From Minisyncoccia bacterium (GTDB taxonomy: Bacteria; Patescibacteriota; Minisyncoccia; JACQLN01): a stretch of 64,000 nt of DNA. The notes below the pieces were generated by a model. The model saw nothing but the letters and a program-made list of their open reading frames with translations. It made no database searches and had not been told where the DNA came from. Positions within the stretch are counted from its first letter, which is position 1. Each line of letters begins with the position of its first letter. A program made the translations under genes and the position numbers. Location of the stretch: contig JBASTM010000005.1 of assembly GCA_049274895.1 (NCBI GenBank), positions 9,636-73,635 on the forward strand, in the 5' to 3' direction. Positions 1-64,000 of this stretch are shown piece by piece.

Positions 1-855
1 CAGTTGGTGGACGATGGTGTAAATAAGCACCACCCACAGCGCCACCACCGGCGACTTTAAGAGACCAAACAAGACCGCCGGAATGGCCGCTAAAATCGGG
101 CCGAAGATGGGAATAATTTCCATAACAGCAGCCACCACCGCCAAAAGAACCCGATGGTTTATGCCAAAAATAGCCAGGCCAATATAGACCAAAACTCCCA
201 CCACGGCGCTTAAAATAATCTGGGCCTGCAGCCAGCGGCCGAGTTTGTATTGGGCCCGGGCCCATAAACCCAAAACGTAGGCCTGATGTTCTTTGGGCGT
301 AATTGAACGCAAGAAGATGTTGATACCGTGTTCCTGCGCCGAAAGATAAAAAGAGATAACAATCACAAAAACGGCCGAAACCACGCCGCCGAAAATTTTG
401 GTGGTGGCGCCAAAGATGTTGCCCGAAACATGAGCCAGATTATTGCTGACTTCCAATAAATTGTCTTGAACACTATTTAGAAGCTGTTCGTATTGGGGCG
501 CCGTGTCGCGGACGGCTTTGAAAAAACTGTTGACCTTGTCAAAATAGAGCGGCACGGTCAAAGAAAGGTTATCCAGTTCGGCGGCCAGGGGCGAAACTAT
601 AAAATAAAGCACCGTGCCCAAAGCCAGAAAGGCCAAAAAATAAATTAAAAACACGCCCAGCGTCCGGGGCACGCCTTTTTTATTAAGATAATTGACGAGA
701 GGCGTGACGGCGGCCGCGATGATGACCGAAAACAAAAGCACCGCGATGACGTCGCGGATCAGGTACAGCATCGCCGCACCCAAAACAATAGCCAGCGAGC
801 GGAATAAAGTTTCGGTGGTGATGCTGATGTCTAAATGGGATCCGGGAACCTTCAA
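1..855 (-). CDS. AI-2E family (PerM/UPF0118-like) membrane transporter. It is 3-prime truncated by the window edge, with a probable TTG start at 853-855.
   Basis: My own minus-strand translation gives a long hydrophobic multi-TM protein (...ISITTETLFRSLAIVLGAAMLYLIRDV...VISFYLSAQEHGINIFLRSITPKEH...) that resembles AI-2E/PerM permeases. The frame is open to position 1. It is not in the supplied ORF track because it runs off the window. Confidence 0.5.
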   Translation of the reverse strand, partial: MKVPGSHLDISITTETLFRSLAIVLGAAMLYLIRDVIAVLLFSVIIAAAVTPLVNYLNKKGVPRTLGVFLIYFLAFLALGTVLYFIVSPLAAELDNLSLTVPLYFDKVNSFFKAVRDTAPQYEQLLNSVQDNLLEVSNNLAHVSGNIFGATTKIFGGVVSAVFVIVISFYLSAQEHGINIFLRSITPKEHQAYVLGLWARAQYKLGRWLQAQIILSAVVGVLVYIGLAIFGINHRVLLAVVAAVMEIIPIFGPILAAIPAVLFGLLKSPVVALWVVLIYTIVHQL

Positions 856-856
856 A

Positions 857-2128
857 TTAGAATTTTAAGATTTTCTCAAAGCCCTCCTGGTCCTTTAAGG
901 GGCCAATTACGGCTAGGTTGAGATTCTTGTTTTGGAAAATATCTTCGGCGACTTGTTTAACGTCGTCTGTGGTAACTTTGTCCATCATACTGAACTTCTG
1001 TTCCACTGTCAATATATCACGGACCAGCACCTCCTGCAGGCCAAAAAACGAGGCGACTTCGTCGGAAGATTCCAAACTTATCAGCGTGCCGCCTTTTATA
1101 AAATCTTTGGCTTTTTGAAGCTCTTTTTCGGTAACGCCGTCGCGCCGGGCCTTGTTTAATTCTTCCATAATAGCTTCCACGGCCTCATGGATTCTTTTGG
1201 TATCAACACCGGAAGAAACCTCAAAGTAACCGTGATCAGCGGAGAGGGTACTTCCAGCCCTAATGTAATAACCCAAACCCAGTTCGTCGCGGATTCTTAT
1301 AAACAAGCGCGAAGACATTCCCCCGCCCAATATGGTGGCCAGCAACCCCAAAGCCCAGCGCCGCGGGTCAAAAATATCGTAAGCGCGCGCGCCTAAAATC
1401 AAATGGCATTGGTCGGTGTCTTTGTAGGTGACTTTAACTTGCGGACCTGATTGAGATTCTACACAGGCCAAGGGTTTTTCGGTTTGGCCTTCGCGCACGC
1501 CGCCGAAATACTTTTGAACTTTGGCTTTGGCCTCGTCCAAACCGATATGGCCCGCCACCGCCACCGTAACGTTGCCCGACTTATAATGCTTGTCCAGATA
1601 ATCCAAAAAATTTTGGCGAGTAAGCGACCGGATAACCTCCTTGCGGCCGGCGATGTCCCAGCCGGCCGGCTGGTCGCCGTATAACAACTCTTCAAACAAA
1701 TCGCCTATCTTGCGCATGGGCGTATCTTCGTACATATCTATTTCGCCTATAATCACCCCACGTTCTTTTTCTATCTCGGCGGCCGGAATGGTGGAATTAA
1801 GAAAAATATCCGAGACCACGTCAAAAGCCAAATCGGCGTGGCGCGCGTCCACTTTAACCCAGTAGCCCGTCAGTTCCTTGTCGGTAAAAGCGTTGTAGGC
1901 CGCGCCGACGGCATCCAGTTCGTGGGCGATATCCGATTTGCCGGGCCTTTTAGTAGTGCCCTTAAAAAACATATGCTCCAAAAAATGCGAGATGCCGTTG
2001 ATGTCTTTGGTTTCGTATCTGGAGCCGGTGCCCACCAAAACCAGAATGGTCAAAGTCTGGGTGCTGGTCATAGGCACATAGACGGCCCTTAAGCCGTTGG
2101 GCCAGATTTCTTTGGTGAATGTATGCAT
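857..2128 (-). CDS. M16 (pitrilysin/insulinase) family zinc peptidase
   Basis: Inverted zinc-binding motif HFLEHMFFKGT (HxxEH) near the N-terminus, and a length typical of an M16 peptidase. The start is placed at the internal Met (MHTFTKEIWPNG), because the upstream 5-prime extension overlaps a terminator hairpin. Confidence 0.8.
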   Translation of the reverse strand: MHTFTKEIWPNGLRAVYVPMTSTQTLTILVLVGTGSRYETKDINGISHFLEHMFFKGTTKRPGKSDIAHELDAVGAAYNAFTDKELTGYWVKVDARHADLAFDVVSDIFLNSTIPAAEIEKERGVIIGEIDMYEDTPMRKIGDLFEELLYGDQPAGWDIAGRKEVIRSLTRQNFLDYLDKHYKSGNVTVAVAGHIGLDEAKAKVQKYFGGVREGQTEKPLACVESQSGPQVKVTYKDTDQCHLILGARAYDIFDPRRWALGLLATILGGGMSSRLFIRIRDELGLGYYIRAGSTLSADHGYFEVSSGVDTKRIHEAVEAIMEELNKARRDGVTEKELQKAKDFIKGGTLISLESSDEVASFFGLQEVLVRDILTVEQKFSMMDKVTTDDVKQVAEDIFQNKNLNLAVIGPLKDQEGFEKILKF

Positions 2129-2160
2129 AGTTCTAAATATATCATCCAACCTGATTAAAA

Positions 2161-2192
2161 AAGAAGCCCCGACGTTGCGTCGGGGCTTGGAC
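2161..2192 (-). terminator. Rho-independent terminator hairpin (gccccgacg-ttgcg-tcggggc followed by a T-run on the minus strand), downstream of the GC-rich 249-aa gene
   Basis: Perfect 9-bp GC stem followed by ttctttttt when read on the minus strand. Confidence 0.5.
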
Positions 2193-2319
2193 AAGGGTAC
2201 AGGGGAAAAATTACAAGCGTAAGAATTCAGGAAACTACCCGTTCAGGCCTTCGGCTCCCTCGGGACTGAGTCCTTGGGACGAACGTCTGAGCCTCAGTCT
2301 CGAAGAGGTCTGAGACCCT

Positions 2320-3069
2320 TCAGGATCGAACGACCTGACGGGAACGCAGGCCGTCGCTGGCGTCATCGGAGTCGTACCAGAGAACCTTGAGCCTGCCCCC
2401 GTACCAATCGACGCCCGGCACACCGCCATCCCGACTGCGAGAACCCGAACACAGAGTGATATTGTCTACGTCCGGGTGTTTCTTGGTCTCGCTCCAGTAC
2501 ATCAAGCCGTGGAGTTCTCGCTCGGTGAGGGTCTCGGTGGTGAGGCATCTGGTCTTAATGTCGTCGGCCGAGAGGTTTTTGAGTTCCTCGTCGGCTTCCT
2601 GCCTGTCCCTGACCCAGATGGCGTAGGGGCCATCTTTGGGGTTTCTTTCCTCTTTGTCCCAGTCCAGAGCTGTGTCCAGATCATTGTTGTAGCGCCAGCA
2701 GGGGAAGTGCTGGGCGCAGACCTCGTAGACCCGGTTGGGTGTGAGGCCTTGGGCCACAATGATGAGGCGGTCAAAGCCGGGCTGATGTTGAGGGATGGGG
2801 ACTTGGGAAAAGTCCAGCTCCATGCCGAAGAACTGGCGGTAGAAGAGTTGTTGGGGGGTGAGCGTCTCACTAATGTCCATTGCTACCGACGATCTGAATG
2901 GGTTGCGATGTTCTACCACCCTCTTTTGAAGATCGTCCAGCGTCAGACCTTTGCCGGGTTCGCGCAAACCCCGAATCAACTGCTTGTCTATCTCGCCCAT
3001 AATACCGCGGCGCTTTTCCAGCCAGTCCGGCGTCAGATCCGGACCCACGACCGCTCTTTTTTTAGCCAC
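2320..3069 (-). CDS. Hypothetical protein (249 aa) in a GC-rich patch; no recognisable motifs
   Basis: Long ORF whose GC content is clearly above its neighbours. The sequence (PDWLEKRRGIMGEIDKQLIRGL...HFPCWRYNNDLD...) does not match any family I recognise. Confidence 0.4.
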   Translation of the reverse strand: MAKKRAVVGPDLTPDWLEKRRGIMGEIDKQLIRGLREPGKGLTLDDLQKRVVEHRNPFRSSVAMDISETLTPQQLFYRQFFGMELDFSQVPIPQHQPGFDRLIIVAQGLTPNRVYEVCAQHFPCWRYNNDLDTALDWDKEERNPKDGPYAIWVRDRQEADEELKNLSADDIKTRCLTTETLTERELHGLMYWSETKKHPDVDNITLCSGSRSRDGGVPGVDWYGGRLKVLWYDSDDASDGLRSRQVVRS

Positions 3070-3222
3070 GGCCGTATCCTCCTATAAATGGGGTTATAAA
3101 GAACATCCGGCTCTATTTGAGCTTAATATATCACTACCACGCCGCATTAAACAAAGTCAAATCAAATAGCACGAGAATACGATCGTATTCTCGTGCTAAA
3201 TTATTTAATTACCAGTTACTAA

Positions 3223-4515
3223 TTATAAATCTCCTTTGGTTTTCAAAAAAATACCCAACTCTCCCGCCTTTACCCGCTCCTGTTTGGTGGTATCCCTATC
3301 CCTCACCGTAACTGTATCATCTTCCAAAGTTTGATAATCAATCGTAACACAAAAGGGCGTGCCGATTTCGTCTTGCGAATAATAACGCTTGCCCACATTG
3401 CCGCGATCGTCCCAAGCAATAGGAAGAAGTGAGTAGTGAGTAGTGAGTAGCGAATAGACATCGCGGGCTTTGCGCACAAGGTCCGGTTTGTTGGCCGAAA
3501 GCGGAAACACGGCCGCCTTATAAGGCGCGAGGCGCGGCTTAAGTTTAAGCACTGTCCGATTCTTGTCGCTATCGTCGTAGGCGCTCGCCAAAACCGCCAA
3601 GACCGACCTGTCCACCCCCCAGGTGGGCTCTATCACGTGCGGGTAAAACTCCTCCCCGCTGGCAGTATCACGGTAGGGCGGTTCCTTAAAGTGATTTCGC
3701 AAATCAAAATCGGTGCGGTAGGCCAAGCCATAAAGTTCTTTGCGGCCGAAAGGAAAATCAAATTCAAAATCGATGGTGCGTTTGGAATAATGGGCCCGCT
3801 CCGCGGCCGGAACTTCCAGTTCGTGAATATGCCGAAGGTCCAGGCCGATGTCTTCCATCCAACCCAACATTTCCTTCCGCCAATGATCAAAACTGTCCTG
3901 CCAGTCTTCTTTTTTAATAAAATACTCTATCTCCATCTGTTCAAACTCGCGCGTGCGGAATATAAAATTTCCGGGCGTGATTTCATTTCTAAAGGCCTTG
4001 CCGATTTGGGCGATGCCGAAAGGAATCGTTTTACGGGTGGTGTCCAAAACATTCTTAAAATCCACAAACATCGCCTGGGCCGTTTCGGGGCGAAGATAAA
4101 CAGTACTGGCCGAATCCTCCGACGGCCCCAGGAAAGTCTTGAACATCAAATTAAAATCCTTGGCCTCGTTAAAACTTTTTTTGGCTCCGCAGTCGGGACA
4201 ATCGTCTCCGGTCTCGTCAGCCCTGAATCTTTTGTGGCATTTTTTGCATTCCACCAGCGGATCTTTGAACTCTTTAAGATGCCCCGACGCTTCCCACACT
4301 TTCGGATTCATTATTAAAGCCGCATCCAAACCGACCATGTCGTCGCGGCCGTGCACAAACTTGCGCCACCACAATTGCTTGATGTTGTTTTTTAATTCCA
4401 CACCCAAAGGGCCGTAGTCCCAGCTGTTGGCCAAACCGCCGTAAATCTCACTGCCCGGATACACAAACCCGCGGCGTTTGCATAAAGAAACAATTTTTTC
4501 TATGGAATCCGTCAT
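3223..4515 (-). CDS. glyQS: Glycine--tRNA ligase, dimeric class II type
   Basis: N-terminus GFVYPGSEIYGGLANSWDYGPLG and C-terminal GKRYYSQDEIGTPFCVTIDY are characteristic of GlyQS. The gene contains an in-frame heptamer tandem repeat (see findings). Confidence 0.9.
   Translation of the reverse strand: MTDSIEKIVSLCKRRGFVYPGSEIYGGLANSWDYGPLGVELKNNIKQLWWRKFVHGRDDMVGLDAALIMNPKVWEASGHLKEFKDPLVECKKCHKRFRADETGDDCPDCGAKKSFNEAKDFNLMFKTFLGPSEDSASTVYLRPETAQAMFVDFKNVLDTTRKTIPFGIAQIGKAFRNEITPGNFIFRTREFEQMEIEYFIKKEDWQDSFDHWRKEMLGWMEDIGLDLRHIHELEVPAAERAHYSKRTIDFEFDFPFGRKELYGLAYRTDFDLRNHFKEPPYRDTASGEEFYPHVIEPTWGVDRSVLAVLASAYDDSDKNRTVLKLKPRLAPYKAAVFPLSANKPDLVRKARDVYSLLTTHYSLLPIAWDDRGNVGKRYYSQDEIGTPFCVTIDYQTLEDDTVTVRDRDTTKQERVKAGELGIFLKTKGDL
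3429..3449. repeat. Perfect tandem repeat (gtgagta)x3, followed by a degenerate fourth unit, inside glyQS
   Basis: Plus-strand sequence gtgagtagtgagtagtgagtagcgaatag. On the coding strand it encodes LLTTHYSLL. Confidence 0.9.
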
Positions 4516-4528
4516 TGTGTTTGATTGT

Positions 4529-5914
4529 TCATTCTCCGTTTTTAATTTCCAGTGTCAAACTCTGGCCGGCCGAGATTTTGGAAACCGCCAGGCCTTCGGG
4601 TTTGGTGGTGGATTCCAGCGTGGCCGAGAGGGGCAGTTTGGCTTCGCCTGATATGCTTTCTTTAACCCTGACTTTCAGCGTCAGCTCGCCTCTTTCCAAG
4701 GGTTGCAGACCAAAAAACTTGGCGTAGTTGTCTTTGTTCAAAATAAGGGTTCGGGATGTTGGATTTAATCCGGTTGCCGGCTGGACCGAGGCCAGATCAA
4801 AATTGTCGCCGTTAAAGTTAATCTTAAGCGTCAGATTGGCAAGGGGAATATCCAAATTATTCTGCCAGACGAATTTATAGCTTACACTCTCGCCCGGCCG
4901 CGCCGAGGCGAGACCGGCCGGCTCGGTGTTTAGATACAGCGCCAGGGGCGGCATTATTAACTTTATCTCACCGCTGGTTTCCTGGTAGGTTTTCCAATTG
5001 GCGCCTTCCCGGCCTTCCACCAAGGCCCTGAAAATCTTTTTTTCCCCTTCCAAACCGCTGATCACACCCTTAAGCACCAACTCTTTTGACTCTTGGGGCA
5101 AGATTTCTTCCAACTGCCAAACATTGTTAAAATCGGCTAACTTCTCTGATGTCGCCTCGACCCTAAAGCCGGCGGGATACTCCAAACGCACCCTTAAATT
5201 TTGAAAACCGGTTTCGCTTTCGTTTTTTAAGTTAAAAATAATCTCCACCTTTTCGCCCGAAACAGTCTCGGGCGCGGCTGCCACCGTTAGACCGACAGGA
5301 AAAGAAGTTATCTTGGTAACAGCCGTGGCCACCGATTCAAAAACAATGTTGCCCGAAGACGGCTTAAACTTAAACACCGCTTGGGCTTTTCTTTCAAAAT
5401 TCTCGCCGCCGTAAAGCGCGGCCTTAAATTCCCGCTCATAAAGACCGCCCGATTTTAATTCGGGAATAGCGATGGTTTGTTTTAAGATACTGGTTCTAAA
5501 TTGGGCCGACTCGCCCGGAGCTATTTCCGGTTTGGAAAAATCGGGAAACTGGAAAGTGAGCTCGGCGTCTTTTAGCTCGGTTTCATTTTTATTAACAATA
5601 CCCAGCTTCCAAACGGCGGTTTGGCCAGCCGCGATCTCGGACGGGCTCTCCAATTTTATTTCTACTTGATCTTTTCTAAAAGCGTAAAACCCACGAAAAA
5701 AAATATAGACGGCCACCACCGCGGCCAAGAAAAGGAAAATTCCCGCGCCCAAGAATATCTTTTTCCAGATTTCGGGCGAAGGCGGAGTATCGCTCGGGGG
5801 CGGCGGCAAAACTATGGGCGGCTCCGGCGGCACAATTTCCGGTTCAACTTTAGGCAAAACCGGTTTTTGGGGAGTATAGAGTTTCTTTTGGAGTTCTTCT
5901 AGGTTATCGGGCAT
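4529..5914 (-). CDS. Membrane-anchored surface protein with a Pro-rich N-terminus, one TM helix and a repeated beta-rich (CARDB/DUF11-like) extracellular region
   Basis: PPEPPIVLPPPPSDTPPSP followed by a hydrophobic helix (IFLGAGIFLFLAAVVAVYIFF), then long beta-strand-like repeats. Confidence 0.5.
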   Translation of the reverse strand: MPDNLEELQKKLYTPQKPVLPKVEPEIVPPEPPIVLPPPPSDTPPSPEIWKKIFLGAGIFLFLAAVVAVYIFFRGFYAFRKDQVEIKLESPSEIAAGQTAVWKLGIVNKNETELKDAELTFQFPDFSKPEIAPGESAQFRTSILKQTIAIPELKSGGLYEREFKAALYGGENFERKAQAVFKFKPSSGNIVFESVATAVTKITSFPVGLTVAAAPETVSGEKVEIIFNLKNESETGFQNLRVRLEYPAGFRVEATSEKLADFNNVWQLEEILPQESKELVLKGVISGLEGEKKIFRALVEGREGANWKTYQETSGEIKLIMPPLALYLNTEPAGLASARPGESVSYKFVWQNNLDIPLANLTLKINFNGDNFDLASVQPATGLNPTSRTLILNKDNYAKFFGLQPLERGELTLKVRVKESISGEAKLPLSATLESTTKPEGLAVSKISAGQSLTLEIKNGE

Positions 5915-5921
5915 GTTTCTA

Positions 5922-6479
5922 TTATATCAGTTTAGAAATACTTAGCCCAAAATGATGCAGGAACAAAGCCTCGGTCCTTTTTCTAAGATGAGCAGCGTTC
6001 ATTGGCCTAAAATCGGGTGAGCGGGGGTTTAAGCCGTTTAGATCCAAAAGATGATAACACCATTGGTAAACTGATTCTTCCAAATTGGCTGGGGAGGTAT
6101 AGCGGTTGTTCAAAATAGAAAAAAAGTCAAAAGTTTTCTGCCAAACCTTCTCTTCGCCCACACCCGGTTCAAAAATTCTAAAAATAACCTCGGCTGCAAA
6201 ATGGGCCAGTTTAAGGCGAAAGAGGCTGTTTTTAATAACCTTGAAATCATCCTTGATTCTAAAATCGGTGGCGATGGGCAGATATTTGGCCGGCACGTAA
6301 AACAAATCCACCCAATTAAAAACAGCCAGGCCGGCCTTTAGTTTGGCCTCTTGTTTGCGCACGCCTTTGGCCTGCAAGCGCATTAAACCCTGTTCTTTGG
6401 TGTAAAGCGTAAAAACGGCATCGGCCTCGCGCCGCGGAGTTTTCTTTAGTATGATGCCCTCAACGGATTTCATAGCCAA
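5922..6479 (-). CDS. recO: DNA repair protein RecO (short form)
   Basis: N-terminal EGIILKKTPRREADAVFTLYTKEQGLMRLQAKG matches the RecO OB-fold signature; the size is also consistent. Confidence 0.6.
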   Translation of the reverse strand: MAMKSVEGIILKKTPRREADAVFTLYTKEQGLMRLQAKGVRKQEAKLKAGLAVFNWVDLFYVPAKYLPIATDFRIKDDFKVIKNSLFRLKLAHFAAEVIFRIFEPGVGEEKVWQKTFDFFSILNNRYTSPANLEESVYQWCYHLLDLNGLNPRSPDFRPMNAAHLRKRTEALFLHHFGLSISKLI

Positions 6480-6530
6480 GAGTATAACATCCTAAAAACA
6501 GAATACAGAATAGGGAAAAATAAAGGCAAA

Positions 6531-6606
6531 CATCGCTCCGAGTGGCTCATGGAGAAGACAGCGTCTACAATAAAGAGGCCTCCATGTCGTCCACGGAGGA
6601 GCGATG
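6531..6606. repeat. Structured intergenic element, copy 1, with core CTCATGGAGAAGAC and a closing 9-bp stem catcgctcc/ggagcgatg
   Basis: Similar to a second copy at 8639-8720. Confidence 0.6.
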
Positions 6607-6640
6607 CTTGCCGAGGATAAACAAATCTCACTTATAGACA

Positions 6641-8245
6641 ATGCCTAAAAACAAAAAAATTCTATTAGCTATCCTATTTATAGCTGGATTTTTGCGCTTG
6701 GTCGGCCTTGGGTCAAGCGAGCTTTTGTTCGACGAAGCCCTTTATTCTTTCAGATCCATCGGCTGGCTGGATTACCTGGAAAGCGCCGTCCAAACCACGC
6801 CCGTGCAGTGGTTGGCCGATTCCGACTTGCCCGCATGGCAAAAATTATCCTTCCACGACCATCCCCCGCTTTTCTTTTTGATCCAGCGAATGTTTTTTAA
6901 AGTTTTCGGTGATTCATTATTGGCCTCCCGTCTACCCTCCGCGATTTTCGGCATAGCTTTTGTTTACTTGATCTATCTTGTCGCCAAAAAACTGTTCGCA
7001 TCGGCCACGGCCGGGCTTTTCGCCGCGCTGACGGCAACGGTAAGTTTGGCCCACGTTTCGGTTTCGCGACTCGCCATGATGGAATCGGTTTTATTCTTTT
7101 TTATTCTGCTCAATATTTATTATTTCTTAAAACTCCTGGACGATCGCAAACGCTGGCTGATGTTCGGTTTAACGCTGGGCCTCGCTTTTCTAACCAAATA
7201 TATTACCGTATTTCTGATACCAACCTATTTAGTATTCCTGATGGTCCACCGGCGCGACGTCTTAAAAAACTCCAAACTGTATCTGGCCTTGATCGTATCG
7301 GTTCTGATTTTCTCGCCGGTAATAATCTACAACATCTATTCTTATAAAACCTTCGGCCATTTTGACCTGCAATTCGCTTATCTCTTAAACCAAAAAACTC
7401 CTTGGCCCGTGGAGAGTTTCGGCGGCAAAACCCAGGATCCATTTTCCCAGATCGGCGAGAATCTAACCAGTGTGTTTTCCTGGCCGTTCTTGGCGATATC
7501 ATTGGCCGGCCTGGTTTTGACGCTGTGGAGGAAAGAATTAAGAAAACAATTGTCTCTGGTTCTGATTTCTTTTTTATCCATAACCCTGCTTTTAACCCAG
7601 ACCGGCTCGGCCATAAGATTCGTCTCGCTCTACATAATTCCATTCGCTTTTTTGATTGCAACGGCCTTCTTATTTTTCTGGCATAAAAAACCAAGGTTGA
7701 CTGCTGTTGTCTGTGCCGTTTTTATCGCCTACGAATTATTTTTCACGGCGAAAACCATTTTCCTAAACCCGCCCGACTACGGCGTGGCCAAGTTGGATAA
7801 ATATCTTGATTTGGTTTTTATGGGCGGCCGATCCGCAGCCATACCCACACACCCCAACCCGCACCTAGATAGAGTAATACAAAAATACGCCGCCGAAACG
7901 CCAGTCAAACTGACCCAACCGACTGGAATAATATATGACGACGATTTGGCCACCGGCCCGATGCTCTGGCTTTTTAGCCGCCGGCAGTATTATCATGCCA
8001 TACCGATAATGAAATCAAGCCAATTTCAGGAGATGACTGAAAACAAAACCATCGGGCAACTAAAAAACTTTGATCTGTATTTTGTTAAAGCCGAAGCCGC
8101 CTCGCCCTTAAACCCCATCCGCGCCACTGATTACGCCGAACAGGTGGAGAATATGATTAAAGCCAACAACCAAAAACCGGCTGTTGTCATAACCACCCGC
8201 GACGACCAGCTGGCTTTTGAGGTTTATAAATTTTCTCTCGAGTAA
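6641..8245 (+). CDS. GT39/GT83 family (PMT/ArnT-like) membrane glycosyltransferase
   Basis: About 12 predicted TM helices and an N-terminal FLRLVGLG...LFDEALY motif typical of PMT_2-type dolichyl/undecaprenyl-phosphate-dependent glycosyltransferases. Confidence 0.7.
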   Translation: MPKNKKILLAILFIAGFLRLVGLGSSELLFDEALYSFRSIGWLDYLESAVQTTPVQWLADSDLPAWQKLSFHDHPPLFFLIQRMFFKVFGDSLLASRLPSAIFGIAFVYLIYLVAKKLFASATAGLFAALTATVSLAHVSVSRLAMMESVLFFFILLNIYYFLKLLDDRKRWLMFGLTLGLAFLTKYITVFLIPTYLVFLMVHRRDVLKNSKLYLALIVSVLIFSPVIIYNIYSYKTFGHFDLQFAYLLNQKTPWPVESFGGKTQDPFSQIGENLTSVFSWPFLAISLAGLVLTLWRKELRKQLSLVLISFLSITLLLTQTGSAIRFVSLYIIPFAFLIATAFLFFWHKKPRLTAVVCAVFIAYELFFTAKTIFLNPPDYGVAKLDKYLDLVFMGGRSAAIPTHPNPHLDRVIQKYAAETPVKLTQPTGIIYDDDLATGPMLWLFSRRQYYHAIPIMKSSQFQEMTENKTIGQLKNFDLYFVKAEAASPLNPIRATDYAEQVENMIKANNQKPAVVITTRDDQLAFEVYKFSLE

Positions 8246-8248
8246 CTG

Positions 8249-8614
8249 CTATTTTTTCTCCAAATCCAAACAAACCGAGTTGATGCAATAACGCTGGCCG
8301 CCTTTGTCGGCCGGGCCATCGTCAAAAACATGGCCCAAGTGGGCGCCGCATTTTTTGCACACAACTTCGATGCGCACCATGCCTGCGCTGGTGTCTTCCT
8401 TTAGTTCCACATTTTCCAAATTAGCGGGTTCCGAAAAACTGGGCCAGCCGGTGTCGGAATCAAACTTGGCCTCCGAAGAAAACAGTTCGGCCCCGCAGAC
8501 GGCGCATTTATACATACCCTTTTCGTGGCTGTTCACATATTTGCCGCTAAACGGCGCCTCGGTGCCTTTTTGGCGAGCTACTCGGTATAATTCAGGATCC
8601 AGTTTTTTATCCAT
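8249..8614 (-). CDS. msrB: Peptide-methionine (R)-S-oxide reductase MsrB
   Basis: Two CxxC pairs (CAVCGAELF and [16 protein letters not shown]) and the catalytic RYCINS motif. Confidence 0.85.
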
Positions 8615-8638
8615 AGATATAACCCTAATCCATCAAAA

Positions 8639-8720
8639 CATCATTCCGAACTGCCCTCATGGAGAAGACCTTAATGTAGCATTATGATGAGAGGCTCCGT
8701 GACAGGCAGTGAGGGGTGAT
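8639..8720. repeat. Structured intergenic element, copy 2 (catcattccgaactgccctcatggagaagac...)
   Basis: About 28 of 33 nt are identical to copy 1 over the core; it is again bounded by catc...gatg. Confidence 0.6.
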
Positions 8721-8789
8721 GTTTTGACGGAATAAAAACTATTTTAAGTATAAATCAAAAAACTCCGCGGTTCTTTGCATCACTAACGG

Positions 8790-9779
8790 CTAAGCGAAAG
8801 TAAATTCGTGGGGCTCGTCCTGATAAGTATAGTAAGTAACGTCCTTTTTATTTTCCTTGAGTTTGTTTACCAATTTGTCCGACCAGGCCACGGGCACCGA
8901 TTCGTCTTGGTCGCCGTGATGAATTAAAATGGGCGATTGGATTTTATCCAAAAAGTTTATAGCCGAGATATTGTTCCAAAACTCCAAATTGTCCTCGGGC
9001 GAGCCGTAAGTCTCCAATATCTTTTGAGCCAGCTCCGGCCGATGGTCACCCCATTTTTCAAAATTATCCCGCCAGTCAATTGATACCGGCGCCAACAACA
9101 CCACGGCTTTAACCAGATCAGGCCTCGTTACCAAAACATTGAGGCCAACCCCACCGCCCATGGAATGACCCAGCATGCTGATATTGTTTTTATCCAACTG
9201 AATCAAGCCGGAATTTTTGACGGCATAAATAGCATTGATTACATCTTCCAAATAACCCAGCCGGAACTCTAAATCAGCTTGGGAATCCTTACTGGAAAAA
9301 GCATGATTGCGGTAGTCGGAATGCACCACCGCGTAGCCCCGGCGGGCTAAATAATCCTGTTCACGCTTTAAGCCTCGGCCGTTGGTGTAAATAGCGGGGT
9401 CGATATAGCCGTGATTCAAAATCAAAACCGGCCAAGGCCCGGGGCCGTGAGGCAGGTTCATAATACCCGATATGGTTAAGTTGCCGCTTTTATAGGTAAT
9501 AAAATAACGGGTATAAGCTTCGTTTTGAGCGAGTATTTGCCCAAGTTTCAATTCCCGCCCATCGTATTCTTTGGCGGCATAAGCGGGCAGCGAAACCGGA
9601 TGTATTTGCGGCGGAGCCGAAGCGACCGAAGAAACATCGCCCATCACCTTACTGGGCCAGCCCTGGCCCCAAGCCAGCCAAGATAAAACCAGCGCCCCCG
9701 CGAGCGCCGACGATATAATTACATATTTGTATCGCAAAACCATAGCGTTTTCTATAATAACAAACAACACCACAATCAC
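8790..9779 (-). CDS. Alpha/beta-hydrolase (S9/dienelactone-hydrolase-like) with an N-terminal signal/anchor
   Basis: Nucleophile elbow GHSMGG, a downstream Asp and His, and a hydrophobic N-terminal segment. Confidence 0.7.
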   Translation of the reverse strand: MIVVLFVIIENAMVLRYKYVIISSALAGALVLSWLAWGQGWPSKVMGDVSSVASAPPQIHPVSLPAYAAKEYDGRELKLGQILAQNEAYTRYFITYKSGNLTISGIMNLPHGPGPWPVLILNHGYIDPAIYTNGRGLKREQDYLARRGYAVVHSDYRNHAFSSKDSQADLEFRLGYLEDVINAIYAVKNSGLIQLDKNNISMLGHSMGGGVGLNVLVTRPDLVKAVVLLAPVSIDWRDNFEKWGDHRPELAQKILETYGSPEDNLEFWNNISAINFLDKIQSPILIHHGDQDESVPVAWSDKLVNKLKENKKDVTYYTYQDEPHEFTFA

Positions 9780-9834
9780 AACATCCTGACATCCTTAAGA
9801 ATGTTGGTATGTTATTCTGTTCTAGCTCACCTTC

Positions 9835-9878
9835 TTAATCCCCACACCGATTTCGTAGCCGGAATGATTCCAGGTTTT
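9835..9878. repeat. 44-bp direct repeat, copy 1 (ttaatccccacaccgatttcgtagccggaatgattccaggtttt). It duplicates the 3-prime end of ileS and is a putative att site.
   Basis: Identical base for base with 12359-12402. Confidence 0.9.
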
Positions 9879-10287
9879 ATATAGAGAAGGTTATTTTGTC
9901 TCCCTCTCGAAGAAGCTCGTATTCTGTCGGCGGATGGCCGTTGAGCGCCATCGCTAATCTGCCCGGCGGATACCGTTTTTGGATTTCGGGATAAGAAGTA
10001 AAAATACTATGTAAAAGAAAAACAAACGGCGCATTTTCACTCATCATAATTTTAATTTTTGTTTGCCCCGTGATTGCTTCCATAACTGGATCAAATTCAA
10101 TAAACACACTGACTGGTTTTAACATTTCTCTATCCATACACATATAATATAGTCTTTTAAGCATCCGGCAAAACAAAATCCCAACAAATTTGGAGCCTGA
10201 CTGCTTAATTGTGGATAACTTTCGGTTAATTTTCGGCATCATAAATGATAAAATTATATTATCATGCCTACTATAACCCCAAAGCAA
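9877..10287 (-). CDS. Hypothetical small protein (136 aa) in the island
   Basis: ORF in AT-rich DNA. The C-terminal half (...ALNGHPPTEYELLREGDKITFSI) looks loosely like a beta-grasp fold, but this is not diagnostic. Confidence 0.35.
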   Translation of the reverse strand: MLWGYSRHDNIILSFMMPKINRKLSTIKQSGSKFVGILFCRMLKRLYYMCMDREMLKPVSVFIEFDPVMEAITGQTKIKIMMSENAPFVFLLHSIFTSYPEIQKRYPPGRLAMALNGHPPTEYELLREGDKITFSI

Positions 10288-11325
10288 AAACAGGTTCTTG
10301 ATTTTACGTCCGCTTTCATAAAAAATGAGGGCTTTGCTCCTTCAATAAACGAGATAAAAAATAATCTAGGGCTCAAATCCGTTGCCACCATACATCAACA
10401 TCTTCAAGCTCTTGAAAAAAAAGGTTACATAAAAAGAGAAAAAAACCAAAAAAGACACCTGGAAATAGTCGCTGAAATACCGCTGGTTATTAAGCCAGAA
10501 AAAATCGCCGACCAGACTAAAAAATACGACGCCTTACCCTTAAACCAAATAATCTGCGGAGACGCTGTAGAAGAATTAAAAAAAATACCCGATAATTCAA
10601 TAGACTTAGTAGTAACCTCGCCTCCTTACGATGAAATTAGAAAATATAATGGCTTTAGTTTTGATCTACACAAAACAGGAATGGAATTATTTAGAATACT
10701 TAAAAATGGCGGGGTGGCAGCTATGGTTATACAGGATCAAACCAAAAGTTTTGCAAAAACCCTGACATCTTTTAGAACAATCGTAGATTGGGTAGACAAT
10801 ATAGGTTTTCGGCTATTTGAAAACGTAATTTATAGGAAATACGGCACTGAAGGAGCGTGGTGGAAACACAGATTTAGAGTGGACCACGAATATATGCCTA
10901 TTTTTATTAAAGGTGAAAGGCCTCAATATTTTAATAAAGAACCATTAAAAGTGCCGTCAAAACATGGTGGAAAAGTGATGACTGGAAGTGGTAATAGAAG
11001 AACGGATGGTAAGACAACAAAAACCGTCACGAGGATCATAAACCAAATGAAGTGCAGAGGAACTATTTGGGATTACTTAAACGCTGGAGATAAAAACCCA
11101 CTAAAAAGAAAACATCCCGCCGTCTTTCCAGATAAAATACCTTTTGATTTTATCCAATGTTTTTGTCCTCCAAACGGTATTGTTTTAGATCCATTCATCG
11201 GCAGCGGATCAACCTCTGTATCAGCTAAAAAATTAAATAGAAACTTTATAGGAATCGATTTATCAAAAGAATACTGTGATTTAGCTCAAAAAAGGTTGGG
11301 TGAGACGCTTATTACGCTTTTATAG
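10264..11325 (+). CDS. DNA methyltransferase (beta-class N6-adenine/N4-cytosine type, SPPY motif) with an N-terminal LexA-like winged-HTH
   Basis: Motif IV (VVTSPPYD) precedes motif I (LDPFIGSGSTSV), which is the beta-class order. The N-terminus (VATIHQHLQALEKKGYIKRE) looks like a wHTH. Confidence 0.8.
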   Translation: MPTITPKQKQVLDFTSAFIKNEGFAPSINEIKNNLGLKSVATIHQHLQALEKKGYIKREKNQKRHLEIVAEIPLVIKPEKIADQTKKYDALPLNQIICGDAVEELKKIPDNSIDLVVTSPPYDEIRKYNGFSFDLHKTGMELFRILKNGGVAAMVIQDQTKSFAKTLTSFRTIVDWVDNIGFRLFENVIYRKYGTEGAWWKHRFRVDHEYMPIFIKGERPQYFNKEPLKVPSKHGGKVMTGSGNRRTDGKTTKTVTRIINQMKCRGTIWDYLNAGDKNPLKRKHPAVFPDKIPFDFIQCFCPPNGIVLDPFIGSGSTSVSAKKLNRNFIGIDLSKEYCDLAQKRLGETLITLL

Positions 11326-12342
11326 CTAATATAGCTTGTCTGGTTTTTCCAATGTATATTCAATATTTTGACCAGTTGTCATTGCCCAAGTAAGTGGTTT
11401 CTTAGACATTAGTTCCTCAAAGTTTTTATTATTCAAACTGATTCTGCTACCAGCAAAATCGCCCTTAGTAAATTTATACAAAACTAAGTCTGACCAACTC
11501 CATAGATCTTCAATATACTGCCAATCGGTAAGCGTAGATAACAGCTCAATAAATTTTTCCGATCTTTCTTTTGCTTCTGGCTTAATATCATAAAAAGAAC
11601 CACGCTTTATAATATTTGTCGGGTAACCATCCGTTTCTGATATTCTCAATCTGTCCCCTCTTTCACCTGCAACACTGATAATATCTCTTTTTTTGAAAAA
11701 ATCGTCCATTGCTTTCATAAGAGAAAAGACACTATATTTTTCATTTTCAAAAATATACTTAAGTGGACTATTGTTTTCATTAGCCATTAGATAATTTAAC
11801 CAATTCAAAACATTTTCCGGATACTTAAATAAAACGTTGAAGGTTCCATCAGTAAAAAGTAAAGGACATATAGCAGACTCGGGTATTATAATCTTCTTGC
11901 TCGAGCCAACTATACCAATCAATAAATGTATTGTAGCTAAAGGATATTTCAGACGAAACTCTCTATAACCATCATAATTCCTTAAATTATTGGGCTGGAT
12001 ACAGTTTTTATAGTTATCCCAGTTTATCGGTTTCTTATTCTTATTATATTGAACCATGTGATGGCCAACACTTCTTATTTCTTTCCTAAAGACCTCCATA
12101 TCTAAAAACACACAATCACTAGCGGAAACATTCTTTTTTAACAACATCACTTTACCATCGTAAAAACCTTTTATTTTCCATCCTAAAAAATTACTCATAA
12201 ATAACCCACAGAGTAAACCATCACTATCTGGACTCAGAATACAATTATGATCATCCTCAATAATCCAAGGAAAATTTTTTATAATCTCTTTGTAATCAAT
12301 TTGCTCTGATTTATTCTCTAACAACTCCTGTATTTTTGACAT
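11326..12342 (-). CDS. Hypothetical protein (338 aa), convergent with the methyltransferase. It is a candidate restriction endonuclease or defense effector by position only.
   Basis: Large AT-rich ORF with no recognisable motifs; the only evidence is genomic context next to the MTase. Confidence 0.35.
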   Translation of the reverse strand: MSKIQELLENKSEQIDYKEIIKNFPWIIEDDHNCILSPDSDGLLCGLFMSNFLGWKIKGFYDGKVMLLKKNVSASDCVFLDMEVFRKEIRSVGHHMVQYNKNKKPINWDNYKNCIQPNNLRNYDGYREFRLKYPLATIHLLIGIVGSSKKIIIPESAICPLLFTDGTFNVLFKYPENVLNWLNYLMANENNSPLKYIFENEKYSVFSLMKAMDDFFKKRDIISVAGERGDRLRISETDGYPTNIIKRGSFYDIKPEAKERSEKFIELLSTLTDWQYIEDLWSWSDLVLYKFTKGDFAGSRISLNNKNFEELMSKKPLTWAMTTGQNIEYTLEKPDKLY

Positions 12343-12348
12343 ATCGCT

Positions 12349-15300
12349 CTAGACCTTTTTAATCCCCACACCGATTTCGTAGCCGGAATGATTCCAGGTT
12401 TTGTGGACCAGAAAATTGTCGTTCTCGGCAATACCAAAATGGATTTGACTGGAACGGGTTTCGGATTTGATAACCTGCTCCCAACGGGAAAGAAACTCTT
12501 GAAAGTTCTGGTTTTGGCGGATGTCGTAATACAAAATTATTTTATCTTCGGGCGTTAAGCCGGCCTCTTTGCGCATATCGTTGATGTTGCGCGTCAGTTC
12601 GCGCACCAAACCCTCTTCTTTCAGCTCGGCGGTGAGTTCGGTATCCAGAACCACTGTGTCTTTGGCTATTTTGCGGTCGGCCAGAACTTTTTTAACATTC
12701 AATTCCGAAGCCACCAAATACAAAACGTCCCCAATCAAATTGTAATCCGCAGGTGAAAGATATAAGGCGTTTAAGGGCTGGCGGACTCTGATGCCGGTTC
12801 TAGCCCGCTCGGCCAGGCCCAAAGCCACAAGTTCGCGGGCTTTATCCATCACCCGCATTATTTCCGATTTCTTAGCCGACTTTGACGCCTTGGGCCAACT
12901 CTCCAAATGAACAGATTCTAAGTTACAAGTTACAGGTTTTAAGTTCTTGAGATTTTGATAAAGCCATTCGGCCAAAAACGGCGTGAACGGTGAGAGTAAA
13001 ATCGAGACACGTCTTAAAACCTCCGCCAAGGTTCGTTGGGCGGCCAGTTTTTCTCCGTCCATATTTTGTTTTTGAAACTTGCGTCTGGACCTGCGGATAT
13101 ACCAATTGGAAAGTTCATCCACAAATTCCTCAATGTCCCGCGCGGCCGAAGTTACACTGTAAGCATCAAGATGCTTAGCCGCGTCTGATTCCAAATCTGC
13201 CAAGCGCTCCAAAATCCAGCTGTCTAAAATATCCGGCCGGGCGGCCAGCGAGGCCGGAGCGTCGTCATAATAAGTTTCCAAAAAGAGATAGGAGTTAACT
13301 AGAGTATCAACAAAGCGGCGTTTTTTGGTCTCAAGGTCGCGCAGATTAAAAAGTTTGTTGTCGCCGGGCGTGTTTACGGTATAAAAATACCAGCGCATCA
13401 CGTCAAAACCGACTTTCTCGCCTACCAGCCACGGATCCACCATGTTGCCTTTAGATTTAGACATCTTTTCACCCTTATCATCCAGAACATGGTTTAAGCT
13501 GATGACATTCTTAAAAGGCGCGCCTTGGCCCAAGGCGGTAGCTACAGCCACAAGCGTGTAAAACCAGCCGCGGGTTTGATCTATAGCTTCACAAATGTAA
13601 TCCGCCGGGAAAAGATTTTTGGAAGCCCAGGGCATCGCTCCCGAATCAAACCAGACATCTATAAGATCCTTGACGCGCTCCATCCTGGACGAACATTGGG
13701 GACACTTGAGAAAAACAGCATCCACATACGGCCGATGTAGATCAAGATTGCCTTCAGCATCGTAAGGCCAGTTGTTGATTTTGAACTCGGTAAATTCGGC
13801 CGTGTCCAAAACCAGTTTGGATTTTTTCACGGCCGATTGGTAAGCGAGTTCAGTTTCGTCAGAACCGTATATCCCGCCCGAAGTTTGGATCAAAAACAAA
13901 GGGTCCATATGGCTAACCACGATAATTTTTTTACCCGGATGCTTATGGGAAACATCGGCCGTAAAATCACGCACCCTGCGGGCCACGTCCAACCACGACT
14001 CCCCCTGCGGCGGTGAGTGCACAAATCTGTCTTTGAAAGAACTGAAATAGTTACGGTAGGCCTCAACCGCTTGTCCGCTAAACTGACCGGTGTCTATTTC
14101 GCGCAAGCGCGGATCAAAAATTATGTTTTTTGTTTTAAGCTCATCAGCCACAATCTGCGCCGTCTCCCGGGCGCGCAGCAGGTCCGATGAATACACCGCC
14201 GTTGCTTTCTCTTTACCCAGACCCAACTTAATTTTCTTGGCTGCCGCTTCAACCTGCTTGCGGCCGCGCTCGGTCAGCGGATTCAATTTCTGTTCGGGAT
14301 AAGAACTGCAAAAACCTTTAAGATTGGACTCGGCCTCGCCGTGGCGCATTAAAATCAAAGTGGCCGGCGCATCGGTGCGGTTTTTATTCAAATCGTCCAA
14401 CGATCCAGCCACCAACCGGTGATCACATTTCCGGCATTCCCAAACCGGCAAGGGCGTGCCCCAGTAACGCTCGCGGCTGACGGCCCAATCTTTTACCTCG
14501 CGCAGCCACTCACCAAACCGGCCTTCTTTTAAGTGTTCCGGCACCCAATTTATTTTCTGATTATTTTTAATAAGCTCACGCCTTAAAGCCGACATTTTTA
14601 TAAACCAGCTCTCCTTGGCGTAATAAATTAAGGGCGATTGGCAACGCCAACAGAAAGGGTATTCGTGGCTGTAATCGGCTTCGTTAAAAAGCAAATTCTG
14701 TTTTTTTAAGTAAAATAGAATCGCTTTTTCCGTTAGCATGTCTTTCCGGCCCTCGCTGACAACAGGCAAACCGGCCACGATGGGAACTGATTTTATAAAC
14801 ACACCTTCGCGATCCACGGTGTGAAACTTAGGCAAACCGTGCCGCGCACCCAATTCAAAATCATCCGCGCCGTACATTACCGCGGTGTGGACTAGGCCCG
14901 TGCCTTCTTGGGTGCTTACAAAATCGGCGGGATAGACCTTATAAGATTGTGGCGACACCAACTCTTTGATCTTAAAAAGTGGTTCATACGACAACTTAGC
15001 CACTTCACTGGCTTTTAGATCTTTGATAATTTTGTAATCGCGATTGCCAAAAACTTTAGCCGCCAAATCTTTGGCTAAAATATATTTCTCGCCGTCCGAT
15101 TCCACCTCTACATAGTTGATTTTGGAGCCGACGGCCAAAGCCACGTTGCCCGGCAAAGTCCAGGGCGTGGTCGTCCAGGCCAAAAGATAAGTATCGGCTA
15201 AGCCCTTGACTTTGAACTTTACGGTAACTGATTTGTCGGTGACGGTTTCGTAGCCCTGAGCCACTTCGTGGCTGGAAATGGGCGTGCCACAGCGCACGCA

Positions 15301-15828
15301 AAAAGGCACAATTTTGTAATCTTTGACCAAAAGTTTCTTGTCCCAAAATTTTTTAATGATGCTCCAAACGCTTTCAATATACTGCGGTTCGTAGGTGATG
15401 TAGGGGTTTTTGAGATCCAGCCAAAAACCCATCCGGCGCGTCAGTTTTTCCCATTCGTCTTTATACTGCCACACTGATTTCCGGCATGCCTCGTTAAACT
15501 TGGCGATGCCGTATTTTTCTACTTCTTTTTTGTTCTTGAGACCCAACTTTTTCTCCACCTCAATTTCCACCGGCAGGCCGTGGGTATCCCAGCCGGCCCG
15601 GCGCGCCACGTAATACCCCTTCATGGTTTGATAACGGCAGATAATGTCCTTAAAAGCTCGCGCCAAAACATGGTGGATGCCGGGCCGGCCGTTAGCTGTG
15701 GGCGGGCCTTCGTAAAACACAAAAGCATGGCCTTTGGCTGTGGCCGCCAAAGACTTTTCAAAAATATCATTATCCTCCCAAAACTTGAGAGTTTTTTCTT
15801 CTTCTTTGATTAAATCAACCTGGCGCAT
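12349..15828 (-). CDS. ileS: Isoleucine--tRNA ligase with an inserted histidine-phosphatase (PGAM-like) domain
   Basis: HIGH-region PPTANGRPGIHHVLARAFKD, WAVSRERYWGTPLP, and KMSKS (KMSKSKGN). It also carries an internal ~200-aa segment with LILMRHGEAESN...LTERGRKQ...VVSHMDP motifs, which is foreign to IleRS. Confidence 0.9.
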   Translation of the reverse strand: MRQVDLIKEEEKTLKFWEDNDIFEKSLAATAKGHAFVFYEGPPTANGRPGIHHVLARAFKDIICRYQTMKGYYVARRAGWDTHGLPVEIEVEKKLGLKNKKEVEKYGIAKFNEACRKSVWQYKDEWEKLTRRMGFWLDLKNPYITYEPQYIESVWSIIKKFWDKKLLVKDYKIVPFCVRCGTPISSHEVAQGYETVTDKSVTVKFKVKGLADTYLLAWTTTPWTLPGNVALAVGSKINYVEVESDGEKYILAKDLAAKVFGNRDYKIIKDLKASEVAKLSYEPLFKIKELVSPQSYKVYPADFVSTQEGTGLVHTAVMYGADDFELGARHGLPKFHTVDREGVFIKSVPIVAGLPVVSEGRKDMLTEKAILFYLKKQNLLFNEADYSHEYPFCWRCQSPLIYYAKESWFIKMSALRRELIKNNQKINWVPEHLKEGRFGEWLREVKDWAVSRERYWGTPLPVWECRKCDHRLVAGSLDDLNKNRTDAPATLILMRHGEAESNLKGFCSSYPEQKLNPLTERGRKQVEAAAKKIKLGLGKEKATAVYSSDLLRARETAQIVADELKTKNIIFDPRLREIDTGQFSGQAVEAYRNYFSSFKDRFVHSPPQGESWLDVARRVRDFTADVSHKHPGKKIIVVSHMDPLFLIQTSGGIYGSDETELAYQSAVKKSKLVLDTAEFTEFKINNWPYDAEGNLDLHRPYVDAVFLKCPQCSSRMERVKDLIDVWFDSGAMPWASKNLFPADYICEAIDQTRGWFYTLVAVATALGQGAPFKNVISLNHVLDDKGEKMSKSKGNMVDPWLVGEKVGFDVMRWYFYTVNTPGDNKLFNLRDLETKKRRFVDTLVNSYLFLETYYDDAPASLAARPDILDSWILERLADLESDAAKHLDAYSVTSAARDIEEFVDELSNWYIRRSRRKFQKQNMDGEKLAAQRTLAEVLRRVSILLSPFTPFLAEWLYQNLKNLKPVTCNLESVHLESWPKASKSAKKSEIMRVMDKARELVALGLAERARTGIRVRQPLNALYLSPADYNLIGDVLYLVASELNVKKVLADRKIAKDTVVLDTELTAELKEEGLVRELTRNINDMRKEAGLTPEDKIILYYDIRQNQNFQEFLSRWEQVIKSETRSSQIHFGIAENDNFLVHKTWNHSGYEIGVGIKKV
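12359..12402. repeat. 44-bp direct repeat, copy 2, lying inside the 3-prime end of ileS
   Basis: Identical to 9835-9878. On the minus strand it encodes ...KTWNHSGYEIGVGIK of IleRS. Confidence 0.9.
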
Positions 15829-16105
15829 GAGATAAGCTTAGCCAAACCGTGCTTATAAATCAACCAAAAACCATTTAATATATTTTTATGTTTCCACGAC
15901 CTTATTAAGAGAGGTCGGTTGCTCCACATCAACAAAATCATGTAACTACTAAGCGGTTACAATGCGGTCAATAATCCACTTTTTAATATCGTCTAAAACA
16001 ATACCTCTATCCGATCGCCTGTGGTATCAAAAAGCGCCACCGCTAAACGGTGGCACATATTTTTCATCAACTCTAAATCTAAATAGTTAAACTTCATAAT
16101 ACAAA

Positions 16106-16327
16106 CTATGTCCGGTCGTATTCAGCCAGTTTCTCAAAAACTTCCTTATACTCTTTTACAGCCCGTTTAGTACCTTCTTCAACTTTCATTTTCAGCTCCT
16201 CTCTTGAATCAGAAACCTGTTCCTTTACTGTCTTTTCATCAGTTTCTTTGCCGTTAATTTTTAGCAATTTCTTGATAAATTTAGTCATATTTTGATTATA
16301 GCACTTAAGACACTGGTATTCTAACAA
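16106..16327 (-). CDS. Hypothetical small charged protein
   Basis: ORF only; it is followed on the minus strand by the hairpin gccaccg...cggtggc plus a T-run. Confidence 0.3.
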   Translation of the reverse strand: MLEYQCLKCYNQNMTKFIKKLLKINGKETDEKTVKEQVSDSREELKMKVEEGTKRAVKEYKEVFEKLAEYDRT

Positions 16328-16509
16328 ACAAACATACTAACCTTATTCCAGTTCTAAATCAAAACCCCGCTTGCCGAAGGCGGGGGTTCTCAATAATTTT
16401 AGTGATTATCTTTCCTATATTCCTTGGGAAATCTCCAAATTAGCAAATCGCTTTCGTTGTTTAATAAACAAAAAGTGCCCTTTGCCCACAGCCGTGATAA
16501 ACTTACAAT

Positions 16510-16953
16510 ATGGAAGCTAAAATCAACAAAAAGGCGTTTTTTAATTATGAAATCCTGGAGAAGTTCGAGGCCGGTTTAGTGCTGCTTGGTTCGGAGGTTA
16601 AATCCATAAAAAACAGCCATTACAGTTTGCAGGGCGCTTACGTGACCCTCCAAAACGAAGAGGCCTGGCTGGTGCGCGCCACCATCGCCCCCTACCAACC
16701 CAAAAATATGAATACGGCTTATAACCCCGAACGGCCGAGAAAGCTGTTGTTAAATAAAAAGGAACTTAAATACCTCCAAGGCAAAACCAAAGAACGGGGG
16801 TTGACTATTGTGCCGTTAAAAGTCTATAATAAGCACGGTCAAATAAAATTGGAAATCGGTTTGGCCAAAGGCAAAACCAAGTCAGATAAACGGGAAGTTC
16901 TTAAAAAACGCATTGCCGATCGAGAGATCCAAAGAGAAATAAGAAATAAATAG
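16510..16953 (+). CDS. smpB: SsrA-binding protein SmpB
   Basis: N-terminal NKKAFFNYEILEKFEAGLVLLGSEVKSIK and a basic C-terminal tail typical of SmpB. Confidence 0.9.
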   Translation: MEAKINKKAFFNYEILEKFEAGLVLLGSEVKSIKNSHYSLQGAYVTLQNEEAWLVRATIAPYQPKNMNTAYNPERPRKLLLNKKELKYLQGKTKERGLTIVPLKVYNKHGQIKLEIGLAKGKTKSDKREVLKKRIADREIQREIRNK

Positions 16954-17039
16954 TTTACTATATGGGCGTAAGCCCAGTAGTGAACTTTTGACCTTGAACT
17001 TTTCTTCGGCTGGGCCGAAGTTTCAAAAGTTCTACTACT

Positions 17040-17397
17040 GGGGATGTAACGGCTTCGTCAAGAAGCGTATTGCTTTGGATTCGAGGTTGAGGTTGACCAC
17101 AAACTCATAAAACTGGTCGAAAACAATAAGTGCAAACTTATTTAACGCTAAACCAGCGTTTGCTGTAGCTTAAAAACTTCAGCCATCGTTCCGTCCCCGC
17201 CCGAAGGGATGGAAACGGTGCCAACTTTTCGGGCCGCTCTTTCAAACCAGGCGGGTTTGGAAGCTAAGACAATCGCCGAAAGTTCAACTTTTTTGGCCGT
17301 CCTTTAAGGGTTGGACTTAAAACAAGGGCGGTTAGACTTCGTAAAAATCCTGGCAAGAAACTTTTTGCACGCGGGTTCAACTCCCGCCATCTCCACC
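17040..17397 (+). ncRNA. ssrA: tmRNA (ssrA), with predicted tag peptide ANLFNAKPAFAVA
   Basis: The 5-prime end GGGGATG...GGATTCGAGG and the 3-prime tRNA-like end GCGGGTTCAACTCCCGCCATCTCCACC are complementary across an acceptor stem. There is an internal frame gca aac tta ttt aac gct aaa cca gcg ttt gct gta gct taa. The gene sits immediately downstream of smpB. Confidence 0.8.
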
Positions 17398-17496
17398 CCG
17401 TAAAGCAAAATATGCAGCATATTTTGCCACGGGGTAGGCACGTGATAAAATTTGAAAAATTTTTCAAATTTTATTTTACGTGCCACCTCGTAAAAC

Positions 17497-17766
17497 ATGC
17501 AATACGTATACATCCTGCATAGTCTTAAAGATATGGGACTGTATATAGGATACACTACTGACCTAAGAAAACGTTATCAACTTCACCAAGATGGCAAAGT
17601 GTTATCAACAAAACATCGACTGCCTGTAAAACTTATTTACTACGAATCTTACCTAAACAGAATTGATGCCAAAAAACGAGAAATATTTTTGAAGTCGGGA
17701 TCAGGGCATAGGTTTATCAAAAAGCAGTTATCAAATTATCTCAGAAATAATCCCCTTGCGCGTTAA
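17497..17766 (+). CDS. GIY-YIG nuclease domain protein (small, YhbQ/UPF0213-like)
   Basis: VYILHS...GLYIGYTTDLRKRYQLHQ is the GIY-YIG signature. Confidence 0.7.
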   Translation: MQYVYILHSLKDMGLYIGYTTDLRKRYQLHQDGKVLSTKHRLPVKLIYYESYLNRIDAKKREIFLKSGSGHRFIKKQLSNYLRNNPLAR

Positions 17767-18247
17767 TAGAGAAATTCGGGCCGAAAAATTAGTGGTCATA
17801 GATGAAACCGGCAAATCGCTGGGAGTTTTGAGCCGGGACGAGGCTTTCAAAACCGCCCAGGACAAGGGGCTGGACTTGCTGGAGGTTAACCCCAACGCCA
17901 ACCCGCCGGTTGCTAAAATCCTGGATTATGGTAAATTTGAATACCGTCAACGCAAAGCCGAGCGGAAGTTCAAATCCACCCAAAAAAGACAGGAATTAAA
18001 AATCGTCCGCATCGGGCTTAAAACCTCGGCCCACGATACCGAAGTGAAGGCGGGCCAGGCCGACAAGTTCTTGCAAAAAGGGCATAAGGTTAAACTGGAA
18101 ATATTTTTGCGGGGCCGGGAAAAAGCCCATCGGGATCTGGCTAAAACCAGATTGGTGGAATTTAAGAAACTGATAAAAGAAGAACACAAAGCCGACGGCA
18201 ACGCCCTAAGCACGCCTTCGGGCTGGTCGGTAACAATATCCAAATGA
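17756..18247 (+). CDS. infC: Translation initiation factor IF-3 (TTG start)
   Basis: EIRAEKLVVIDETGKSLGVLSRDEAFKTAQDKGLDLLEV and the C-terminal domain are conserved. It begins the operon with rpmI and rplT. Confidence 0.9.
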   Translation: MRVNREIRAEKLVVIDETGKSLGVLSRDEAFKTAQDKGLDLLEVNPNANPPVAKILDYGKFEYRQRKAERKFKSTQKRQELKIVRIGLKTSAHDTEVKAGQADKFLQKGHKVKLEIFLRGREKAHRDLAKTRLVEFKKLIKEEHKADGNALSTPSGWSVTISK

Positions 18248-18438
18248 GTTCAAAAACCAACAAGTCAATGGCTAAAAGATTCCGCGTCACCAAACGCGGA
18301 AAAGTTTTGCATAAGCCGCCGCATCAAAATCATTTTAGAGCCAAAAAAGCGCGACACATAATCCGGTCGTCCCGCAAAACCAACCAGATGGCCAAGCCGG
18401 ATATTAAAAACATTCTGGAAAAAATGCCGTTCGCGTAA
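18244..18438 (+). CDS. rpmI: 50S ribosomal protein L35
   Basis: MAKRFRVTKRGKVLHKPPH... is very basic, and the gene lies in the infC-rpmI-rplT order. Confidence 0.9.
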   Translation: MSSKTNKSMAKRFRVTKRGKVLHKPPHQNHFRAKKARHIIRSSRKTNQMAKPDIKNILEKMPFA

Positions 18439-18528
18439 TGTAGTTATGAATATGTTCCTACTTCGCTCCTCCGGAGCTTCGCAGGACACATATTTGTAAC
18501 TAAATTTAAGAATTAAATTTAGACAAAT

Positions 18529-18885
18529 ATGGCAAGAGTCAAACGGGGCACTATCGCCCACAAAAGAAGGAAAAATCTGCTCAAGTACGCCAAGGGTTTT
18601 AAGTGGTCCAGAAACACCCATTACCGCGCCGCCAAAGAAGCCCTGCTGCACGCCTGGAGCAAATCTTACTACGACCGCAAAAAGAAAAAGGGTGAGTTTA
18701 GAACCTTGTGGCAGATAAAAATCGGCGCGGCCAGCCGCCTCAACGGTTTGTCTTACGGCCGATTCATCAACGGCTTAAAGAAGGCCAATATAGAGCTGGA
18801 TAGAAAAATCTTGTCTGACTTGGCCGAAAACAACCCCGAAGTTTTTTCCAAAATCGTGGAAAAGGCGAAGATCAGCACCCAATAG
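18529..18885 (+). CDS. rplT: 50S ribosomal protein L20
   Basis: MARVKRGTIAHKRRKNLLKYAKGF... is the classic L20 N-terminus. Confidence 0.9.
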   Translation: MARVKRGTIAHKRRKNLLKYAKGFKWSRNTHYRAAKEALLHAWSKSYYDRKKKKGEFRTLWQIKIGAASRLNGLSYGRFINGLKKANIELDRKILSDLAENNPEVFSKIVEKAKISTQ

Positions 18886-18898
18886 GCGTTGATCGGAG

Positions 18899-18927
18899 TC
18901 CCGCACCGAAATTTTTTTGGTGCGGGA
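18899..18927. terminator. Bidirectional terminator hairpin (tcccgcacc...ggtgcggga with a T/A run) between rplT and ogt
   Basis: 9-bp inverted repeat flanking a T7 run. Confidence 0.5.
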
Positions 18928-19215
18928 TTAAATAATAGATTGCTTAGAAACTTTATTTTTCAGTACCAAAACTCCTTCAGCCCGAAGGAGTTTTGTTTTT
19001 TTGGCGGCCCCGTCGCGGTTGTAGCCGCCCAAAGTGCCGTCTGACCTAACCACGCGATGGCAAGGGATTTTCGGGTCAAAATTACGGGCGAGCGCGTTGG
19101 CCACGCCGCGACTAGCCCGGGGTGAACCGATAGCAACGGCAATTGATTTATATGTGGCCACTTTGCCTTTAGGGATTTTTTGGGTAGTTTTGTAAACCTT
19201 ATCCTTAAAAATCAT
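18928..19215 (-). CDS. ogt: Methylated-DNA--protein-cysteine methyltransferase (MGMT/Ogt C-terminal domain)
   Basis: Active-site IPCHRVVRSDGTLGGY motif. Confidence 0.75.
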   Translation of the reverse strand: MIFKDKVYKTTQKIPKGKVATYKSIAVAIGSPRASRGVANALARNFDPKIPCHRVVRSDGTLGGYNRDGAAKKTKLLRAEGVLVLKNKVSKQSII

Positions 19216-20936
19216 TTTAGAAATCCTAACATTTTTTCTAACGGCCAGGCGTTTATAATGTCTGATTTCTCACACCAGCCGCGGCGAGCTTGGGCGATGC
19301 CGAGCTCCAGATATTTATAATGCTCGGTGGAATGAGCGTCGGAATCTATGGCTAGTTTTACGCCTGCTCCCACCGCTTTTCTAACATATTCGTCTTTCAA
19401 ATCCAGCCGGTCGGCAAAAGCGTCTATTTCCAAAACCGTGCCGGTGCGCTGGGCGGTTTTTATAATTTCATCTATATCCACCTCAAAAGCCGGGCGTTTG
19501 TTGATGATGCGGCCGGTGGGATGGAATAAAATATCCACGTTGGGATTTTCCATAGCGGTTACGATCCTTTTGGTTTGATCGGTCCGCGGCAAATTAAACA
19601 GCGAGTGCACTGCCGCGCCCACCACGTCCAGTTTAGCTAACACATCGTCGCGGATATCCAACGAGCCGTCTTTTAAGATGTTAACTTCTGCCCCCTTGAG
19701 GATCCTAAATTTTGATATTTGAGATTTGATTTTTGAATTTATTTTATCTATCTCCGCCATTTGACGCAGCAGTTTTTTCTCATCCGCGCCGCCGGTCATA
19801 GCCAGCGACCGGGTATGGTCAGTGATGCAAATATATTCCAAACCCATCCGCCGGGCGGCTTCGGCCATTTCTTCTATGGAGTTTTCGCCGTCGGTCCAGT
19901 CGGTCTGTATTTGGAGATCACCTTTAAGATCACTGTAGTCAACTAGTTTGGGTAAACGATGTTCTTGAGCCGCCCCTATCTCGCCGCTCGCCGTGCGGAG
20001 TTCCGGCGGAATAAAATCCAAACCCAGTTTTTTATAAATCTCCTCTTCGGTGGCGCCAGCAACGATTTTATCGCCTTTGTATAATCCGTACTCGTTCAAT
20101 TTATAGCCGTGCCTGATGGCGATTTTACGCAACTCCACATTGTGATTTTTATCTCCAGTAAAATACTGCACCGCCGCGCCAAAACTTTCCGGCGCTACCA
20201 CTCTTAAATCAATCTCCAAACCGTTGGCCAGCTTGACCACACTTTTGGTTCGTCCTTGGGCCACTATCCGACCCACCTCGGGCAGACTCACAAAAACGTC
20301 CATTACCGCTTCGGGCTTTTGGGAAGTGATTAAAATATCAACATCGCCCACGGTTTCCTGCATTCGCCGCACCGAACCGCAGGCCACCACCTTTTGGGTA
20401 TGGGGATTTTTATCCAAACGCCCCACGATGGCGCGAACCTCCGGCAAAATATAGCCCAGCACATACCGGCCGGAGTGTTTTTTAACAAATTCCAAACCCT
20501 TTAGAATTTTCTCTTCCGATTTCTGGCCGAACCCTTCCAGATTTCTAATCTTCCCCGCCTTGGCCGCTTTCTCTAGCTGGACCAACGTCCTAATTCCTAA
20601 TTCCTGGTATAGCTTATAGACCCCTTTGGGACCAATGCCCTCCACTTTGGTCAGCCCTTCAATATCCACCGGAATTTTCTTTTTTAAGTCTTGATATTCT
20701 TTAATGCGGCGGTTTTTGATATATTCTTCTATCATTGCGGCCATGCTTTTGCCCACACCTGGCACTTCCTCCAGCGCTTTGGTGCCGCCTGTTTTATATA
20801 TTTTTTCCAAATCCTGGGTGAGATCAGAAATAGCCGCGGCCGCGCGTAGAAAAGCGCGCGGCTTAAAAGCCACGCCCTGCATTTCCAGCATCACCGCTAT
20901 TTCGCCAAAAATCTTGGAGATTTCCTGGTTGATCAC
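19212..20936 (-). CDS. polX: Family X DNA polymerase with a C-terminal PHP (phosphoesterase) domain
   Basis: N-terminal pol-beta-like HhH region, GSVRR...DVDIL nucleotidyltransferase motif, and a C-terminal PHP domain (ITDHT..., HSTE). Confidence 0.85.
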   Translation of the reverse strand: MINQEISKIFGEIAVMLEMQGVAFKPRAFLRAAAAISDLTQDLEKIYKTGGTKALEEVPGVGKSMAAMIEEYIKNRRIKEYQDLKKKIPVDIEGLTKVEGIGPKGVYKLYQELGIRTLVQLEKAAKAGKIRNLEGFGQKSEEKILKGLEFVKKHSGRYVLGYILPEVRAIVGRLDKNPHTQKVVACGSVRRMQETVGDVDILITSQKPEAVMDVFVSLPEVGRIVAQGRTKSVVKLANGLEIDLRVVAPESFGAAVQYFTGDKNHNVELRKIAIRHGYKLNEYGLYKGDKIVAGATEEEIYKKLGLDFIPPELRTASGEIGAAQEHRLPKLVDYSDLKGDLQIQTDWTDGENSIEEMAEAARRMGLEYICITDHTRSLAMTGGADEKKLLRQMAEIDKINSKIKSQISKFRILKGAEVNILKDGSLDIRDDVLAKLDVVGAAVHSLFNLPRTDQTKRIVTAMENPNVDILFHPTGRIINKRPAFEVDIDEIIKTAQRTGTVLEIDAFADRLDLKDEYVRKAVGAGVKLAIDSDAHSTEHYKYLELGIAQARRGWCEKSDIINAWPLEKMLGFLK

Positions 20937-21075
20937 TGTCTATATGTTAGCAAGTTACGGATAAAATAAAACCCCGCTCCGACTTCACTAAGTCGCGGGC
21001 GGGGATAAAACCCAACACTTGGTGTGTTGGGTAATTGCGGAAGGACTATCCTTTCGGAGATCTTATTTACCGTTA

Positions 21076-21606
21076 TCAATGATGGATAGCGTACTGGATA
21101 ATTCTGCGCCAGAACGGTGGCGGGCGCACGACCTTGGCGGGATCGGGGTCGCCTGGAAGAAGTATTTCGTGATCGCCACCATCATGCGGCATAGTACGAA
21201 CAATCCCCCAACCCAAGTCATCACCGAGCAGTTCCTGCCAGTCATTTCTGTCAGTAGCTGCTCCTCTTTTTGAGAGGAACTTGCGGTGGTTTCTTCTACG
21301 AGGAGTAGTGTGGCCATCCACTAAAACTAAACCCAACAAACTGCTTTCAACTTGCGAGCGTAACCGACCCGAATCCGTGGCAACGCGTAAACGGCGATAG
21401 CGTCGGCCCAGTTTTTCAATGTCGCCGGCGAAACGGCGGGCTGTTTTTTGAACAATCCCGAAAAGTTCGCCGTCCAAGTCTTCCTGACTTTTTCTTCTAA
21501 CCCTTACCCCTTTCATTCTCAACCTCCTTTTTATCCCGCATCTTTTGTTTACAAAAGGCGCGGGATTTGATTTGAAAGAACACGGCCGTACCCTACCATC
21601 GCCCAC
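21076..21606 (-). CDS. Putative DUF559/Vsr-like endonuclease-domain protein in a GC-rich patch; the start is uncertain
   Basis: Arg-rich N-terminus and LVLVDGHTT...DRNDWQELLGDDLGWGIVRT resemble the DUF559 pattern (ELDG.QH...D..RD..L...G..VLRF). The GC content is much higher than the neighbours. Confidence 0.3.
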   Translation of the reverse strand: MGDGRVRPCSFKSNPAPFVNKRCGIKRRLRMKGVRVRRKSQEDLDGELFGIVQKTARRFAGDIEKLGRRYRRLRVATDSGRLRSQVESSLLGLVLVDGHTTPRRRNHRKFLSKRGAATDRNDWQELLGDDLGWGIVRTMPHDGGDHEILLPGDPDPAKVVRPPPFWRRIIQYAIHH

Positions 21607-21620
21607 TATAACCTATTTTG

Positions 21621-22286
21621 TTATTTAAGCCAATACTTGTTGTTTCTCCGGCGATCGGGCAGAATTCTATCTTCCCGAACATGGCGGGGCGCCAAATGCT
21701 TTATCAAACCTAAAAGCAGTAATGAAGAAAAAACTGAAACAGCACTCGCGGCCATAAATAAAACCGTAAAACCGAACCGGTCGGCAATGTAACCGCCCAA
21801 GGCGGTCGCGGTGGCGGCGGCCAAGCCCACCGAGAAAACGCTGTCCAAACTCCACTCAAAACTTATGCGCCATTTGTCCACGTGCCGCGTGAATATGGAA
21901 TACCAGGCCGGCACCGCCCAAGCCATAATGAAACCGTAAAAACCTTGGATGATATAAAGATGCGCGGGTTTGGTGGCAAAAATATAGGCGAGAGGCACCA
22001 GGCCGCTCAAAAAATAACCCAAAAACAAAGCCCAGAAATCATCCCGCTCGCCGTCGGTTTTATCCAAAAAACGGGCGATGGGCAGCTGAAAAATAGATTT
22101 GACTATCCAATATATGGAAGCGGCAAAGCCGGCCACTTTGGCCGAGCCGTCTGCTATCTGGCTGGTCAGAAAAATGGCAAAGACCGGCCCAAATGAAGCG
22201 AAAGCCGAATTGTAAAAAAAATCGGCGACGACGATAACCTTAACAATGCGATTGATCCCCTTGAACATATGGATATAGTATAGCAA
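21621..22286 (-). CDS. Polytopic membrane protein (half-size MFS-like, ~6 TM)
   Basis: Hydropathy pattern only. Confidence 0.45.
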   Translation of the reverse strand: MLYYIHMFKGINRIVKVIVVADFFYNSAFASFGPVFAIFLTSQIADGSAKVAGFAASIYWIVKSIFQLPIARFLDKTDGERDDFWALFLGYFLSGLVPLAYIFATKPAHLYIIQGFYGFIMAWAVPAWYSIFTRHVDKWRISFEWSLDSVFSVGLAAATATALGGYIADRFGFTVLFMAASAVSVFSSLLLLGLIKHLAPRHVREDRILPDRRRNNKYWLK

Positions 22287-22340
22287 AATCCCGCACCTTT
22301 TACTCGTAAAAAGCGCGGGATTAGTTATCCTGTTATTTAA

Positions 22341-23633
22341 CTATTCAGTCACCGGTAACCTCGGCACTGTCGGCAAACCGAAACCGGTGGCCGTATCATC
22401 GCCCAAAGCCCAAATATCCCGAGCGCGCTCGCCTACCAAAACCCTAGTGCTGGTAGCCGCGCCATTCCAAAGCTTGGCCGCCAAACCCGAAACATGGGGC
22501 GCGGCCATAGATGTGCCGGAAAGATACCGGTAAGAACCGTCCAGCCAAGTTGATTCCACATTGACACCCGGCGCGCCCAACTCAACCTCGCGATTTTCTA
22601 TAATATAATCACCGTCGTTAACGCCCCGGCTGGACCAATCCGGAACCAATTCGCCCTCGGTGATGGCGCTCACCGCCACGACATTAACGTAAGCCGCCGG
22701 CCAATCAATACTGCCTTTTTCCGGGCCGTCGTTGCCGCTGGAGGCCACCACTAAAACATTTTTAGCCCAAGCCTCGTCCACCGCCTCACGTAAAAGAAAA
22801 TTCTCCGCATTGCCGCCCAAACTCAAAGAAGCTATCTGGGCTCCATTTTGGACCGCATAGCTTAAAGCCGAAGCCACATCATCGGCCCAGCAAGTGCCGT
22901 CGTTGCGGCAGACTTTATAGATTAAAAGATTAGCTTCACTAGCCACGCCCCAAATACCCTTGCCGTCCCCACCGCCATCGGCGGCGATAGTGCCGGCCAC
23001 ATGGGTGCCATGCCCGTGTTTATCTTCGCAAGCCGAACGAGGCACCGGCCCCCGCGTAAAATCTTTACAGTCCTTAACCCGTTCCACCAAATCCGGATGT
23101 TTGATATTGGCTCCGGTATCTAAAACAGCCACTCCAACATTCTTGCCGCCCGAGGTTGATTTTATAATTTCACTGGCGTAGATTCTTTTTACGCCCCAAG
23201 GCACGGCATCACGCGGCCAGAACGTTCTAGTTTTTATTTTGGCAGCATCCTTAAGAACTTCTTCCTGTAAAACATTAACCGCCTCCGTGATCACGCTGGC
23301 CGCCGGATCGGTGGAGTTTGATTCCGATATGGTGATGGGGCTCACTTTATAGAGCGGCACCGGCGTCACTTCCGCCTTAAAAATCTTCTCCAGCGTCCAG
23401 ACTTCGCCTGTGGTCAGATCGGCCGTAAATCCCTTTTCAAATTCGTGTTGCACACCAAACAAAGATTTGACGATATAGCTCTTGGAGGCAATAAAATAAC
23501 GGCCTCCCTCGCCGCCGCCTTTAGCGGCCGTGGCGGATTGACTTAAGGATAGGAAAACGACCAAAACAGCCGCCAAAACAACAAAAAACCTGAATTGTGG
23601 TTTTTTACGCATCAAAAATAGATTGTACGTCAA
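22341..23633 (-). CDS. Secreted subtilisin-like serine protease (peptidase S8)
   Basis: Signal peptide and the catalytic triad motifs DTG, HGTHVAGTIAA and GTSMAAPHVSG. Confidence 0.85.
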   Translation of the reverse strand: MTYNLFLMRKKPQFRFFVVLAAVLVVFLSLSQSATAAKGGGEGGRYFIASKSYIVKSLFGVQHEFEKGFTADLTTGEVWTLEKIFKAEVTPVPLYKVSPITISESNSTDPAASVITEAVNVLQEEVLKDAAKIKTRTFWPRDAVPWGVKRIYASEIIKSTSGGKNVGVAVLDTGANIKHPDLVERVKDCKDFTRGPVPRSACEDKHGHGTHVAGTIAADGGGDGKGIWGVASEANLLIYKVCRNDGTCWADDVASALSYAVQNGAQIASLSLGGNAENFLLREAVDEAWAKNVLVVASSGNDGPEKGSIDWPAAYVNVVAVSAITEGELVPDWSSRGVNDGDYIIENREVELGAPGVNVESTWLDGSYRYLSGTSMAAPHVSGLAAKLWNGAATSTRVLVGERARDIWALGDDTATGFGLPTVPRLPVTE

Positions 23634-23674
23634 TTATACTCCCTCAAACAGCCCCAAGTCAAGCTAGGGAGTAG

Positions 23675-24721
23675 TTGTGGATAATGGGGTTTTGGATTGA
23701 CTTGGTTGGAGAGACTATGCTTGACTATCAAAATCAACAGTTCCTTAACATAAGGAGATCAGCAAGCATGGATAGACATATATCGTACGCCAGGGTTGGA
23801 TTTTTGGCGGAAGAATTACAAATTAGATCAGGTTTAAGAGTGCTGCGGACGGCCAGGGGCAACGACCCGGGCAATAAGGGATTCTGGGAAGAAATAGCCG
23901 ATCCGTCGGGCAGAATTCTCCGGCTGCGCCGAGTCTCAAAATCCAATGATCCGGCTACCACAGAAATCTTCAATCTCTTGTGCAGGACTTTTTCTGAAGA
24001 CGAGGCCGATACTCTCGAAACCATACAAAGTGACGTCACGGATCCGGATGTAGCCTTCTTCGTAATTCAAGAGAAAAACAACCCCAGAGTTCTGGCGCTG
24101 ATCAATGTCTATGTTCTGCCTGTCGGACCATCAGGCCTGCAGCTGTTTATTGGCTATGTGGTTACGGACGATACCGAAAGGGACAAGAGCCTAGCCTCCC
24201 GGCTGTACCGGGCGGCCTGTCTCTTTTTTATGCGCCGATCAGAGATAAAGGCGCGAGAGGCCTACGGCATTGTGGGAGAGATGGTTGAGACAGTGGAAGA
24301 GTTTTTCCTTAAGGTCGGCGGCTGCCGAAGACTGTATGTAGAAACCCCGGAAAGAATTTTGGAGATCCCCTACATTCAGCCGCCGCTGGATTTTGACAAA
24401 AGAACCGGCCGTCCCCTTAAAAATCCGGTTCCGGAACATTTGATGCTACGTCTGGTAGACTACGGCGATGAGCTTTCAGTAGAAGATGTATTGAAAATAG
24501 TCTGGAGCATTTACGAAAGTTACTTCTTTGAGGAAGACGACTTTGAAAGCGAAAAGGCCTATCACAGGCATTGCGCAGTAATGTCCGAGCTATTTGAAAA
24601 TCTAAAGAGGTCTCTACCTGATCCATCAAGCCGGGTGTTTATGATGAATCACGTCATACGGCAAGGTCTGGCCAGAGATCTGAAAAATGCCGGCCGAAAG
24701 CTGGTGGAAGTTACAACGTAG
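23675..24721 (+). CDS. Hypothetical protein (348 aa), possibly a GNAT-like fold
   Basis: ORF with mildly elevated GC and no strong motif. Confidence 0.35.
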   Translation: MWIMGFWIDLVGETMLDYQNQQFLNIRRSASMDRHISYARVGFLAEELQIRSGLRVLRTARGNDPGNKGFWEEIADPSGRILRLRRVSKSNDPATTEIFNLLCRTFSEDEADTLETIQSDVTDPDVAFFVIQEKNNPRVLALINVYVLPVGPSGLQLFIGYVVTDDTERDKSLASRLYRAACLFFMRRSEIKAREAYGIVGEMVETVEEFFLKVGGCRRLYVETPERILEIPYIQPPLDFDKRTGRPLKNPVPEHLMLRLVDYGDELSVEDVLKIVWSIYESYFFEEDDFESEKAYHRHCAVMSELFENLKRSLPDPSSRVFMMNHVIRQGLARDLKNAGRKLVEVTT

Positions 24722-24755
24722 GCAGTCACCGTCCCGACCAAAAGTCGGGACTTTT

Positions 24756-25388
24756 TTAAAACAAGCTTTCTTGAAGATCCCTAACCTCGTCCTGGCCGGC
24801 GATTGCGGGCTGGACTTGCGGTTGCGATTTTGATTCCTCAACTTTAACCAAAATCGCCGGAAGTTTTTTGAAACTGGCCGTAAGCGCTTCCAAATTTCCA
24901 GTTGACCTTAAAGCCGCGGCCGGGTGGAACAAAGGCATGATGAAAAATTGATGGAGTTTGAATACTTTGCCTTGATCACGGCTGATTTTGGCCGCGGGCA
25001 GAAAATAGTTCATGGAAAAACGCCCCAGCGTGGCGATAACTTTGGGATTAATTATTTCTATTTGGCGGGCCAGGTACGGCCTATAAGCTTCAATCTCCTC
25101 CGGTAAAGGATCGCGATTTTCGGGCGGCCGCCTTTTGACGATATTGGTAATATAAACCTGATCTCTCTGCCAACCGATATCGGTTATCAGTTTGGTTAAA
25201 AGCTGACCCGAACGGCCGACAAAAGGACGCTTCTGCTGGTCCTCGTGAAAACCCGGCGCCTCGCCGATAAACATAACTTGGCAATCAATATCGCCTTCGC
25301 CGAAAACCAAATTGGCCCCGCGCAAAGGCAAAGATTCATCTCGGAGCATTTCTGCTTCAAGTTTTTTTAGTTGACCTGATTTATCCAT
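24756..25388 (-). CDS. Uracil-DNA glycosylase, family 4
   Basis: GEAPG motif (MFIGEAPGFHEDQQKRPFVGRSGQLL) and the Fe-S cysteine context. Confidence 0.85.
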   Translation of the reverse strand: MDKSGQLKKLEAEMLRDESLPLRGANLVFGEGDIDCQVMFIGEAPGFHEDQQKRPFVGRSGQLLTKLITDIGWQRDQVYITNIVKRRPPENRDPLPEEIEAYRPYLARQIEIINPKVIATLGRFSMNYFLPAAKISRDQGKVFKLHQFFIMPLFHPAAALRSTGNLEALTASFKKLPAILVKVEESKSQPQVQPAIAGQDEVRDLQESLF

Positions 25389-25389
25389 A

Positions 25390-26520
25390 CTAATATAAAA
25401 AACTATAGATTATTCCCACCCCAAACACTAGCGCCAAAAGAACCATAAGACCAGTGTTGAGTTTAAGCTGATATTCGGGGTTTCTGGTACCTTTTTTTCT
25501 AGATCGGCGCCAAATCCAAAGTAGCAATAAACCCTCCAAGCCGCCCAAAACCGCGCCGGTAAAGGAAAGTATGCTTATAAAATTTTTGTAGCCGTAAAAA
25601 AATAAGGCCACCGGCACCCCGGCCGTCAAAACCCGGCTTAATAGTTTGGACAGGCCAAAATCCAAGCGAAAAGAATTTTGGATGTTAAGCCCGATGGTAA
25701 AAAAAGAAGTTATCACCGCCAAAAAACCCATCAATGCCCCAAACTTAACCCCAGTTGGGCCCAAAATCGTAACTAAACCATTTAAGGCCTCGGGCGAGGT
25801 GTTTTGTCCGCTTAAACTCAAAACGGCCGTAATAAAAAGAGCGTAAACCAAAACTGGCACCAGTGTACCTGTGATTATAACCGTTTTCAAAACGCCGCCG
25901 CGCCCGCCGGTAAAAAAATTTCTAATTTCGGGTATGGCCGAACCGCCGGCCAAAGCAAATAAAATAACTCCATAAGGCAGAAAGAAATTTCCGGCTGGGT
26001 TAAAAAAAGAAAAAGATTCGGTTTGGGTGAATTCAAAGGCATAGCCAGCCAAACCCAAAATCAAAACTATCAAAACCGCGGCCATTGCAAATTCCAATTC
26101 TCCGGTAAGCTTTAAACCCCTAAACACCACTCCGAAGCCAAATAGAGCTACCAGCAAAGACCCTAGAGTGGGAGAAATATCCCAAACTCCGCTTAAAATC
26201 AAACTTAAGAATTCTCCGCCAATTATAAGATAAGCTAAAAGAGCTAAGTACAATGTTACAAAAAATATAACCGAGGCAGCCAGCTTACCTGTTCTACCCA
26301 GATAGACTTCGGCGTAACCCACCAGACGATGCTTGGCTTGGGTGCGTAACACAATCTCGCCATAAATAAGGTGCATCAACGTCACCACCGCGCCTAACAC
26401 TAAAAGATAAACTAAAGTGAGGCCCCAGCCGGCCTGCGCGGCGGCGTAGGGCAAACCGAACATACCCACGCCAATGATGGTGCCGATAAGAGTGGACACG
26501 GCTAAGATAAAATTTTTCAT
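25390..26520 (-). CDS. Amino-acid permease-like transporter (~11 TM)
   Basis: Hydropathy and general similarity to aromatic/amino-acid transporter families. Confidence 0.5.
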   Translation of the reverse strand: MKNFILAVSTLIGTIIGVGMFGLPYAAAQAGWGLTLVYLLVLGAVVTLMHLIYGEIVLRTQAKHRLVGYAEVYLGRTGKLAASVIFFVTLYLALLAYLIIGGEFLSLILSGVWDISPTLGSLLVALFGFGVVFRGLKLTGELEFAMAAVLIVLILGLAGYAFEFTQTESFSFFNPAGNFFLPYGVILFALAGGSAIPEIRNFFTGGRGGVLKTVIITGTLVPVLVYALFITAVLSLSGQNTSPEALNGLVTILGPTGVKFGALMGFLAVITSFFTIGLNIQNSFRLDFGLSKLLSRVLTAGVPVALFFYGYKNFISILSFTGAVLGGLEGLLLLWIWRRSRKKGTRNPEYQLKLNTGLMVLLALVFGVGIIYSFLY

Positions 26521-26537
26521 TCTGTTAATTGGAGAAG

Positions 26538-26673
26538 CGACCGAATAGTTTGAGCGCGGTTCTGCGAACGAGCGGGCATGGTTCCCCAGACGTTGCGTCT
26601 GGGGAGAGCGAGTGAGCAGTACCAGTGAGCGAGCTCGCTGGGTGAGCGAACGGTAGCGAAAACTATTCGGCGC
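26538..26673. other. Structured intergenic element with an 11-bp terminal inverted repeat (ccgaatagttt/aaactattcgg), an internal perfect hairpin tccccagacg-ttgcg-tctgggga, and degenerate gtgagcga repeats
   Basis: Read directly from the sequence; candidate small RNA or MITE-like element. Confidence 0.4.
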
Positions 26674-26728
26674 GTAGCCATCGCCATACTGAAAATTATT
26701 GCATAGCGAGGGAACATAGCTATCTGAC

Positions 26729-26944
26729 CTAAATCAACCCCGCCGGGGCGAATTTTTTGGCCAGCCAAAAAGCTATCACGCCCCACACCACAGCCACGGG
26801 CAAAATTATCCGGCCGTATTTCCTAAGATTGGGTTCAGTCAGATACAAAGAACCGATAACCAAACCCGAAAATATAGGATTCAAAAAAGCGACGATCAAC
26901 CCCACCCAAAGCCACTTTTTACTGAATATTGGTTTTTGGTCCAT
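26729..26944 (-). CDS. Small two-TM membrane protein
   Basis: ORF with two clear hydrophobic helices. Confidence 0.4.
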   Translation of the reverse strand: MDQKPIFSKKWLWVGLIVAFLNPIFSGLVIGSLYLTEPNLRKYGRIILPVAVVWGVIAFWLAKKFAPAGLI

Positions 26945-26956
26945 AAATTTATGGTA

Positions 26957-28318
26957 CTACAATTCTACTACCTGCTCCACTTGGGGCACTTCCGTTTCCA
27001 CGCCTAAATCGCTTTTGATCTTGCCGGCCAGCACCGAGGCCGGGCCGGCTTCGCCCTGGACCACAAAAACTTTTTTAACGCCTTTGATATGCTCCACCCA
27101 ATTTAACAAACCGGCTTGGTCGGCGTGGGCCGAATAGCCGCCGATGGCTTTTATCTGGGCCCGAACCTGAATCATCTCACCGAACATTTTTATTTCCTGC
27201 GCCCCATCCCAAAGCCGCCGGCCCAAAGTATTTTGGGTTTGATAACCTATTATCAAAAGCGTAGATTTGGGATCAGGCAAGTATCTTCGTTCGTGGTGTA
27301 AAATCCGCCCGCCTTCCGACATACCCGAGCCGGCGATCACCACCTTGGGCGGCGGTACAGTGTTGATGGCTTTGGAAGATTCGGTGGTTAAAGAAAATTC
27401 CAAACCCGGGAAATTAAAAAGATCGTCGCCCGATTTGATAAGATAAACCGCTTCTTTGTTAAAATAATCGGAATATTTTTGATACACCGCCGTGGCTTTG
27501 ATGGCCAAAGGGCTGTCTATAAACACCGGGATTTTGGGGATGCGGCCCGACTCGGCCAAACTGTTTAATTCAAAAAGAAGTTCTTGGGTGCGCTCCAAAG
27601 CAAAGGCCGGAATCATTAAAGTGCCGCCGTTCCTGATGACGTTCTCTACGATGTTTAGCAGTTTCTCTTTACGTTTGGATTTGTCCTCGTGCAATCTGTC
27701 GCCGTAAGCCGATTCCATCAAAACGTAATCAGCCGAGCTTAAGTATTCCGCGGGCTTAAGCAGCGGCGTGGGCGGATTGCCCAAATCGCCCGAGAAAACA
27801 ATTTTAACCTGTCTGCTGCCCTCGGAAAGAAAAACCTCAATAATGGAGGAGCCCAAAATATGGCCGGCGTCGTTAAATCGGACTTTGATGCTGGAATTGA
27901 TTTCTACATCCTGATGATAGGCTCGACCGTGAGTCAGGCGCCAGCAATTAATCAGATCCTCTTCGCTAAAAAGCGGCTGTTCTTTGAACTTTTCGGCTTC
28001 TTCTTTTAATAAATGCAGACTATCGTCCAAACTTAGGCGGGCCAGATCCAAAGTGGGATGCGTGGCAAAAATACGGCCGCGAAAACCATCGCGATAAAGC
28101 TTGGGGATGCGTCCGATATGATCCAAATGGGCATGGGTTATCAAAACCGCGCTGATTTCTTTGGGATTATACAAAAAGGGCTGGTAGTTTTCTTTTTCCG
28201 CCAATCGGCCGCCCTGCTTAAGGCCGCAATCCACCAAAATTTTAGTATCGGCGCATTCTATAAGATAGTTGGCGCCGGTAACCGAACCGCCCACCCCGCC
28301 GTAAAAATAAAGCTTCAT
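26957..28318 (-). CDS. MBL-fold beta-CASP family ribonuclease (RNase J/CPSF-like)
   Basis: HAHLDHIG motif (HxHxDH), followed by beta-CASP and C-terminal RNA-specificity regions. The start is placed at the internal Met (MKLYFYGGVGGS) to avoid overlap with rnhB. Confidence 0.75.
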   Translation of the reverse strand: MKLYFYGGVGGSVTGANYLIECADTKILVDCGLKQGGRLAEKENYQPFLYNPKEISAVLITHAHLDHIGRIPKLYRDGFRGRIFATHPTLDLARLSLDDSLHLLKEEAEKFKEQPLFSEEDLINCWRLTHGRAYHQDVEINSSIKVRFNDAGHILGSSIIEVFLSEGSRQVKIVFSGDLGNPPTPLLKPAEYLSSADYVLMESAYGDRLHEDKSKRKEKLLNIVENVIRNGGTLMIPAFALERTQELLFELNSLAESGRIPKIPVFIDSPLAIKATAVYQKYSDYFNKEAVYLIKSGDDLFNFPGLEFSLTTESSKAINTVPPPKVVIAGSGMSEGGRILHHERRYLPDPKSTLLIIGYQTQNTLGRRLWDGAQEIKMFGEMIQVRAQIKAIGGYSAHADQAGLLNWVEHIKGVKKVFVVQGEAGPASVLAGKIKSDLGVETEVPQVEQVVEL

Positions 28319-28344
28319 AATAAGACTATAAAAAGATGGATATA

Positions 28345-28965
28345 TTACATTCTTTCCAATGTGGACCATTTTTTCCTCACTATATCCGGCCACCCGCCGC
28401 GCGACTTTTTCCAATCCGCCAGCCACTGGATCGTTTTGGGATCGCTGGGGTAGCCCGAGCCGAAGTCGCCGTATTTCTTTTTTAGAATCTTAACATACTT
28501 TTCGCGTTCGGTTTTGGCCAAAATGGAGGCGGCCGCCACCAGCACGTTATGGCTATCCATTTTATTGGCGCCGATTAACTTTGGTTGACTAACGCAGAGC
28601 GACGCGATTGAACCGCAATAATTTTTTATGCCCCGGCCGCTGGCCGGAACATCTATGTAAACCCGACACGGCGAAAATTTATTTATCAACTGGGCCGAAA
28701 ACTTAACTTCCAAATCGTTTATAGAAAATCTATCAATAAGCGAAGGACCGATCTTCGCTATTTTGTAATCCTGGGCTATTTTTTTTATTTCTTTGGCCAA
28801 TTCGTCCCGTTTTTTGGAAAGCAATAACTTAGAATCGTTAACCCCTAAATCGTTTAACCGATCCACCAAGTGATCTTCTTCGGGTATTAAAAAACCCGCC
28901 AAAAAAAGCGGGCCGATCACACAACCCCGCCCGGCTTCGTCTATGCCTAAAACTAAATCAGACAT
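28345..28965 (-). CDS. rnhB: Ribonuclease HII
   Basis: LVLGIDEAGRGCVIGPL is the N-terminal catalytic motif; the start is at the internal Met (MSDLVLGIDEAGRG). Confidence 0.85.
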   Translation of the reverse strand: MSDLVLGIDEAGRGCVIGPLFLAGFLIPEEDHLVDRLNDLGVNDSKLLLSKKRDELAKEIKKIAQDYKIAKIGPSLIDRFSINDLEVKFSAQLINKFSPCRVYIDVPASGRGIKNYCGSIASLCVSQPKLIGANKMDSHNVLVAAASILAKTEREKYVKILKKKYGDFGSGYPSDPKTIQWLADWKKSRGGWPDIVRKKWSTLERM

Positions 28966-29081
28966 AGTTAAATTATATCGCAGTCGCCAAAAATCCGCGC
29001 GTTTAGGCGCGGATGATATGATCAGGGCCGGGACGTTTTCGTCCCGGCCCGTAGTGTGGCTGCGATGGCGCAACCCCGGCG

Positions 29082-29315
29082 CTACCGCCAGTGCGGTGGA
29101 CTGTCCAGAACTGGGTGCGGGATCAAGCCGGCCCTCCGCAAGGCGTAGTCCGCCTCGCGATCGGTGGCGGTGCGGAGGGCGCAGTCGGAGAACAGATGCC
29201 GCATGTCTCCGTCGCCTGACTTCACGACCTCGCTCACGAGGACGCCGATCTGGGTGGTGCCCGCCATGCTTTCCATACGTTCCCCTTCCGTATGGTGAAG
29301 GAAATCCCTTTCCAA
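29082..29315 (-). CDS. Hypothetical 77-aa protein in a very GC-rich ~350-bp patch next to tRNA-Arg
   Basis: ORF in a compositionally foreign segment, followed on the minus strand by two GC hairpins (29024-29050 and 28990-29012, the second with a T-run). Confidence 0.3.
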   Translation of the reverse strand: MERDFLHHTEGERMESMAGTTQIGVLVSEVVKSGDGDMRHLFSDCALRTATDREADYALRRAGLIPHPVLDSPPHWR

Positions 29316-29542
29316 ATTGTTAGGAGCATCCGGCTCCTAAAAGAACATTATTACAATTTATTACAATCTTCCCCCTTTTCTGAACCTACCAGATACTTTT
29401 CTAGTGATAAGTTCGGAAAAAGAGAGTAATTACTCCTAAAAAGCCGATTCTTACTGTATATTCTAATTATACTCCCATTTTATACGTTTGTCAATAGCCA
29501 GGCCTAAAATCACCAAAAAACGGCCTTTTAGGCCGATTTATG

Positions 29543-29616
29543 TGTCTCCGGCGCGACTCGAACGCGCAACCTTCAGCTTCGGAGGCTGACGCTCTATCCA
29601 GTTGAGCTACGAAGAC
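29543..29616 (-). tRNA. tRNA-Arg (anticodon CCG)
   Basis: The reverse complement GTCTTCGTAGCTCAACTGGATAGAGCGTCAGCCTCCGAAGCTGAAGGTTGCGCGTTCGAGTCGCGCCGGAGACA folds as a cloverleaf with a 7-bp acceptor stem, a TTCGAGT T-loop and a CTCCGAA anticodon loop. Confidence 0.85.
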
Positions 29617-30117
29617 TTAGGTGTGACGATCAGCGACCACAAACGCGCCGAAAGAGAGCGGTTTGGTTTTAACCTCATAGCCGTTGCCGCGGACCATACC
29701 CACCACCTCTTTGATCATTTCCCGGCTGGCGCCGTTTTCGCCCACATCCACGTGGATTTCAAAATTAAAGTTTTTCAGGCGTTCTTCATTTTTTAAAACG
29801 TCAAACAACCGCTGGTAAAAAACTTCGGCCACGCTTAATGATTTTAAGGTTTCGGTGTAAATACGCTCGCGCAAACTTTTGAAATTGGCGTGCTGTTCTC
29901 GGCTCCAAAAATAACGCCCGCCGGCGCCCACCCGCCGCACCACCAAAGCGGTAATAAAATCGGTGCGGTCCAAATATATCTGCGAATCCGTGCCCACGAT
30001 TACCTGATAATCATGCTTCTCGCTTGCGTGCATATAACCGCAAATATCAGCCACAATGTCGGGCAAAGCCATAGCGCCTTTGGACGGGCTGAAAAATTTT
30101 TTCTCAACAATGGTCAT
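29617..30117 (-). CDS. Hypothetical protein (166 aa), possibly RNase H-like DUF458/YkuK-type
   Basis: Weak resemblance only. Confidence 0.35.
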   Translation of the reverse strand: MTIVEKKFFSPSKGAMALPDIVADICGYMHASEKHDYQVIVGTDSQIYLDRTDFITALVVRRVGAGGRYFWSREQHANFKSLRERIYTETLKSLSVAEVFYQRLFDVLKNEERLKNFNFEIHVDVGENGASREMIKEVVGMVRGNGYEVKTKPLSFGAFVVADRHT

Positions 30118-30163
30118 TAGTTATCGCTAATATAGCGAATCAGCGCCAATATAGCAAATTATA

Positions 30164-30261
30164 GAAAGACACCGTTTTGAGCGACTTCGGGGAGGTTTAG
30201 TTAATTAAGATAGGGTGGGGCGAAGAGCTCCTCCCTGCAGGAGCGAAAAATGGTGTCTTTC
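30164..30261. other. ~100-nt structured element closed by a 10-bp inverted repeat gaaagacacc/ggtgtctttc, with internal hairpins
   Basis: Read directly from the sequence; intergenic. Confidence 0.4.
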
Positions 30262-30266
30262 TAAAA

Positions 30267-31094
30267 CTAAAACAGACTAGGTCTTTGCGGTGCTGAAGAC
30301 AGCGCTTTGGCATCTAAAATCCTAAACATCTTAAAATATCTTTTGTCGCGTCGGCTATGGCAGAAGGCCTCTATGGTATCGCCCTGAATGGAATAAATTT
30401 CTATGTTCCTTTTTTTGCGGGCTGCTTCGCCGTCTTCGGCTTTCATAGACACGTAGTCTATCTCCACCATCTGTTTGTTTTTAAAAGCTTGAGACAAAAT
30501 GGAACGGATGTCTTTTTTGTCTGTCTCGGTGCTCCAGGAGGCCGGGATGGTTTTTAGGCCGTCGGTGCGCGATTCAAACATCACCGCGCCGTGGTTAAGC
30601 CCATATTCGTAAAGATCGCGGGTTAATTTTACGTCTTGCAAACAATACTCTTGGAGCTTCTCTAGCTGGCCCGATCTAAACCAGGTGATGGCTTCCAAGC
30701 CATGCGAAGATTTTTGCTCGCCCAAAGTGCTTTTAGCCAGCGCGTCCAAGCCCGGTCTAAAACCCAAAACCACCTCCAATTTTTCCATCAAATCCAAAGC
30801 GGGCGCGTCGGCTAAAACCAAATTCTTAAAATACGGCTGCAGCACCGGGTAATCAAAATGCTTGGTGTTAAAGCCGATAATCAAACTGGCCTTGGCCATA
30901 ACTTTTTCCAGTTCGGGGAGTTGGGCTTCGGTATAGGCCTTAAGACTGTTATCGGCATAATTAAAAACGCCGGCCACCGAAACACCGAGCAGATGCACGT
31001 TGCGATAGCCGCCCACCTCGGCAAATTCTTTTTGAGTTTCTATATCAAAGACAATTCTGTTATCACTGGCCATAGATAGCAAAAATAGTAGCAT
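30267..31094 (-). CDS. DEDD-family (DnaQ-like) 3-prime-5-prime exonuclease with a C-terminal extension
   Basis: Exo I motif VFDIETQ, with later Exo II/III-like acidic and His-containing motifs. Confidence 0.6.
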   Translation of the reverse strand: MLLFLLSMASDNRIVFDIETQKEFAEVGGYRNVHLLGVSVAGVFNYADNSLKAYTEAQLPELEKVMAKASLIIGFNTKHFDYPVLQPYFKNLVLADAPALDLMEKLEVVLGFRPGLDALAKSTLGEQKSSHGLEAITWFRSGQLEKLQEYCLQDVKLTRDLYEYGLNHGAVMFESRTDGLKTIPASWSTETDKKDIRSILSQAFKNKQMVEIDYVSMKAEDGEAARKKRNIEIYSIQGDTIEAFCHSRRDKRYFKMFRILDAKALSSAPQRPSLF

Positions 31095-31131
31095 CTAAAA
31101 AATGCTTACTCAAGTGAGGAAAAATTAACGG

Positions 31132-31689
31132 CTAATCTCTAGTGGCTATCTTTTTGTATCCCAGCCAAATCAAGCCGGCGAGTGCCAAACCCAGGATAAT
31201 AAAGCGCAGATAATCGTTCATGTCCGACCAGTAGCGAACGGTACCGATAATAAGCGAGAGCAACCCGCCGCCCAAAAAGCCGTTAGCCACCGGCGCGGCG
31301 TTGATAACCAAAAAGCCGAGTCCGAGCGAAATAAGGCCCAGCACCACGAGGATTACAAAGACATTGCGGTTATAAACATCGCGGACCGATTCGTAAGCGT
31401 CGCGGCATTCGGCCGTGGCATCGCACCAGCCCTTTTGACCGGCCGCGGGTTCCACCGGAACCGGACGGGGCTCGCTGGGATGGTACTTAACTTCCCCGGT
31501 GCCTTCAAACCACCGGCCGCCCACGGCTTCGCACTCCGATTTGTCGGCGTATAATTTTTGGGTGAGTTCCACCGGGCAAAACTTTTCGTAATCGGGCGAA
31601 TCGTAAAACGTAAACACGCCGTAGTTAAAAAACAAATTCAACACTACCACTATCGCCAGCGCCAAAATTATTTCTTTTATTCGGGACAT
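31132..31689 (-). CDS. Membrane protein with an extracytoplasmic Cys-containing domain
   Basis: N-terminal TM helix and two C-terminal TM helices, with cysteines in the central region. Confidence 0.4.
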   Translation of the reverse strand: MSRIKEIILALAIVVVLNLFFNYGVFTFYDSPDYEKFCPVELTQKLYADKSECEAVGGRWFEGTGEVKYHPSEPRPVPVEPAAGQKGWCDATAECRDAYESVRDVYNRNVFVILVVLGLISLGLGFLVINAAPVANGFLGGGLLSLIIGTVRYWSDMNDYLRFIILGLALAGLIWLGYKKIATRD

Positions 31690-31728
31690 GTTTTTTATTT
31701 ACCAGAAAGAGTCGGCCAACGGGACATT

Positions 31729-31977
31729 TTATAAAGTTATCGTATGCAAACTTAACTCTTTAGGATTATATGATTTCAATACATCCAAGTTCTCTTTTTC
31801 TCTGGTTACCAAACCAATGACCTCACGAATATTTTTCAAGGCCTCATCCAATGTTTCACCTTGGCTATAACATCCCTCAAAAAGTGGACACTCTACCACA
31901 TAAAAACCATCCTCATCTTTTTCGATAAAAAGAGGGAGGGTCACGTTTTTCTTGGTTTTGATATTTATATCATTCAT
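31729..31977 (-). CDS. HicB-like (UPF0150) antitoxin-fold protein, orphan
   Basis: FIEKDEDGFYVVECPLFEGCYSQGETLDEALKNIREVI is the canonical HicB_like/UPF0150 core. Confidence 0.65.
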   Translation of the reverse strand: MNDINIKTKKNVTLPLFIEKDEDGFYVVECPLFEGCYSQGETLDEALKNIREVIGLVTREKENLDVLKSYNPKELSLHTITL

Positions 31978-32001
31978 CGCCTTTATACTATCTTATCTGG
32001 G

Positions 32002-33306
32002 TTATTTTGACAATCTTTGCAACTCCTCCAAAACCACAGCTTTTTCGTCCCAGTCCATGGCGCCGAATTTTGTCATCATGGTTTTTTCGGCGCCTTTGCC
32101 GGTTATTAAAACAACATCACCGGGTTTAGCCGATTGTAAAGCTTCGCGAATGGCCAAGCGCCGGTCCATGATTTTTTTATAACTTTTATTTTTAATACCC
32201 CGGGCCACTTCGGCAATTATTTTTTCCGGATCTTCGGCGTAAGGATCTTCGTCGGTCAGAATAATTTCATCGCAAAACTCTTCGGCGATAGCGCCCATTT
32301 TTGGTCTTTTCCATTGGTCGCGGCCGCCGCCGGCCGCGCCCAAAACACCAATCAAACGCGATCCCAGCCCAACCCAAAAGGACCTGGCCGCCCGATAAAC
32401 GCTTTCCAAAGCGTCGGGCGTGTGGGCGTAATCAATGCAGACCAAAAACGGCTGCTCTTGTAAAACTTCCAGCCGGCCGGGCGCGCCCTTAAAATCGGCT
32501 ATAGATTTTTTGATGTATTGATGCGGAATCTCAAAAGCCCGCGCCAAAGCAATGGCGGCCAAAACGTTGTATAAATTAAAATCACCCAACATGGGGCTAG
32601 TATATTTTTCTCCCTCCAAAGTAAAATCAACCCCGCCAGGCGAAAATTTTATATCCTCCGGAATAAAATGTTTTTTAACCCCAACCCGACTGTTTTCTTT
32701 TAAGAGGCCGTAGCCGACTTTTTCGTCGGCGTAAAAACCGACGTAATAATGAGCCGAGGCATCATCTAAATTGATTACGCTTATTTTTTTTATCTTATCT
32801 TTTTTGGTTTTCAGTTTGGCAAAAAGTTCCCCTTTGGCCCTCCGGTATTTCTCAAACGAGCCGTGGCTTTCGATGTGCTCCGGCCGGACGTTGGTTAAAA
32901 CCGCGGCATCAAAATTTATAAAAGCCGCCCGATTTTGTGTTAAGCCCTCCGAGGTCACCTCCAAAATAGCGTATTGGCAGCCGGCCCGGGCCGAGGCGCG
33001 CAAAAAATCTTGCAAGGCCAACCGGCCGGGCATGGTCATTTTTAGTTTATTTACTTCTTCTTTGTCTTTGATGCGGAACCTGATGGACGAAGTGGAGGCC
33101 ACGTTCAAGCCGAACTCGCTGAAAATATCGTGGGCGAGTTGAATCACGGTGGACTTGCCGTTGGTGCCGGTAACGCCAATAACCACCAGATCACGCGAAG
33201 GAAATCTGTTTTTCACCGCTCCCGCCAAGGCCATTAACCAATGGAACGAATTCCAAACCGCCGCCGGGATCAGTTTTTTTGTTATGTTTTTTACAACCGC
33301 AATCAT
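32002..33306 (-). CDS. Mur ligase family protein (MurE/MurF-like; lacks the usual N-terminal domain)
   Basis: P-loop VIGVTGTNGKST and the Mur ligase middle and C-terminal domain pattern. Confidence 0.7.
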   Translation of the reverse strand: MIAVVKNITKKLIPAAVWNSFHWLMALAGAVKNRFPSRDLVVIGVTGTNGKSTVIQLAHDIFSEFGLNVASTSSIRFRIKDKEEVNKLKMTMPGRLALQDFLRASARAGCQYAILEVTSEGLTQNRAAFINFDAAVLTNVRPEHIESHGSFEKYRRAKGELFAKLKTKKDKIKKISVINLDDASAHYYVGFYADEKVGYGLLKENSRVGVKKHFIPEDIKFSPGGVDFTLEGEKYTSPMLGDFNLYNVLAAIALARAFEIPHQYIKKSIADFKGAPGRLEVLQEQPFLVCIDYAHTPDALESVYRAARSFWVGLGSRLIGVLGAAGGGRDQWKRPKMGAIAEEFCDEIILTDEDPYAEDPEKIIAEVARGIKNKSYKKIMDRRLAIREALQSAKPGDVVLITGKGAEKTMMTKFGAMDWDEKAVVLEELQRLSK

Positions 33307-33887
33307 TTTGCTAATACTTTTAAGGCCTCGGCTATCCGGCCCGATACGCCTTTTATGCCCACCGGGATCTTTTTAACGGCCTCGCGGGCCTGATAAGCCG
33401 AATAGCCCAAACTTTGCAAGGCCTCCAAAATATCGACGTCCTCGGAAACGGTCTCTGAAACCGCCTGGGTGGCCGCTGTGACCAAAGCCAGCGCTTTGGT
33501 TTTAAGGTCAATGATTATTTTCTGCGCCGTTCTTTGACCCACGCCCGAGACCCTCCTTAACACACTCTCCTCGCCGCGGGTGATGGCCGCCACCAGCATT
33601 TCAAAAGGCACTTCGTCCACCAAAGTCAAAGCGCTTTTAGGGCCTACTCCGGAAACTGTGATCAGCATTTCAAAAAGCTCCAGCTCGTCCGGCCTTAAAA
33701 AACCGTATAATTCCTGAATGTCTTCGCGGATGTGAGGATAGGTAAAAACTTTGACTGTATCTGTATTTTCTTGTAATTTGTTAAGGGTGCTGTTCGCCAT
33801 AAAAATACGGTAACCCAAAGAACCGCATTTTAAGATACAGCGCCGATCGTATTTTTTAATCAATTCCCCTTCAAGATAGCCAATCAT
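33303..33887 (-). CDS. ruvA: Holliday junction DNA helicase RuvA
   Basis: MIGYLEGELIKK N-terminus and the HhH domain. Confidence 0.85.
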   Translation of the reverse strand: MIGYLEGELIKKYDRRCILKCGSLGYRIFMANSTLNKLQENTDTVKVFTYPHIREDIQELYGFLRPDELELFEMLITVSGVGPKSALTLVDEVPFEMLVAAITRGEESVLRRVSGVGQRTAQKIIIDLKTKALALVTAATQAVSETVSEDVDILEALQSLGYSAYQAREAVKKIPVGIKGVSGRIAEALKVLAK

Positions 33888-33910
33888 GTTAAAAATATCA
33901 TAGCGTAAAT

Positions 33911-35845
33911 ATGCCCCGATTCAAACTTGTCTCCAAATTCCGCGCGACCGGCGATCAGCCCCAGGCCATCCAAAAACTGACTGACGGGATTTTTTCGGGC
34001 GCCCAACATCAAACTCTTTTAGGCGTGACCGGATCGGGAAAAACTTTCACCTTGGCGAACGTGATCGCAAATGTCCAAAAACCGACCTTGGTGATCTCGC
34101 ACAACAAAACCCTGGCCTGGCAGTTGTATCAGGAATTCAAAGATTTTTTCCCCGAAAACGAGGTGCACTACTTTGTTTCCTACTACGACTACTATCAACC
34201 CGAGGCCTATATTCCCCAAACCGATACTTACATAGAAAAAGACGCCAAAATAAACGAAACGATTGATAAATTGCGCCACGCCGCCACCCAAGCGGTTTTA
34301 ACGCGGCCGGATACGATTATAGTTTCTTCGGTTTCGTGCATTTATAACATCGGCGATCCTAATGAGTATCAAAGAATTGCTATTGATTTGACGGTAGATT
34401 CAACCCTGACGCGACGGGATTTGATGAAACGGCTGACACTGATGCAATTTTCCCGAAACGAATACTCGCCGCTGGCCGGAACATTTCGTCTTAAAGGCGA
34501 AACCGTGGAAATAAATTTGCCCACCGGCGAAGAAGTTATTCGTATAACTTTTTCGGGCTCAATCATAGAAAAAATATGGAGTTCCAAAAACGGTCTAACC
34601 AATTCTCTGACTTTGTTTCCGGCCAAGCACTTTGTGGCCGAAGCAACCAAGTTAAAAATCGCTCTCGCCAATATTGAAGCCGAACTGGCCGAGGAATTGA
34701 GAAAATTAAAAAAAGAAAATAAAATTCTGGAGGCCGCCCGCTTGGAACAGCGCACCCACCATGACTTGGAAATGCTGGCCGAGGCCGGTTACTGTTCGGG
34801 CATAGAAAACTATTCCCGCCATCTTTCGTTTAGAAAGCCCGGCTCATCGCCTTTTTCTTTGATTGATTTCTTTGAGCAATCCCCCCACGGCCAAGATTTC
34901 TTGACGCTGGTGGATGAATCGCATATGACCATCCCCCAAATCCGGGGTATGTATAACGGCGACCGCGCCCGCAAACAAACCCTGGTGGAACACGGTTTTC
35001 GCCTGCCCTCATGTTTGGACAACCGGCCGCTTATGTTTAAGGAATGGGAAGAAAAAATCGGCCAGGCGATTTTTTCTTCGGCCACGCCCAATCAATACGA
35101 ACTGGAAAAATCGCGCCACCAATATAAAGTTCATTTAGCCGAACAGTTGATACGCCCCACGCATATTTTGGACCCTCAAGTGGAAGTCCGCCCCACCCAA
35201 AATCAAATATCCGACGCCCTCAAAGAGATAAGCGACCGCGTCAAACATGGCCAACGGACCTTAATAACCGTAATAACCAAACGCTTGGCCGAAGATCTGG
35301 CGGAACATTTGGCCCAGGCCGGAATAAAAGCGGCTTACCTGCACTCCGAGATAAAAACCTTAAACCGGCCCGAGATTCTAAACGATTTAAGAAGCGGTAA
35401 AATTGACGCACTGGTGGGCGTTAATCTGCTTAGAGAGGGTTTGGATTTGCCCGAAGTTTCTTTGATTTTGATATTTGACGCCGACAAAGAGGGTTTTTTA
35501 AGAAATGAAACCACTATGATCCAGACCATCGGCCGGGCCGCCCGCAATGTGGACGGCTTGGTGATTATGTATGCCGATAAAATGACGGGCTCAATGGCAT
35601 CGGCTATAAGAGAAACCGACCGCCGGCGGAATTACCAAGCCGAGTTTAACGCCAAAAACAAACTCAAACCCGCCACCATAATCAAGGAAGTCAAAGTTAA
35701 AGCAGTGGTGCCCGAACCCGAAAAAATCTGGCTTAAAACCAAAACTAAGCGCGAACTGGAGCGCGAACTTAAAACCGCCATCGGCGATTGGGACTTTGAG
35801 AAAGCGATATTATTGAGGGATTATTTGAAAACCTTGCCAAGATAG
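33911..35845 (+). CDS. uvrB: Excinuclease ABC subunit B
   Basis: GDQPQAI, Walker A GVTGSGKT, a helicase motif and the C-terminal UVR domain. Confidence 0.9.
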   Translation: MPRFKLVSKFRATGDQPQAIQKLTDGIFSGAQHQTLLGVTGSGKTFTLANVIANVQKPTLVISHNKTLAWQLYQEFKDFFPENEVHYFVSYYDYYQPEAYIPQTDTYIEKDAKINETIDKLRHAATQAVLTRPDTIIVSSVSCIYNIGDPNEYQRIAIDLTVDSTLTRRDLMKRLTLMQFSRNEYSPLAGTFRLKGETVEINLPTGEEVIRITFSGSIIEKIWSSKNGLTNSLTLFPAKHFVAEATKLKIALANIEAELAEELRKLKKENKILEAARLEQRTHHDLEMLAEAGYCSGIENYSRHLSFRKPGSSPFSLIDFFEQSPHGQDFLTLVDESHMTIPQIRGMYNGDRARKQTLVEHGFRLPSCLDNRPLMFKEWEEKIGQAIFSSATPNQYELEKSRHQYKVHLAEQLIRPTHILDPQVEVRPTQNQISDALKEISDRVKHGQRTLITVITKRLAEDLAEHLAQAGIKAAYLHSEIKTLNRPEILNDLRSGKIDALVGVNLLREGLDLPEVSLILIFDADKEGFLRNETTMIQTIGRAARNVDGLVIMYADKMTGSMASAIRETDRRRNYQAEFNAKNKLKPATIIKEVKVKAVVPEPEKIWLKTKTKRELERELKTAIGDWDFEKAILLRDYLKTLPR

Positions 35846-35876
35846 GCCGGTTTTGTTAGAGTGACAACCTAAACAT

Positions 35877-36140
35877 ATGCCTATCAAACATTCAGCCAAA
35901 AAAGCGTTAAGACAAGCCCAAAAAAGAACTCTCGCCAATCAGGCCGCCAAAGCCAATGTCAAAAATTTGGAGAAAAAACTGGTCAAGGCCATAATGGCTA
36001 AGGACACAACTGGCCTAAAATCCAACGCGTCCAGTTTGGTTCAAGCTTGGGATAAAGCCGTTAAAAACAACGTTATTCCCAAAAACTCCGCCGCCCGAAA
36101 AAAATCACGCCTTCAGAAAATTATAAACAAAATCCTCTAG
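35877..36140 (+). CDS. rpsT: 30S ribosomal protein S20
   Basis: MPIKHSAKKALRQAQKRTLAN... is the S20 N-terminus. Confidence 0.85.
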   Translation: MPIKHSAKKALRQAQKRTLANQAAKANVKNLEKKLVKAIMAKDTTGLKSNASSLVQAWDKAVKNNVIPKNSAARKKSRLQKIINKIL

Positions 36141-37109
36141 GGCTTCGCGGCCGTCGCGCTCGCCTGTTTTTACGGCCAAATCAATTTCGGCCAGATTGTG
36201 GTAGATGTTTTTTAATTCCGACAGTGAAAAGTTTCTTAAAGCCGCCAAAGATTTCTTGGCCACCCAAGGGTTAAGACCCAATTTTTTAGCTGCCTCTTCA
36301 GCCGAAGCAAACTTGCCTGCCCCGAGCGCGGTCGCGGGGCCTCCGGCCAGCTTGATAAGAATCCTAAATTGCCAAACTACGGCTCCCAACACCGAGACGG
36401 GATCCTCGTTTTTGGTCCATTGATCTTCTAAACTTTTAAGCGCTGCGGCCGCATTTTTAACCGCCAAGGCGTCCGTAACCTTAAAATTGCTGGAAATAAT
36501 ATCAAAAGTAACCAAATGGTCTATGTCTGATCTCGCGATAACACCCCGACCATATCGAGCCAGTTTGGCAATTTCGTTCCAAACCCTGTGAGTATCGCAA
36601 CCGAGGCCGTCTATCAAATAAGCCAAATCGCCGCGCGTTATTTTTATATTTTCCCCGGCCGCCTTTTTAAGACACCAGTCTATCAACTTGGGCTTGTCAT
36701 AATTTCTAAACTCCTCAACCTTGCCTTTGGTGTTAAAAAACTCTAAACGTTTTTTAAGAGTCCCGCGAAGTCCCACCGACGGCGTGGACGAAGTGGGAGC
36801 GACCGTAAAATCGTAAGCGACTAAAATAACGTCTTCCGATTTTTCCAAACCGCCAATGCTATTCAAGATTTTATTGGTTTCTTCCCATTGAGGTTCCGAA
36901 ACGGATAAAACCCCCCTTAAAAAAATAAGTTTTTTTTCGCTGAACATAGATTGGCTTTCCAATGCCGGTTTCAAATCGTCGCAATTTTCTTCCAAATCAA
37001 ACTTAAAAAAATTAAGGCCGCTCTTGAACTTGTTGCGGTAGGCCTCTTTGGCCTTGGCCAGCTTTTCCTGAATCAAAAACGAATTTTCACCCCAATATAA
37101 ATAGATCAT
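36105..37109 (-). CDS. holA: DNA polymerase III delta subunit
   Basis: MIYLYWGENSFLIQEKL... N-terminus and the length. Confidence 0.7.
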   Translation of the reverse strand: MIYLYWGENSFLIQEKLAKAKEAYRNKFKSGLNFFKFDLEENCDDLKPALESQSMFSEKKLIFLRGVLSVSEPQWEETNKILNSIGGLEKSEDVILVAYDFTVAPTSSTPSVGLRGTLKKRLEFFNTKGKVEEFRNYDKPKLIDWCLKKAAGENIKITRGDLAYLIDGLGCDTHRVWNEIAKLARYGRGVIARSDIDHLVTFDIISSNFKVTDALAVKNAAAALKSLEDQWTKNEDPVSVLGAVVWQFRILIKLAGGPATALGAGKFASAEEAAKKLGLNPWVAKKSLAALRNFSLSELKNIYHNLAEIDLAVKTGERDGREALEDFVYNFLKA

Positions 37110-37118
37110 ATTTAGCGT

Positions 37119-37946
37119 TTAGTATAGCACTTGGCAGCGGTGGCAAAAATGCGCCGTCCGCGAGCCGATTCTAACGGTTCTTACCTCGCCACTACAAACA
37201 CACCTCTCTCCTTTTCTGGCATAAACCAACCGCCGGGCAAAATAACCCCCTTTTTTACCGGCGAGGTCGCGGTAATCGCGGCGGGTAGTACCTCTCAATT
37301 TTAACGATTTTTTGAGCACCCCGACCAATTTGTTAAAAAGGAGTTTGAGTTTTTGGGGCGGTATTTTTTCCGTTCGGCTTAAGGGATGGATTTTGGCTAA
37401 ATACAGGGCTTCGTCGGAATAGATATTGCCCACACCGGCCAAAAATTCCTGATTCATTAAGGCAGATTTGATCCGGCCGCGCCTGGCACTAATTCGAGTT
37501 AAAAATTCTTTGACTGTGGTCTTCAATGGGTCGGGACCTAATTTTTTAATCTCCGGCCGAGCCATCACTTCTTCGCTCGGGCCAGCAATTACGCGGCCGA
37601 ATTTTCTAACGTCGGAAAAATATAACTTGGCTTTTTTATTTCCTTTTTTTAAGTCAAAAATCAAATGAATATAACCGAGGTTGGCTGGCGGGTCAAGTAA
37701 AAAGTGGCCCGTCATTTTAAGATGCGCCGCAAGAACATAACCGCCGGAAAGATTGAAAATTATATTCTTGCCTCGGCGTTCAATACTGATTATCCTGCGC
37801 CCGGCCATAGCGCGTTTGACCTTGTCCAACCCCCCGCTCGCGGCAAGATACTTCGGCCAATCGCTCCAAACGCCTATAATTACCCAACCGATCAGGCGGT
37901 GTTTGAGATCGTTAGCGATGGTTTCAACTTCGGGCAGTTCAGGCAT
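37119..37946 (-). CDS. mutM: Formamidopyrimidine-DNA glycosylase
   Basis: MPELPEVE N-terminus (catalytic Pro2/Glu3), H2TH, and a C-terminal zinc finger CxxC...CHRCQ. Confidence 0.85.
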   Translation of the reverse strand: MPELPEVETIANDLKHRLIGWVIIGVWSDWPKYLAASGGLDKVKRAMAGRRIISIERRGKNIIFNLSGGYVLAAHLKMTGHFLLDPPANLGYIHLIFDLKKGNKKAKLYFSDVRKFGRVIAGPSEEVMARPEIKKLGPDPLKTTVKEFLTRISARRGRIKSALMNQEFLAGVGNIYSDEALYLAKIHPLSRTEKIPPQKLKLLFNKLVGVLKKSLKLRGTTRRDYRDLAGKKGGYFARRLVYARKGERCVCSGEVRTVRIGSRTAHFCHRCQVLY

Positions 37947-37984
37947 GCCAATTTTATTTACGAATGAAATGAGTAATTACTAAA

Positions 37985-38053
37985 ATTGAGCACCCAGCAC
38001 CTTTTAGATGTATAAATAATCTTTACCTTCAAAAGGTGCTGGGTAAGGTTTGG
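37985..38053. repeat. Palindromic intergenic element, copy A (attgagca-CCCAGCACCTTTT-25 nt loop-AAAAGGTGCTGGG-taaggttt), upstream of fpg
   Basis: 13-bp perfect inverted repeat with conserved flanks; the loop is inverted relative to copy B. Confidence 0.8.
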
Positions 38054-38065
38054 CAACCAATCGCG

Positions 38066-40282
38066 CTACGCGCTCTTGGGCCAAGCCCTTAAATCTCCCC
38101 AATTCGGCCCAATTTCAACTTCCGCCACTATCGGTACGGCCAGTTGAACCACGTTTTCCATAATCTCTTTAATAATCGGCGCGTATTTTTTAACGGCATC
38201 AGATTCAACCTCAAAAACCAGCTCGTCGTGCACCTGGAGAATCATTTTAATATCCTTTTTGGAGCCGATCTTTTTATCCAGTTCCACCATAGCCGCTTTA
38301 ACGATGTCGCCGGTGGCCGTGCCTTGAATGGGCATATTCACAGCCTCGCGTTCGGCCGCGGCCCTGAAACCGGGGTTGGGCGAATTCAAATCAACATAGC
38401 GTTTGCGGCCCCACAACGTTTCCACGTAACCCTGAGCTCGGGCTTTGTTTTTTATGTCTTTGATAAACTTGGCGAGACCAGAAAAATCGGTTTCGTACTC
38501 GCGGATAAACTCCTGGGCCTCGCTTAAACTTAATCCGGAAGATTGGGCGAACGCCCGCGCGCCCATGCCGTATAAAACGCCGAAGTTCAAAGTTTTGGCT
38601 TCGCGGCGCATTTCTTTGGTCACTTTATCGGCCGCGACGTTAAAAATTTCGGCGGCGGTGCGGGTATGGATATCTTCGCCCTTTTTGAACGTCTCAATCA
38701 TTTTTTCGTCGCCCGACAAGGCCGCGGCCACTCTAAGTTCAATCTGGGAATAATCAGCCGTCAGTATCAGCCAGCCCTCGGGCGCCGTAAAAGCCCGCCT
38801 GATGGCCAAACCGTATTCGCCTTTGGTGGGAATGTTTTGTAAGTTGGGGTTTTCCGAAGCCAAGCGCCCCGTCACCGCGCCCAGCTGTTTGAAAGTGGTG
38901 TGCAAGCGGCCGTCTTTAAGATTGACCAGCCGGGGCAGGGCCTCCACGTAAGTGGACTGGAGCTTGGACAGTTCCCGCCAGCGCAGCAATAAGGTAAAAA
39001 TCGGGTGCGTATCTTTTAATTTTTCCAACTCCTCGGCGCCCGTGGCATAGGCGCCGGTTTTGGTTTTTTTGATTCTGGGGCCGCCCAGGTTAAGTTTTTC
39101 AAAAATAATCCGGCCCAGTTCCTGAGTGGAGTTTAAGTTGAAATCCTCACCTGCGATCCGAGTCACCTCTTTTTTAATTTGGGAGAGCTCATCGGCTATC
39201 TTTCGACTTAAATTTTTCAATATCTTAACGTCCAGTAAAATCCCAGCACGCTCCATCTGGCGCAAAACCGGCCGGACATCTTTTTCCAGTTTATAAATTT
39301 TTTCCGAAAAAATGCCTCTTTTGTAATACTCCTCGAGTTCGTCTCCAATAAGTTGCGCCTGCTCCGGAGCCGCGTTCGACATAGTGCCACCCTGATTTTT
39401 AAGATCATTCAGGCGGCTGACTAAACTCCTGAATCCAAATCTAAAAAACAGCTTTTTAATTTCTTCGTCATTGCCCAAATCAAAACTCGCCTCTGTGATA
39501 TCAAAATCAACCGGCACATCTCTTTTAATAATCGCCAATTTCTTGCTTAAAAAGGCCTGATCTTTGTTAGCCGATATTTTTTCAAACAGCTTTGAGCTTT
39601 TAGCTTTTAGCCGGGATAAATTCTCATACAGATTTTCCAAACTGCCGTACTCTTTCAAAAGGATAATGGCCGTTTTTTCGCCCACACCCGGCACGCCGGG
39701 AATGTTGTCGGAAGGATCGCCTTTCAAACCCTTAAAATCGGCCATCTGCTTGGGGCCCAGGCCCTCAAATCTTTCTCGAACGGCCGCTTGGTCGTAGATT
39801 ACCGTATCGCTCACGCCTTTTTTTAGGGTATAGACTTTGACATTGTCGTCGTCTATCAACTGCAAACTGTCCAGATCGCCGGTAACGATAATTTTCTCCA
39901 AATCTTTCCGGCTTTTTAATTTTTCCACCACCGTGCCGATAATGTCATCGGCTTCGTAGCCCTGATGCTCCAAGACCGGAATGTTAAAAGCGGTCACCAA
40001 TTCTCTGACCAGAGGAAACTGATTTATCAGAGCATCATCGGTGACCGGCCGCTGGGCTTTGTAATCGCCAAACTCCTTATGCCTAAAAGTCGGCCCGGCC
40101 ATGTCAAAAGCGGCCACGATATATTCCGGCTTTAATTCTTTTATAACCCTCATAAGAACGCTGGCAAAACCGTAAACCGCCTGCACGGCTTGCCCGTCGG
40201 GCGCAGTCAAAACCGGCAGGGCGTGGTAAGCGCGGTGGATTAAAGCGTGAGAATCAATTATTACAATTTTTTCTTTTTTCAT
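38066..40282 (-). CDS. polA: DNA polymerase I (5-prime-3-prime exonuclease plus polymerase domains; no obvious proofreading domain)
   Basis: 5-prime nuclease N-terminus and Pol A motifs (RRAAKTLNFGVLYG; HDELVFE). Confidence 0.9.
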   Translation of the reverse strand: MKKEKIVIIDSHALIHRAYHALPVLTAPDGQAVQAVYGFASVLMRVIKELKPEYIVAAFDMAGPTFRHKEFGDYKAQRPVTDDALINQFPLVRELVTAFNIPVLEHQGYEADDIIGTVVEKLKSRKDLEKIIVTGDLDSLQLIDDDNVKVYTLKKGVSDTVIYDQAAVRERFEGLGPKQMADFKGLKGDPSDNIPGVPGVGEKTAIILLKEYGSLENLYENLSRLKAKSSKLFEKISANKDQAFLSKKLAIIKRDVPVDFDITEASFDLGNDEEIKKLFFRFGFRSLVSRLNDLKNQGGTMSNAAPEQAQLIGDELEEYYKRGIFSEKIYKLEKDVRPVLRQMERAGILLDVKILKNLSRKIADELSQIKKEVTRIAGEDFNLNSTQELGRIIFEKLNLGGPRIKKTKTGAYATGAEELEKLKDTHPIFTLLLRWRELSKLQSTYVEALPRLVNLKDGRLHTTFKQLGAVTGRLASENPNLQNIPTKGEYGLAIRRAFTAPEGWLILTADYSQIELRVAAALSGDEKMIETFKKGEDIHTRTAAEIFNVAADKVTKEMRREAKTLNFGVLYGMGARAFAQSSGLSLSEAQEFIREYETDFSGLAKFIKDIKNKARAQGYVETLWGRKRYVDLNSPNPGFRAAAEREAVNMPIQGTATGDIVKAAMVELDKKIGSKKDIKMILQVHDELVFEVESDAVKKYAPIIKEIMENVVQLAVPIVAEVEIGPNWGDLRAWPKSA

Positions 40283-40704
40283 TTAATGAGGACTTTTCTT
40301 TCTTTAGGCCCGACGGTTTCAAAATATACTTTAACGGTATGCTTGGGTAAATACTTCTCAATCTTTTCTGGCCACTCCACGACTACGATATTTTCCTTGT
40401 CTTTCAAAATATCCCGAAGGCCCAGACCCAGTAATTCCTCAGCTGATTTTAATCGGTAAGCATCAATATGTGTCAGGAAACTATACCCAAGCCAGGCTTG
40501 GGCAGGGAGAACATAAATTTTTATAATGACAAACGTCGGGCTTAAAACTTTTTCTTTAACGCCGAGCGCGCGAGCCAGAAACTGAACCAGAGTGGTTTTG
40601 CCCGCGCCTAAGTCGCCATAAAGGGCTATTACTGAAGGGGCGGTCTTCAGTAATTTTTTAGCTAATTTTTTGGTATCTTCTAGATTTTTCAGCGTCAGTT
40701 CCAT
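40279..40704 (-). CDS. tsaE: tRNA threonylcarbamoyladenosine biosynthesis protein TsaE
   Basis: LYGDLGAGKTTLVQ Walker A and the small size. Confidence 0.8.
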   Translation of the reverse strand: MELTLKNLEDTKKLAKKLLKTAPSVIALYGDLGAGKTTLVQFLARALGVKEKVLSPTFVIIKIYVLPAQAWLGYSFLTHIDAYRLKSAEELLGLGLRDILKDKENIVVVEWPEKIEKYLPKHTVKVYFETVGPKERKVLIK

Positions 40705-40782
40705 TGGTTTTTATAGTAACAGGCCAAAATGAATTAAAAAAGGAGCGCCCGTTTGGACGCTCCGTTCCCAGAATCTGACCCG

Positions 40783-41415
40783 CTACGGACGAGACAGACG
40801 ATGCAGGCCGCGGTGGATCAGCATATTGATGTCGATGGTGACGTTCCAGGTGTTGGATCCGTAATACCGCTGATCCATGTCCGGCAAATAGACCACGTCA
40901 TTGACCACCTCCGTGGCCATACGCCCGCCGTTAGGACCGAGCCAGTCGTAGTGGTCGTAGCGCTCGCCCATCGGCCGGTCGCTGACGCGGTCGTGGAACA
41001 CTTGTGGAGCGCCCACCATACTGCCGATCATATCCTTGGACACGACCAGCAGGGTGTAGGACTGACCCGGATGGAAACCGCCTATCAGCTTTTCACCGTA
41101 GATAGGGGTTGAACCGCGATCGGCCGGGCCGACGTCAAACCGGCTGATATGCCCTACGGCTAGCGCCGGCAGACCGTCGGCGCCAAAAACGATCAACTGG
41201 TTTTGCGAATAGTAGCCGTCAAAAACCAGAATCTCGCGCCAGACCTCGGACCTGTTTACGAACAGCACGTTGCCGGCCCGGATCCTTTCCAGCTGATTGT
41301 CTTTGACCGGCCGAATCTGGCTGGCGGAATCCGCCACCGGCAGGTTGACGGCGTAGTAACTGCAGCCGCCCAAAAAAATTGCGATGGCGGCAATAACACT
41401 GTTAAAGAGCTGCAT
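40783..41415 (-). CDS. Hypothetical lipoprotein in a GC-rich patch
   Basis: Signal peptide with lipobox FLGGC and markedly higher GC than the neighbours. Confidence 0.45.
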   Translation of the reverse strand: MQLFNSVIAAIAIFLGGCSYYAVNLPVADSASQIRPVKDNQLERIRAGNVLFVNRSEVWREILVFDGYYSQNQLIVFGADGLPALAVGHISRFDVGPADRGSTPIYGEKLIGGFHPGQSYTLLVVSKDMIGSMVGAPQVFHDRVSDRPMGERYDHYDWLGPNGGRMATEVVNDVVYLPDMDQRYYGSNTWNVTIDINMLIHRGLHRLSRP

Positions 41416-41543
41416 TTCGGCCTCCTTTATGGTGAGTTTACCGAACCATTGATGAAGGATTATCCGTAATTACCCTGTAATATAATGATAGCAAATAAAA
41501 ACATCTTTGTCAAGTAGGCCCTTGATTTGATAAAATAACTACT

Positions 41544-43205
41544 ATGGACAATGTTCAACAGCAGCGTGAAGAAAAATTAAGCGACATCCACCATACCGAA
41601 GAAGAAAAAGCTACTGAACGAAAGGCGCAGCAGCTGGGATTTAACTACATCAACCTGGCCGCTGTGCCGGTGGAGCGCGACAGCTTGCATTTTATTACTC
41701 AAAAAGACGTTGAACGAACTCAAACAATCGTCCTCCAAAAAAAAGGCGAAACCCTAAAAATCGGTTCGGTGGATCCGGCCAACCAGGAAACTAAGCAAAT
41801 TTTGGAACAGCTTGAGTCGCAGGGTTTTAAGACCGAAATTTTTATGATCTCTCGGCTATCGCTTAAAAAAGCCCTGGGAGAATTTAAGTTTCTGCCGTCC
41901 CAAACCAAAGGCGGACTGACCTCGGGCGAAGTTTCGCTTGGCGATATTGAAACTTTCAAAAAGGAACTCGGCACTTTCGCCTCGCTTAAAGAAAAATTAA
42001 ATAAAATAGATCAAAGCGACATCGGTTTGCTTTTGGAGATATTTTTGGGCGGAGCGTTAAATTTGGAAGCATCCGATATCCACATTGAACCCTCAAAAGA
42101 CAACGTTCCGATCCGCTTCCGTTTAGACGGGGTCCTACAATCGGCTGGAACCGTTTCCCCGGCTATTTATCAATCCCTGCTTTCGCGGATAAAACTTCTT
42201 TCCGGATTGCAGATAAATATACAGAACATTCCTCAAGACGGCCGGTTTACGATAAAAGAAAAGGGTGAAATGGGAGAAAAGGGAGAAATGGAGATAGAAG
42301 TTAGAACATCGGTTCTGCCCGGCGCCTGGGGCGAATACATAGTTTTGAGGATTCTTAACCCCAACGCGATCCGCCTGGAAATTAAAGATTTGGGGATTAG
42401 AGATTATTTATGGCAGAGTTTGGAAAAAGAATTAAAAAAAACCAACGGCATCATTCTGGTAACCGGCCCCACGGGTTCCGGTAAAACCACCACACTCTAC
42501 GCTTTTCTTAAACACCTAAACAAGCCCGGGGTAAAGATAGTCACGCTGGAAGACCCCATAGAATACCATCTGGAAGGCATCAACCAATCGCAGATAGAAC
42601 CGGAGCATGGCTACACCTTCGCGGCCGGCCTGCGGTCGGTTTTAAGACAGGACCCCAACATTATTCTGGTGGGCGAAATCAGAGATGAAGAAACTGCCGA
42701 CGTGGCTTTGCACGCCGCGCTGACCGGGCATTTGGTTTTTTCCACCCTGCACACCAACGACGCCGTCGGCGCCATACCCAGATTTTTGGATCTAAACGCC
42801 AAACCGCAGATTCTGGCTTCGGCCTTGAACGCGGCCGTGGGCCAAAGATTGGTCAGAAAATTGTGCCCGAGCTGCAAAAAAGAAATCTCTTTGGATATAG
42901 AAAAAATAAAAAACGCGCTGGCCAGCGTGGCTGGTTTTGACTGGCCGAAAGAAATTAAAACCTATCAAGCCGCGGGTTGCGAAAAGTGCGGCGGCAGTGG
43001 CTACAAAGGCCGGGTGGGTATCTATGAGGTTTTGTTGGTGGATGAAAATATGGAAAAACTGGTGGGCGCTAACCCCAGCAATCAGGATATTTTAACCCAA
43101 GCCCGAAAAAGTGGTTTTGTAACTATGTACCAAGACGGCTTAATGAGAGTGTTAAGCGGTGAAACAACTCTGGAAGAAGTGGAGAGAGTTACAACCCAAA
43201 ATTAA
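41544..43205 (+). CDS. Type II secretion/type IV pilus assembly ATPase (GspE/PilB family)
   Basis: Walker A VTGPTGSGKTTT, Asp and His boxes, and a tetracysteine CPSC...CEKC motif. Confidence 0.85.
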   Translation: MDNVQQQREEKLSDIHHTEEEKATERKAQQLGFNYINLAAVPVERDSLHFITQKDVERTQTIVLQKKGETLKIGSVDPANQETKQILEQLESQGFKTEIFMISRLSLKKALGEFKFLPSQTKGGLTSGEVSLGDIETFKKELGTFASLKEKLNKIDQSDIGLLLEIFLGGALNLEASDIHIEPSKDNVPIRFRLDGVLQSAGTVSPAIYQSLLSRIKLLSGLQINIQNIPQDGRFTIKEKGEMGEKGEMEIEVRTSVLPGAWGEYIVLRILNPNAIRLEIKDLGIRDYLWQSLEKELKKTNGIILVTGPTGSGKTTTLYAFLKHLNKPGVKIVTLEDPIEYHLEGINQSQIEPEHGYTFAAGLRSVLRQDPNIILVGEIRDEETADVALHAALTGHLVFSTLHTNDAVGAIPRFLDLNAKPQILASALNAAVGQRLVRKLCPSCKKEISLDIEKIKNALASVAGFDWPKEIKTYQAAGCEKCGGSGYKGRVGIYEVLLVDENMEKLVGANPSNQDILTQARKSGFVTMYQDGLMRVLSGETTLEEVERVTTQN

Positions 43206-43610
43206 AAGCGACACTAATTACGAATGACACACGAATTTACCAATAAAATCTTTAATTCGCGTCATTCGAGCGTATTCGCATATTGGTGTCGCGTTTAGTC
43301 AAAGAAGTCTGCAGGCAAACCCCTCACCCTAAATAGGGTTCGGGGTAACCCCCGAATCTTGGGAAACACAGGGAGAAAATCCTGCTGAGGAGAGATTCAG
43401 CCCCACCAAGGTGAAGCCAGACCATCCTAAACTAAACAAGATTTCCTTTGCCTACAGGCCTCCTTGACCAAAGTTATTATTCTCATTTTAATTCTTAAAT
43501 CTTATTATGTCAAGGGATACTTATAGATATGTGGATATACTGTGGAAATCAGTAAAAAACCCAGGTTTTTATACGTTTTAAGTATATAAGTGTTGTGATA
43601 ACCTTTTAAG

Positions 43611-44618
43611 ATGCTAACCACTCCCAAAACCCAAGCCGAGGATCAAAATTTGGACCAGACCCTGCGCCCGACCGCGCTCGCCGAATACATCGGCCAAAAC
43701 CAAATCAAAGAAAACTTGGGCATATTTTTGGCGGCCGCCAAAAAACGGGGTGAAGTCCTGGAGCATATTTTGCTTTACGGTCCGGCCGGTTTGGGTAAAA
43801 CCACGCTGGCCCACATCATTGCCCGCGAGCTTGGGAAAAACATAAAAGCGACCTCGGGGCCGGCTATAGAAAAATCAGGCGACCTGGGCGCCATACTTAC
43901 CAACCTGAAAGAAGGCGACGTCTTATTTATAGACGAAATCCATCGCTTAAACAAAGTGGTGGAAGAAATGCTTTATCCGGCCATGGAGGATTTTATTTTT
44001 GACATCGTCATCGGCAAGGGCCCTTCGGCTAAGACCATCCAGTTAAAACTGCCGCACTTCACTTTAATAGGCGCCACCACCAGCATCGGCAATTTAACAT
44101 CGGCTTTTAGAAGCCGGTTTGGAGCCACCTATAAACTGGAGTTTTACGAAAACTCCGACATAGAAAAAATACTGCGGCGATCGGCCGGAATCCTGAAGGT
44201 TGAAACCGAAGAGTCCGGCGTCAATCTTATCGCCTCCCGAAGCCGCCAGACGCCGCGAGTGGCTAATAGATTATTAAAAAGGGTGCGCGACTACACCCAG
44301 GTGAAAGCCGACGGCGTTATCACCAAAACCATCGCTGAAAAGGCCTTGGCCGCTTTGACCGTGGATCAATTGGGTCTGGAAAACGTGGACCGGAAGATAC
44401 TGGAAACGATCATAAAAAAATTCAATGGCGGGCCGGTGGGCTTGCAAGCCCTGGCCGCTTCCAGCGGTGAAGAGGAAAATACCATTCTGGAGGTCTACGA
44501 ACCCTATCTGTTGCAGCTCGGCTTCATCAACCGCACCCCGCGGGGCCGCGAAGTTACCTTATCGGCTTACGGCCACCTGGGTCTTAAACCGCCGCCGCAA
44601 ACTAAAAATCTTATATAA
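43611..44618 (+). CDS. ruvB: Holliday junction branch migration ATPase RuvB
   Basis: [14 protein letters not shown] and the RuvB-specific C-terminal wHTH. Confidence 0.9.
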
Positions 44619-44649
44619 AAAAGGCCGGACCTGTTTAGGTCTGGCCTTT
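44618..44649. terminator. Bidirectional terminator hairpin (aaaggccggacc...ggtctggccttt) between ruvB and the large surface protein gene
   Basis: 11 of 12 bp inverted repeat with A/T runs on both sides. Confidence 0.5.
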
Positions 44650-44667
44650 CACAAAGAACTGCTTACT

Positions 44668-47415
44668 CTACTCTCCTTCCGACCTTCCGAAAAGATCGGC
44701 GAAGATGAAGAAGTCGTCGTTATCGACCCGGCTATCCCCATTGAGATCGAAAACTCTGATCTCGGCCGGAGATAAAGACGGATCGCCGAATTTATCAGCG
44801 AACAAGAAAAAGTCCTGAAAATCAAGCGCGCCGTTATTGTCAAAATCAGCCAGTTCCGCCGAAGCCACGAACAGTTTGGCTTCGCCGATCAGGCCTATCA
44901 CATGAGGCCTGGCTCCAGCGTTGTGGAAGAAATACAACCGTCCTGCCTTTTCTCCCACTACCTGCGGAGTAAAACTAACGGTCACGGTATCGGCGAGCCC
45001 CGGCGCCAAAGTGGTGGAATCGGTATTCACCCAGAAACTACCACTGACATCAACCAGGAACCAGTTTCCTTCCAAAACAGCGTTGCCGAGGTTCCGGATC
45101 GGGATTCCGACATAACTCGTATCACGACCAACAAAGATACTGCCGAGATCAACCTGCGTTGCGGAAATATCCAACCGCGGACCGGACACGACCGTGTCCG
45201 TTGAGTCCTGCGTGGCTTGGGATCTTGCCTCTCCGGTGAGAATCACGTTCCTTGTTTCACCGCCGTAACTAATGATCAACCGACCGCTCTTTACTCCCGC
45301 CGACTGAGGAGCAAACCTGACGACGATAGTTCGGTCCTCCGAACCCGGAGAGATACTGAACGAATCCGCCGAAGTCACACTAAACGAATTATCTCCGTCC
45401 AGCGTAATTCGGCCGTTCAATTGGGCCGTACCCGTGTTGAATACCCGGAAACTGGAAATGATCCCACCCCCAACGTCTATAGCGCCAAACTGGAGTGAAT
45501 CAGAATCCACCCTCAAAATCGGCGCCAAAGGTTGAGGCACCAAAACAGTAACGAAGAATCGGAAAGGTTGGGCATCACCGCCGCCGGGTCCGAATACAGT
45601 CAGTATGGGGCGATAAACCCCCGGCTGGCTGTAGGTGTAAGTCAGCGTATCGCCATTGGCATGCCTGATGATGCTAACCTGTCGGCCGGCCTCGTCGCGA
45701 TCTCCAGGCTTCCAATCCCAATAGGTCGCGAAACCGCCGGAATTGGTATTGGAGAAACGAACCGTGAGCGGAGCCGGACCTTCTTGCTTATCTACCGAGA
45801 TATCCACTCTCGGGGTGGCAAAGAAAACCGGTGTTGTCCCGGATAGCGGAATGGAAAGCGCCGGGTTGGCCGTGTTATTGGCCAACACCAGCACCGCGCT
45901 CTTGGGGCCCACCGAAGCCGGCGTGAAGGTAACATTGATGAACCGGCTTTGGCCCGGATCCACCGAGAGGTTGGTTCGAGACAAAGAAAAATGCGAAGGG
46001 TCTTCACCGCCCAAAGCGATACCGTAAACCACTAAAGGCGCGCTACCGGGATTGGAAACAGTCAGATCCACCGTTCGGGACGAACCGACCCCGACCGTAT
46101 CAAAAACGACGGAGTTGGGTGTGATGGCAATCGCCGCGCCGGAAGTTCCCGGCAAGAAAGGAGTGGCCAGGCCCGTCAGCGGCACCGTTGAGATTCCGCC
46201 GGGCGCGTTGTGCGAGATATTGACGACCGCCGATTTGGCGCCCGCCGTGACCGGTAGGAAAGACACTACCACTATTCTTCTCCCGCCGGCCTCAATGATC
46301 GCGGAGTTCATACTGACCAGAAATTCCGCGGCATTGGCACCGCCCACGCTTATGTTGCTGATGTTAAGCGTGAGGGTGCTGTCGTTGCGGATCTCAAACG
46401 TTTTGTAAGCACCCGGACCGCCCACCGCAAGACTATCCATAGCCAGCGACGCGGGCAAAAGCGTGATACCCGGTACTGCAGGTGAAGGCGTTGGAGGAGG
46501 TGGTGTCGAACCGCCCGAACCACCGCCGGAGGCGACGCCATTGCCGGACACCGCCACCACCGTGGGGCTGTTGACCCCGTTATGCGTAATGGTGACGTTG
46601 CCGGAAGCGGCGCCGACCGCAGTCGGTACAAAACTGACCGTGACCGACGTGCTGTCGCCAACGTTCACGTTGACGCTCGGCGGAATGGCCGGTGCCAGTG
46701 TGAAAATACTGTTGTTGGACGAAACCGCCGTGACAGCCAGCGCCGCCGTGCCGGTGTTCCTGACGCGGAACTGCTGTTGGGCTGTCGCGCCGACGTTCAC
46801 GTCTCCGAAGTTGATGGTAGCGCTCGGCGACACCGCCGCCTGGCCCAGAGGAACAAGCGACCCGAAAACAGAAATGATGGGACTGTTCTGTAGATTAGAA
46901 CTGTCCCAACTCTTACCCGTTTTTAGATACATATAGCCGCCGGAGGTCACGATGCCGTAATTTGACCCGCTGGTGCCTCTGACCGCTTTGAAGAAATTTC
47001 TGGCGTCGGAAGCGCCGGAACGGGTATACACGACCGCGATGGAACCCAAGGGTACCACGAACGTCGGAAACGTCAGTTCGTGGCGCGAGCCCGAAGCGCT
47101 GATGGCCGATCCCGCGACCGAACCGCTGGCCAGCAAAGTTCCGTCGGGCGAACCCTGCCTTACTTCTATGACAGCGTTATCCGACGGACTACCGACTTTC
47201 GTCAGCTGCACCGCCACCCTGTTGATGGGGGCCGGTTCCGAGAACTGAAGCGGCATAGCCACTTTCCAGTTGTTGGAACTGTCGGCGATGCCGAAATTGA
47301 CGAAAGCGCCGCCGTCGTTAGAAACTCCGCCCAGATCCACCACTGTCTGGGCCGGCAAGTTTGCCGCCCAGACCAGCATGAGAACGGCCAAAAATCGGCC
47401 GAAAGCACGGTTCAT
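44668..47415 (-). CDS. Large secreted surface protein: signal peptide, multiple ASH/choice-of-anchor-D Ig-like repeats, and a C-terminal dockerin-like tandem Ca-binding motif. It is GC-rich.
   Basis: Repeated FG.V.VG...F.V.NTG.A.L motifs. The C-terminal DFDNNGALDFQDF...DLNGDSRVDNDDF looks like a dockerin type I duplicated segment. GC is well above the window average. Confidence 0.65.
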   Translation of the reverse strand: MNRAFGRFLAVLMLVWAANLPAQTVVDLGGVSNDGGAFVNFGIADSSNNWKVAMPLQFSEPAPINRVAVQLTKVGSPSDNAVIEVRQGSPDGTLLASGSVAGSAISASGSRHELTFPTFVVPLGSIAVVYTRSGASDARNFFKAVRGTSGSNYGIVTSGGYMYLKTGKSWDSSNLQNSPIISVFGSLVPLGQAAVSPSATINFGDVNVGATAQQQFRVRNTGTAALAVTAVSSNNSIFTLAPAIPPSVNVNVGDSTSVTVSFVPTAVGAASGNVTITHNGVNSPTVVAVSGNGVASGGGSGGSTPPPPTPSPAVPGITLLPASLAMDSLAVGGPGAYKTFEIRNDSTLTLNISNISVGGANAAEFLVSMNSAIIEAGGRRIVVVSFLPVTAGAKSAVVNISHNAPGGISTVPLTGLATPFLPGTSGAAIAITPNSVVFDTVGVGSSRTVDLTVSNPGSAPLVVYGIALGGEDPSHFSLSRTNLSVDPGQSRFINVTFTPASVGPKSAVLVLANNTANPALSIPLSGTTPVFFATPRVDISVDKQEGPAPLTVRFSNTNSGGFATYWDWKPGDRDEAGRQVSIIRHANGDTLTYTYSQPGVYRPILTVFGPGGGDAQPFRFFVTVLVPQPLAPILRVDSDSLQFGAIDVGGGIISSFRVFNTGTAQLNGRITLDGDNSFSVTSADSFSISPGSEDRTIVVRFAPQSAGVKSGRLIISYGGETRNVILTGEARSQATQDSTDTVVSGPRLDISATQVDLGSIFVGRDTSYVGIPIRNLGNAVLEGNWFLVDVSGSFWVNTDSTTLAPGLADTVTVSFTPQVVGEKAGRLYFFHNAGARPHVIGLIGEAKLFVASAELADFDNNGALDFQDFFLFADKFGDPSLSPAEIRVFDLNGDSRVDNDDFFIFADLFGRSEGE

Positions 47416-47594
47416 AGCGAACCTCCTTTAGAAGGGTTTGAGTCGTTCGACTCAGAGAGTCTCAGACTCGATGAGAGCCGTTTTTGACACTTTTTTAACT
47501 AATTGACAAGGAACTACTTTCCAAAAGCTACCATTATATAAAGAACTTGTAAAGATCTGTAGAAAAACCTCGGAAAGTAGTTTTAAGGCATATT

Positions 47595-49769
47595 TTAAGG
47601 GAGAGATTTTAGGGGTGTAGCCGGAGTAGAAGTTGCCACACTGGCTACCGGTCCAAACCAGGCCCGCACCGCCGATTCCCAGTTGTTAAACATCGGGTCG
47701 GCGTAGGGATTTGAGGGCGCAGGACCAGTGGGATCGTTGCGGTTAATATAATAGAGCGTGGAATGGATCTCGCCATTGATAATATGTTGGCCGTTTAGAA
47801 TCGGTTTAGCAACTTCTTTTATTTGCGGCGGCGTAAAACTTTCCGGAGCCAAATTTAATTTTTCAAAGGCCTGGCTCATAAAGTCGCGCCAGATGGGGGC
47901 GGCCACGTAAACACCCGGCTCCTGTTTGATGGGCGTGTTGTCGTTATTGCCCACCCACACGCCCGCCACCAGCGAGGGCGTGTAGCCCAGCGTCCAGCCG
48001 TCTCTAAACTCGTTGGTGGTGCCGGTTTTAGCCGCCACCGGCCGGTCTTGAAAAAAGAGCGGGCTTCTGGCGCCGAAAATTGGAATGCGGGCATTATTAT
48101 CGGAAAGAATGTTGGTCACCAAGCGAGCAATTTCTGAATCTAGGACTTGAGCCGGCTCGTCTTTAAACTCTTCCAAAATCTCGCCTTTGCTGTTTTCTAT
48201 TCTTAAAATTGGTGAGGGTGCGTGGCGCACCCCCTCGGTGGCCAAAACGCCAAAAGCCGAGGCCAGCTCCAAAAGCTTAACCTCGCCGCCGCCCAAGACC
48301 AGCGACAAACCGAAACGGGATCTATCCTTTAGAGTGGTAATACCCATATCCTCGGCGGTATTGATGGAATCTTCCACACCAGCCAGGTACAACATCTGAA
48401 CCGCCGGGACGTTGAGCGAATTAGCTAAAGCCGAGCGGGCGGTCACCGGACCTCTAAACTTAAAATCAAAATTGCGGGGCGAATAGCACTTTACATCGGG
48501 TGATTGCGGTTGGCCTAAGGCATTACAGCCGGTGTCAAACTGGGTGGGGATGTCAAAGACAACTGTTTTATCGGTGTAGCCTTTTTTGAAAGCGGTAGCG
48601 TAAACGAAAGGCTTAAAAGCCGAACCGGGCTGGCGCAAACTGGTAACCACATTAACATTGCCGTCAAATTGGCAGTTCACACCCGGATTGCAACCCGCGG
48701 GCAGAGGATCCTTAAAATAATCGCGCGAACCCACCATAGCCAGCACCTGGCCTGTTTTGGGGTCCAAAGACACCAAGGCGGCGTTATTGGCCCCCACTCT
48801 CTCGTTGCGCTCGGCGCCGGCGGCCACGGTTGATTCAGCGATGTTTTGAAGATCCCAGTCCAAAGTGGTAATAACTTTCAAACCAGCTTTAGCCACATAC
48901 TCTTCTCCATATCTTTCTTCCACTAAGTTTCTGACATAAAAAACAAAATGGGGCGCTTGGATGCCGGATCTTATCTTGGAAAAATTCAAAGTTTGTCTTT
49001 GGGCTTTTTGGACTTCGCTTATAGAAATATAATCAAGTTCGGCCAGCCGGTTTAAGATATTGCGTTGTCTGGTGATAAGCTCATTTTTATGTTCGCCATA
49101 AGGTGAATAGTAACTGGTGGCTTTGGGCAAGCTGGCCAACAAAGCCGCCTCGGCCAAAGTGAGATCAACCGCCTTTTTAGAGAAAAAAGTCTGGGCGGCC
49201 GCCTCAATGCCGTAAGCGTTGGAGCCGTAAGGAATCTGGTTTAAGTAAAAATTCAAAATCTCATCTTTGGAATACCGCCGTTCCAATTCCAAAGCCAAAA
49301 TGGCCTCTTTTATTTTTCTGGTCCAAGTGCGCTCGTCGGATAAAATCGACTTTTTTACAAACTGCTGGGTGATGGTGGAACCGCCCTGCAAAGAATCGGA
49401 GGTGAGGTTAGATAAAAATGCTCTCGCGATCGCCTTAAAATCAAGGCCGCGGTGTTGGTAAAAATCCTTGTCCTCGGCCACGATGGTGGCGTCTTTAACC
49501 ACTTGAGGAATTTCGTTAAAAGGTATGACAGTGCGGCGCTCTTCGCCGTGAATATCATACAGGATGATTTTACCGGTGCGGTCGTAAATTTTAGTGGACT
49601 CGGTAACGGTGCGGTCTTCCAAATTGGAGGGATTAGGCAGGTCCCTCGCAAAAAACACAAAAACAACCAAGAGGCCCAAAGCCAGGGCTGAACCTCCCAC
49701 CAGCACCAACGCCAAAATTATTTGAATCAGTTTAAGCGGCAGACGCCGGCTGCGGTAACGGTGTGGCAT
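47595..49769 (-). CDS. Class A penicillin-binding protein (bifunctional glycosyltransferase/transpeptidase, PBP1A-like)
   Basis: GT51 motifs (EDKDFYQHRGLD, RGGSTITQQ) and transpeptidase SxxK (SAFKPF), SxN and KTG motifs. Confidence 0.85.
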   Translation of the reverse strand: MPHRYRSRRLPLKLIQIILALVLVGGSALALGLLVVFVFFARDLPNPSNLEDRTVTESTKIYDRTGKIILYDIHGEERRTVIPFNEIPQVVKDATIVAEDKDFYQHRGLDFKAIARAFLSNLTSDSLQGGSTITQQFVKKSILSDERTWTRKIKEAILALELERRYSKDEILNFYLNQIPYGSNAYGIEAAAQTFFSKKAVDLTLAEAALLASLPKATSYYSPYGEHKNELITRQRNILNRLAELDYISISEVQKAQRQTLNFSKIRSGIQAPHFVFYVRNLVEERYGEEYVAKAGLKVITTLDWDLQNIAESTVAAGAERNERVGANNAALVSLDPKTGQVLAMVGSRDYFKDPLPAGCNPGVNCQFDGNVNVVTSLRQPGSAFKPFVYATAFKKGYTDKTVVFDIPTQFDTGCNALGQPQSPDVKCYSPRNFDFKFRGPVTARSALANSLNVPAVQMLYLAGVEDSINTAEDMGITTLKDRSRFGLSLVLGGGEVKLLELASAFGVLATEGVRHAPSPILRIENSKGEILEEFKDEPAQVLDSEIARLVTNILSDNNARIPIFGARSPLFFQDRPVAAKTGTTNEFRDGWTLGYTPSLVAGVWVGNNDNTPIKQEPGVYVAAPIWRDFMSQAFEKLNLAPESFTPPQIKEVAKPILNGQHIINGEIHSTLYYINRNDPTGPAPSNPYADPMFNNWESAVRAWFGPVASVATSTPATPLKSLP

Positions 49770-49800
49770 TATCGTTCCTTTTATTATATATTAATGACTA

Positions 49801-51012
49801 ATGTCTAAGATAGCTACCTCTCAAGAAAAAATAAACGATTTTCTGGAACGGGGCGTTGCAGAAATCATCACTCGCGAGAGTGTAGCTAAAAAACTCTCCG
49901 AAGGGAAGGTGTTAAGAATCAAGCATGGTGTGGACCCCTCGGGCACCCAACTCCACCTGGGCCACGCCGCCGTCTACCTTAAAATGCGGGACCTGCAGGA
50001 GTTGGGCCATAAAATAGTCTTTTTAATAGGCGGCTTTACCGGCCGCTTCGGCGACCCCACCCAAAAACTAGAGGCCCGAACCTTAAAATCAAAGCAAGAA
50101 ACCGAATCAGCCGCCCAGGATTACCTAAAACAATTGGACCGGATACTGGATGTAAAGGAATTGGAGTTAAGAACCAACAGTGAATGGTTTGATAAGATGA
50201 ATGCCGAGGATTTGCTGCGGCTAATGTCCCATTTCACCGCCGATCAGGTTTTGGAGCGCGATATGTTCCGGGAAAGGAAAAACAAAAGCGAACCGATCCA
50301 GCTCCACGAACTGGTTTACCCGGTCTTGCAAGGTTACGACTCGGTAATGTTAAAAAGCGATTTAACTGTAATCGGCAACGACCAGGTTTTTAACGAAAGC
50401 TTCGGCCGGGATCTCCAACGCAAGAATAATCAACCGCCGCAGGACATTGTGGCCATAAAACTTTTGGTGGGTTTGGACGGTAAACAGAAAATGTCCAAAA
50501 GCTTGGGTAATTACATCGCGCTAGACGATTCCGCCGAGGATAAGTTCGGCAAGATAATGTCTTTGCCGGATAGTTTGATTGTTGATTATTTTACATTACT
50601 AACCCGCCGGCCAATGGCGGAAATAAAAGAGATGGCGGCGGCGCTAGCGGCTAACTCGGTAAATCCACGCGATTTTAAGATAAGGTTGGGCAAAGACATA
50701 GTTTCTTTTTTTCATTCGGCTAATGAGGCCAGCGCGGCCGCGGCCGATTTTGAAAAAACATTTTCCCAAAAAGGCACGCCGGAAAATATAGCCGAACAAC
50801 AAATCAAAAAGGGTGAGTATACCTGGCTGGAGTTGGTAGCCGCCTCTGGGTTGGTAGCTTCCAAAACCGAAGCCCGGCGCTTAATTGAAGACGGCGCCGT
50901 GGACGCCGATGGCCAGACGCTTGATTCCCCCCGCCAGAAAATCAATCTAATAGCTCCAATAATATTAAAAGTGGGCAAGCACAGATTTAAGCGAATAACG
51001 CCAGAAGATTAA
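49801..51012 (+). CDS. tyrS: Tyrosine--tRNA ligase (with C-terminal S4 domain)
   Basis: HIGH region GTQLHLGHA and KMSKS, plus a C-terminal S4-like domain. Confidence 0.8.
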   Translation: MSKIATSQEKINDFLERGVAEIITRESVAKKLSEGKVLRIKHGVDPSGTQLHLGHAAVYLKMRDLQELGHKIVFLIGGFTGRFGDPTQKLEARTLKSKQETESAAQDYLKQLDRILDVKELELRTNSEWFDKMNAEDLLRLMSHFTADQVLERDMFRERKNKSEPIQLHELVYPVLQGYDSVMLKSDLTVIGNDQVFNESFGRDLQRKNNQPPQDIVAIKLLVGLDGKQKMSKSLGNYIALDDSAEDKFGKIMSLPDSLIVDYFTLLTRRPMAEIKEMAAALAANSVNPRDFKIRLGKDIVSFFHSANEASAAAADFEKTFSQKGTPENIAEQQIKKGEYTWLELVAASGLVASKTEARRLIEDGAVDADGQTLDSPRQKINLIAPIILKVGKHRFKRITPED

Positions 51013-51021
51013 CCCACACCC

Positions 51022-51057
51022 AAAACTCCCCCCAAGGGTTACCCTGGGGGGAGTTTT
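51022..51057. terminator. Perfect 17-bp hairpin (aaaactccccccaagggt...accctggggggagtttt); a bidirectional terminator
   Basis: Perfect inverted repeat with A4/T4 ends between convergent genes. Confidence 0.6.
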
Positions 51058-51063
51058 GAATTT

Positions 51064-51225
51064 CTACTCCAGTTCTTCCTCATCCTCGTCTGCTTCATCC
51101 AAACCCAACTCCTCTTCATCCTCATCGTCTGTTTCCTCCTTTTCTTCTTTATCTAAATCATCCGGGACAACACTATCATCATCCGCCGACAAATAATCGT
51201 CATTGTGAGTTTTAGCTTTTCTCAT
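51064..51225 (-). CDS. Small highly acidic protein (53 aa; MRKAKTHNDDYLSADDDSVVPDDLDKEEKEETDDEDEEELGLDEADEDEEELE)
   Basis: An ORF below the ORF-track size cutoff, which I translated myself. It is preceded by a copy of the palindromic intergenic element. Confidence 0.3.
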   Translation of the reverse strand: MRKAKTHNDDYLSADDDSVVPDDLDKEEKEETDDEDEEELGLDEADEDEEELE

Positions 51226-51237
51226 GTTTTATTTATC

Positions 51238-51285
51238 CAACATCTTTTTAGTGTAAAGATATTTATACTTTGAAAAGGTGCTGGA
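51238..51285. repeat. Palindromic intergenic element, copy C (degenerate left arm; the loop has the same orientation as copy B)
   Basis: ...gtaaagatatttatactttgAAAAGGTGCTGGA... Confidence 0.6.
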
Positions 51286-51369
51286 TTTAGTTTATACCAG
51301 AATACACAAGAGCCCCAAACCCGGTCAAGGGGGGTTATCCCCATAACCTAATTTAATGAGAGAAAAATA

Positions 51370-52887
51370 TTATTGTTGGCGGTTTAAGGATTCAAAAGCG
51401 TCATCCGAGGCCTCAAATGTGGACCTTAAGTGGACTCTACCGCTCAACGCGTCCAATATAGATTCAGCAACTTCTCCGGGGCTCATATTACTTCTTATGC
51501 TAACTTTTATCTTCTCCGCCGGCGCCGAATTATTTATAGTATCTGCAATCTCATTAATCATACCCATACTCTCATTTATATTATTTATCACCTCCTGCCG
51601 AAATGCGCCGAAGTTGGGCTTGCTGCCGTATTTATTCTCCCAACTTCCAAACTGGGTTTCCATAACTTGAACTGTTTTTAGAGTATGATCCACATACTTC
51701 TCTATCCCGGCTCTTTCGCTTTCGGAATACTGGCCGCCAAACTCCAAATTAACTACCGTGGGGATCTCAACACCTAAGCTGGACGGGGAACGTTCAACCC
51801 CAGCATCCGGGGCCATTTTTGTTTCGGGTGAACTGCCACTTTGTCCAGCTGGTCTTTGTTCTGGAACGTTAGAACCGATACCGGTTTCACTTGATCCAGC
51901 TTCGGCGGGCACAGTTTTGACACTGCCTAAAACGTGTTCATATAAACCTTCCAAGGTTCTAATTTCTCCATCGTAACGGCCGAAATTTTTAGTCTGAACA
52001 AACTCGGTGGCTGAAAGCAGGTTACCAAGAATATCCTCCAGCTGACCCGGAGCACTTTCCCTGGTTTGATGTATGGCCCTTAAAGCGGCTTCCTTAAAAA
52101 CCACTCTTTCCCGGGCTGAAACACCTTCCATACCCTCAACCACACCCACCGCTTTATCCAAAATAGATTTCTCTAATTCTTCCAAACCCTGCTGTTGTTC
52201 GTATTGTCCCACCACCCTGTCGCCCCATCTGGCTACCTCCTGGACACGAATACTCTCACTACTCTCATGTTGAAAATTTATTTGTTCAAACTCTTTTTGC
52301 ACATCCCAAATATCGTCTACCTGAATAGCATAATCGGCCGGGGTACCGCCTTTTTCATTGTATGTTTGACGTAAACCGTAAGCCAACCCCACAGCTTGTT
52401 TTTGGCTATCGGTTAAATTATCCAAAGAAATCCTCTCACCGTTCTCCATTTGAGGTAGAGCGGCCACCATAATATCCTTAAGCTCGGCGTCGTGATTTTC
52501 ACCTTCAGCCGCCCCCGCCTGGTCGGGGCTGCCTAGTTCGGCCGCGGCGGCACCCATCAACATATAGGTGCCATACCATAAAGCTTTTCTGCCATCTATG
52601 TTTTGCCACTGGATTTTTTCTTTTAACCCGCTGCCGAGTTCACCCAACAGCCCGGCTTGGGTTTTGATGGCTTCGGCCACTTCGGTCACGGCCTTATCAC
52701 CAAAAATTTTAGCGCCCCACTCGCGCAGCAAACCGCGATCCTGTTCCGGAACTTGTCCAATAACAGTCTCGGGTGTTTCTGGTTTGACCCCCGCAAGCTC
52801 CGGATTATTTTCCGGCGCCTTCCAGTCGGCGTACTGCTCTTGGGGTGAAGATTCTCTTTTGGACATATTTTTTAATGAGTAAACCAA
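51370..52887 (-). CDS. Hypothetical acidic soluble protein (505 aa)
   Basis: ORF only; no TM segments or motifs recognised. Confidence 0.4.
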   Translation of the reverse strand: MVYSLKNMSKRESSPQEQYADWKAPENNPELAGVKPETPETVIGQVPEQDRGLLREWGAKIFGDKAVTEVAEAIKTQAGLLGELGSGLKEKIQWQNIDGRKALWYGTYMLMGAAAAELGSPDQAGAAEGENHDAELKDIMVAALPQMENGERISLDNLTDSQKQAVGLAYGLRQTYNEKGGTPADYAIQVDDIWDVQKEFEQINFQHESSESIRVQEVARWGDRVVGQYEQQQGLEELEKSILDKAVGVVEGMEGVSARERVVFKEAALRAIHQTRESAPGQLEDILGNLLSATEFVQTKNFGRYDGEIRTLEGLYEHVLGSVKTVPAEAGSSETGIGSNVPEQRPAGQSGSSPETKMAPDAGVERSPSSLGVEIPTVVNLEFGGQYSESERAGIEKYVDHTLKTVQVMETQFGSWENKYGSKPNFGAFRQEVINNINESMGMINEIADTINNSAPAEKIKVSIRSNMSPGEVAESILDALSGRVHLRSTFEASDDAFESLNRQQ

Positions 52888-52958
52888 TAATACCTATATA
52901 ATATCAAACAATATAAAAAAATACACCCCGCGACCTTCTTGGGTCGCGGGGGTTTTGT

Positions 52959-53840
52959 TCATCTCTCCGCTTTCTTCGGCAGTAACACCGTGGGCACCGC
53001 CATCAAACAAAGGACGGTGCCGTGTTTGTACTCGTAGTAGCCGACCGGCGTCGTGCCGACCAGTTCGGCCACCACCACACGGTCCGACTCGCGGCCTATC
53101 CGTGCCAGCATGTTTCTGGCATCCAGTCTGGCATCCAGTTTGGCGATTGCCTCGCCCATTGGGCCAGCGCCCAGGCCGACAGTGAAGGTAACCTTGCCGT
53201 CGGCGGAGGTCCAGACCTGTCGCTCGCGCTCGCGCCAGACGGGATATGATTCCCGCCAGAAGAAAAGTCTTTCTAGACCTCTTTTGTTGGCAGGAACCGT
53301 CGCCTGCTGGATGTTTTCTGTCCAGTTAGCTTCGTCCCTTGCCCGGAAAATCTGATCAAGGGTGAAGTGAGTGGCTTGAACCGATGTACGACCCTGCTCC
53401 TCCCCGGCCTCTGGCTCCGAAGGAGAAACTCCGTCTGGAGGAGGAGCTTCGTACGGCTCCTCGGACTGGGTTTCAACCATCATGCCTAAGTCAGCCGCTA
53501 CTCTGACTCGGGTAATGAAGTCGGCGAACTGCAACTCCTTGACTTGCGGACTAGCGGTGTCATCCGCCAACAACTCGTCGGTGTAACCACCAACGAGACC
53601 CATGGTCCTCTCTGCAAGAGAATCGCCATAGGCCAGCCGTAGCTCCAGATCCAGTGCTGCTAGTTCCTTGAGAACCAGCAACCGAAACTCCACTTGACGC
53701 TGGGTTTCCAGCTCGACTACATCGGAATCCAACTTTGCGAAAGCCGCCTGGGCTTCCCGGCGGACATCATCAAACTTGTCCGCGTAGACGGGGCCGAACA
53801 GGCCAATGGCCAAAATGGCCGCGAGCGTCGCGCGTAGCAT
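52959..53840 (-). CDS. Hypothetical secreted protein (signal peptide), GC-rich
   Basis: N-terminal MLRATLAAILAIGLFGPVYA and elevated GC. Confidence 0.4.
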   Translation of the reverse strand: MLRATLAAILAIGLFGPVYADKFDDVRREAQAAFAKLDSDVVELETQRQVEFRLLVLKELAALDLELRLAYGDSLAERTMGLVGGYTDELLADDTASPQVKELQFADFITRVRVAADLGMMVETQSEEPYEAPPPDGVSPSEPEAGEEQGRTSVQATHFTLDQIFRARDEANWTENIQQATVPANKRGLERLFFWRESYPVWRERERQVWTSADGKVTFTVGLGAGPMGEAIAKLDARLDARNMLARIGRESDRVVVAELVGTTPVGYYEYKHGTVLCLMAVPTVLLPKKAER

Positions 53841-53983
53841 GGGAAAATCCTCCTGAAAGGGTTAAGGAACTGACCTTGACCCAGCTTAGCTGGGTTGACT
53901 GTATGTTTTAATTATACTCCTATCACTATAAAAAGTCAATACCACACTCAACGGGGTCAATAACAACTAGAAAACACTAGTTT

Positions 53984-54472
53984 TTAAGCCATTAAATCAG
54001 CTATACGGCTGGAGTTAGCACAGCAAATCGCCGCCGCCAGGGCGTCGGCGGCGTCATCAGGTTGAGGGTCTTTATCCAAAGAAAGTATCAATCTGACCAT
54101 CTTTTGGACGGCCTGTTTGTTGGCCCGGCCGTAAGCCGAAACCGCCTGCTTGATTTGGAGGGGTGTAAATTCGCGTATCTCCAGACCCGACTTTAATCCG
54201 GCCAAAATTATCACGCCCCTGGCCTCGCTGACTTGAGTAATGGTTTTGGCGTTTTTGAAGAAAAACAATTTTTCTATAACCAAAACTTTCGGCTTATATT
54301 TTTTAATGATTTTTATAAAAGAGTCGTGCAAAATAACAAGCCCTTTATTGTGATCGCTTTTAACTTCAACCTCCACGCAACCGTAACCTAACAAAGAAAG
54401 TTTATCTTCATCTTTTTTAATCAAACCATAGCCGGCCCGATTGGTGCCGGGGTCAACACCTAAAATAATCAT
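53984..54472 (-). CDS. ruvC: Crossover junction endodeoxyribonuclease RuvC
   Basis: IILGVDPGTNRAGYGLI N-terminus and catalytic acidic residues. Confidence 0.85.
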   Translation of the reverse strand: MIILGVDPGTNRAGYGLIKKDEDKLSLLGYGCVEVEVKSDHNKGLVILHDSFIKIIKKYKPKVLVIEKLFFFKNAKTITQVSEARGVIILAGLKSGLEIREFTPLQIKQAVSAYGRANKQAVQKMVRLILSLDKDPQPDDAADALAAAICCANSSRIADLMA

Positions 54473-54486
54473 AAGTCCTATTGGTC

Positions 54487-55032
54487 CTATTCTGTATTGG
54501 TATACACCTCCATCACATCTTCTTGATCATCTAAATCTGAAAGTAGGGCGGAGAGTTTGGATTCAGCTTCATCATTTAATTTTATGGTTTGCTTAGGCAA
54601 CCACTTTATTTCCCCATTTTCGTATTTATGTTCAAAAAGCCATTTGACGCTGCCAGAACCCGACAAACTAGCCCCATTCATGGCTAAAACATGTTTTAAC
54701 TCGGCCACAGTTCTGTTTTTATTGGCGGTGACAACAGTTATTAAGAGTGCCGCCCCGCCGGGCCCATAGGCCTCATAGACTACTTCTTCTATAGTCTCAC
54801 CCGCCAACTGACCACTGCCTTTCTTGATGGCCCGCTCTATGTTTTCCGAGGGCATATTCTCGGCCTTGGCCTGATCCACTGCCGCCTTAAGCGAGAGATT
54901 GGTTTTGGTATCGGACCCCTTCTTGGCCGCGAGCTCAATAATTTTAGACAACTTAGAAAACAACTGACCTTTTTTAGCATCGGTTAGGCCTTTTTTTCTT
55001 TTAATTTTAGCCCACTTGCTGTGACCGGACAT
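54487..55032 (-). CDS. YebC/PmpR family probable transcriptional regulator
   Basis: MSGHSKWAKIKRKKG is the invariant N-terminus. The track ORF has a spurious 22-aa extension. Confidence 0.85.
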   Translation of the reverse strand: MSGHSKWAKIKRKKGLTDAKKGQLFSKLSKIIELAAKKGSDTKTNLSLKAAVDQAKAENMPSENIERAIKKGSGQLAGETIEEVVYEAYGPGGAALLITVVTANKNRTVAELKHVLAMNGASLSGSGSVKWLFEHKYENGEIKWLPKQTIKLNDEAESKLSALLSDLDDQEDVMEVYTNTE

Positions 55033-55072
55033 GCCAATTATGTTGAAATTTATAAGCGTAGTGAAATAAATT

Positions 55073-55140
55073 TCACTACAGAATTGAGCATCCAGCACCT
55101 TTTCAAGGTAAAGATTATTTATACATCTAAAAGGTGCTGG
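55073..55140. repeat. Palindromic intergenic element, copy B, upstream of the yebC-like gene
   Basis: attgagcaTCCAGCACCTTTT-caaggtaaagattatttatacatct-AAAAGGTGCTGGAtaaggtttt. Confidence 0.8.
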
Positions 55141-55182
55141 ATAAGGTTTTGTTGCCGCTCGCTCCGCTCGCGGACAAAGCCC

Positions 55183-56298
55183 TTAAGCCCTTATCGGCAT
55201 CACCAAATACAAAAAATCTTTATCTTCCGGAGATTTAATTAAGCAGGGTTTGGTCTCGTCAATAAAGTTAAAAACCACCGTGCGGCCCAAAAGACCGGCC
55301 ACACCATCCACCAAATACCTCCAATTAAATTTAACTTCCAAATCCTCTCCGGAAACATCAGCCGGAAGTTCAGCGTCATTTTCACCCAAATCGCTGTCGG
55401 CCGCATACATTGTCAACTTAGATTCTTTGCCTTTTCTAAAAGATAATTTTATGTCGCTGACCCTACTGGAAAGCAAACTAACCAGCTTTACGGTTCTCAC
55501 AAAATCTTCCCTCACCAAACTGGCCGTCAAATTAAACTCTTGGGGTATCAACTTTCTATAATCAGGATACTGGCCCTCTATCAACCTGGAAACAACTTCC
55601 ACTTTGCCCAACTCAAAGCCAATTTGATTTTTTTCCACCACAATCAAAAGATCTCCTGCCATATTGGAAAATATCCTAATCACTTCGGCACAGGTCCGGG
55701 CCGGAATGATTATAGAAAATTTGGCCTCTAAATAGCGGTTGTCAAGTAAAATAATTTTTTCTCCCAATCTAAAGCTGTCGGTGGCCGCCAGCCGTAAAAA
55801 GTTCTCGCCCTGCTCTTTAGAAATAAACACACCGGTTATTTCCGGCCGGGTTTCGGAATTAGAGACAAATCCGGCGATTTGATTCAAAGATTTAGTGAAT
55901 AGTTTGGTTGGTACGCCAAAACCATTTTCCTTTTTTAGAGAAGGTATGATGGGAAAATCATCGGCACTCTCGCCTTTAAGTGAAGCTCGGTAATTACCCG
56001 AGGTAATGCTTAGTGTTTTATCCTTCTTGAGTTCCAAAATAACTTTATCGCTCACCAGAGAAGAAACTATACCACTGAAAATTCTGGCCGGCACAGTGAT
56101 CTCGCCGCTTTTTTCCACTTTGCAAGGCAACCAAGAGGTGATGCCTATTTCCAAATTAGTGGAGGATATTTTTAATCCATTCCTTTCCGTTTTTATTAAA
56201 AAATTATTGAGTATAGGCAAAGTCAGGTGTCTGGTGACAATTTTATCGGCGTAGTCCAAAAACTCCTTTAGTTTTTCCGTATTACATAATACTTCCAT
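55183..56298 (-). CDS. dnaN: DNA polymerase III beta subunit (sliding clamp)
   Basis: Three-domain clamp architecture, the N-terminus, and a position adjacent to dnaA. Confidence 0.85.
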   Translation of the reverse strand: MEVLCNTEKLKEFLDYADKIVTRHLTLPILNNFLIKTERNGLKISSTNLEIGITSWLPCKVEKSGEITVPARIFSGIVSSLVSDKVILELKKDKTLSITSGNYRASLKGESADDFPIIPSLKKENGFGVPTKLFTKSLNQIAGFVSNSETRPEITGVFISKEQGENFLRLAATDSFRLGEKIILLDNRYLEAKFSIIIPARTCAEVIRIFSNMAGDLLIVVEKNQIGFELGKVEVVSRLIEGQYPDYRKLIPQEFNLTASLVREDFVRTVKLVSLLSSRVSDIKLSFRKGKESKLTMYAADSDLGENDAELPADVSGEDLEVKFNWRYLVDGVAGLLGRTVVFNFIDETKPCLIKSPEDKDFLYLVMPIRA

Positions 56299-56525
56299 TT
56301 TTATTTATTTAAATTTTATTAAGATTACTAAGCGACTTTATTATGTTGATAACTGGTTTTAGACCTGTGTTTTATTCAATTATTTTTTTAAATTTTTGTG
56401 GAAAACAGTCGGGATAACGCTTTGAGTTTATGGTGGCAGTTTTACAATAAAATTATTTAATGGAATATATTTTTTAATTGCCAACACTTAATCAACATAG
56501 CTATCAACAACTTATCCATTATATA
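56299..56525. promoter_or_regulatory. AT-rich dnaA-dnaN intergenic region with several DnaA-box-like 9-mers (tgttgataa, tgtggaaaa, gggataac, ttatccatt); a candidate oriC component
   Basis: Near-consensus TTATCCACA/TGTGGATAA matches and a very low GC content. Confidence 0.5.
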
Positions 56526-57908
56526 TTAAGCTTCGTATATTCTATTTCTTATAATATTTAACTCCTCTATTAAATTTTCATTGTTTTGAACTTCCTTGCC
56601 TATTTTTTCGCAAGCGTGCATCACGGTGGTGTGGTCCCGGCCGCCAAATTTATCTCCAATAAAAGGATAGGAGTTTTTTAATTCCTCGCGCATCAAATAC
56701 ATGCAGATTTGGCGAGGCAGCACGATTTCTCTTTTTCTAGACTGGTTTATTAAATCTTCTTCTTTAATATCGTAAAATTCGGATACCACTTTAATTATAA
56801 TCTTGGGCGTTGTTTTGGAATTGTTGGTTTGGTGGGTGGTGGCCAGTATTGCTTTCACCCGCTCTAGGGTGGTGGGTGTGTTGGCCACCCGGCAAGACAT
56901 AACCACCCGGTTTAAAGCCCCTTCTAACTCGCGAATGTTTTTGGTTATATTGTTGGCAATGAAACTAAGAATATCGTCGCTTAATTCGCCTAGGTTTTTT
57001 TCTATCAACTTGGCTTTAAGTATAGCCACCCGGGTTTCGTAATCCGGCGGAGTGATGTCGGCAATCATACCCCCTTCAAACCGGCTGCGCAGCCGTTCTT
57101 CCAAAGTGGTGATGGCTTTGGGCGGGCGGTCTGAAGACAAGACAATTTGGTTGTTGTTAGCGTAAAGCTCATTAAAAATATGGAAAAACTCTTCCTGTGT
57201 TTTTTCCTTGCCGGCTATAAACTGGATATCATCCACTATTAACAGGTTGAATTTTTTATACTCCTCCTTGAATTTATCTATAGTTTTGTTGCGTATGGAG
57301 TTTATTAGGTCTCCCAAAAACTTTTCCGAAGGCACATACCTCACTTTGTTTTTAGGATTATTTTTTATAATCTCATTACCTATGGCCTGCAAAAGGTGTG
57401 TTTTACCCAAACCCACCCCGCCGTAAATAAACAAAGGGTTGTAGGTGGAGCCGGTGTTTTTAGCCACAGCTACGGCGGCGGCATGAGCCAGTTGGTTGCC
57501 AGAACCGATAATAAAAGAGTCAAAGGTGTATCTGGAATTGAGGTTGGTTTCCCTATCCGGCATTACTGTTTCGGTCAGATTAAGTTGGTGATCGGCCAAA
57601 ATCGGAACCATAACCTCTCTCTTTTTTTGGCTGGGGTGTATTTTCCTGTCCTCACTAACTAGTTGAGTTTTTATAGTGAAACGTATCTCCTTAACATCAT
57701 TGGAAAGTTTCCTTAAAGTCTTTAGGATGATCAGGTTATATTTGTCTTCCAACCAGCCCTTTATAAACAAGCTGGGTGTAGAAACCAAAACCATGCCGTC
57801 TTTTTTGGAGACGATGGCAGTATTGCTGAACCAAGTGATAAAATTGGGCTTGGAAATGGATAGCTCAATTTCCGCCAGAGCGGTTTGCCAAAGCTCGTCT
57901 TTGTCCAT
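56526..57908 (-). CDS. dnaA: Chromosomal replication initiator protein DnaA
   Basis: Walker A GGVGLGKTHLL, a AAA+ sensor region and the C-terminal DNA-binding domain; the start is at the internal Met (MDKDELWQ). Confidence 0.9.
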   Translation of the reverse strand: MDKDELWQTALAEIELSISKPNFITWFSNTAIVSKKDGMVLVSTPSLFIKGWLEDKYNLIILKTLRKLSNDVKEIRFTIKTQLVSEDRKIHPSQKKREVMVPILADHQLNLTETVMPDRETNLNSRYTFDSFIIGSGNQLAHAAAVAVAKNTGSTYNPLFIYGGVGLGKTHLLQAIGNEIIKNNPKNKVRYVPSEKFLGDLINSIRNKTIDKFKEEYKKFNLLIVDDIQFIAGKEKTQEEFFHIFNELYANNNQIVLSSDRPPKAITTLEERLRSRFEGGMIADITPPDYETRVAILKAKLIEKNLGELSDDILSFIANNITKNIRELEGALNRVVMSCRVANTPTTLERVKAILATTHQTNNSKTTPKIIIKVVSEFYDIKEEDLINQSRKREIVLPRQICMYLMREELKNSYPFIGDKFGGRDHTTVMHACEKIGKEVQNNENLIEELNIIRNRIYEA

Positions 57909-58193
57909 TTTTTGTTTTTCTTGGTATATGTTAACTTTTGGGCCCGAGAGGAAGTGAAAGCAAACCAAAACATTGGCGGCGGCGGTGAGAAGAACTTTCA
58001 ATTCGCTGCCAATTATATCACAGTGGTACCAATAGCAAATTTAACCAAAATTATATCAAAAGTGGATAACCTGTTGAAGAGGTGTGTAATACAATTTGCT
58101 TTATCTTTCAAATCATTACCTGTAAGCATACTTCTCTTCTAAATTGTCTAATTTTTAATTAAATAATAAATGTGATAATATAGTCCGAACATT
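57909..58193. promoter_or_regulatory. AT-rich region between divergent dnaA and rpmH, with a DnaA box (agtggataa) and promoters; a candidate oriC/incC part
   Basis: One near-consensus box and an AT-rich unwinding-like stretch. Confidence 0.4.
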
Positions 58194-58337
58194 ATGAAAA
58201 TAACCAAATATCGCCCCAAAAACAAAAAAAGAGCCAGAACTCACGGCTTCCTTAATAGGATGTCGGACGCCGCCGGCAGGAATACCCTAAAAAGAAGAAG
58301 ATTAAAAGGCAGGTATAGCTTATCCGTTTCCGTTTAA
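58194..58337 (+). CDS. rpmH: 50S ribosomal protein L34
   Basis: My own translation gives [47 protein letters not shown], a classic L34. It is immediately upstream of rnpA. Confidence 0.8.
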
Positions 58338-58340
58338 GTT

Positions 58341-58625
58341 GTGTTGGGTATGAAATTCACCAGCGAGCTGTTTGATGTATATATTTCTCCGGCCAGGACC
58401 CCAACCGATCGTCGGGTTGACGTGGTGGTTGGCGTTAGGGTGTCAAAAAAGGCAGTCGTCCGGAATCGTTTAAGAAGACAGTTAAAGGAAATTTTAAGAT
58501 TATACCTCCAGACTGGTAATTCCTCCGGGTATTATTTGAGGGTGGCCGCCAAACCACCTTTAATCAATCAGAAATTCAGTCAGATTAAAAAGCAAATTGA
58601 GGCTGTCTTGGATAAAATCAAATGA
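58341..58625 (+). CDS. rnpA: Ribonuclease P protein component
   Basis: Basic RNR motif region (VRNRLRRQLKE) and its position after rpmH. Confidence 0.8.
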   Translation: MLGMKFTSELFDVYISPARTPTDRRVDVVVGVRVSKKAVVRNRLRRQLKEILRLYLQTGNSSGYYLRVAAKPPLINQKFSQIKKQIEAVLDKIK

Positions 58626-58852
58626 GGCGCCTACTCATCATTTTCGTAAAAAGCTATCAAAAATTATTGTCGCCGCAGACCGGTGTTTTTAGGTTTATCT
58701 ATCTCTGGCCGGTATTGTCGCTTAATCCCACCGTCTGGGCCGGTTGCCGCCATTATCCATCCTGCTCGCAGTATTGCATCCAAGCCATTTCCAAACATGG
58801 AGTCTGGCAAGGTCTTGTGCTGACAGTTAAAAGAGTAATTGGTTGTAGATAA
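58622..58852 (+). CDS. yidD: Membrane protein insertion efficiency factor YidD
   Basis: CRHYPSCSQYCIQAISKHG motif. Confidence 0.8.
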   Translation: MRRLLIIFVKSYQKLLSPQTGVFRFIYLWPVLSLNPTVWAGCRHYPSCSQYCIQAISKHGVWQGLVLTVKRVIGCR

Positions 58853-58854
58853 AA

Positions 58855-59574
58855 ATGCTTGCCTTGTTTCACGAATTACTGTATCGCCCCCTATTTAATC
58901 TTTTGGTGGCTTTTTACAATTTTATTCCCGGCTCCGATGTGGGCCTGGCTATTATAGCCACGACTTTGATCATCAAACTAATTTTTTGGCCGATGACCCA
59001 AAAAGCCATAAAATCGCAAAAAGCCCTGCAGGATCTCCAACCTAAAATAAAAGAGCTTCAGGAAAAATATAAAACCAATAAAGAAGAACAAGCCAAACAA
59101 CTGATGCTTTTTTATAAAGAAAATAAAATAAATCCTCTCTCTGGTTGCCTGCCTCTTTTGGTGCAATTGCCCATTTTAATAGCTTTGTATCAGGTTTTTT
59201 TGAAGGGTTTTGATCCGGCCAACCTTTCGGTTTTGTATAATTTTGTAAGCAATCCCGGAGTTATTGATCCTGATTTTTTGGGTTTAATGGATTTATCCCA
59301 TTCCAATAAAGCCCTCGCGGTTTTGGCCGGAGCCACCCAATTTTGGCAGGCCAAAATGATTTCTCCCAAAAAGAAATTGCCCGGAGCGCCCAAAACCTCC
59401 GACGAGTTTATGGCCCAGGCCATGTCTAAGCAGATGCTCTATTTTTTGCCTGTACTGACGGTGGTAATTTCCTGGACTTTGCCGGCCGGCTTGGCTCTTT
59501 ATTGGGTGGTAACCACTCTGTTTACCATAGTCCAGCAGTATGTTATTATGCGTTCCGCACCAACTACCGAATAA
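58855..59574 (+). CDS. yidC: Membrane protein insertase YidC (short Gram-positive-type)
   Basis: Five TM helices with conserved PLLVQLPILIALY and the C-terminal region. Confidence 0.85.
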   Translation: MLALFHELLYRPLFNLLVAFYNFIPGSDVGLAIIATTLIIKLIFWPMTQKAIKSQKALQDLQPKIKELQEKYKTNKEEQAKQLMLFYKENKINPLSGCLPLLVQLPILIALYQVFLKGFDPANLSVLYNFVSNPGVIDPDFLGLMDLSHSNKALAVLAGATQFWQAKMISPKKKLPGAPKTSDEFMAQAMSKQMLYFLPVLTVVISWTLPAGLALYWVVTTLFTIVQQYVIMRSAPTTE

Positions 59575-59589
59575 ACTCGGTGCGGAATT

Positions 59590-60048
59590 ATGGATAAAGG
59601 AGAAATTGCCAAAGAGTTTGCTTCTAAAATGTTCGGTTTGATCGGGGTTGAAGCCGAATTGGGCATGGAAACCTCCGATGGCCGGACCAGAGTGAACGCT
59701 TCTGTGGATGAAGCGGGTTTTTTAATTGGTCGAGACGGCGAGAATCTTAAGGCCTTTCAGCATATTCTGGCCTTGATGGTTTCTAAAAAGATGAACGAAC
59801 TGCTGACGCCGGCCAGTTTTGTTTTTGACATCAATAATTATCAAAAAGAAAGAGAAGATTATCTTATGGCTCTAGCTAAAAACGCGGCCTACCAAGTTTT
59901 AGAAAACAAAAAACCGGCTGAACTGGAGCCGATGTCGGCCGCCGACCGCCGGATTATTCATTTAACCGTGGAGAAAATCGGAGGCGTTAAAAGCGAAAGC
60001 GCGGGCGAAAGAGAAAATAGAAGGGTGATAATAAGTCCGGAAAGTTAG
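59590..60048 (+). CDS. Jag/KhpB-like RNA-binding protein (KH/R3H)
   Basis: The gene follows yidC and carries a C-terminal R3H-like ADRRIIHLTV motif. Confidence 0.7.
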   Translation: MDKGEIAKEFASKMFGLIGVEAELGMETSDGRTRVNASVDEAGFLIGRDGENLKAFQHILALMVSKKMNELLTPASFVFDINNYQKEREDYLMALAKNAAYQVLENKKPAELEPMSAADRRIIHLTVEKIGGVKSESAGERENRRVIISPES

Positions 60049-61169
60049 AGTGTTAAACGGTACAGTCGGCCGTCTATTTTATTTATAAAAAACAGGTAAG
60101 ATTCATCGGGCGCCAAGAACATATTGGCGGCATCAAAAACACCCTCTATCATTTTTTGTTTTTGACCTGTGTCTAAATTGATTCTGATGATTTCCTCGCC
60201 GTCAGATTTAATTTTTCTTTTATAGTAATCATCGGGCATAATATAATCGTTGGAAGTTTTGATGATACTGCAAAGCAAAGTCCGGTCATCTTGCGACCAA
60301 ACGCATTTCTCCGGCAGGGCGAATTCGTTAATAGCGCTTTGGGTGTTTTTTTCCAGATTGATTGACCGCAATTTCAAATCAAAACCATCCTCTTCGGTTT
60401 CCGAAATTAAAACTTTTTTACCCGAAGGCGAAAAGAGCGAAGTCAGGCCGTAAACATTGCCCGCTATTCGGCTTATTTTTTTAGTTTTTAAGTCTAAATT
60501 ATACAACAACCCCCAGGCCAGGCCCGAGGGCTTGGTTTTTAAGGCCACCGAGTTTTCGCTATACCAATCTAAAACCAGATCGGGTATTTTAGTCGCGGTT
60601 ATGTTTTTGGCCCCGGAAAGGTCGCTTTTGGCTGTGGTTATTTTGAATGTGTTGCCTTCTGGAGATAAAATAGCCAACTCATCGCCGAGCGGACTTAACG
60701 ACAATCCGATTGTATTGGTGGGCAGGGCTTTAAGCGATTTATTTTGGGTGTCATAAACCAGATAGCGGTTTTGGCCCGAAGTGAGGGCATATTTCACGGC
60801 TATCAGACGGCCATTGGGGGAAACCGCGGCCGCTCCGATCCGTTCCACGGCAACGAGTCCGATCTTGTTTTTATTCCCACCGTTAAAATCTATTTGGTTG
60901 ATAACCCCATCCCAAGCCACATAGGTTATTTTTTGTTCCGTTGACTCCGCGTCACTGACCACAGCCGCGCCCAGCACCGTTTCTTGAGTGATGGCCACCA
61001 ACCGCTCTTTCTCGGCGGGCGCTACCACTTCGCCTCCCAAAAGATCCTCGGGCGGGGCGGCGGGCGGCAGTGCTATTTTTTTGAAAAAGAAATAGTAAAC
61101 CAAAAGGCCTATAAACACAATGCTTAAGATGGCGGCCAAAACGATTAGAATTTTTTTGGATTTGGACAT
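60045..61169 (-). CDS. Membrane-anchored beta-propeller (TolB/PD40-like) protein
   Basis: N-terminal TM helix followed by repeated beta-strand blades. Confidence 0.45.
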   Translation of the reverse strand: MSKSKKILIVLAAILSIVFIGLLVYYFFFKKIALPPAAPPEDLLGGEVVAPAEKERLVAITQETVLGAAVVSDAESTEQKITYVAWDGVINQIDFNGGNKNKIGLVAVERIGAAAVSPNGRLIAVKYALTSGQNRYLVYDTQNKSLKALPTNTIGLSLSPLGDELAILSPEGNTFKITTAKSDLSGAKNITATKIPDLVLDWYSENSVALKTKPSGLAWGLLYNLDLKTKKISRIAGNVYGLTSLFSPSGKKVLISETEEDGFDLKLRSINLEKNTQSAINEFALPEKCVWSQDDRTLLCSIIKTSNDYIMPDDYYKRKIKSDGEEIIRINLDTGQKQKMIEGVFDAANMFLAPDESYLFFINKIDGRLYRLTL

Positions 61170-61171
61170 TT

Positions 61172-61927
61172 TTATTCAGTTGACGGTGTCAAGACGCATG
61201 TATTGTTTTGGCACGTACCCACAAAACATCCGGTATCACTGGCTCCAGTAGGAGCGCAAGCCCCTCCTGTCGGCCGTCTGAGTGTACAAACACCTTGCTG
61301 TCCGGGAACACCTGGGGTTAGATATTCTCCAGTCGTTGGATTTAGACAACGTTCCTCGTCTCCGGCACAAGGATTATCTGTAGTGCAAGCCGATTTTTCC
61401 GTGTCTGCTACAGCTACACAGGCTCTGTTTTGGCATTTCAGTCCTGCTTTGCAGTCATAATTACCGCTACATTGGTTACCGATGTTGCCATCGCCATGTC
61501 CTATTTGTCCAAAAAGTTTTCTATAAAAATCATAATCACTCGTTACGGGAAAATTCACGCTCGGATTTCTGATTTGGACCAATTGGGGGTTGATAGTGTA
61601 GAGAAAAATATAAGAGCCAAGAAGGATTATCAGGCCTAAAACCGCGCCCGTGATGCGTTCTTTGGCGACCTTGACCTGACCTTCGTTGCCCCGCGCCGTC
61701 ATCCATTCCACACCGCTCCGCACCAGAGCGTAAATTATAGCCAGGCCCACCAAGGCCTGGCTCATTAAAAATATATATCTTATCCATTGCGCCGGACCCA
61801 TAGAGTCGGTTACTTTCACTCCCTGAACCGAGGGGAAATCAACTTCCAAAGCTAAAACCGCGGTCGGTAAAGTTAGTAACAGAATGGTTGCAGTTATTAT
61901 ATAAGACTTATAGGACAAATAGGACAT
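61172..61927 (-). CDS. VirB2/TrbC-like pilin-topology protein with a long Cys-rich C-terminal extension
   Basis: Signal sequence, then two hydrophobic helices separated by a short loop, then 14 Cys in the last 90 aa. Confidence 0.35.
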   Translation of the reverse strand: MSYLSYKSYIITATILLLTLPTAVLALEVDFPSVQGVKVTDSMGPAQWIRYIFLMSQALVGLAIIYALVRSGVEWMTARGNEGQVKVAKERITGAVLGLIILLGSYIFLYTINPQLVQIRNPSVNFPVTSDYDFYRKLFGQIGHGDGNIGNQCSGNYDCKAGLKCQNRACVAVADTEKSACTTDNPCAGDEERCLNPTTGEYLTPGVPGQQGVCTLRRPTGGACAPTGASDTGCFVGTCQNNTCVLTPSTE

Positions 61928-61935
61928 ATTAAAAA

Positions 61936-62775
61936 TTATTTAATTATCTTTATCTCCGCCGTGCGCTCGGCCCGGTCGTAAATATTCTGTCCGGCTTTTT
62001 TGTTTTTTAACTCTAAGCGCAAATTGGCGGAGGTGCCCGGGATCAGTTTAGGATTTATGGTTAAAGGCAAAATCTCCGGCCGAGGATTGGAATTTTCTTC
62101 TTTCTGGCCGTCAAAGCGCCAGTTGTATTCCAGATTGGCTAGATTTTGAGTATTAAAGTAAAACGGCCGCACCATCAAACTGCTTTCCCGCCCCGGGGTA
62201 AACTTTAGAGTGTCGGGCGCCAGATTGTTATAGTTGTCGTTGTGGCCGATGTAAAAATAGGTTTCGGGTGAAACCGTTCTTATGTTTAAGGCGGCGCTAC
62301 CTTTGCGGCCCTGATCGTCTTGGGCAAAAACTCTGATTTCATGCGTAAATTGCGGCGTTTGGAAAGCGGTAATGGTAAAGGTGTTTTTACCCCGGCCTTG
62401 CAGTTCCGGCCCGTCTTTATTGGAGGAAATATCGTCTACCAGCCAAGTGTAAATCAATTTTTCCGGATTAGGCGCGTTGGCCGCGGCATGCAGGGTTATA
62501 AACGACAATGGCGAGGGCAGGGCTTTGCCGGGGTAGTCGTAGGGTAAAAGGGTGTTGGCTTTCCAGATTATATCCAAATTAAAATCATTGCCGGCTTCAA
62601 CCGCGCTTTGCTTAAAAGCCGTTTCGGCGATGGTGTTGATGGCGCTTTCTATTTGATCCAAATCCGCTTCGCTGGCCTGTTCCAAGTATTCCTGGGCCGA
62701 AGAAAAACCAGCCAGTCCCGCCGCCAGAATCATCGCGGCTGACACTATAAAAATTTTTATTATATTTAATTTCAT
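61936..62775 (-). CDS. Hypothetical secreted protein
   Basis: Signal peptide only. Confidence 0.4.
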   Translation of the reverse strand: MKLNIIKIFIVSAAMILAAGLAGFSSAQEYLEQASEADLDQIESAINTIAETAFKQSAVEAGNDFNLDIIWKANTLLPYDYPGKALPSPLSFITLHAAANAPNPEKLIYTWLVDDISSNKDGPELQGRGKNTFTITAFQTPQFTHEIRVFAQDDQGRKGSAALNIRTVSPETYFYIGHNDNYNNLAPDTLKFTPGRESSLMVRPFYFNTQNLANLEYNWRFDGQKEENSNPRPEILPLTINPKLIPGTSANLRLELKNKKAGQNIYDRAERTAEIKIIK

Positions 62776-63167
62776 TTAGCGAAAGATTCTATAAAGTTTA
62801 ACACCCTGCCGATTCTCGTATTTTCTTTTTGGTGAGCTCGCCAAACAAATATGCTCCAAAAAGAAACGGCCGACCATACCGGTATAAATTCCCCCACTCC
62901 TTTTCTAATAAGCCGCTTATATAATCGTCTTTTGCCAAAGTTCATATTTTTGCGAACATATAAATATATAATTGGTAACGTCAAAAGGTTTGTTACTAGG
63001 CCGGTCGTACCCAAAGTGACAATATCGACAATATCTTTAGTTAAAGCGGCGGTAAAGACCATATATGGAAAATTATGTTCTTTAACCTGGCCGTTTTTTG
63101 CGGTATCTATCTCCTCTTGGCTTATTCCATCAGCTTCCAACATGGCCAGTTCTGTTTCTTGATCCAT
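62772..63167 (-). CDS. Small membrane protein (VirB3-like, by position)
   Basis: Two TM helices, immediately downstream of the VirB4-like ATPase. Confidence 0.35.
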   Translation of the reverse strand: MDQETELAMLEADGISQEEIDTAKNGQVKEHNFPYMVFTAALTKDIVDIVTLGTTGLVTNLLTLPIIYLYVRKNMNFGKRRLYKRLIRKGVGEFIPVWSAVSFWSIFVWRAHQKENTRIGRVLNFIESFAK

Positions 63168-63171
63168 AGTT

Positions 63172-64000
63172 TTATTGACTTTGTTCTGCCAGTTCCCGTT
63201 TGGCCGCTTCTATTTCCAATAACTGCGCGGGATCGGAAGTGATGACCTGATCTTCGGTGTAGGAAGCCACCACTTTTATGGCCGCCCGTTTCAGACCCGC
63301 CAGAAAAATACCCTCGCCCACGTTGGATTCCAACAGCAAAAATTTTTCCTCGTCGGTCAAATTAAAAGTCTGGGCCACCATGTCTATGGCCGCCGGCGAC
63401 TGTTTTAACAATATCTGTATGGACGAGTTGGTCACGATGGGCTTGCCGAAGGGCGATTTCATAAAATCTTCCACGTCTTGGGTGATGGTGGTCAGGCCCA
63501 AAAAATATTTGCGGCATCTTTTAGCGATGCTAAAAAGAAAGGCCGCGGCCTCGGCGTGCTGAAGCATCCACCAGGCCTCGTCCACCACCATTATCCTTTT
63601 TTTCTTTTGGTAGCGTATCAGGTTCCAGACAAAGTGGAGCAAAATATACATGGCGATGGGGCGCAGTTCCGGTTCCAGATCGCGTATGGAGAAAACCACC
63701 AGACTATTGTTGAGCGTAACGTTGGTGGGTTGATTCAAGAAACCCGAGAAAGTGCCCTTAACATATTTTTCCAAACGCACCGCCAGATTCTGGGCGCCCT
63801 GCATATTTTGTAAAACCGTATAAAGATCGCCCATCAACGGGGCCGTTTTGCCTTTCCAGTCGGAATTGATGCTGATGTCGCGGGAGGCATAAGTTTCGGT
63901 CAGCGCCCGATCTAAAATAGCGTCTTCTTCCGGAGTTAAAGCCCCCAGCATCACTTTTAACAGGCCGGTTAGTTGAATAATGTTAGCTTTTAAGATTTCG
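63172..64000 (-). CDS. VirB4/TrbE-like T4SS ATPase C-terminal part; the gene continues beyond the window
   Basis: Walker B MVVDEAW, followed by ...RKYFLGLTTITQ... (the conserved VirB4 C-terminal motifs). The frame is open through position 64000. Confidence 0.65.
   Translation of the reverse strand, partial: EILKANIIQLTGLLKVMLGALTPEEDAILDRALTETYASRDISINSDWKGKTAPLMGDLYTVLQNMQGAQNLAVRLEKYVKGTFSGFLNQPTNVTLNNSLVVFSIRDLEPELRPIAMYILLHFVWNLIRYQKKKRIMVVDEAWWMLQHAEAAAFLFSIAKRCRKYFLGLTTITQDVEDFMKSPFGKPIVTNSSIQILLKQSPAAIDMVAQTFNLTDEEKFLLLESNVGEGIFLAGLKRAAIKVVASYTEDQVITSDPAQLLEIEAAKRELAEQSQ

Follow-up and report, generated by a model that had tools for sequence, protein, structure and literature searches.

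The window, as we call the whole 64,000-nt stretch of Minisyncoccia DNA analysed here, carries a compact island of three genes downstream of ileS (12349-15828, minus strand; assigned by Pfam, which also finds an inserted histidine-phosphatase domain in the protein). Next to ileS and on the same strand lies the gene of a 338-aa protein (WAP55_00600, 11326-12342), which begins 6 nt past the ileS stop codon and abuts, tail to tail, a DNA methyltransferase gene on the plus strand (10264-11325). The third gene (WAP55_00590, 9877-10137, minus strand) encodes an 86-aa protein and faces away from the methylase across a short divergent control region. The island is bordered by a hydrolase gene, MsrB, PMT and RecO at one end and by SmpB and tmRNA at the other. 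We report its gene content, domains, conserved pairing and comparative anatomy as observed. The original prediction of an AT-rich insert between perfect 44-bp direct repeats holds: GC is 0.32-0.36 over 10000-12400 and 0.46-0.50 in the flanks, and the 44-mer occurs, exactly, at 9835-9878 and 12359-12402 and nowhere else in the 64 kb, even with up to 3 mismatches allowed (two matches in 0 of 100 shuffles). When lengthened to 50 nt, the copies (9829-9878 and 12353-12402) still agree at 49 of 50 positions.

The methyltransferase (353 aa) is a beta-class SPPY enzyme with a LexA-like N-terminal winged helix, as had been read from the sequence. Pfam finds a LexA_DNA_bind domain at residues 1-64 (1.4e-19) and an N6_N4_Mtase domain at 113-343 (2.4e-36), and SPPY precedes FxGxG, which is the beta-class order. 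With TSPPY at ~120-124 and DPFIGSGST at ~309-317, the protein has both the AdoMet-binding motif I and the catalytic motif IV required of a Type II restriction-modification (R-M) methylase, and its SPPY motif suggests N4-cytosine methylation. The LexA-type head is also matched by TIGR00498 (lexA; residues 1-70 at 6e-18, under the whole-protein cut-off). Its homologues are mostly 480-aa LexA+S24+N6_N4 fusions, and in several relatives (L006-8, L102 and L104) the S24 peptidase domain is intact, with its Ala-Gly site and Ser/Lys dyad. This domain is absent from the window methylase by both Pfam and alignment; aligned to the L104 protein, the enzyme lacks residues ~71-200. To judge from these alignments, it descends from the LexA-S24-methylase fusions frequent in Patescibacteria and has lost their S24 domain. 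In the relatives, a full LexA with its cleavage site and dyad implies RecA-dependent control, and our literature search found no paper describing a complete LexA fused to a methylase for this purpose. Methylases of the SsoII, EcoRII and MspI type repress their own promoter through a fused N-terminal HTH. The window enzyme likewise has a DNA-binding head and a conserved site over its promoter; it differs from that type in that the head is a LexA-family winged helix and that most relatives carry full LexA.

The site in question lies in the divergent promoter/operator region that separates the methylase from the 86-aa gene (10138-10263), which has promoter-like hexamers with very short leaders on both strands and whose methylase-proximal half is kept in all related loci. 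A conserved 27-nt element, CCGAAAATTAACCGAAAGTTATCCACA (10210-10236, minus strand), is the candidate operator for the LexA head. It is made of two direct repeats spaced 11 nt (CCGAAARTTAWC) together with GTTATCCACA, and it overlaps the -35 of the methylase promoter. The element is identical in L001-3, L006, L007 and L011 and has 1 mismatch in L008 and L090. GTTATCCACA is found upstream of every LexA-methylase gene seen, unrelated contexts included. The full repeat element of 10210-10236 has no other copy, and the 9-mer TTATCCACA by itself recurs once, at 23676-23684.

The 338-aa protein had been described as convergent to the methylase and free of recognisable motifs, and profile searches agree, with no family match in Pfam, PADLOC, NCBIfam or PHROGs. 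It has no sequence match in the PDB, and 51 members of its family give no Pfam match at E up to 10. The AF2 model (pLDDT 93.6) has only DHH/RecJ enzymes as structural neighbours, and it appears to consist of an N-terminal DHH-like metal phosphoesterase domain (~residues 12-200) followed by a variable C-terminal domain. Across the 51 members, which are 20-55% identical, D41, D81 and H95 never vary, and D39 and D165 are kept in at least 90%, giving the pattern D39-x-D41, D81, G93-H94-H95, D165, which we take to line up in order with DHH motifs I-IV. In motif III, Gly stands in place of the Asp, so that the motif reads GHH, not DHH. The protein thus differs from the DHH superfamily (RecJ, archaeal GAN/RecJ-Cdc45, NrnA, GdpP, PPX1, family II pyrophosphatase) in having no Pfam DHH match, GHH in place of DHH, neither a DHHA1 nor a DHHA2 domain, and no DHHA1 GGGH motif in its sequence. 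It differs also in its genomic role as the partner of a DNA methylase and in its presumed substrate, double-stranded DNA. The family is large (more than 900 sequences, 521 clusters at 50% identity) and is found mainly in Patescibacteria and DPANN archaea.

The partnership with the methylase is strict. We examined 10 distinct contexts across bacteria and archaea (the window, L001/L002, L004 from Aenigmarchaeota, L090, L097/98, L099, L100, L102, L104 and L106), and in every one the 338-aa homologue is convergent with an N6_N4 methylase, abutting or slightly overlapping it. The lists of homologues of the two proteins have 14 contigs in common, and the L097/98 and L100 pairs each adjoin a DDE transposase. 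A separately encoded methylase with an adjacent, co-travelling partner is the Type II arrangement. BamHI and PvuII, for example, are systems of convergent R and M genes whose methylases are beta-class N4-cytosine enzymes with SPPY or SPPF. The cassette shares with orthodox Type II systems the tail-to-tail two-gene module, the beta-class SPPY methylase, the horizontal spread between bacteria and archaea, the AT-richness relative to the host and, in some genomes, the transposase neighbours; it differs in that regulation would lie with the LexA head fused to M, in place of a separate C protein. Site-avoidance statistics assign no recognition site to the cassette: the window shows a strong depletion of TTTAAA and TCGA that does not track the cassette across carriers, and GATC depletion tracks the carriers, yet is weak in the window.

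The position of the cassette is itself informative. The same ileS precedes a variable slot in L001, L006, L007, L008, L090, L091 and L010, and in relatives the slot also holds other restriction genes (BsaWI-like, DpnI-like or a C5-methylase system) or none. In L006/L007, a recognised restriction enzyme, RE_BsaWI, takes the position and orientation of the 338-aa gene, and at all ileS-slot loci the R gene begins 4-6 nt past the ileS stop. These comparisons indicate that the 3' slot of ileS is an allelic restriction hot spot, occupied by different R-M cassettes in different relatives. Relatives free of the island, for which the original prediction had suggested looking, do exist: in L010, ileS runs straight into housekeeping genes, with other genes between it and the hydrolase. 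A conspecific empty-site allele (ileS, terminator, hydrolase) was not found among the related genomes. In Streptococcus pneumoniae, DpnI and DpnII are alternative cassettes at one locus. The ileS slot similarly receives a DpnI-like enzyme (L091/L092) or a methylase-plus-nuclease cassette; it differs in its many more cassette types, and the likeness drawn here lies in slot use. Different R-M systems at one locus in related genomes have been described as allelic substitution (Nobusato 2000; PMC2853133), a property that the ileS slot shares.

Is the 338-aa protein then a nuclease? It falls into no recognised restriction endonuclease family or fold, and the characterised DHH enzymes, as the structural matches are described, are all exonucleases or nucleotide phosphodiesterases. 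PADLOC, moreover, places the methylase closest to its 'orphan methyltransferase' model. One could propose on these grounds that the methylase is orphan or regulatory and that its partner is a DHH-like (oligo)nucleotide phosphoesterase or a non-catalytic DNA-binding protein. We regard this as unlikely, because the strict two-gene module moves between bacteria and archaea, sometimes beside transposases, with 56-86% identity across domains for the pair, and because the slot is shared with RE_BsaWI and DpnI-like enzymes. The two domains are joined in P0226, a single protein with an N6_N4_Mtase domain at 20-255 and a 338-family domain at 308-500. Many relatives, furthermore, share only the N-terminal ~190 residues with the 338-aa protein and differ in their C-termini, and a constant catalytic domain with a variable C-terminal domain is the usual design of restriction enzymes. 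The conserved pairing, the methylase fusion and the fold thus back the earlier suggestion that an unusual R-M system has this protein as its nuclease. The model points to a protein that is probably a restriction nuclease, with a fold unreported for such enzymes. To our knowledge, it matches none of the restriction catalytic folds (PD-(D/E)XK, HNH, GIY-YIG, PLD, half-pipe), being DHH-like instead, and the DHH nucleases known to us degrade single strands or short oligonucleotides as exonucleases and do not act as endonucleases on double strands. More tentatively, and at somewhat less than even odds, the family may be a class of restriction endonucleases of a new catalytic type, based on a DHH/RecJ-like phosphoesterase domain, with a Patescibacteria methylase that is, as in other R-M types, fused to a complete self-cleaving LexA.

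The third gene had been suggested to encode a 136-aa protein that could be an accessory component of a defense system. The protein is almost certainly 86 aa long: NCBI annotates this length, 11 homologues span 76-88 aa, those with an intact N-terminus start at the same position or a few residues off, and the additional 50 codons of the longer ORF cross the methylase promoter. It has the beta-grasp fold of MoaD/ThiS, and nothing ties it to restriction. It differs from the MoaD/ThiS/SAMP sulfur carriers and ubiquitin-like proteins in having no C-terminal Gly-Gly, which is missing in all 12 of 12 members (they end in ...F(S/F/Y/Q)(I/V) or a short non-Gly extension), and in always lying beside a LexA-methylase gene. 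It has no Pfam ThiS match, and no E1-like, MoaE or ThiF partner is encoded nearby. The first 2 nt of the repeat fall within the stop codon of the 86-aa gene. This gene is absent from the closest relatives, L106 and L001, and the history of the island therefore requires at least 2 events.

How did the repeat arise? The proximal copy (12353-12402, minus strand), identified by repeat search and ORF reading, makes up the last 50 nt of ileS as it now stands (...KTWNHSGYEIGVGIKKV, then stop), and the protein ends ...GVGIKKV. The distal copy, when read in the ileS frame (9822-9878, minus strand, including 9829-9878), continues as ...KTWNHSGYEIGVGIKKVS, ends in KKVS and reaches a stop at 9822-9824. 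Because it reads in frame to a stop, it is a displaced original ileS 3' end and more than a mere repeat. Its additional codon ahead of the stop is like that of L010, the relative without the island (...KKVN, then stop), and at the ~13 positions where L001 departs from the window's own ileS, the distal copy agrees with the latter. Just after the displaced stop, an imperfect hairpin (9772-9820, minus strand; RNA fold -14.1 kcal/mol, with a weak z-score of -1.5) is present as a single copy in the window, now upstream of the hydrolase gene; it is probably the original ileS terminator. Past the perfect 44 nt, the copies are homologous yet different (AAA/AAG, GTC/GTG, stop versus Ser-stop), as fits a crossover between two ileS-end alleles.

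The repeat had originally been taken as the mark of insertion at ileS. This is contradicted by the closest relatives, L001 and L106, which carry the same R-M genes in the same place with no repeat. At the DNA level, the window and L106 are 85% identical in M and 84% in both R and the hydrolase gene; against L001 the values for M, R and the hydrolase gene are 82%, 82% and 75.5%. The repeat copies are identical at 44 of 44 positions whereas R and M have diverged in step with host genes, so the repeat is not the scar of their first arrival. What the comparison indicates is a recent recombination scar, in which the distal copy has kept the original ileS end.

Direct repeats at the 3' end of a target gene, with a replacement end supplied by the element, are the classic signature of site-specific integration, and they are seen here. 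The 44-mer could then be an att core (attP x attB at the ileS 3' end) whose integrase was later lost; an 11-mer within it, GTGGGGATTAA, is nearly invariant at synonymous sites in 8 relatives and could mark the recombination core, and unrelated R genes all begin at the same short distance after the ileS stop. We consider a decayed integrative element quite unlikely. No integrase, transposase or other recombinase, of tyrosine or serine type, is encoded in the island, in the flanking genes or at the related occupied ileS-slot loci, the repeat is missing from all other occupied loci, and the cassette is found elsewhere too, at unrelated sites that lack ileS.

R-M insertions flanked by direct repeats of more than 30 bp and free of mobility genes are documented as long target duplications (Nobusato 2000; Furuta, Abe and Kobayashi 2010, PMC2853133). 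The island, with R and M inside a 2.48-kb insert (limit <20 kb), a 44-50-nt repeat (limit >30 bp) and no mobility gene or other mobile element, answers this description, and 46-bp examples in PMC2853133 are similar in length. Staggered breaks 44-50 bp apart, filled in around incoming DNA devoid of an ileS end, could have produced the repeat when the cassette first inserted. This account is improbable, however, since similarity persists past the 44 identical nt and the proximal copy gives ileS an in-frame Lys-Val-stop again, both of which point to homology on the incoming DNA. The R-M genes are also old at the site and the repeat is young, and relatives with the same R-M have no repeat. The island differs from the documented class (PMC2853133) in a repeat much younger than the R-M residence, in its likeness to a crossover of ileS-end alleles and in the inclusion of a third gene.

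The window comes from a MAG contig, and populations of this kind should contain alleles with and without the island, so that a chimeric assembly of two strain variants could in principle have created the repeat. This is very improbable indeed. Where the 86-aa stop meets ileS position -50, the sequence has only ~3 nt in common with the alternative path, and a k-mer graph is therefore unable to create it without reads that contain it; the 44-nt repeat is below usual final k-mers or read lengths, and the 86-aa ORF stops exactly at its conserved length. The original choice between a decayed integrative element and a compact defense islet can now be narrowed. Since relatives carry different R-M cassettes at this allelic hot spot, the island is a mobile R-M cassette that has no integrase, and the integrase-type element falls away.

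We give a probability of about 0.62 to the full reading, in which 9879-12348 is a Type II-like R-M cassette that occupies a restriction hot spot just past ileS in a member of the Minisyncoccia (Patescibacteria), operating as follows. All the functions given here are inferred. The 353-aa enzyme would methylate a specific DNA site, and its LexA-type head would bind the 27-nt element over its own promoter and repress it; the methylase would then be produced at its full rate when the cassette enters a naive cell and be curbed later. In most relatives, with complete LexA and the S24 self-cleavage domain that the window methylase has lost by deletion, methylase expression would be DNA-damage inducible. 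The 338-aa protein would be the restriction nuclease, a phosphodiesterase that depends on metal, whose catalytic domain is DHH/RecJ-like (D39, D41, D81, H94/H95, D165) and whose variable C-terminal domain recognises DNA. Its gene, starting only 6 nt after the ileS stop, would have no promoter of its own and is probably read through from ileS. The 86-aa MoaD-like gene would be transcribed divergently from the control region that it has in common with the methylase. To explain the repeat, we propose that a segment with R, M, the 86-aa gene and a homologue of the ileS end recently entered an allele ordered ileS-terminator-hydrolase gene, either by a single crossover of a circular copy or by one-sided homologous plus illegitimate joining.

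CPR genomes are reported to contain an excess of methylases over restriction enzymes (bioRxiv 10.64898/2026.07.13.738296). If the more tentative reading, of a new catalytic class, is true, nuclease families that have gone unrecognised would explain part of this excess, and protective methylation would, in Patescibacteria, be wired to the DNA-damage response.

Directly 3' of ileS (15828..12349, minus strand) lies an island bounded by two exact copies of a 44-mer, at 9835-9878 and 12359-12402, and the original prediction of this direct repeat is exact at both sites. The window holds no further near-copy of the 44-mer, and shuffled sequence never gave two matches. Ungapped extension brings the repeat to 50 nt at 49/50 identity (9829-9878 versus 12353-12402), and its proximal copy is the coding end of ileS itself, ...KTWNHSGYEIGVGIKKV followed by the stop. 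GC content is 0.46-0.50 in the flanks versus 0.32-0.36 between the copies, so the island is AT-rich, as had been noticed. The locus tags in the source MAG (Minisyncoccia, Patescibacteria) are WAP55_00590 and WAP55_00600, and no Rfam family matched in the island. It carries an 86-aa gene, a methylase gene (M) and a gene for a 338-aa protein (R).

The 338-aa protein had been described as free of recognisable motifs, and sequence searches of Pfam, PADLOC, PHROGs and NCBIfam all came back blank, once a PHROG 'endolysin' match (E 0.022) was set aside as noise. PDB sequences gave no match in phmmer and two profile searches, nor did a Pfam scan of 51 diverse family members at E up to 10; Foldseek against the PDB returned junk alignments only, and tblastn found no member in PLSDB plasmids or INPHARED phages. 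The family is nevertheless large, with more than 940 homologues in a word-indexed search and 521 clusters at 50% identity in an exhaustive profile search. The best 120 of those >940 are 56-86% identical to our protein, near-equal in length and all 'hypothetical'; their sources are Patescibacteria, DPANN archaea, a Methanobacterium and a Planctomycetes MAG. In every readable context, the family gene lies tail to tail with an N6_N4 methylase gene, abutting it or overlapping by a few bases (loci L001/L002; L004, from an Aenigmarchaeota; L090; L097/98; L099; L100; L102; L104; L106), and 14 contigs are common to the R and M homologue lists. Outside Patescibacteria the methylase partner is a protein of 249-280 aa without LexA head. 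One homologue, P0226, joins the two in a single 623-aa protein (33 kb NCBI contig), in which an N6_N4 methylase (residues 20-255) is followed by the N-terminal DHH-like domain of the 338-aa family (308-500); read from its domains, this is a fused methylase-nuclease form of the system. Many other relatives match the 338-aa protein at residues ~12-200 only and differ in their C-termini. Restriction enzymes are usually built from a constant catalytic domain and a variable recognition domain. In two unrelated genomes, a DDE transposase (IS240/IS6-like) directly adjoins the pair (L097/L098:5822-6979 and L100:5885-6784), which is consistent with transposon-assisted spread.

What could such a protein do? 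Its AF2 model has a pLDDT of 93.6, and a 51-member alignment (20-55% identity) shows D41, D81 and H95 to be invariant and D39 and D165 to be at least 90% conserved. Motifs I to IV of DHH proteins are DxD, D, DHH and D; the conserved residues of the 338-aa protein match them in order and in position after successive strands, motif III being GHH in this family. The protein has no DHHA1 domain, and neither PDB profile searches nor the Pfam scan of 51 members gave an HMM link to DHH. From model and alignment, we think there is a good likelihood that the fold is related, remotely, to the DHH superfamily. That the protein is the restriction nuclease of a restriction-modification (R-M) system is our main prediction, to which we give a probability of roughly 0.65; a remote DHH-superfamily phosphoesterase domain would then have been recruited as the nuclease. 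The earlier idea that the 338-aa protein could be the nuclease of an unusual R-M or other defence system was thus right in spirit, given the methylase pairing, the P0226 fusion and the predicted fold. We found no description of a DHH-type restriction enzyme in the literature, and this large unannotated family of putative nucleases with a DHH-like fold appears to be an undescribed feature. A paper on an N4-cytosine R-M system features R.DraR1, which is an unrelated GIY-YIG enzyme.

The methylase has the architecture foreseen for it, a LexA-like winged helix-turn-helix joined to a beta-class SPPY enzyme. Pfam places LexA_DNA_bind at residues 1-64 (1.4e-19) and N6_N4_Mtase at 113-343 (2.4e-36), TSPPY precedes FxGxG as in the beta class, and PADLOC files the protein among Type II and orphan methylases. 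More than 110 of its 120 best homologues are proteins of ~480 aa with LexA_DNA_bind, Peptidase_S24 and N6_N4_Mtase domains; the named ones among these 120 are nearly all from Patescibacteria, under the NCBI name 'transcriptional repressor LexA'. In the relatives that we read, the LexA part is complete, with the IPLLG-x-IAAG cleavage region, the G-x-SM serine, the TLKK lysine and a full-length profile match of the S24 domain. The window's methylase aligns with such a protein in the DNA-binding head and the methylase part and lacks its residues ~71-200, the S24 domain. There are more than 100 LexA-S24-methylase fusions among the best matches alone, accompanied by at least three methylase and nuclease types. 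No description of LexA-fused control of R-M systems was found in the literature, and these repressor-fused methylases, complete in most relatives and truncated here, appear to be undescribed.

Upstream of the methylase, a 27-nt element, CCGAAAATTAACCGAAAGTTATCCACA (10210-10236, minus strand), is conserved among relatives: it is identical in L001-3, L006, L007 and L011 and has one mismatch each in L008 and L090, and the LexA heads that adjoin it are only ~50% identical between the two groups. Within it lie two direct CGAAA repeats with an 11-nt spacing, and the -35 of a promoter-like site before the methylase falls in part inside the element. At the unrelated sites L102 and L104, the layout upstream of the LexA-methylase is identical, two 11-nt-spaced repeats and then the 10-mer GTTATCCACA. 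This 10-mer, which contains a perfect DnaA-box 9-mer, is found at 10210-10219 (minus strand) and in L001-3, L006, L007, L011, L090 and L102-105. Every LexA-methylase start codon seen has it 45-75 nt upstream, unrelated genomic sites included; it may belong to the LexA operator or be a DnaA site. We take the 27-nt element to be the putative operator that the LexA head would bind. To look for a LexA regulon, we searched the window and found no second copy of the full repeat element and one other copy of the 9-mer TTATCCACA alone, so that there is no sign of a wider regulon.

The third gene of the island turned out to be smaller than the 136-aa protein first proposed, an artefact of an ORF with an in-frame TTG upstream. 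The real gene almost certainly encodes 86 aa (10137..9877): its 11 homologues are 76-88 aa long, and those with an intact N-terminus start at this position or no more than a few residues away. It was found only adjoining LexA-methylase genes in the ileS slot, and a MoaD-like small protein tied to this control region appears to be a further undescribed feature. The 3' half of the gene (9900-9980) has a GC of 0.59 in an 80-nt window, host-like or higher, with the rest of the island at ~0.33.

The slot itself is variable. Relatives that share this ileS and its distal synteny (YgjP, MsrA/B, PMT, RecO) differ in what directly follows ileS. The window, L001/2 and L106 have the 338-aa family with a LexA-methylase, and L090 a 39%-identical family member with a LexA-methylase. 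L006/7 carry an RE_BsaWI nuclease with a LexA-S24-N6_N4 methylase, and L008 an unknown 352-aa protein with a LexA-S24-C5 methylase. L091/92 hold a lone DpnI-like methyl-directed enzyme (L091:2141-2608; Pfam DpnI 7e-11, PADLOC mREase_II) and no methylase, reminiscent of the alternative DpnI/DpnII cassettes of S. pneumoniae. Finally, L010 has nothing in place of the cassette and is an island-free relative, with other genes between its ileS and hydrolase genes. One reading would make LexA and the 86-aa gene part of a host framework into which cassettes insert; it was rejected, since neither is present in L091 or L010 and LexA-methylase pairs are also seen at unrelated sites. Every occupied locus has its first gene starting 4-6 nt past the ileS stop, and no terminator lies between ileS and R in the window; for these reasons, the nuclease gene is probably read through from ileS. 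The hot spot matches a published class, the 'allelic substitution of R-M systems' (PMC2853133).

Other features of these loci deserve mention. At L104:5031-6172, a small GIY-YIG protein and a ThsB-like TIR protein adjoin another LexA-S24-methylase cassette, in what looks like a defence cluster. In L006, the ileS region has on either side a reverse-transcriptase (RVT_1) gene paired with bAvd (1-1207 and 11848-13398), and these two pairs resemble diversity-generating retroelements. IleRS (12349-15828, minus strand) contains at residues 491-644 a complete, PGAM-like histidine-phosphatase domain, LILMRHGEAESN (Pfam His_Phos_1 2.4e-34), which interrupts the catalytic domain between two CxxC pairs and is kept in all clade relatives (L001, L006, L007); we found no paper on such an insertion in the literature. 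Just upstream of ileS, smpB and the tmRNA gene (16510-17398; tmRNA Rfam 130 bits, tag ANLFNAKPAFAVA) are in an ordinary placement, with synteny kept in L001 and L007.

How old is the cassette, and where does its repeat come from? DNA identity between the window and L106 is 85% in M, 84% in R and 84% in the hydrolase gene beyond the distal copy; against L001 it is 82% in M, 82% in R, 75.5% in the hydrolase gene and ~80% in ileS. The R-M genes have therefore diverged together with the host genes, and by this comparison they are an old resident of the ileS site; a recent transfer into the window is set aside because divergence is in step with the host genes. The repeat, judged by its conservation, is young. 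Its copies are 44/44 identical, and at ~13 positions that are different in L001 the distal, non-coding copy agrees with the ileS of the window itself. L001 and L106 have the same R-M without repeat or 86-aa gene, their hydrolase gene lying 37-57 nt past the operator, and no other occupied locus has an ileS-end repeat. The original ileS end would seem to be the distal copy, with the proximal end a replacement, because the distal copy reads on in the ileS frame to ...GIKKVS and a stop (9822-9824), then a hairpin, and the ileS of L010 likewise has one extra codon ahead of its stop (...KKVN). The copies stay homologous past the perfect 44 nt, with differences there of AAA/AAG, GTC/GTG and stop versus Ser-stop.

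A decayed integrative element had been proposed as one of two readings, and junctions of that kind can be written down: an attB-like predicted empty site, ileS, 44-mer, GAAGGTGAGCTAGAACAG, and an attP-like predicted circle, 86-aa stop, 44-mer, AAAAAGGTCTAGAGCGATATG. A recombinase appears in none of the ileS-slot loci, which makes an integrase-type element unlikely. The simplest account would be a recent recombination between two alleles of the population, one in which ileS was followed by its terminator and then the hydrolase gene, and another in which an ileS end was followed by R, M and the 86-aa gene. On the ileS side the join would be homologous; on the other side, at the 86-aa stop, it would be illegitimate, over ~3 nt of microhomology. 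The same product could arise if a circularised copy integrated by a single crossover. L008 has a homologue of the stretch from operator to 86-aa gene, 85% identical within that gene, and no conspecific empty allele (ileS, terminator, hydrolase) was found. By operational criteria, the repeat matches a class described in the literature, 'R-M insertion with long target duplication' (PMC2853133). Separately, an 11-mer, GTGGGGATTAA (Val-Gly-Ile-Lys codons; 12358-12368 and 9834-9844), keeps its synonymous positions invariant in all but one of the ileS ends (window, L001, L006-8, L010, L091) while adjacent codons vary freely, and may reflect a nucleotide-level constraint, e.g. a recombination core.

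We also attempted to derive the recognition site from palindrome avoidance, observed versus expected. The window strongly avoids TCGA (42 versus 175) and TTTAAA (9 versus 73). Only the window and L001/2 avoid TTTAAA (0 versus 16 each in L001 and L002), with no such avoidance in L006-8, L010, L011 and L091; TCGA avoidance is common to relatives without cassette, in most of the clade. These patterns point to pressure from DraI-like and TaqI-like restriction, either now or in the past. Among 4-mer palindromes, GATC shows the strongest depletion in 5 of 7 independent carrier loci (L004, L097, L099, L100, L102), for example 0 versus 23, 2 versus 26 and 9 versus 34; pooled observed/expected is ~0.39 in carrier versus ~0.94 in non-carrier loci, a difference confounded by phylogeny, and depletion in the window is mild (214 versus 267). 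GATC may hint at the site, with the same phylogenetic confounding. Across carriers and relatives avoidance gave no assignment, TCGA being avoided in non-carriers too and GATC weakly in the window.

We infer all functions from sequence, structure prediction and gene context. The overall category, a mobile Type II-like R-M cassette at a hot spot with a recombination-derived flanking repeat, is a known one. If the 338-aa protein is a nuclease, restriction enzymes gain a catalytic fold unseen in them, and it would be an unusual instance of a DHH-type enzyme whose cuts in double-stranded DNA depend on sequence and methylation. The family is large, compact and sharply conserved, which makes it easily tested, and it may yield new specificities. 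A 2026 preprint reports that methylases recognisable in CPR genomes far outnumber restriction enzymes (bioRxiv 10.64898/2026.07.13.738296), and unrecognised nuclease families such as this one would fill part of that gap. The ileS slot offers a clean natural case of allelic restriction cassettes, the DpnI-like alternative included, that can be traced in metagenomic populations. Finally, the LexA-S24-methylase fusions suggest that DNA damage and protective methylation are directly linked in these bacteria with tiny genomes.

Follow-up and report, generated by a model that had tools for sequence, protein, structure and literature searches.

The ileS gene of this Minisyncoccia bacterium encodes a type-2 isoleucyl-tRNA synthetase (IleRS) with a second enzyme nested inside it, a full branch-1 histidine phosphatase that, judged by its residues, is apparently active. 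A first-pass annotation of the window (the whole stretch of 64,000 nucleotides analyzed) had proposed such a domain in IleRS, after the zinc-knuckle segment and ahead of the DVWFDSG/KMSKS region, and this is borne out by the profile score, the full-length fold, and the catalytic conservation in 118 relatives. The identity of the domain, its intact catalytic set, and its relationship to a free counterpart in sister lineages are held with high confidence. The gene and the host part of its product comprise the following:

12349-15828, minus strand: ileS, a single unbroken ORF for the 1159-aa type-2 IleRS with internal phosphatase domain
14377-15828, minus strand: N-terminal IleRS part (residues 1-484), with the first Rossmann half, the CP1 editing domain, and the first half of the second zinc knuckle; aligns to 8c8w 13-478
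15670-15681, minus strand: GIHH (residues 50-53), a non-canonical class-I signature in which GXHH replaces HXGH; translation verified
14425-14436, minus strand: CRKC (C465, C468), first half of the zinc knuckle hosting the insert; invariant in the alignment
13693-13704, minus strand: CPQC (C709, C712), second half of that knuckle, downstream of the insert; invariant in the alignment
12349-13755, minus strand: C-terminal IleRS part (residues 692-1159), with DVWFDSG, DQTRGWFY, KMSKS, the anticodon-binding domain, and DUF5915; aligns to 8c8w 483-864, and matched by Pfam
13453-13467, minus strand: KMSKS (residues 788-792); coordinates verified

Scored against the NCBIfam equivalog model for ileS (TIGR00392), the ORF at 12349-15828 reached 851.5 bits (cut-off 621.4), the score being split into two stretches by the insert. 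The best PDB match of the whole protein was IleRS2 (8c8w, E=5.8e-237), Pfam found His_Phos_1 flanked by tRNA-synt_1, Anticodon_1, and DUF5915, and the AF2 model of the full-length protein had a pLDDT of 88.1 and a pTM of 0.78. Within the class-I signature, G50, H52, and H53 were invariant in 60 homologues, as were the CP1 editing motifs (T219-T221, W223, T224, G309-T310-G311, V313, H314, and D323); residues 192-391 were matched by the isolated editing-domain structures 1wk8 and 1ue0, and the cysteines of the first zinc site (Zn1; C177, C180, C393, and C396) were all present. The host, in which GXHH and KMSKS are accompanied by both zinc sites and an intact CP1 editing site, is predicted to be a complete, editing-competent type-2 IleRS. 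GIHH stands here on an IleRS2 backbone, and the best PDB match, 8c8w, is itself the GVHH mutant of PmIleRS2. By signature and backbone, the protein is a putative member of the GXHH class, a variant known from the hyper-mupirocin-resistant IleRS2 (PMC10485003). Assignment to the IleRS proteins carrying a GNAT domain (NF040702) was rejected, as the score of 287 bits (cut-off 1999) came from the IleRS parts only and Pfam showed no acetyltransferase domain. Upstream of ileS, no T-box or other regulatory RNA was found, and Rfam matches in the window were confined to tmRNA and one tRNA; promoter-like and terminator-like matches in the window were no commoner than in shuffled sequence. The window contains no second phosphatase gene and no argS.

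The borders of the insert follow from the alignment to the solved IleRS2, in which residues 9-484 of the query correspond to 13-478 of 8c8w and residues 692-1062 to 483-864. Thus, ∼207 residues (485-691) occupy the place of ∼4 in the solved IleRS2 structures, between the invariant CRKC (465-468) and CPQC (709-712) of the second zinc knuckle. The about 200 extra residues that had been claimed relative to the short zinc-knuckle linker of ordinary IleRS agree with these ∼207 versus ∼4 in 8c8w, and the coordinates first given for them, 13759-14367, were essentially right (13756-14376 by alignment); all motifs named at the time, DVWFDSGAMP included, lie in the translation of the 1159-aa ORF where they had been placed. 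The insert and its catalytic residues are the following:

13756-14376, minus strand: inserted branch-1 histidine phosphatase domain (residues 485-691), by Pfam PF00300, 8c8w alignment, AF2, and Foldseek
14338-14346, minus strand: RHG motif with R495 and H496, the predicted phospho-accepting nucleophile; R495 and H496 in 118/118 homologues, G497 in 114/118
14173-14175, minus strand: R552, second arginine of the phosphate pocket (SSDLLRA motif); 118/118
14098-14100, minus strand: E577, predicted proton donor (RLREID motif); E in 105 and D in 13 of 118
13909-13911, minus strand: H640, second catalytic histidine (VVSHMD motif); 118/118

His_Phos_1 (Pfam PF00300) was detected at residues 491-644 with 119.2 bits against a gathering threshold of 21.7 (E=2.4e-34), and a profile search against the PDB returned PhoE (1.3e-30) and PspA (2.7e-30). 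The AF2 model of the domain alone had a pLDDT of 91.4; Foldseek aligned ∼203-204 of its columns to PspA (4ij6) and PhoE (1h2e), each of 207 residues, with TM scores of 0.73-0.77, and CobC and GpgP were also matched over ∼203 columns (TM ∼0.75). The fold is therefore complete and includes the portion that follows the second histidine. Conservation was assessed in 118 full-length homologues (47-100% identity), in which not only the catalytic residues listed above but also the further family residues S548, G522, E610, and R618 are retained; the latter four are invariant there, although one tandem copy (copy 1 of protein P0246) has Gln in place of both E610 and R618. The R, H, R, E, H catalytic set is also kept in the tandem copies and in the free homologues described below, and this conservation across homologues, tandem copies, and free proteins is the signature of retained catalysis, even though the insert evolves faster than its host (mean identity to the query 40% versus 57%). 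Profile, fold, and conservation together rule out that the motifs are a chance match, and the ∼4 residues at this position in solved IleRS2 rule out a known IleRS-specific insertion lacking similarity to phosphatases.

To which phosphatase the insert is closest was addressed with the curated NCBIfam models, and it scored below the cut-offs of every characterized subfamily. Cofactor-dependent phosphoglycerate mutase (dPGM) was rejected on scores of 88.5 (cut-off 225; dPGM_arch, NF038349) and 44 (cut-off 316; PRK01295), and solved dPGMs are longer and align worse in Foldseek (target-normalized TM 0.58-0.67). A role as phosphoglycerate mutase was also judged unlikely because an iPGM is encoded nearby in one of the genomes with the embedded form. 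The score for PspA-type phosphoserine phosphatase (NF045917) was 79.1 (cut-off 350), although PspA is the best fold match, and that for the α-ribazole phosphatase CobC (TIGR03162) was 81.1 (cut-off 162.9). Both the scores and the fold matches thus favor a phosphatase over a mutase. The initial description of the domain as PGAM-like is appropriate at the level of the superfamily only; the insert falls well short of the thresholds set for the dPGM, PspA, and CobC models and is closer to the short phosphatases than to the mutases.

In Parcubacteria/Paceibacteria, IleRS normally has the embedded architecture. PF00300, and with it the same insertion, is present in every one of the 120 best full-length matches of the protein, whose names include Sung-, Azam-, Jorgensen-, Nealson-, Brenner-, Yanofsky-, and Pacebacteria. 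The architecture, which had been called highly unusual, is so when set against characterized synthetases, but within Parcubacteria it is the standard IleRS. A profile search of 1.84 billion representatives gave 758 matches at E<=1e-30; among the best 150 of these, 93 were proteins of more than 230 aa with an IleRS backbone, and 49 were free proteins of 230 aa or fewer (E down to 1e-65), 46 of which start with Met. In sister lineages, the phosphatase is a free gene of ∼190 aa between argS and an ileS lacking the insert. Six loci show the order ArgRS, free phosphatase, insert-less IleRS, with the genes overlapping or separated by gaps of ∼2-21 bp (one ORF intervenes in locus L006), and the identity of the downstream gene as ileS was confirmed in one continuous stretch. 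At three other loci, ArgRS is followed directly by an insert-bearing IleRS, and the free phosphatase gene is missing. Although the ileS genes in this arrangement belong to different subtypes, the free gene is retained upstream of them.

Joining of phosphatase and synthetase is not limited to the zinc knuckle. Other IleRS proteins, from ultra-small relatives in the Candidate Phyla Radiation (CPR), carry phosphatase domains at two further loops (sites 2 and 3) or in tandem, with up to four copies; an ArgRS with a C-terminal phosphatase was found in a locus lacking ileS, and a fusion of the phosphatase to Sua5/TsaC exists as well. Genome collections were scanned with a single Peribacteria-type protein as query: named Peribacteria and Gracilibacteria genomes carry IleRS phosphatase fusions, and no such fusion was found in Spirochaetia relatives. 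The Peribacteria and Gracilibacteria cases involve a different IleRS subtype and a different genomic context, with no argS nearby. As the similarity of the Peribacteria-type copies to the insert only equals that of generic PhoE-like proteins, they may represent separate recruitments with a different function. In a neighbor-joining tree, free and embedded forms were interleaved; the tree carries no support values, and neither direction nor number of fusion and fission events is read from it. The free proteins are very basic (median pI 9.8, net charge +15), which is weakly consistent with an RNA-related partner; the argument is weak because CPR proteomes are basic in general, and the IleRS backbones themselves have a pI of 9.2.

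The repeated and varied joining of phosphatase and IleRS in CPR bacteria suggests a functional partnership. The gene would encode a bifunctional enzyme, with a type-2 IleRS as host and a PhoE/PspA/CobC-like histidine phosphatase as guest, the latter seated in the loop that separates the two CxxC pairs of the zinc knuckle, within the second Rossmann half. The guest corresponds to the free ∼190-aa protein of sister Parcubacteria, whose gene is here absent from the operon and resides within ileS. On the pattern of the branch-1 family, R495, R552, and H640 would hold a phosphomonoester, which H496 would attack to form a phospho-histidine intermediate, while E577 would protonate the leaving group and then activate water. 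As fusions occur at no fewer than three IleRS loops, in tandems of up to four, in two CPR classes, and also with ArgRS and TsaC/Sua5, what selection has presumably favored is tethering to a tRNA-related, adenylate-forming enzyme, or co-stoichiometry with it, rather than any exact geometry; given the varied insertion sites, no channeling geometry can be argued for. The adjacency of argS, phosphatase, and ileS alone could favor fusion with both neighbors, so the fusions in Paceibacteria are not fully independent evidence for coupling. The explanation as a whole, including a functional coupling to the synthetase for which comparative genomics argues, is held with moderate confidence. As to the substrate, our guess is that the phosphatase would strip phosphate from something in the micro-environment of aminoacylation, either a tRNA whose charging is blocked by a phosphorylated 3′ end or a nucleotide that arises as a by-product. 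A tRNA end is put forward tentatively, and an unrelated metabolite has a comparable claim; a nucleotide appears less likely, and a protein improbable.

The most serious competitor is that the guest is an unrelated housekeeping phosphatase for a small metabolite (a phospho-amino acid or a sugar phosphate), captured as the neighbor of ileS in a compact operon, and that the fusion is neutral or serves co-expression only. We regard this as possible, if doubtful. The closest solved relatives of the insert (PhoE, PspA, CobC, GpgP, and TIGAR) are indeed small-molecule phosphatases, the overlapping or abutting genes around the free form would make read-through or local rearrangement easy, the C-terminal fusion to ArgRS resembles just such an event between neighbors, and the varied insertion sites speak against a specific geometry. 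However, internal insertion into three loops of an essential enzyme is not simple read-through, and tandems of up to four intact copies within IleRS are hard to square with neutrality. The recurrence in Peribacteria and Gracilibacteria, in another IleRS subtype and context and with no argS near, also speaks against this competitor, as does a free gene that holds its position upstream of ileS irrespective of the ileS subtype; and of the housekeeping roles, that of the cell's phosphoglycerate mutase is unlikely owing to the iPGM mentioned above.

The histidine phosphatase superfamily also includes protein phosphatases (PGAM5, Sts-1, and SixA), and a guest of this type might keep the synthetase or a partner dephosphorylated, for instance, against Hip-type toxin kinases. 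Fusion to two class-I synthetases, IleRS and ArgRS, would suit such a guardian acting in cis, and tethering free of a fixed geometry would suit a flexible protein substrate; yet the neighbors of the insert in sequence and fold are small-molecule phosphatases and not PGAM5, Sts, or SixA, and no kinase gene was evident in the free-gene and embedded-form loci examined, which leaves this explanation rather improbable. Still less probable is a pseudo-enzyme, that is, a domain that has lost catalysis and serves only to enlarge the synthetase as a structural or RNA-binding module. Synthetase insertions often serve RNA binding, and the faster evolution of the domain would fit this view, but five catalytic residues preserved in 118 homologues (E577 as E or D), in all tandem copies, and also in the free form, together with the invariance of S548, G522, E610, and R618 in those homologues, argue strongly for an enzyme. 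Finally, as the sequence stems from a metagenome-type genome, the architecture might have been an artefact, that is, a chimeric assembly, genes joined by a frameshift, or an intein-like or mobile element removed before the protein functions. This is effectively refuted by the unbroken reading frame, by the recurrence of the architecture in over 100 independent assemblies of varied origin (47-86% identity), by a standard phosphatase fold devoid of intein or Hint motifs, and by an AF2 model that is confident over both junctions. GC and GC3 of the insert are those of the remaining ileS gene; with no compositional break and an architecture that is ancient and vertically conserved, a foreign or mobile insert was rejected as well.

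Few enzymes have been studied as thoroughly as aminoacyl-tRNA synthetases, whose extra domains have repeatedly revealed new biology such as editing, signaling, and complex formation; here, the catalytic body of an essential synthetase houses a phosphatase that appears catalytically intact by sequence, and it does so across a vast bacterial radiation of which little is understood. Its occurrence as a free neighboring gene or embedded, at several sites and in multiple copies, is a classic Rosetta-stone signal of functional partnership and offers a testable entry point into CPR-specific translation biology, and it amounts to a natural experiment in which an essential enzyme tolerates the insertion of a whole domain at different loops. 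If the substrate were a tRNA or a nucleotide of aminoacylation, a new accessory activity of synthetases would emerge; if it were an unrelated metabolite, the case would be a striking example of domain capture from an operon neighbor. More speculatively, the phosphatase may be an integral, CPR-specific component of aminoacylation that acts on tRNA (e.g., on a 3′-phosphate or 3′-pyrophosphate left by nucleases or toxins) or on a nucleotide of the synthetase. CPR bacteria would then have repeatedly hard-wired a new layer of tRNA repair or charging control into IleRS and, occasionally, ArgRS. The protein itself is already in public databases (an identical one is on deposit at NCBI under a bland name), and no description of an IleRS-phosphatase architecture was found in the literature on IleRS, aaRS, or CPR combined with histidine phosphatase or insertion, including a recent preprint on IleRS domain evolution. 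What is new here is the complementarity of free and embedded forms, the further loop sites, the tandems, and the fusions to ArgRS and TsaC/Sua5.

Among known systems, IleRS2 of Priestia megaterium (8c8u/8c8w) and IleRS of Thermus thermophilus (1ile) align with the host end to end (E=5.8e-237 and 1.7e-222, respectively) and share with it the CP1 editing domain, two Cys4 zinc sites, KMSKS, and the type-2 C-terminal domains, but they have ∼4 residues where the host has a phosphatase domain of 207 residues. We know of no solved or described IleRS with an enzyme domain at the zinc-knuckle site. For the insert, the best matches in sequence and fold are PhoE, the broad-specificity phosphatase of Geobacillus stearothermophilus (1ebb/1h2e), the phosphoserine phosphatase PspA (4ij5), and the α-ribazole phosphatase CobC (6nru and 6e4b), all of which have the short branch-1 form of ∼200 residues and the same catalytic set and, like the insert, do not have the additional segments that account for the ∼30-50 residues more in solved dPGMs. 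They differ in being only 24-27% identical to the insert and free-standing, not embedded in or adjacent to a synthetase, and the CPR family, unlike them, is marked by an SSWPE-type loop of its own that follows the RHG strand. The best-scoring histidine phosphatase model of NCBIfam was that of the bifunctional RNase H/acid phosphatase (NF005567, Mycobacterium Rv2228c type; 92 bits, cut-off 326), in which a CobC/PhoE-like phosphatase is likewise joined to a nucleic-acid enzyme, although by end-to-end fusion with RNase HI and not by internal insertion into a synthetase; to our knowledge, the physiological coupling of its two activities is still unclear. A precedent for an IleRS with an extra enzyme domain is ileS_w_GNAT (NF040702), a separate NCBI class whose guest is an N-acetyltransferase and not a phosphatase. 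For the histidine phosphatase superfamily, we know of no role in aminoacylation. A folded module inserted into a surface loop, whether of the catalytic or of the anticodon-binding body, is nevertheless also the principle behind the lineage-specific class Ia insertion modules, namely, the CP1 editing domain, the leucine-specific domain of LeuRS, and the INS subdomain of IleRS2 (described in bioRxiv 10.64898/2026.02.03.703510); these modules act on the substrates of aminoacylation, in editing or tRNA binding, whereas the guest described here belongs to a superfamily of phosphoryl-transfer enzymes.

The ileS gene of the window is a single uninterrupted ORF of 1159 codons (12349-15828, minus strand), the product of which was assigned as a whole to ileS by NCBIfam (851.5 bits; cut-off 621.4) and matched the Pfam families tRNA-synt_1 (E=6.6e-109), Anticodon_1, and DUF5915. 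Residues 491-644, which separate the two parts of the tRNA-synt_1 match, matched His_Phos_1 (E=2.4e-34; 119 bits versus a cut-off of 21.7), in line with the first-pass annotation, which had read a PGAM-like histidine phosphatase inside IleRS from motifs that are all present in the ORF. When PDB sequences were searched with phmmer, query residues 9-484 aligned with residues 13-478 of the Priestia megaterium IleRS2 (8c8w), and residues 692-1062 with 483-864. Thus, ~207 residues are present where IleRS2 has ~4, which agrees with the ~200 extra residues initially claimed, and the interval then assigned (13759-14367) is nearly that derived from the alignment.

13756-14376, minus strand: phosphatase insert, residues 485-691 (8c8w alignment)
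15670-15681, minus strand: GIHH class-I signature (GXHH, not HXGH) of IleRS

The insert is flanked by CRKC (465-468) and CPQC (709-712), the four cysteines of which are invariant in relatives; this places it inside the second Cys4 zinc-knuckle loop, within the latter half of the Rossmann fold. Its base composition does not differ from that of the remaining gene (GC 0.50 versus 0.48; GC3 0.57 versus 0.53-0.56), and a full-length AlphaFold2 model (60 sequences; pLDDT 88.1, pTM 0.78) was confident throughout, including both junctions. Conservation extends to the editing-site motifs of IleRS, to KMSKS, and to the two zinc sites; judged by these motifs, the host enzyme is complete and normal. In 60 Parcubacteria homologues, G50, H52, and H53 of the GXHH signature are invariant. 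This variant is tolerated by IleRS2 only, where it confers hyper-resistance to mupirocin (Brkic et al., PMC10485003), so the whole Parcubacteria IleRS clade may be intrinsically resistant to the antibiotic.

Among 118 full-length homologues (47-100% identity), R495, H496, R552, E610, R618, and H640 of the guest domain are invariant, G497 is kept in 114, and position 577 is occupied by Glu (105) or Asp (13). What had been read as a phosphatase signature is thus part of an intact catalytic set and not a chance RHG match; as mean identity to the query is lower for the insert (40%) than for the host (57%), conservation of this set is selective. A pseudo-enzyme is effectively excluded, and so is an artefact. 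A profile built from 28 inserts found its best solved relatives in the small-molecule phosphatases PhoE (1ebb/1h2e, 1.3e-30), PspA (phosphoserine phosphatase, 4ij5, 2.7e-30), and CobC, and the model of the insert alone (AlphaFold2, pLDDT 91.4) superposed along the full ~200 residues of these enzymes (TM ~0.75; 203-204 aligned columns). The insert scored far below the cut-offs of the curated subfamilies, namely the dPGM (dPGM_arch; 88 bits, cut-off 225), PspA (79, cut-off 350), CobC (81, cut-off 163), and RNase H/acid phosphatase (92, cut-off 326) subfamilies. Together with the fold matches, this places it as a phosphatase-type member of the superfamily outside the curated subfamilies. Of the label "PGAM-like," the superfamily therefore stands; a mutase role is unlikely, given the dPGM score and the poorer fit of the dPGM structures, which are longer than the insert. 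The phosphatase is predicted to be active, and its reaction would proceed via a phospho-His496 intermediate.

The protein has an identical entry at NCBI, named [quoted passage not shown] PF00300 was present in all of the 120 best full-length matches (1116-1249 aa), from Parcubacteria, Sungbacteria, Azambacteria, Jorgensenbacteria, Nealsonbacteria, Brennerbacteria, Yanofskybacteria, and Pacebacteria; by source name, fragments added Magasanikbacteria and, in one case, Nanoarchaeota. The architecture, at first considered highly unusual, is the norm within the Parcubacteria clade. No description of it was found when the literature on IleRS, CPR (Candidate Phyla Radiation), and histidine phosphatases was searched, nor in a preprint from 2026 that treats how IleRS domains evolved.

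The phosphatase also exists as a free protein. Searching 1.84 billion cluster representatives with a profile gave 758 proteins at E<=1e-30; the top 150 comprised 93 proteins of >230 aa with an IleRS backbone, 49 of <=230 aa (46 with a Met start), and eight of other architecture. The free proteins, from Staskawiczbacteria and other Parcubacteria, share the family motifs SSWPE, SDLLRTKQTAEI, RLREINFG, GESWxDV, and VSHGDPLW. At six loci, argS and an insert-less ileS flank the free gene, which overlaps its neighbor or is separated from it by ~2-21 bp (in L006, a single ORF intervenes in the cluster), and the genes downstream match the ileS model in one continuous stretch. Three genomes that have the embedded form show the order smpB, argS, insert-bearing ileS, with no free gene separating argS from ileS. 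As the free gene is absent where the insert is present, the two states are complementary at one orthologous locus. The ileS in the operon slot is of two distinct subtypes (L001:8576-11539 and L005:6573-9491 versus L002:8596-11436, L004:6601-9501, and L006:7298-10231), one with GVHH, EMHKS replacing KMSKS, and GQFKNWFY, the other with HYGH and KMSKKLKNYPDP. The arrangement suggests that ileS was displaced in situ while the upstream phosphatase gene remained. In L006, from a Parcubacteria genome, a second His_Phos_1 gene (180 aa; L006:1-51, cut by the locus end) lies ~6 kb upstream of the cluster, so some genomes hold more than one family member.

The syntenic block is retained in the window and comprises smpB, the insert-bearing ileS, a variable low-GC island, recO, a DUF7619-like gene, glyS, and an M16 peptidase gene. 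From this block, argS has been lost, and none was found anywhere in the 64 kb. Between ileS and the divergent smpB lies a low-GC spacer of 680 bp (15829-16509), where the relatives L008-L010 carry argS; it contains a strong terminator-like hairpin (16034-16056) and matches no Rfam family. The island immediately downstream of ileS (10264-12342; GC 0.32-0.37 versus ~0.47 for the window) resembles a mobile or restriction-modification insertion that interrupts the otherwise conserved ileS-recO block:

10264-11325, plus strand: LexA-type HTH fused to an N4/N6 DNA methyltransferase
11326-12342, minus strand: convergent 338-aa ORF without a Pfam match

At 16510-16953 and 17040-17398, the tmRNA gene, with the tag peptide ANLFNAKPAFAVA, comes directly after smpB and is in turn followed by infC, an ordinary trans-translation cluster syntenic with related loci.

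At least three distinct insertion points in IleRS were apparent from the alignment:

Site 1: zinc knuckle, as in the window; in some proteins the phosphatase is duplicated here in tandem
Site 2: downstream of WFDSGxMP and upstream of PADxIxEGxDQTRGWFY
Site 3: past the stem-contact fold, ahead of the anticodon-binding domain

Two phosphatase copies are found in some IleRS of 1379-1468 aa, and three or four in partial proteins; the R, H, R, E, H set is kept in every complete copy. Arrays of two, three, or four copies in the zinc-knuckle region occur in the representatives P0241, P0246, P0257, P0281, P0287, and P0341. The Peribacteria/Gracilibacteria type (P0260, P0282, P0300, L007:8001-12260, L014:3001-7275, L015, and L016) uses two other loops, one following WFDSG and one preceding the anticodon-binding domain, and the CxxC cysteines of the insert-hosting knuckle are lost in P0257 and P0260. 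When one genome per GTDB species was scanned with one of these IleRS proteins, its nearest relatives were from Candidatus Peribacteria (two copies in one genome, one in another) and Gracilibacteria (one, at site 3); the next-closest IleRS, from Spirochaetia and Sumerlaeota, contained no phosphatase copies. At a Peribacteria-type locus (1.06-Mb contig; the nearest named relatives of the protein are Peribacteria), no argS adjoins ileS. The same phosphatase is fused to the C-terminus of an ArgRS (L012:6001-8070), at a locus that lacks the ileS normally found between argS and recO, and to Sua5/TsaC (threonylcarbamoyl-AMP synthase; L013:977-2140, short contig). In a rough neighbor-joining tree, free and embedded Paceibacteria forms were interleaved, and the Peribacteria-type copies were basal and grouped by insertion site; as the tree lacks support values, it gives no more than a hint of several events.

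As the insertion sites differ, geometry is probably unimportant and tethering is what matters; selection seems to keep the phosphatase physically or stoichiometrically tied to IleRS. The main rival reading, that an unrelated metabolite phosphatase was captured from a neighboring gene, is less likely but quite plausible. All three fusion partners, IleRS, ArgRS, and TsaC, act in tRNA biology, form adenylates at the expense of ATP, and release PPi and AMP. For a phosphatase tied to IleRS, the substrate might, as a guess, be a phosphorylated species in the micro-environment of aminoacylation, either the 3′ end of a blocked tRNA or a nucleotide. The free phosphatases (P0385-P0503) have a median pI of 9.8 and a net charge of ~+15 on ~190 residues, and the embedded domains are less basic (pI 9.1, +5); the charge of the former hints weakly at an RNA-associated role, CPR proteins being generally basic.

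Class Ia synthetases are well known for nested accessory modules, both domains are familiar, and the sequences are public. What appears to be undescribed is a phosphatase as the guest domain, together with the evidence, from comparisons among CPR bacteria, that IleRS and the phosphatase are recurrent partners.

Follow-up and report, generated by a model that had tools for sequence, protein, structure and literature searches.

The window analysed here, i.e., the whole stretch of 64,000 nucleotides from a Minisyncoccia bacterium, contains three copies of a palindromic hairpin, referred to as A, B, and C, whose coordinates are reported in Table 1. Two of them occupy spacers between genes of the minus strand, in the orders polA-[A]-fpg-holA and dnaA-dnaN-[B]-yebC-ruvC; the third adjoins the ATG of a 53-aa ORF, so that the location of all three upstream of minus-strand genes, as stated in the original prediction, is correct. 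The same prediction had ascribed common flanks and arms to the three copies. This is the case for A and B, but not for C, which has one good arm (51273-51284) and a degenerate one (CCAACATCTTTT, 51237-48, with two mismatches) and lacks both flanks. Moreover, copy B, placed at 55073-55140, is actually located at 55083-55149, about 10 nt further on.

The repeat search of the window revealed that the 49-nt cores of A and B (37994-38042 and 55092-55140) are 98% reverse-complementary and that their flanks are a direct repeat; hence, the predicted flip of the loop between fixed flanks does exist. The two loops, described as exactly reverse-complemented, are inverted and agree at 24 of their 25 positions (the reverse complement of loop A begins with g, loop B with c). 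The exact 12-mer of the arm occurs five times in the window, always at sites A, B, and C, and the folding of the hairpins of A and B gave z-scores of -5.6 to -6.0 in respect to shuffled sequence; therefore, the match between A and B is not due to chance. The word aattggcATG, reported at both downstream gene starts, is found in the window in its exact form only there. Likewise, the exact AATTGGCATG and the contiguous TAAGGGCTT are confined to A and B, which indicates that these words are part of the element rather than a general gene-start context. Profile searches recovered A and B as the only full modules of the window and C as a solo relic.

Table 1. Coordinates of the features in the window, and loci of other contigs where a GIY-YIG gene lies within the arms
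Feature	Position (strand)	Description
Hairpin copy A	37985-38051	attgagca-CCCAGCACCTTTT-25 nt-AAAAGGTGCTGGG-taaggttt
Module A, complete	37944-38091 (-)	from TAAGGGCTTG, which overlaps the 3' end of polA, as far as AATTGGC-ATG (start codon of fpg at 37944-37946); nhmmer E 1e-14 to 6e-21
Hairpin I of A, variant ii	38044-38091 (-)	base TAAGG...CCTTA; inner stem CCAA-GA-GCGC/GCGC-GA-TTGG
Hairpin II of A, arm 1	37993-38005	CCCAGCACCTTTT on the + strand
Spacer of A	38006-38030	25 nt, AT-rich quasi-palindrome, orientation R; in gene direction GAAGGTAAAGATTATTTATACATCT
Hairpin II of A, arm 2	38031-38043	AAAAGGTGCTGGG on the + strand
Hairpin III of A	37946-37992 (-)	TGCTCAATTTTA...TAAAATTGGCA; base pairing ends at the A of the fpg ATG
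Hairpin copy B	55083-55149	flanks as in A, same orientation; outermost arm pair T..A, not C..G
Module B, complete	55030-55193 (-)	dnaN stop to AATTGGC-ATG; yebC start 55030-55032
Hairpin I of B, variant i	55142-55185 (-)	tip GTCCGCGAGCGGAGCGAGCGGCAAC
Hairpin II of B	55091-55141	arms TCCAGCACCTTTT (55091-55103) and AAAAGGTGCTGGA (55129-55141)
Spacer of B	55104-55128	orientation F; in gene direction AGATGTATAAATAATCTTTACCTTG
Hairpin III of B, variant 2	55032-55090 (-)	inner stem GTAGTGAAAT..ATTTCACTAC
Copy C, decayed solo hairpin II	51237-51284 (-)	spacer orientation F; profile E 3e-10; fold z = -3.0
GIY-YIG in arms, trxB-like to gap		L044, L060-65
GIY-YIG in arms, DUF8128 to TrwB		L066, MAG JAUYOU01: one full copy and six short copies
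GIY-YIG in arms, pheS to pheT		L067
GIY-YIG in arms, UDG to fusA		L068-77; arms diverged with compensation (CCTTGTTTGT/ACAAACAAGG)

The hairpin with the flipped loop does not stand alone, being the middle one (hairpin II) of three hairpins in a module of 150-165 bp. The layout of this module, obtained from the copies of public genomes and metagenomes, all turned to gene direction, is the following: stop codon, TAAGGGCTTTG, hairpin I, AAAACCTTA, arm beginning with CC(C/T), spacer, arm, TGCTCAAT, hairpin III, AAAATTGGC, ATG. The module takes up the whole spacer, from the stop codon of the upstream gene (TAAGGGCTT) to the AATTGGC-ATG of the downstream one. TAAGG pairs with CCTTA and TGC(T)CAAT with ATTGGCA, and all the modules fold into three adjacent hairpins. 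In module A, the polA stop TAG (38066-38068) falls within hairpin I; in module B, the dnaN stop TAA (55183-55185) is accompanied by a duplicated TAAGGGCTT-AAGGGCTTT. Copy C contains neither hairpin I nor hairpin III.

The comparison of 25 distinct modules disclosed two-sided compensatory changes in stem III (G:C<->T:A at position 5 and G:C<->A:T at position 8), and the outermost arm pair alternates between C..G and T..A. Hairpins I and III exist in at least two to three variants each, which are freely combined, even at one orthologous locus. In about 25 copies, the module ends exactly at a stop codon and a start codon and is always co-oriented with the flanking genes, which are themselves unrelated from copy to copy. 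These copies are harbored by the window, the MAGs JAUYOU01, CAYHXG01, and JAJYNK01, and groundwater contigs, i.e., by ultra-small bacteria of a Patescibacteria lineage (Minisyncoccia/Paceibacteria-like). Since the loci were collected through searches with the arms, the sample is biased towards arm-bearing modules. The metagenome contigs often end at or inside the module (L010, L019, L044, L050, L052, L058, and L059), as is to be expected of assemblies at a multi-copy repeat.

Some other matches of the arm pattern were set aside. Those retrieved from Dorea, Ruminococcus, Lachnospiraceae, and Akkermansia were treated as unrelated, their flanks and contexts being different, and a stem (CAGCACCTTTT..AAAAGGTGCTG) in an apparent 5'-proximal (V1-like) helix of a Peribacteraceae 16S rRNA gene (L036, 1588-1632) was considered a coincidence. 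The search for arm plus flank in viral contigs gave no match. The possibility that the element might be a LexA/SOS box, suggested by the neighboring repair genes, was discarded, as other copies precede rplN, gap, fusA, pheT, and more.

The module is present or absent at orthologous spacers. Concerning the polA-fpg spacer, its length is 27-31 nt in relatives whose Fpg proteins are 79% and 76% identical, and it contains no element there; in addition, PolA ends with ..GPNWGELKKI* in the relatives and with ..GPNWGD-LRAWPKSA* in the window, where it reads into hairpin I, and the predicted C-terminus of the window polA product is rewritten by the element. In one contig (L043, 981-1436, MAG JACQLN01), an antitoxin gene and a YafQ-like toxin gene are embedded between polA and fpg, which makes this spacer a recurrent insertion site. 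In another one (L038, 437-1090, 81% Fpg identity), which does not include polA, a 217-aa Y1_Tnp gene (IS200/IS605- or RAYT-like) flanked by TGTGCAACATCTGATGTTGCACA hairpins immediately precedes fpg. At this hot spot, it represents a second nuclease element that is associated with hairpins, different from the module. A Y1 transposase was rejected as the partner enzyme of the module, given that the hairpins of L038 are different and that tblastn with its Y1_Tnp was empty in the window and in the module loci.

At the dnaN-yebC spacer, the window harbors a module with a loop in the F orientation, and L046 has the same arms and the F loop, with variants of hairpins I and III that differ from those of the window. 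Six contigs from different samples (L078-83, 78% YebC identity) retain hairpins I and III; in these contigs, the slot between the AAACCTTA and TGCTC flanks is filled by another inverted repeat, 17 bp long (CCCCGCTCATATTTTGC / GCAAAATATGAGCGGGG), and by a cargo of about 115 nt. No module is present in relatives with 73-74% YebC identity. The ~115-nt cargo is GC-rich and structured, with an extra CCTGCCTGCCGGCAGGCAGG hairpin (L079, ~486-633), and its tip depends on the sample (L082 differs). As for the short native spacers of the module-less relatives, they contain ATAGGTC(C/T)TAT-like words (L039 1474-1500, L040 1470-1500, and L084 667-700); TAGGAC words are found in the window in a 34-nt inverted-repeat pair (61496-61529 / 61894-61927), and words of the TAGGTC/TAGGAC type may represent another lineage-specific intergenic signal.

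Two further observations concern the surroundings of module B. The cumulative GC skew flattens at its minimum where dnaA-dnaN lies, with yidC on the other side (~56000-58900 of the window); hence, the replication origin is probably located near 58 kb and module B adjoins the origin region. Besides, the C-terminal codons of dnaN, ATAAGGGCTTAA (..IRA*), are a duplicate of the module's 5' end (window 55176-55193), on the basis of which this end may be derived from the 3' end of dnaN and the dnaN-yebC spacer might be the birthplace of the module. In a module-less relative (L089, ~578-589), the place of these codons is taken by ATAAGGACTTAG.

Other repeats of the window can be mentioned here. A 50-nt direct repeat is present at 9829-9878 and 12353-12402, with the copies 98% identical and 2.5 kb apart. 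A long imperfect palindrome (30159-30266; arms of 37 nt, 78% complementary, spacer of 34 nt) fills the spacer orthologous to a module-bearing spacer of L012; its arms and hairpin II have the words CACC(N)TTTT..AAAA(N)GGTG in common, and it may be a diverged relative of the latter.

The orientation of the spacer was then compared among the copies. Relative to the fixed flanks, seven of the short AT-rich spacers are in orientation F, eight in orientation R, and one is ambiguous, and both orientations are found within each of the window genome, JAUYOU01, CAYHXG01, and JAJYNK01. Even lineage-specific spacer variants occur in both orientations inside one genome: the 25-nt form is R in A and F in B, and an unrelated 28-nt form (DBS2) of JAJYNK01 appears both ways in a 4:1 ratio. 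Among the ~85-nt cargoes, that of L054 is inverted in respect to those of L048, L049, and L056, so that three short cargo classes are seen both ways round. The originally proposed inversion of DNA between the 13-bp repeats holds to the extent that both spacer orientations are found against fixed asymmetric flanks, a situation repeated in four genomes and for three spacer classes unrelated to one another; accordingly, the arms do undergo some event that is blind to orientation. The behavior of the lineage-specific variants also implies that flipping, or orientation-blind copying, is recurrent and, in several lineages, recent. An assembly artefact was discarded, as the k-mers typically used in assembly exceed the 13 bp of the arms and independent samples repeatedly yield the same states. 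The two orientations are found at different loci only, no single locus being observed in both states; the six sample-independent L078-type contigs and the six contigs of the gap locus exhibit one state each, as consensus assemblies, which hide minority forms. No further contigs of the species of the window emerged from an exact look-up of its Fpg protein.

According to the original prediction, such an inversion would constitute a miniature invertible promoter switch. In a regulated switch of this kind, a recombinase would flip the 25-bp segment and turn its TATAAAT towards or away from the gene, giving an ON/OFF phase variation. The perfect 13-bp inverted repeats surrounding an asymmetric, AT-rich segment with this hexamer, as well as the nearly 50:50 ratio of the orientations across copies, are in favor of such a switch. 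The hexamer is indeed present, and it faces yebC in B, while in A it points away from fpg and into polA, antisense to it. However, the sigma-70 scan of A and B found no promoter using it and no -35 partner; the sole promoter-like match facing a downstream gene is a weak one in hairpin III of B. No tyrosine or serine recombinase was found among the scanned neighbors in the window (polA, fpg, holA, tsaE, T2SSE ATPase, ruvB, PBP1, tyrS, ruvC, yebC, dnaN, dnaA, and yidC), and known recombinase-driven invertible segments are far larger than 25 bp. Furthermore, the loop is dispensable and interchangeable, since it can be replaced by 3 nt, ~85 nt, or a gene, the putative targets are housekeeping genes (fpg, yebC, rplN, gap, and fusA), the element is missing in relatives, and the consensus contigs available from several samples for two loci revealed no mixed orientation. 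On the whole, a regulated promoter switch is very improbable.

A different possibility is that the module is a cis-acting spacer cassette of the host, serving as an RNA stabilizer or processing site, as an insulator, or in a non-Shine-Dalgarno or leaderless start; the GIY-YIG gene described below would be a secondary invader of the loop of hairpin II, and the flip would be neutral. Such a function would account for the co-direction of module and genes and for its extension from stop codon to ATG exactly (about 25 copies), as well as for the maintenance of the stems through compensatory changes. It would also agree with a -10-like word (TAAAAT/CATAAT) 4 nt before the ATG, with the weak promoter-like site in hairpin III of B, and with the genes of these genomes having no obvious SD sequences. 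On the other hand, close relatives dispense with the module at the same spacers, their genes being 27-34 nt apart, and the hairpin variants are shuffled among copies, even at one orthologous locus. The scan for intrinsic terminators at A and B returned no terminator-like site, the T-run being inside the stem. No relevant match was obtained with the Rfam 15 covariance models (window at the gathering threshold; hairpin, cargo loci, and L079 by E-value): in the window only tmRNA and tRNA reached the gathering threshold, and the hairpin gave weak matches to miRNA precursors and to the S-element, far below it. Finally, the mean difference between sense and antisense folding is +1.4 kcal/mol, with the sense strand favored in 3 of 11 modules; since both strands fold equally well and no G.U signal is seen, nothing is specific to RNA. 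A host cassette is, therefore, an unlikely explanation, albeit one to be kept in mind.

The content enclosed by the 13-bp arms is very different in the different copies. The shortest one is 3 nt long (L045); the short contents are AT-rich quasi-palindromes of 21-29 nt, and a class of about 85 nt (L048, L049, L054, and L056) contains two covarying hairpins. The latter consist of GAAGCCGCC-loop-GGCTC, followed by GATTGG/CCAATT or CAGATT/AATCTG, without any match in Rfam. In L044, a complete 84-aa GIY-YIG ORF is embedded between the arms, with the ATG 1 nt past the left arm and the stop codon abutting the right one. A 129-nt gene remnant lies between the arms in L053, at the pheS locus, and corresponds to a deletion, in situ, between two HYVY-coding direct repeats of the intact gene. 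Homologues were searched for with the L044 protein and the corresponding DNA was looked up, which yielded seven GIY-YIG homologues (identity 59-100%) at four distinct loci, plus one truncated remnant, all of them located within arms plus hairpins I and III (Table 1). The most divergent of these homologues has longer arms, changed on both sides (CCCAGCACCTTGTTTGT / ACAAACAAGGTGCTGGG).

The arm-bracketed proteins have conserved GIY, YIG, R, and E positions, which are the catalytic ones. PF01541 is the sole family for most of the 84-aa ORFs, PF10544/PF13455 being also assigned to P0161-P0168 and others; the nearest solved structures are the single-domain UPF0213 proteins 1zg2 (E = 1e-4) and 1ywl, and the only NCBIfam match of the 84-aa protein, below threshold, is to a group I intron endonuclease model. 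The window contains no arm-bracketed GIY-YIG gene; it has a free-standing one of its own (17497-17766), which codes for 89 aa, is 39% identical, and lacks the arms. Between the tmRNA gene (17040-17398) and this gene, which overlaps the infC start, a near-perfect palindrome of 48 nt (GGCACGTGATAAAATTTGAAAAA|TTTTTCAAATTTTATTTTACGTGCC, 17438-17485) is present in single copy in the window. As regards the short loops, the word ATGTAT is all they have in common with the GIY-YIG ORF, and this overlap is too unconvincing to claim them as remnants of its deletion.

Another possibility is an independent mini-transposon, that is, a MITE bounded by terminal inverted repeats, autonomous in its GIY-YIG version, which would enter the slot AAACCTTA|TGCTCAAT either way; in this case, the two states would correspond to the orientation of insertion. 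Constant arms around cargoes of very different sizes, the covariation of the outermost arm pair, and the presence, in the same slot of the orthologous dnaN-yebC spacer, of two unrelated inverted-repeat families both starting with CCC(A/C)GC are consistent with this idea. Nevertheless, a target-site duplication is lacking (AAACCTTA and TGCTCAAT do not form a direct repeat), the 470 kb of loci searched yielded no empty slot in which hairpin III would follow immediately after hairpin I, and the GIY-YIG cargo is always in gene direction, i.e., in one orientation only, at the four loci and in the truncated remnant. It is also worth considering that GIY-YIG nucleases are not known to act as transposases. 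A mini-transposon of this kind is thus quite improbable.

The closest known system is represented by Ssn, a 94-aa single-domain GIY-YIG nuclease of ssDNA, whose gene has hairpin repeats (NTS/SRM) on either side; these repeats are present between genes in hundreds of copies, and their orientation is given by non-palindromic flanks (Chenal et al. 2025, Nat Commun, PMC11893778). The authors of that work noticed the resemblance of these repeats to IS elements and REP/RAYT; Patescibacteria are absent from its main text. The system described here has in common with Ssn a small single-domain GIY-YIG protein (84 aa), a gene embedded in hairpin repeats, further copies of which are scattered over intergenic regions, and a palindromic core oriented by conserved non-palindromic flanks, the repeats being rarely located inside genes. 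Unlike Ssn, whose gene lies between two complete hairpins, the gene is placed here between the two arms of a single hairpin; moreover, the module consists of three hairpins, spans 150-165 bp from stop to start, and its middle hairpin has a stem of 13 bp and a long variable loop.

Other similarities can be recognized. As in REP/BIME-RAYT and IS200/IS605, the elements are short extragenic palindromes in many copies, clustered in composite mosaics; as in REP/BIME-RAYT, the nuclease gene is flanked by its own repeats, and the recognition of a folded hairpin in ssDNA is proposed, although the enzyme is a GIY-YIG rather than a Y1 transposase. The REP-like hairpin, put forward in the original prediction as the alternative to a switch, came nearer to the mark, except that this hairpin makes up a third of a larger unit and that, at other loci, its arms enclose a nuclease gene. 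The module resembles Correia/NEMIS and other bacterial MITEs, elements with terminal inverted repeats and an influence on the transcripts next to them, in size (~150 bp), intergenic location, sub-type mosaics, and assembly breaks; it differs from them in that it has no target-site duplication, its inverted repeats are internal (in the middle hairpin), and its ends coincide with a stop and a start codon. As in fimS, hin, and the Bacteroides invertons, inverted repeats enclose a segment that precedes genes and is seen either way round, but the segment is 25 bp long instead of at least ~150-300 bp, with no promoter consensus, no recombinase nearby, and an interchangeable content.

As to the flip itself, template switching between inverted repeats is a well-established source of mutations that inverts spacers and homogenizes arms (PMC8604942, PMC8794818), and small inversions associated with hairpins are well known in plastomes (minute inversions). 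There too, a spacer between perfect short repeats is flipped with its surroundings fixed (PMC8604942, PMC8794818, PMC6824564); such flips recur, are homoplasious, and seem to be neutral, and the process that causes them also homogenizes the arms. The difference is that in the present case a multi-copy bacterial repeat family is involved, with spacers of 21 to ~85 nt, and that a dedicated nuclease may stimulate the process.

The anatomy of the module, its multi-copy dispersal, its presence or absence at orthologous spacers, the association of the gene with the arms, and the existence of three cargo classes both ways round are established. The explanation that we favor, with a confidence somewhat above even, is that A and B represent copies, devoid of the ORF, of a palindromic module associated with a GIY-YIG nuclease and analogous to Ssn/NTS, in which events blind to orientation, acting at the perfect inverted repeats, have scrambled the spacer. 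In such a module, the three back-to-back hairpins take the place of the whole stop-to-start spacer, and the 13-bp arms of hairpin II delimit a cassette slot, which contains the 84-aa GIY-YIG gene in full copies and decay products or a short filler in the others. By analogy with Ssn/NTS, the nuclease might recognize the folded hairpin and the oriented flanks in single-stranded DNA, and nicking and repair would drive copying, replacement, and flipping. The events at the arms may consist in a switch of template during replication of the extruded hairpin, in recombination of one arm with the other through their short homology, or in conversion from another copy; as the arms are perfect inverted repeats, events confined to them would be blind to orientation and would leave the spacer either way round relative to the asymmetric flanks. 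The flip of the loop, therefore, appears to be a side effect of the inverted repeats being perfect, and not a promoter switch.

Some data run counter to the favored explanation. The published SRM consensus, HGTCWYN(0-2)YYVSBRHN(0-5)WNVSBRGN(0-2)RNCYNB, has no match in the window (0.36 on average in shuffled sequences) nor in four GIY-YIG-bearing modules, and the window itself is devoid of an arm-bracketed GIY-YIG gene. No locus is seen in both orientations, the L078-type and gap contigs being uniform, as consensus assemblies. Lastly, a random selfish insertion does not predict ends lying exactly at stop and start codons and strict co-orientation in about 25 copies; this hints at a host-level function or at strong selection and keeps the host-cassette alternative alive. 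A more ambitious proposal, somewhat unlikely as it stands and advanced only tentatively, is that of an undescribed selfish or domesticated system of Patescibacteria, in which an Ssn-like nuclease, encoded in the hairpin loop, would cut the extruded ssDNA hairpin, repair would copy, swap, or flip the content of the arms, and the cassette would spread over housekeeping operons. The outcome would be a natural orientation-blind cassette slot.

Whatever the enzyme, the module represents a clean natural case, in bacteria, of spacers that are repeatedly flipped where the inverted repeats around them are perfect, and explains the contig breaks in the MAG assemblies of its host organisms; it also advises caution, as a flipped segment bounded by inverted repeats is not always a phase-variation switch. 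If the link with the nuclease holds, the partnership between a small GIY-YIG nuclease and dispersed hairpins, described only in 2025, would extend to the Candidate Phyla Radiation. It would do so with a new architecture, in which the gene is nested in the loop of a hairpin and a triple-hairpin module replaces the spacers of streamlined genomes, and it would provide a new candidate pair of a site-specific ssDNA nuclease and its target.
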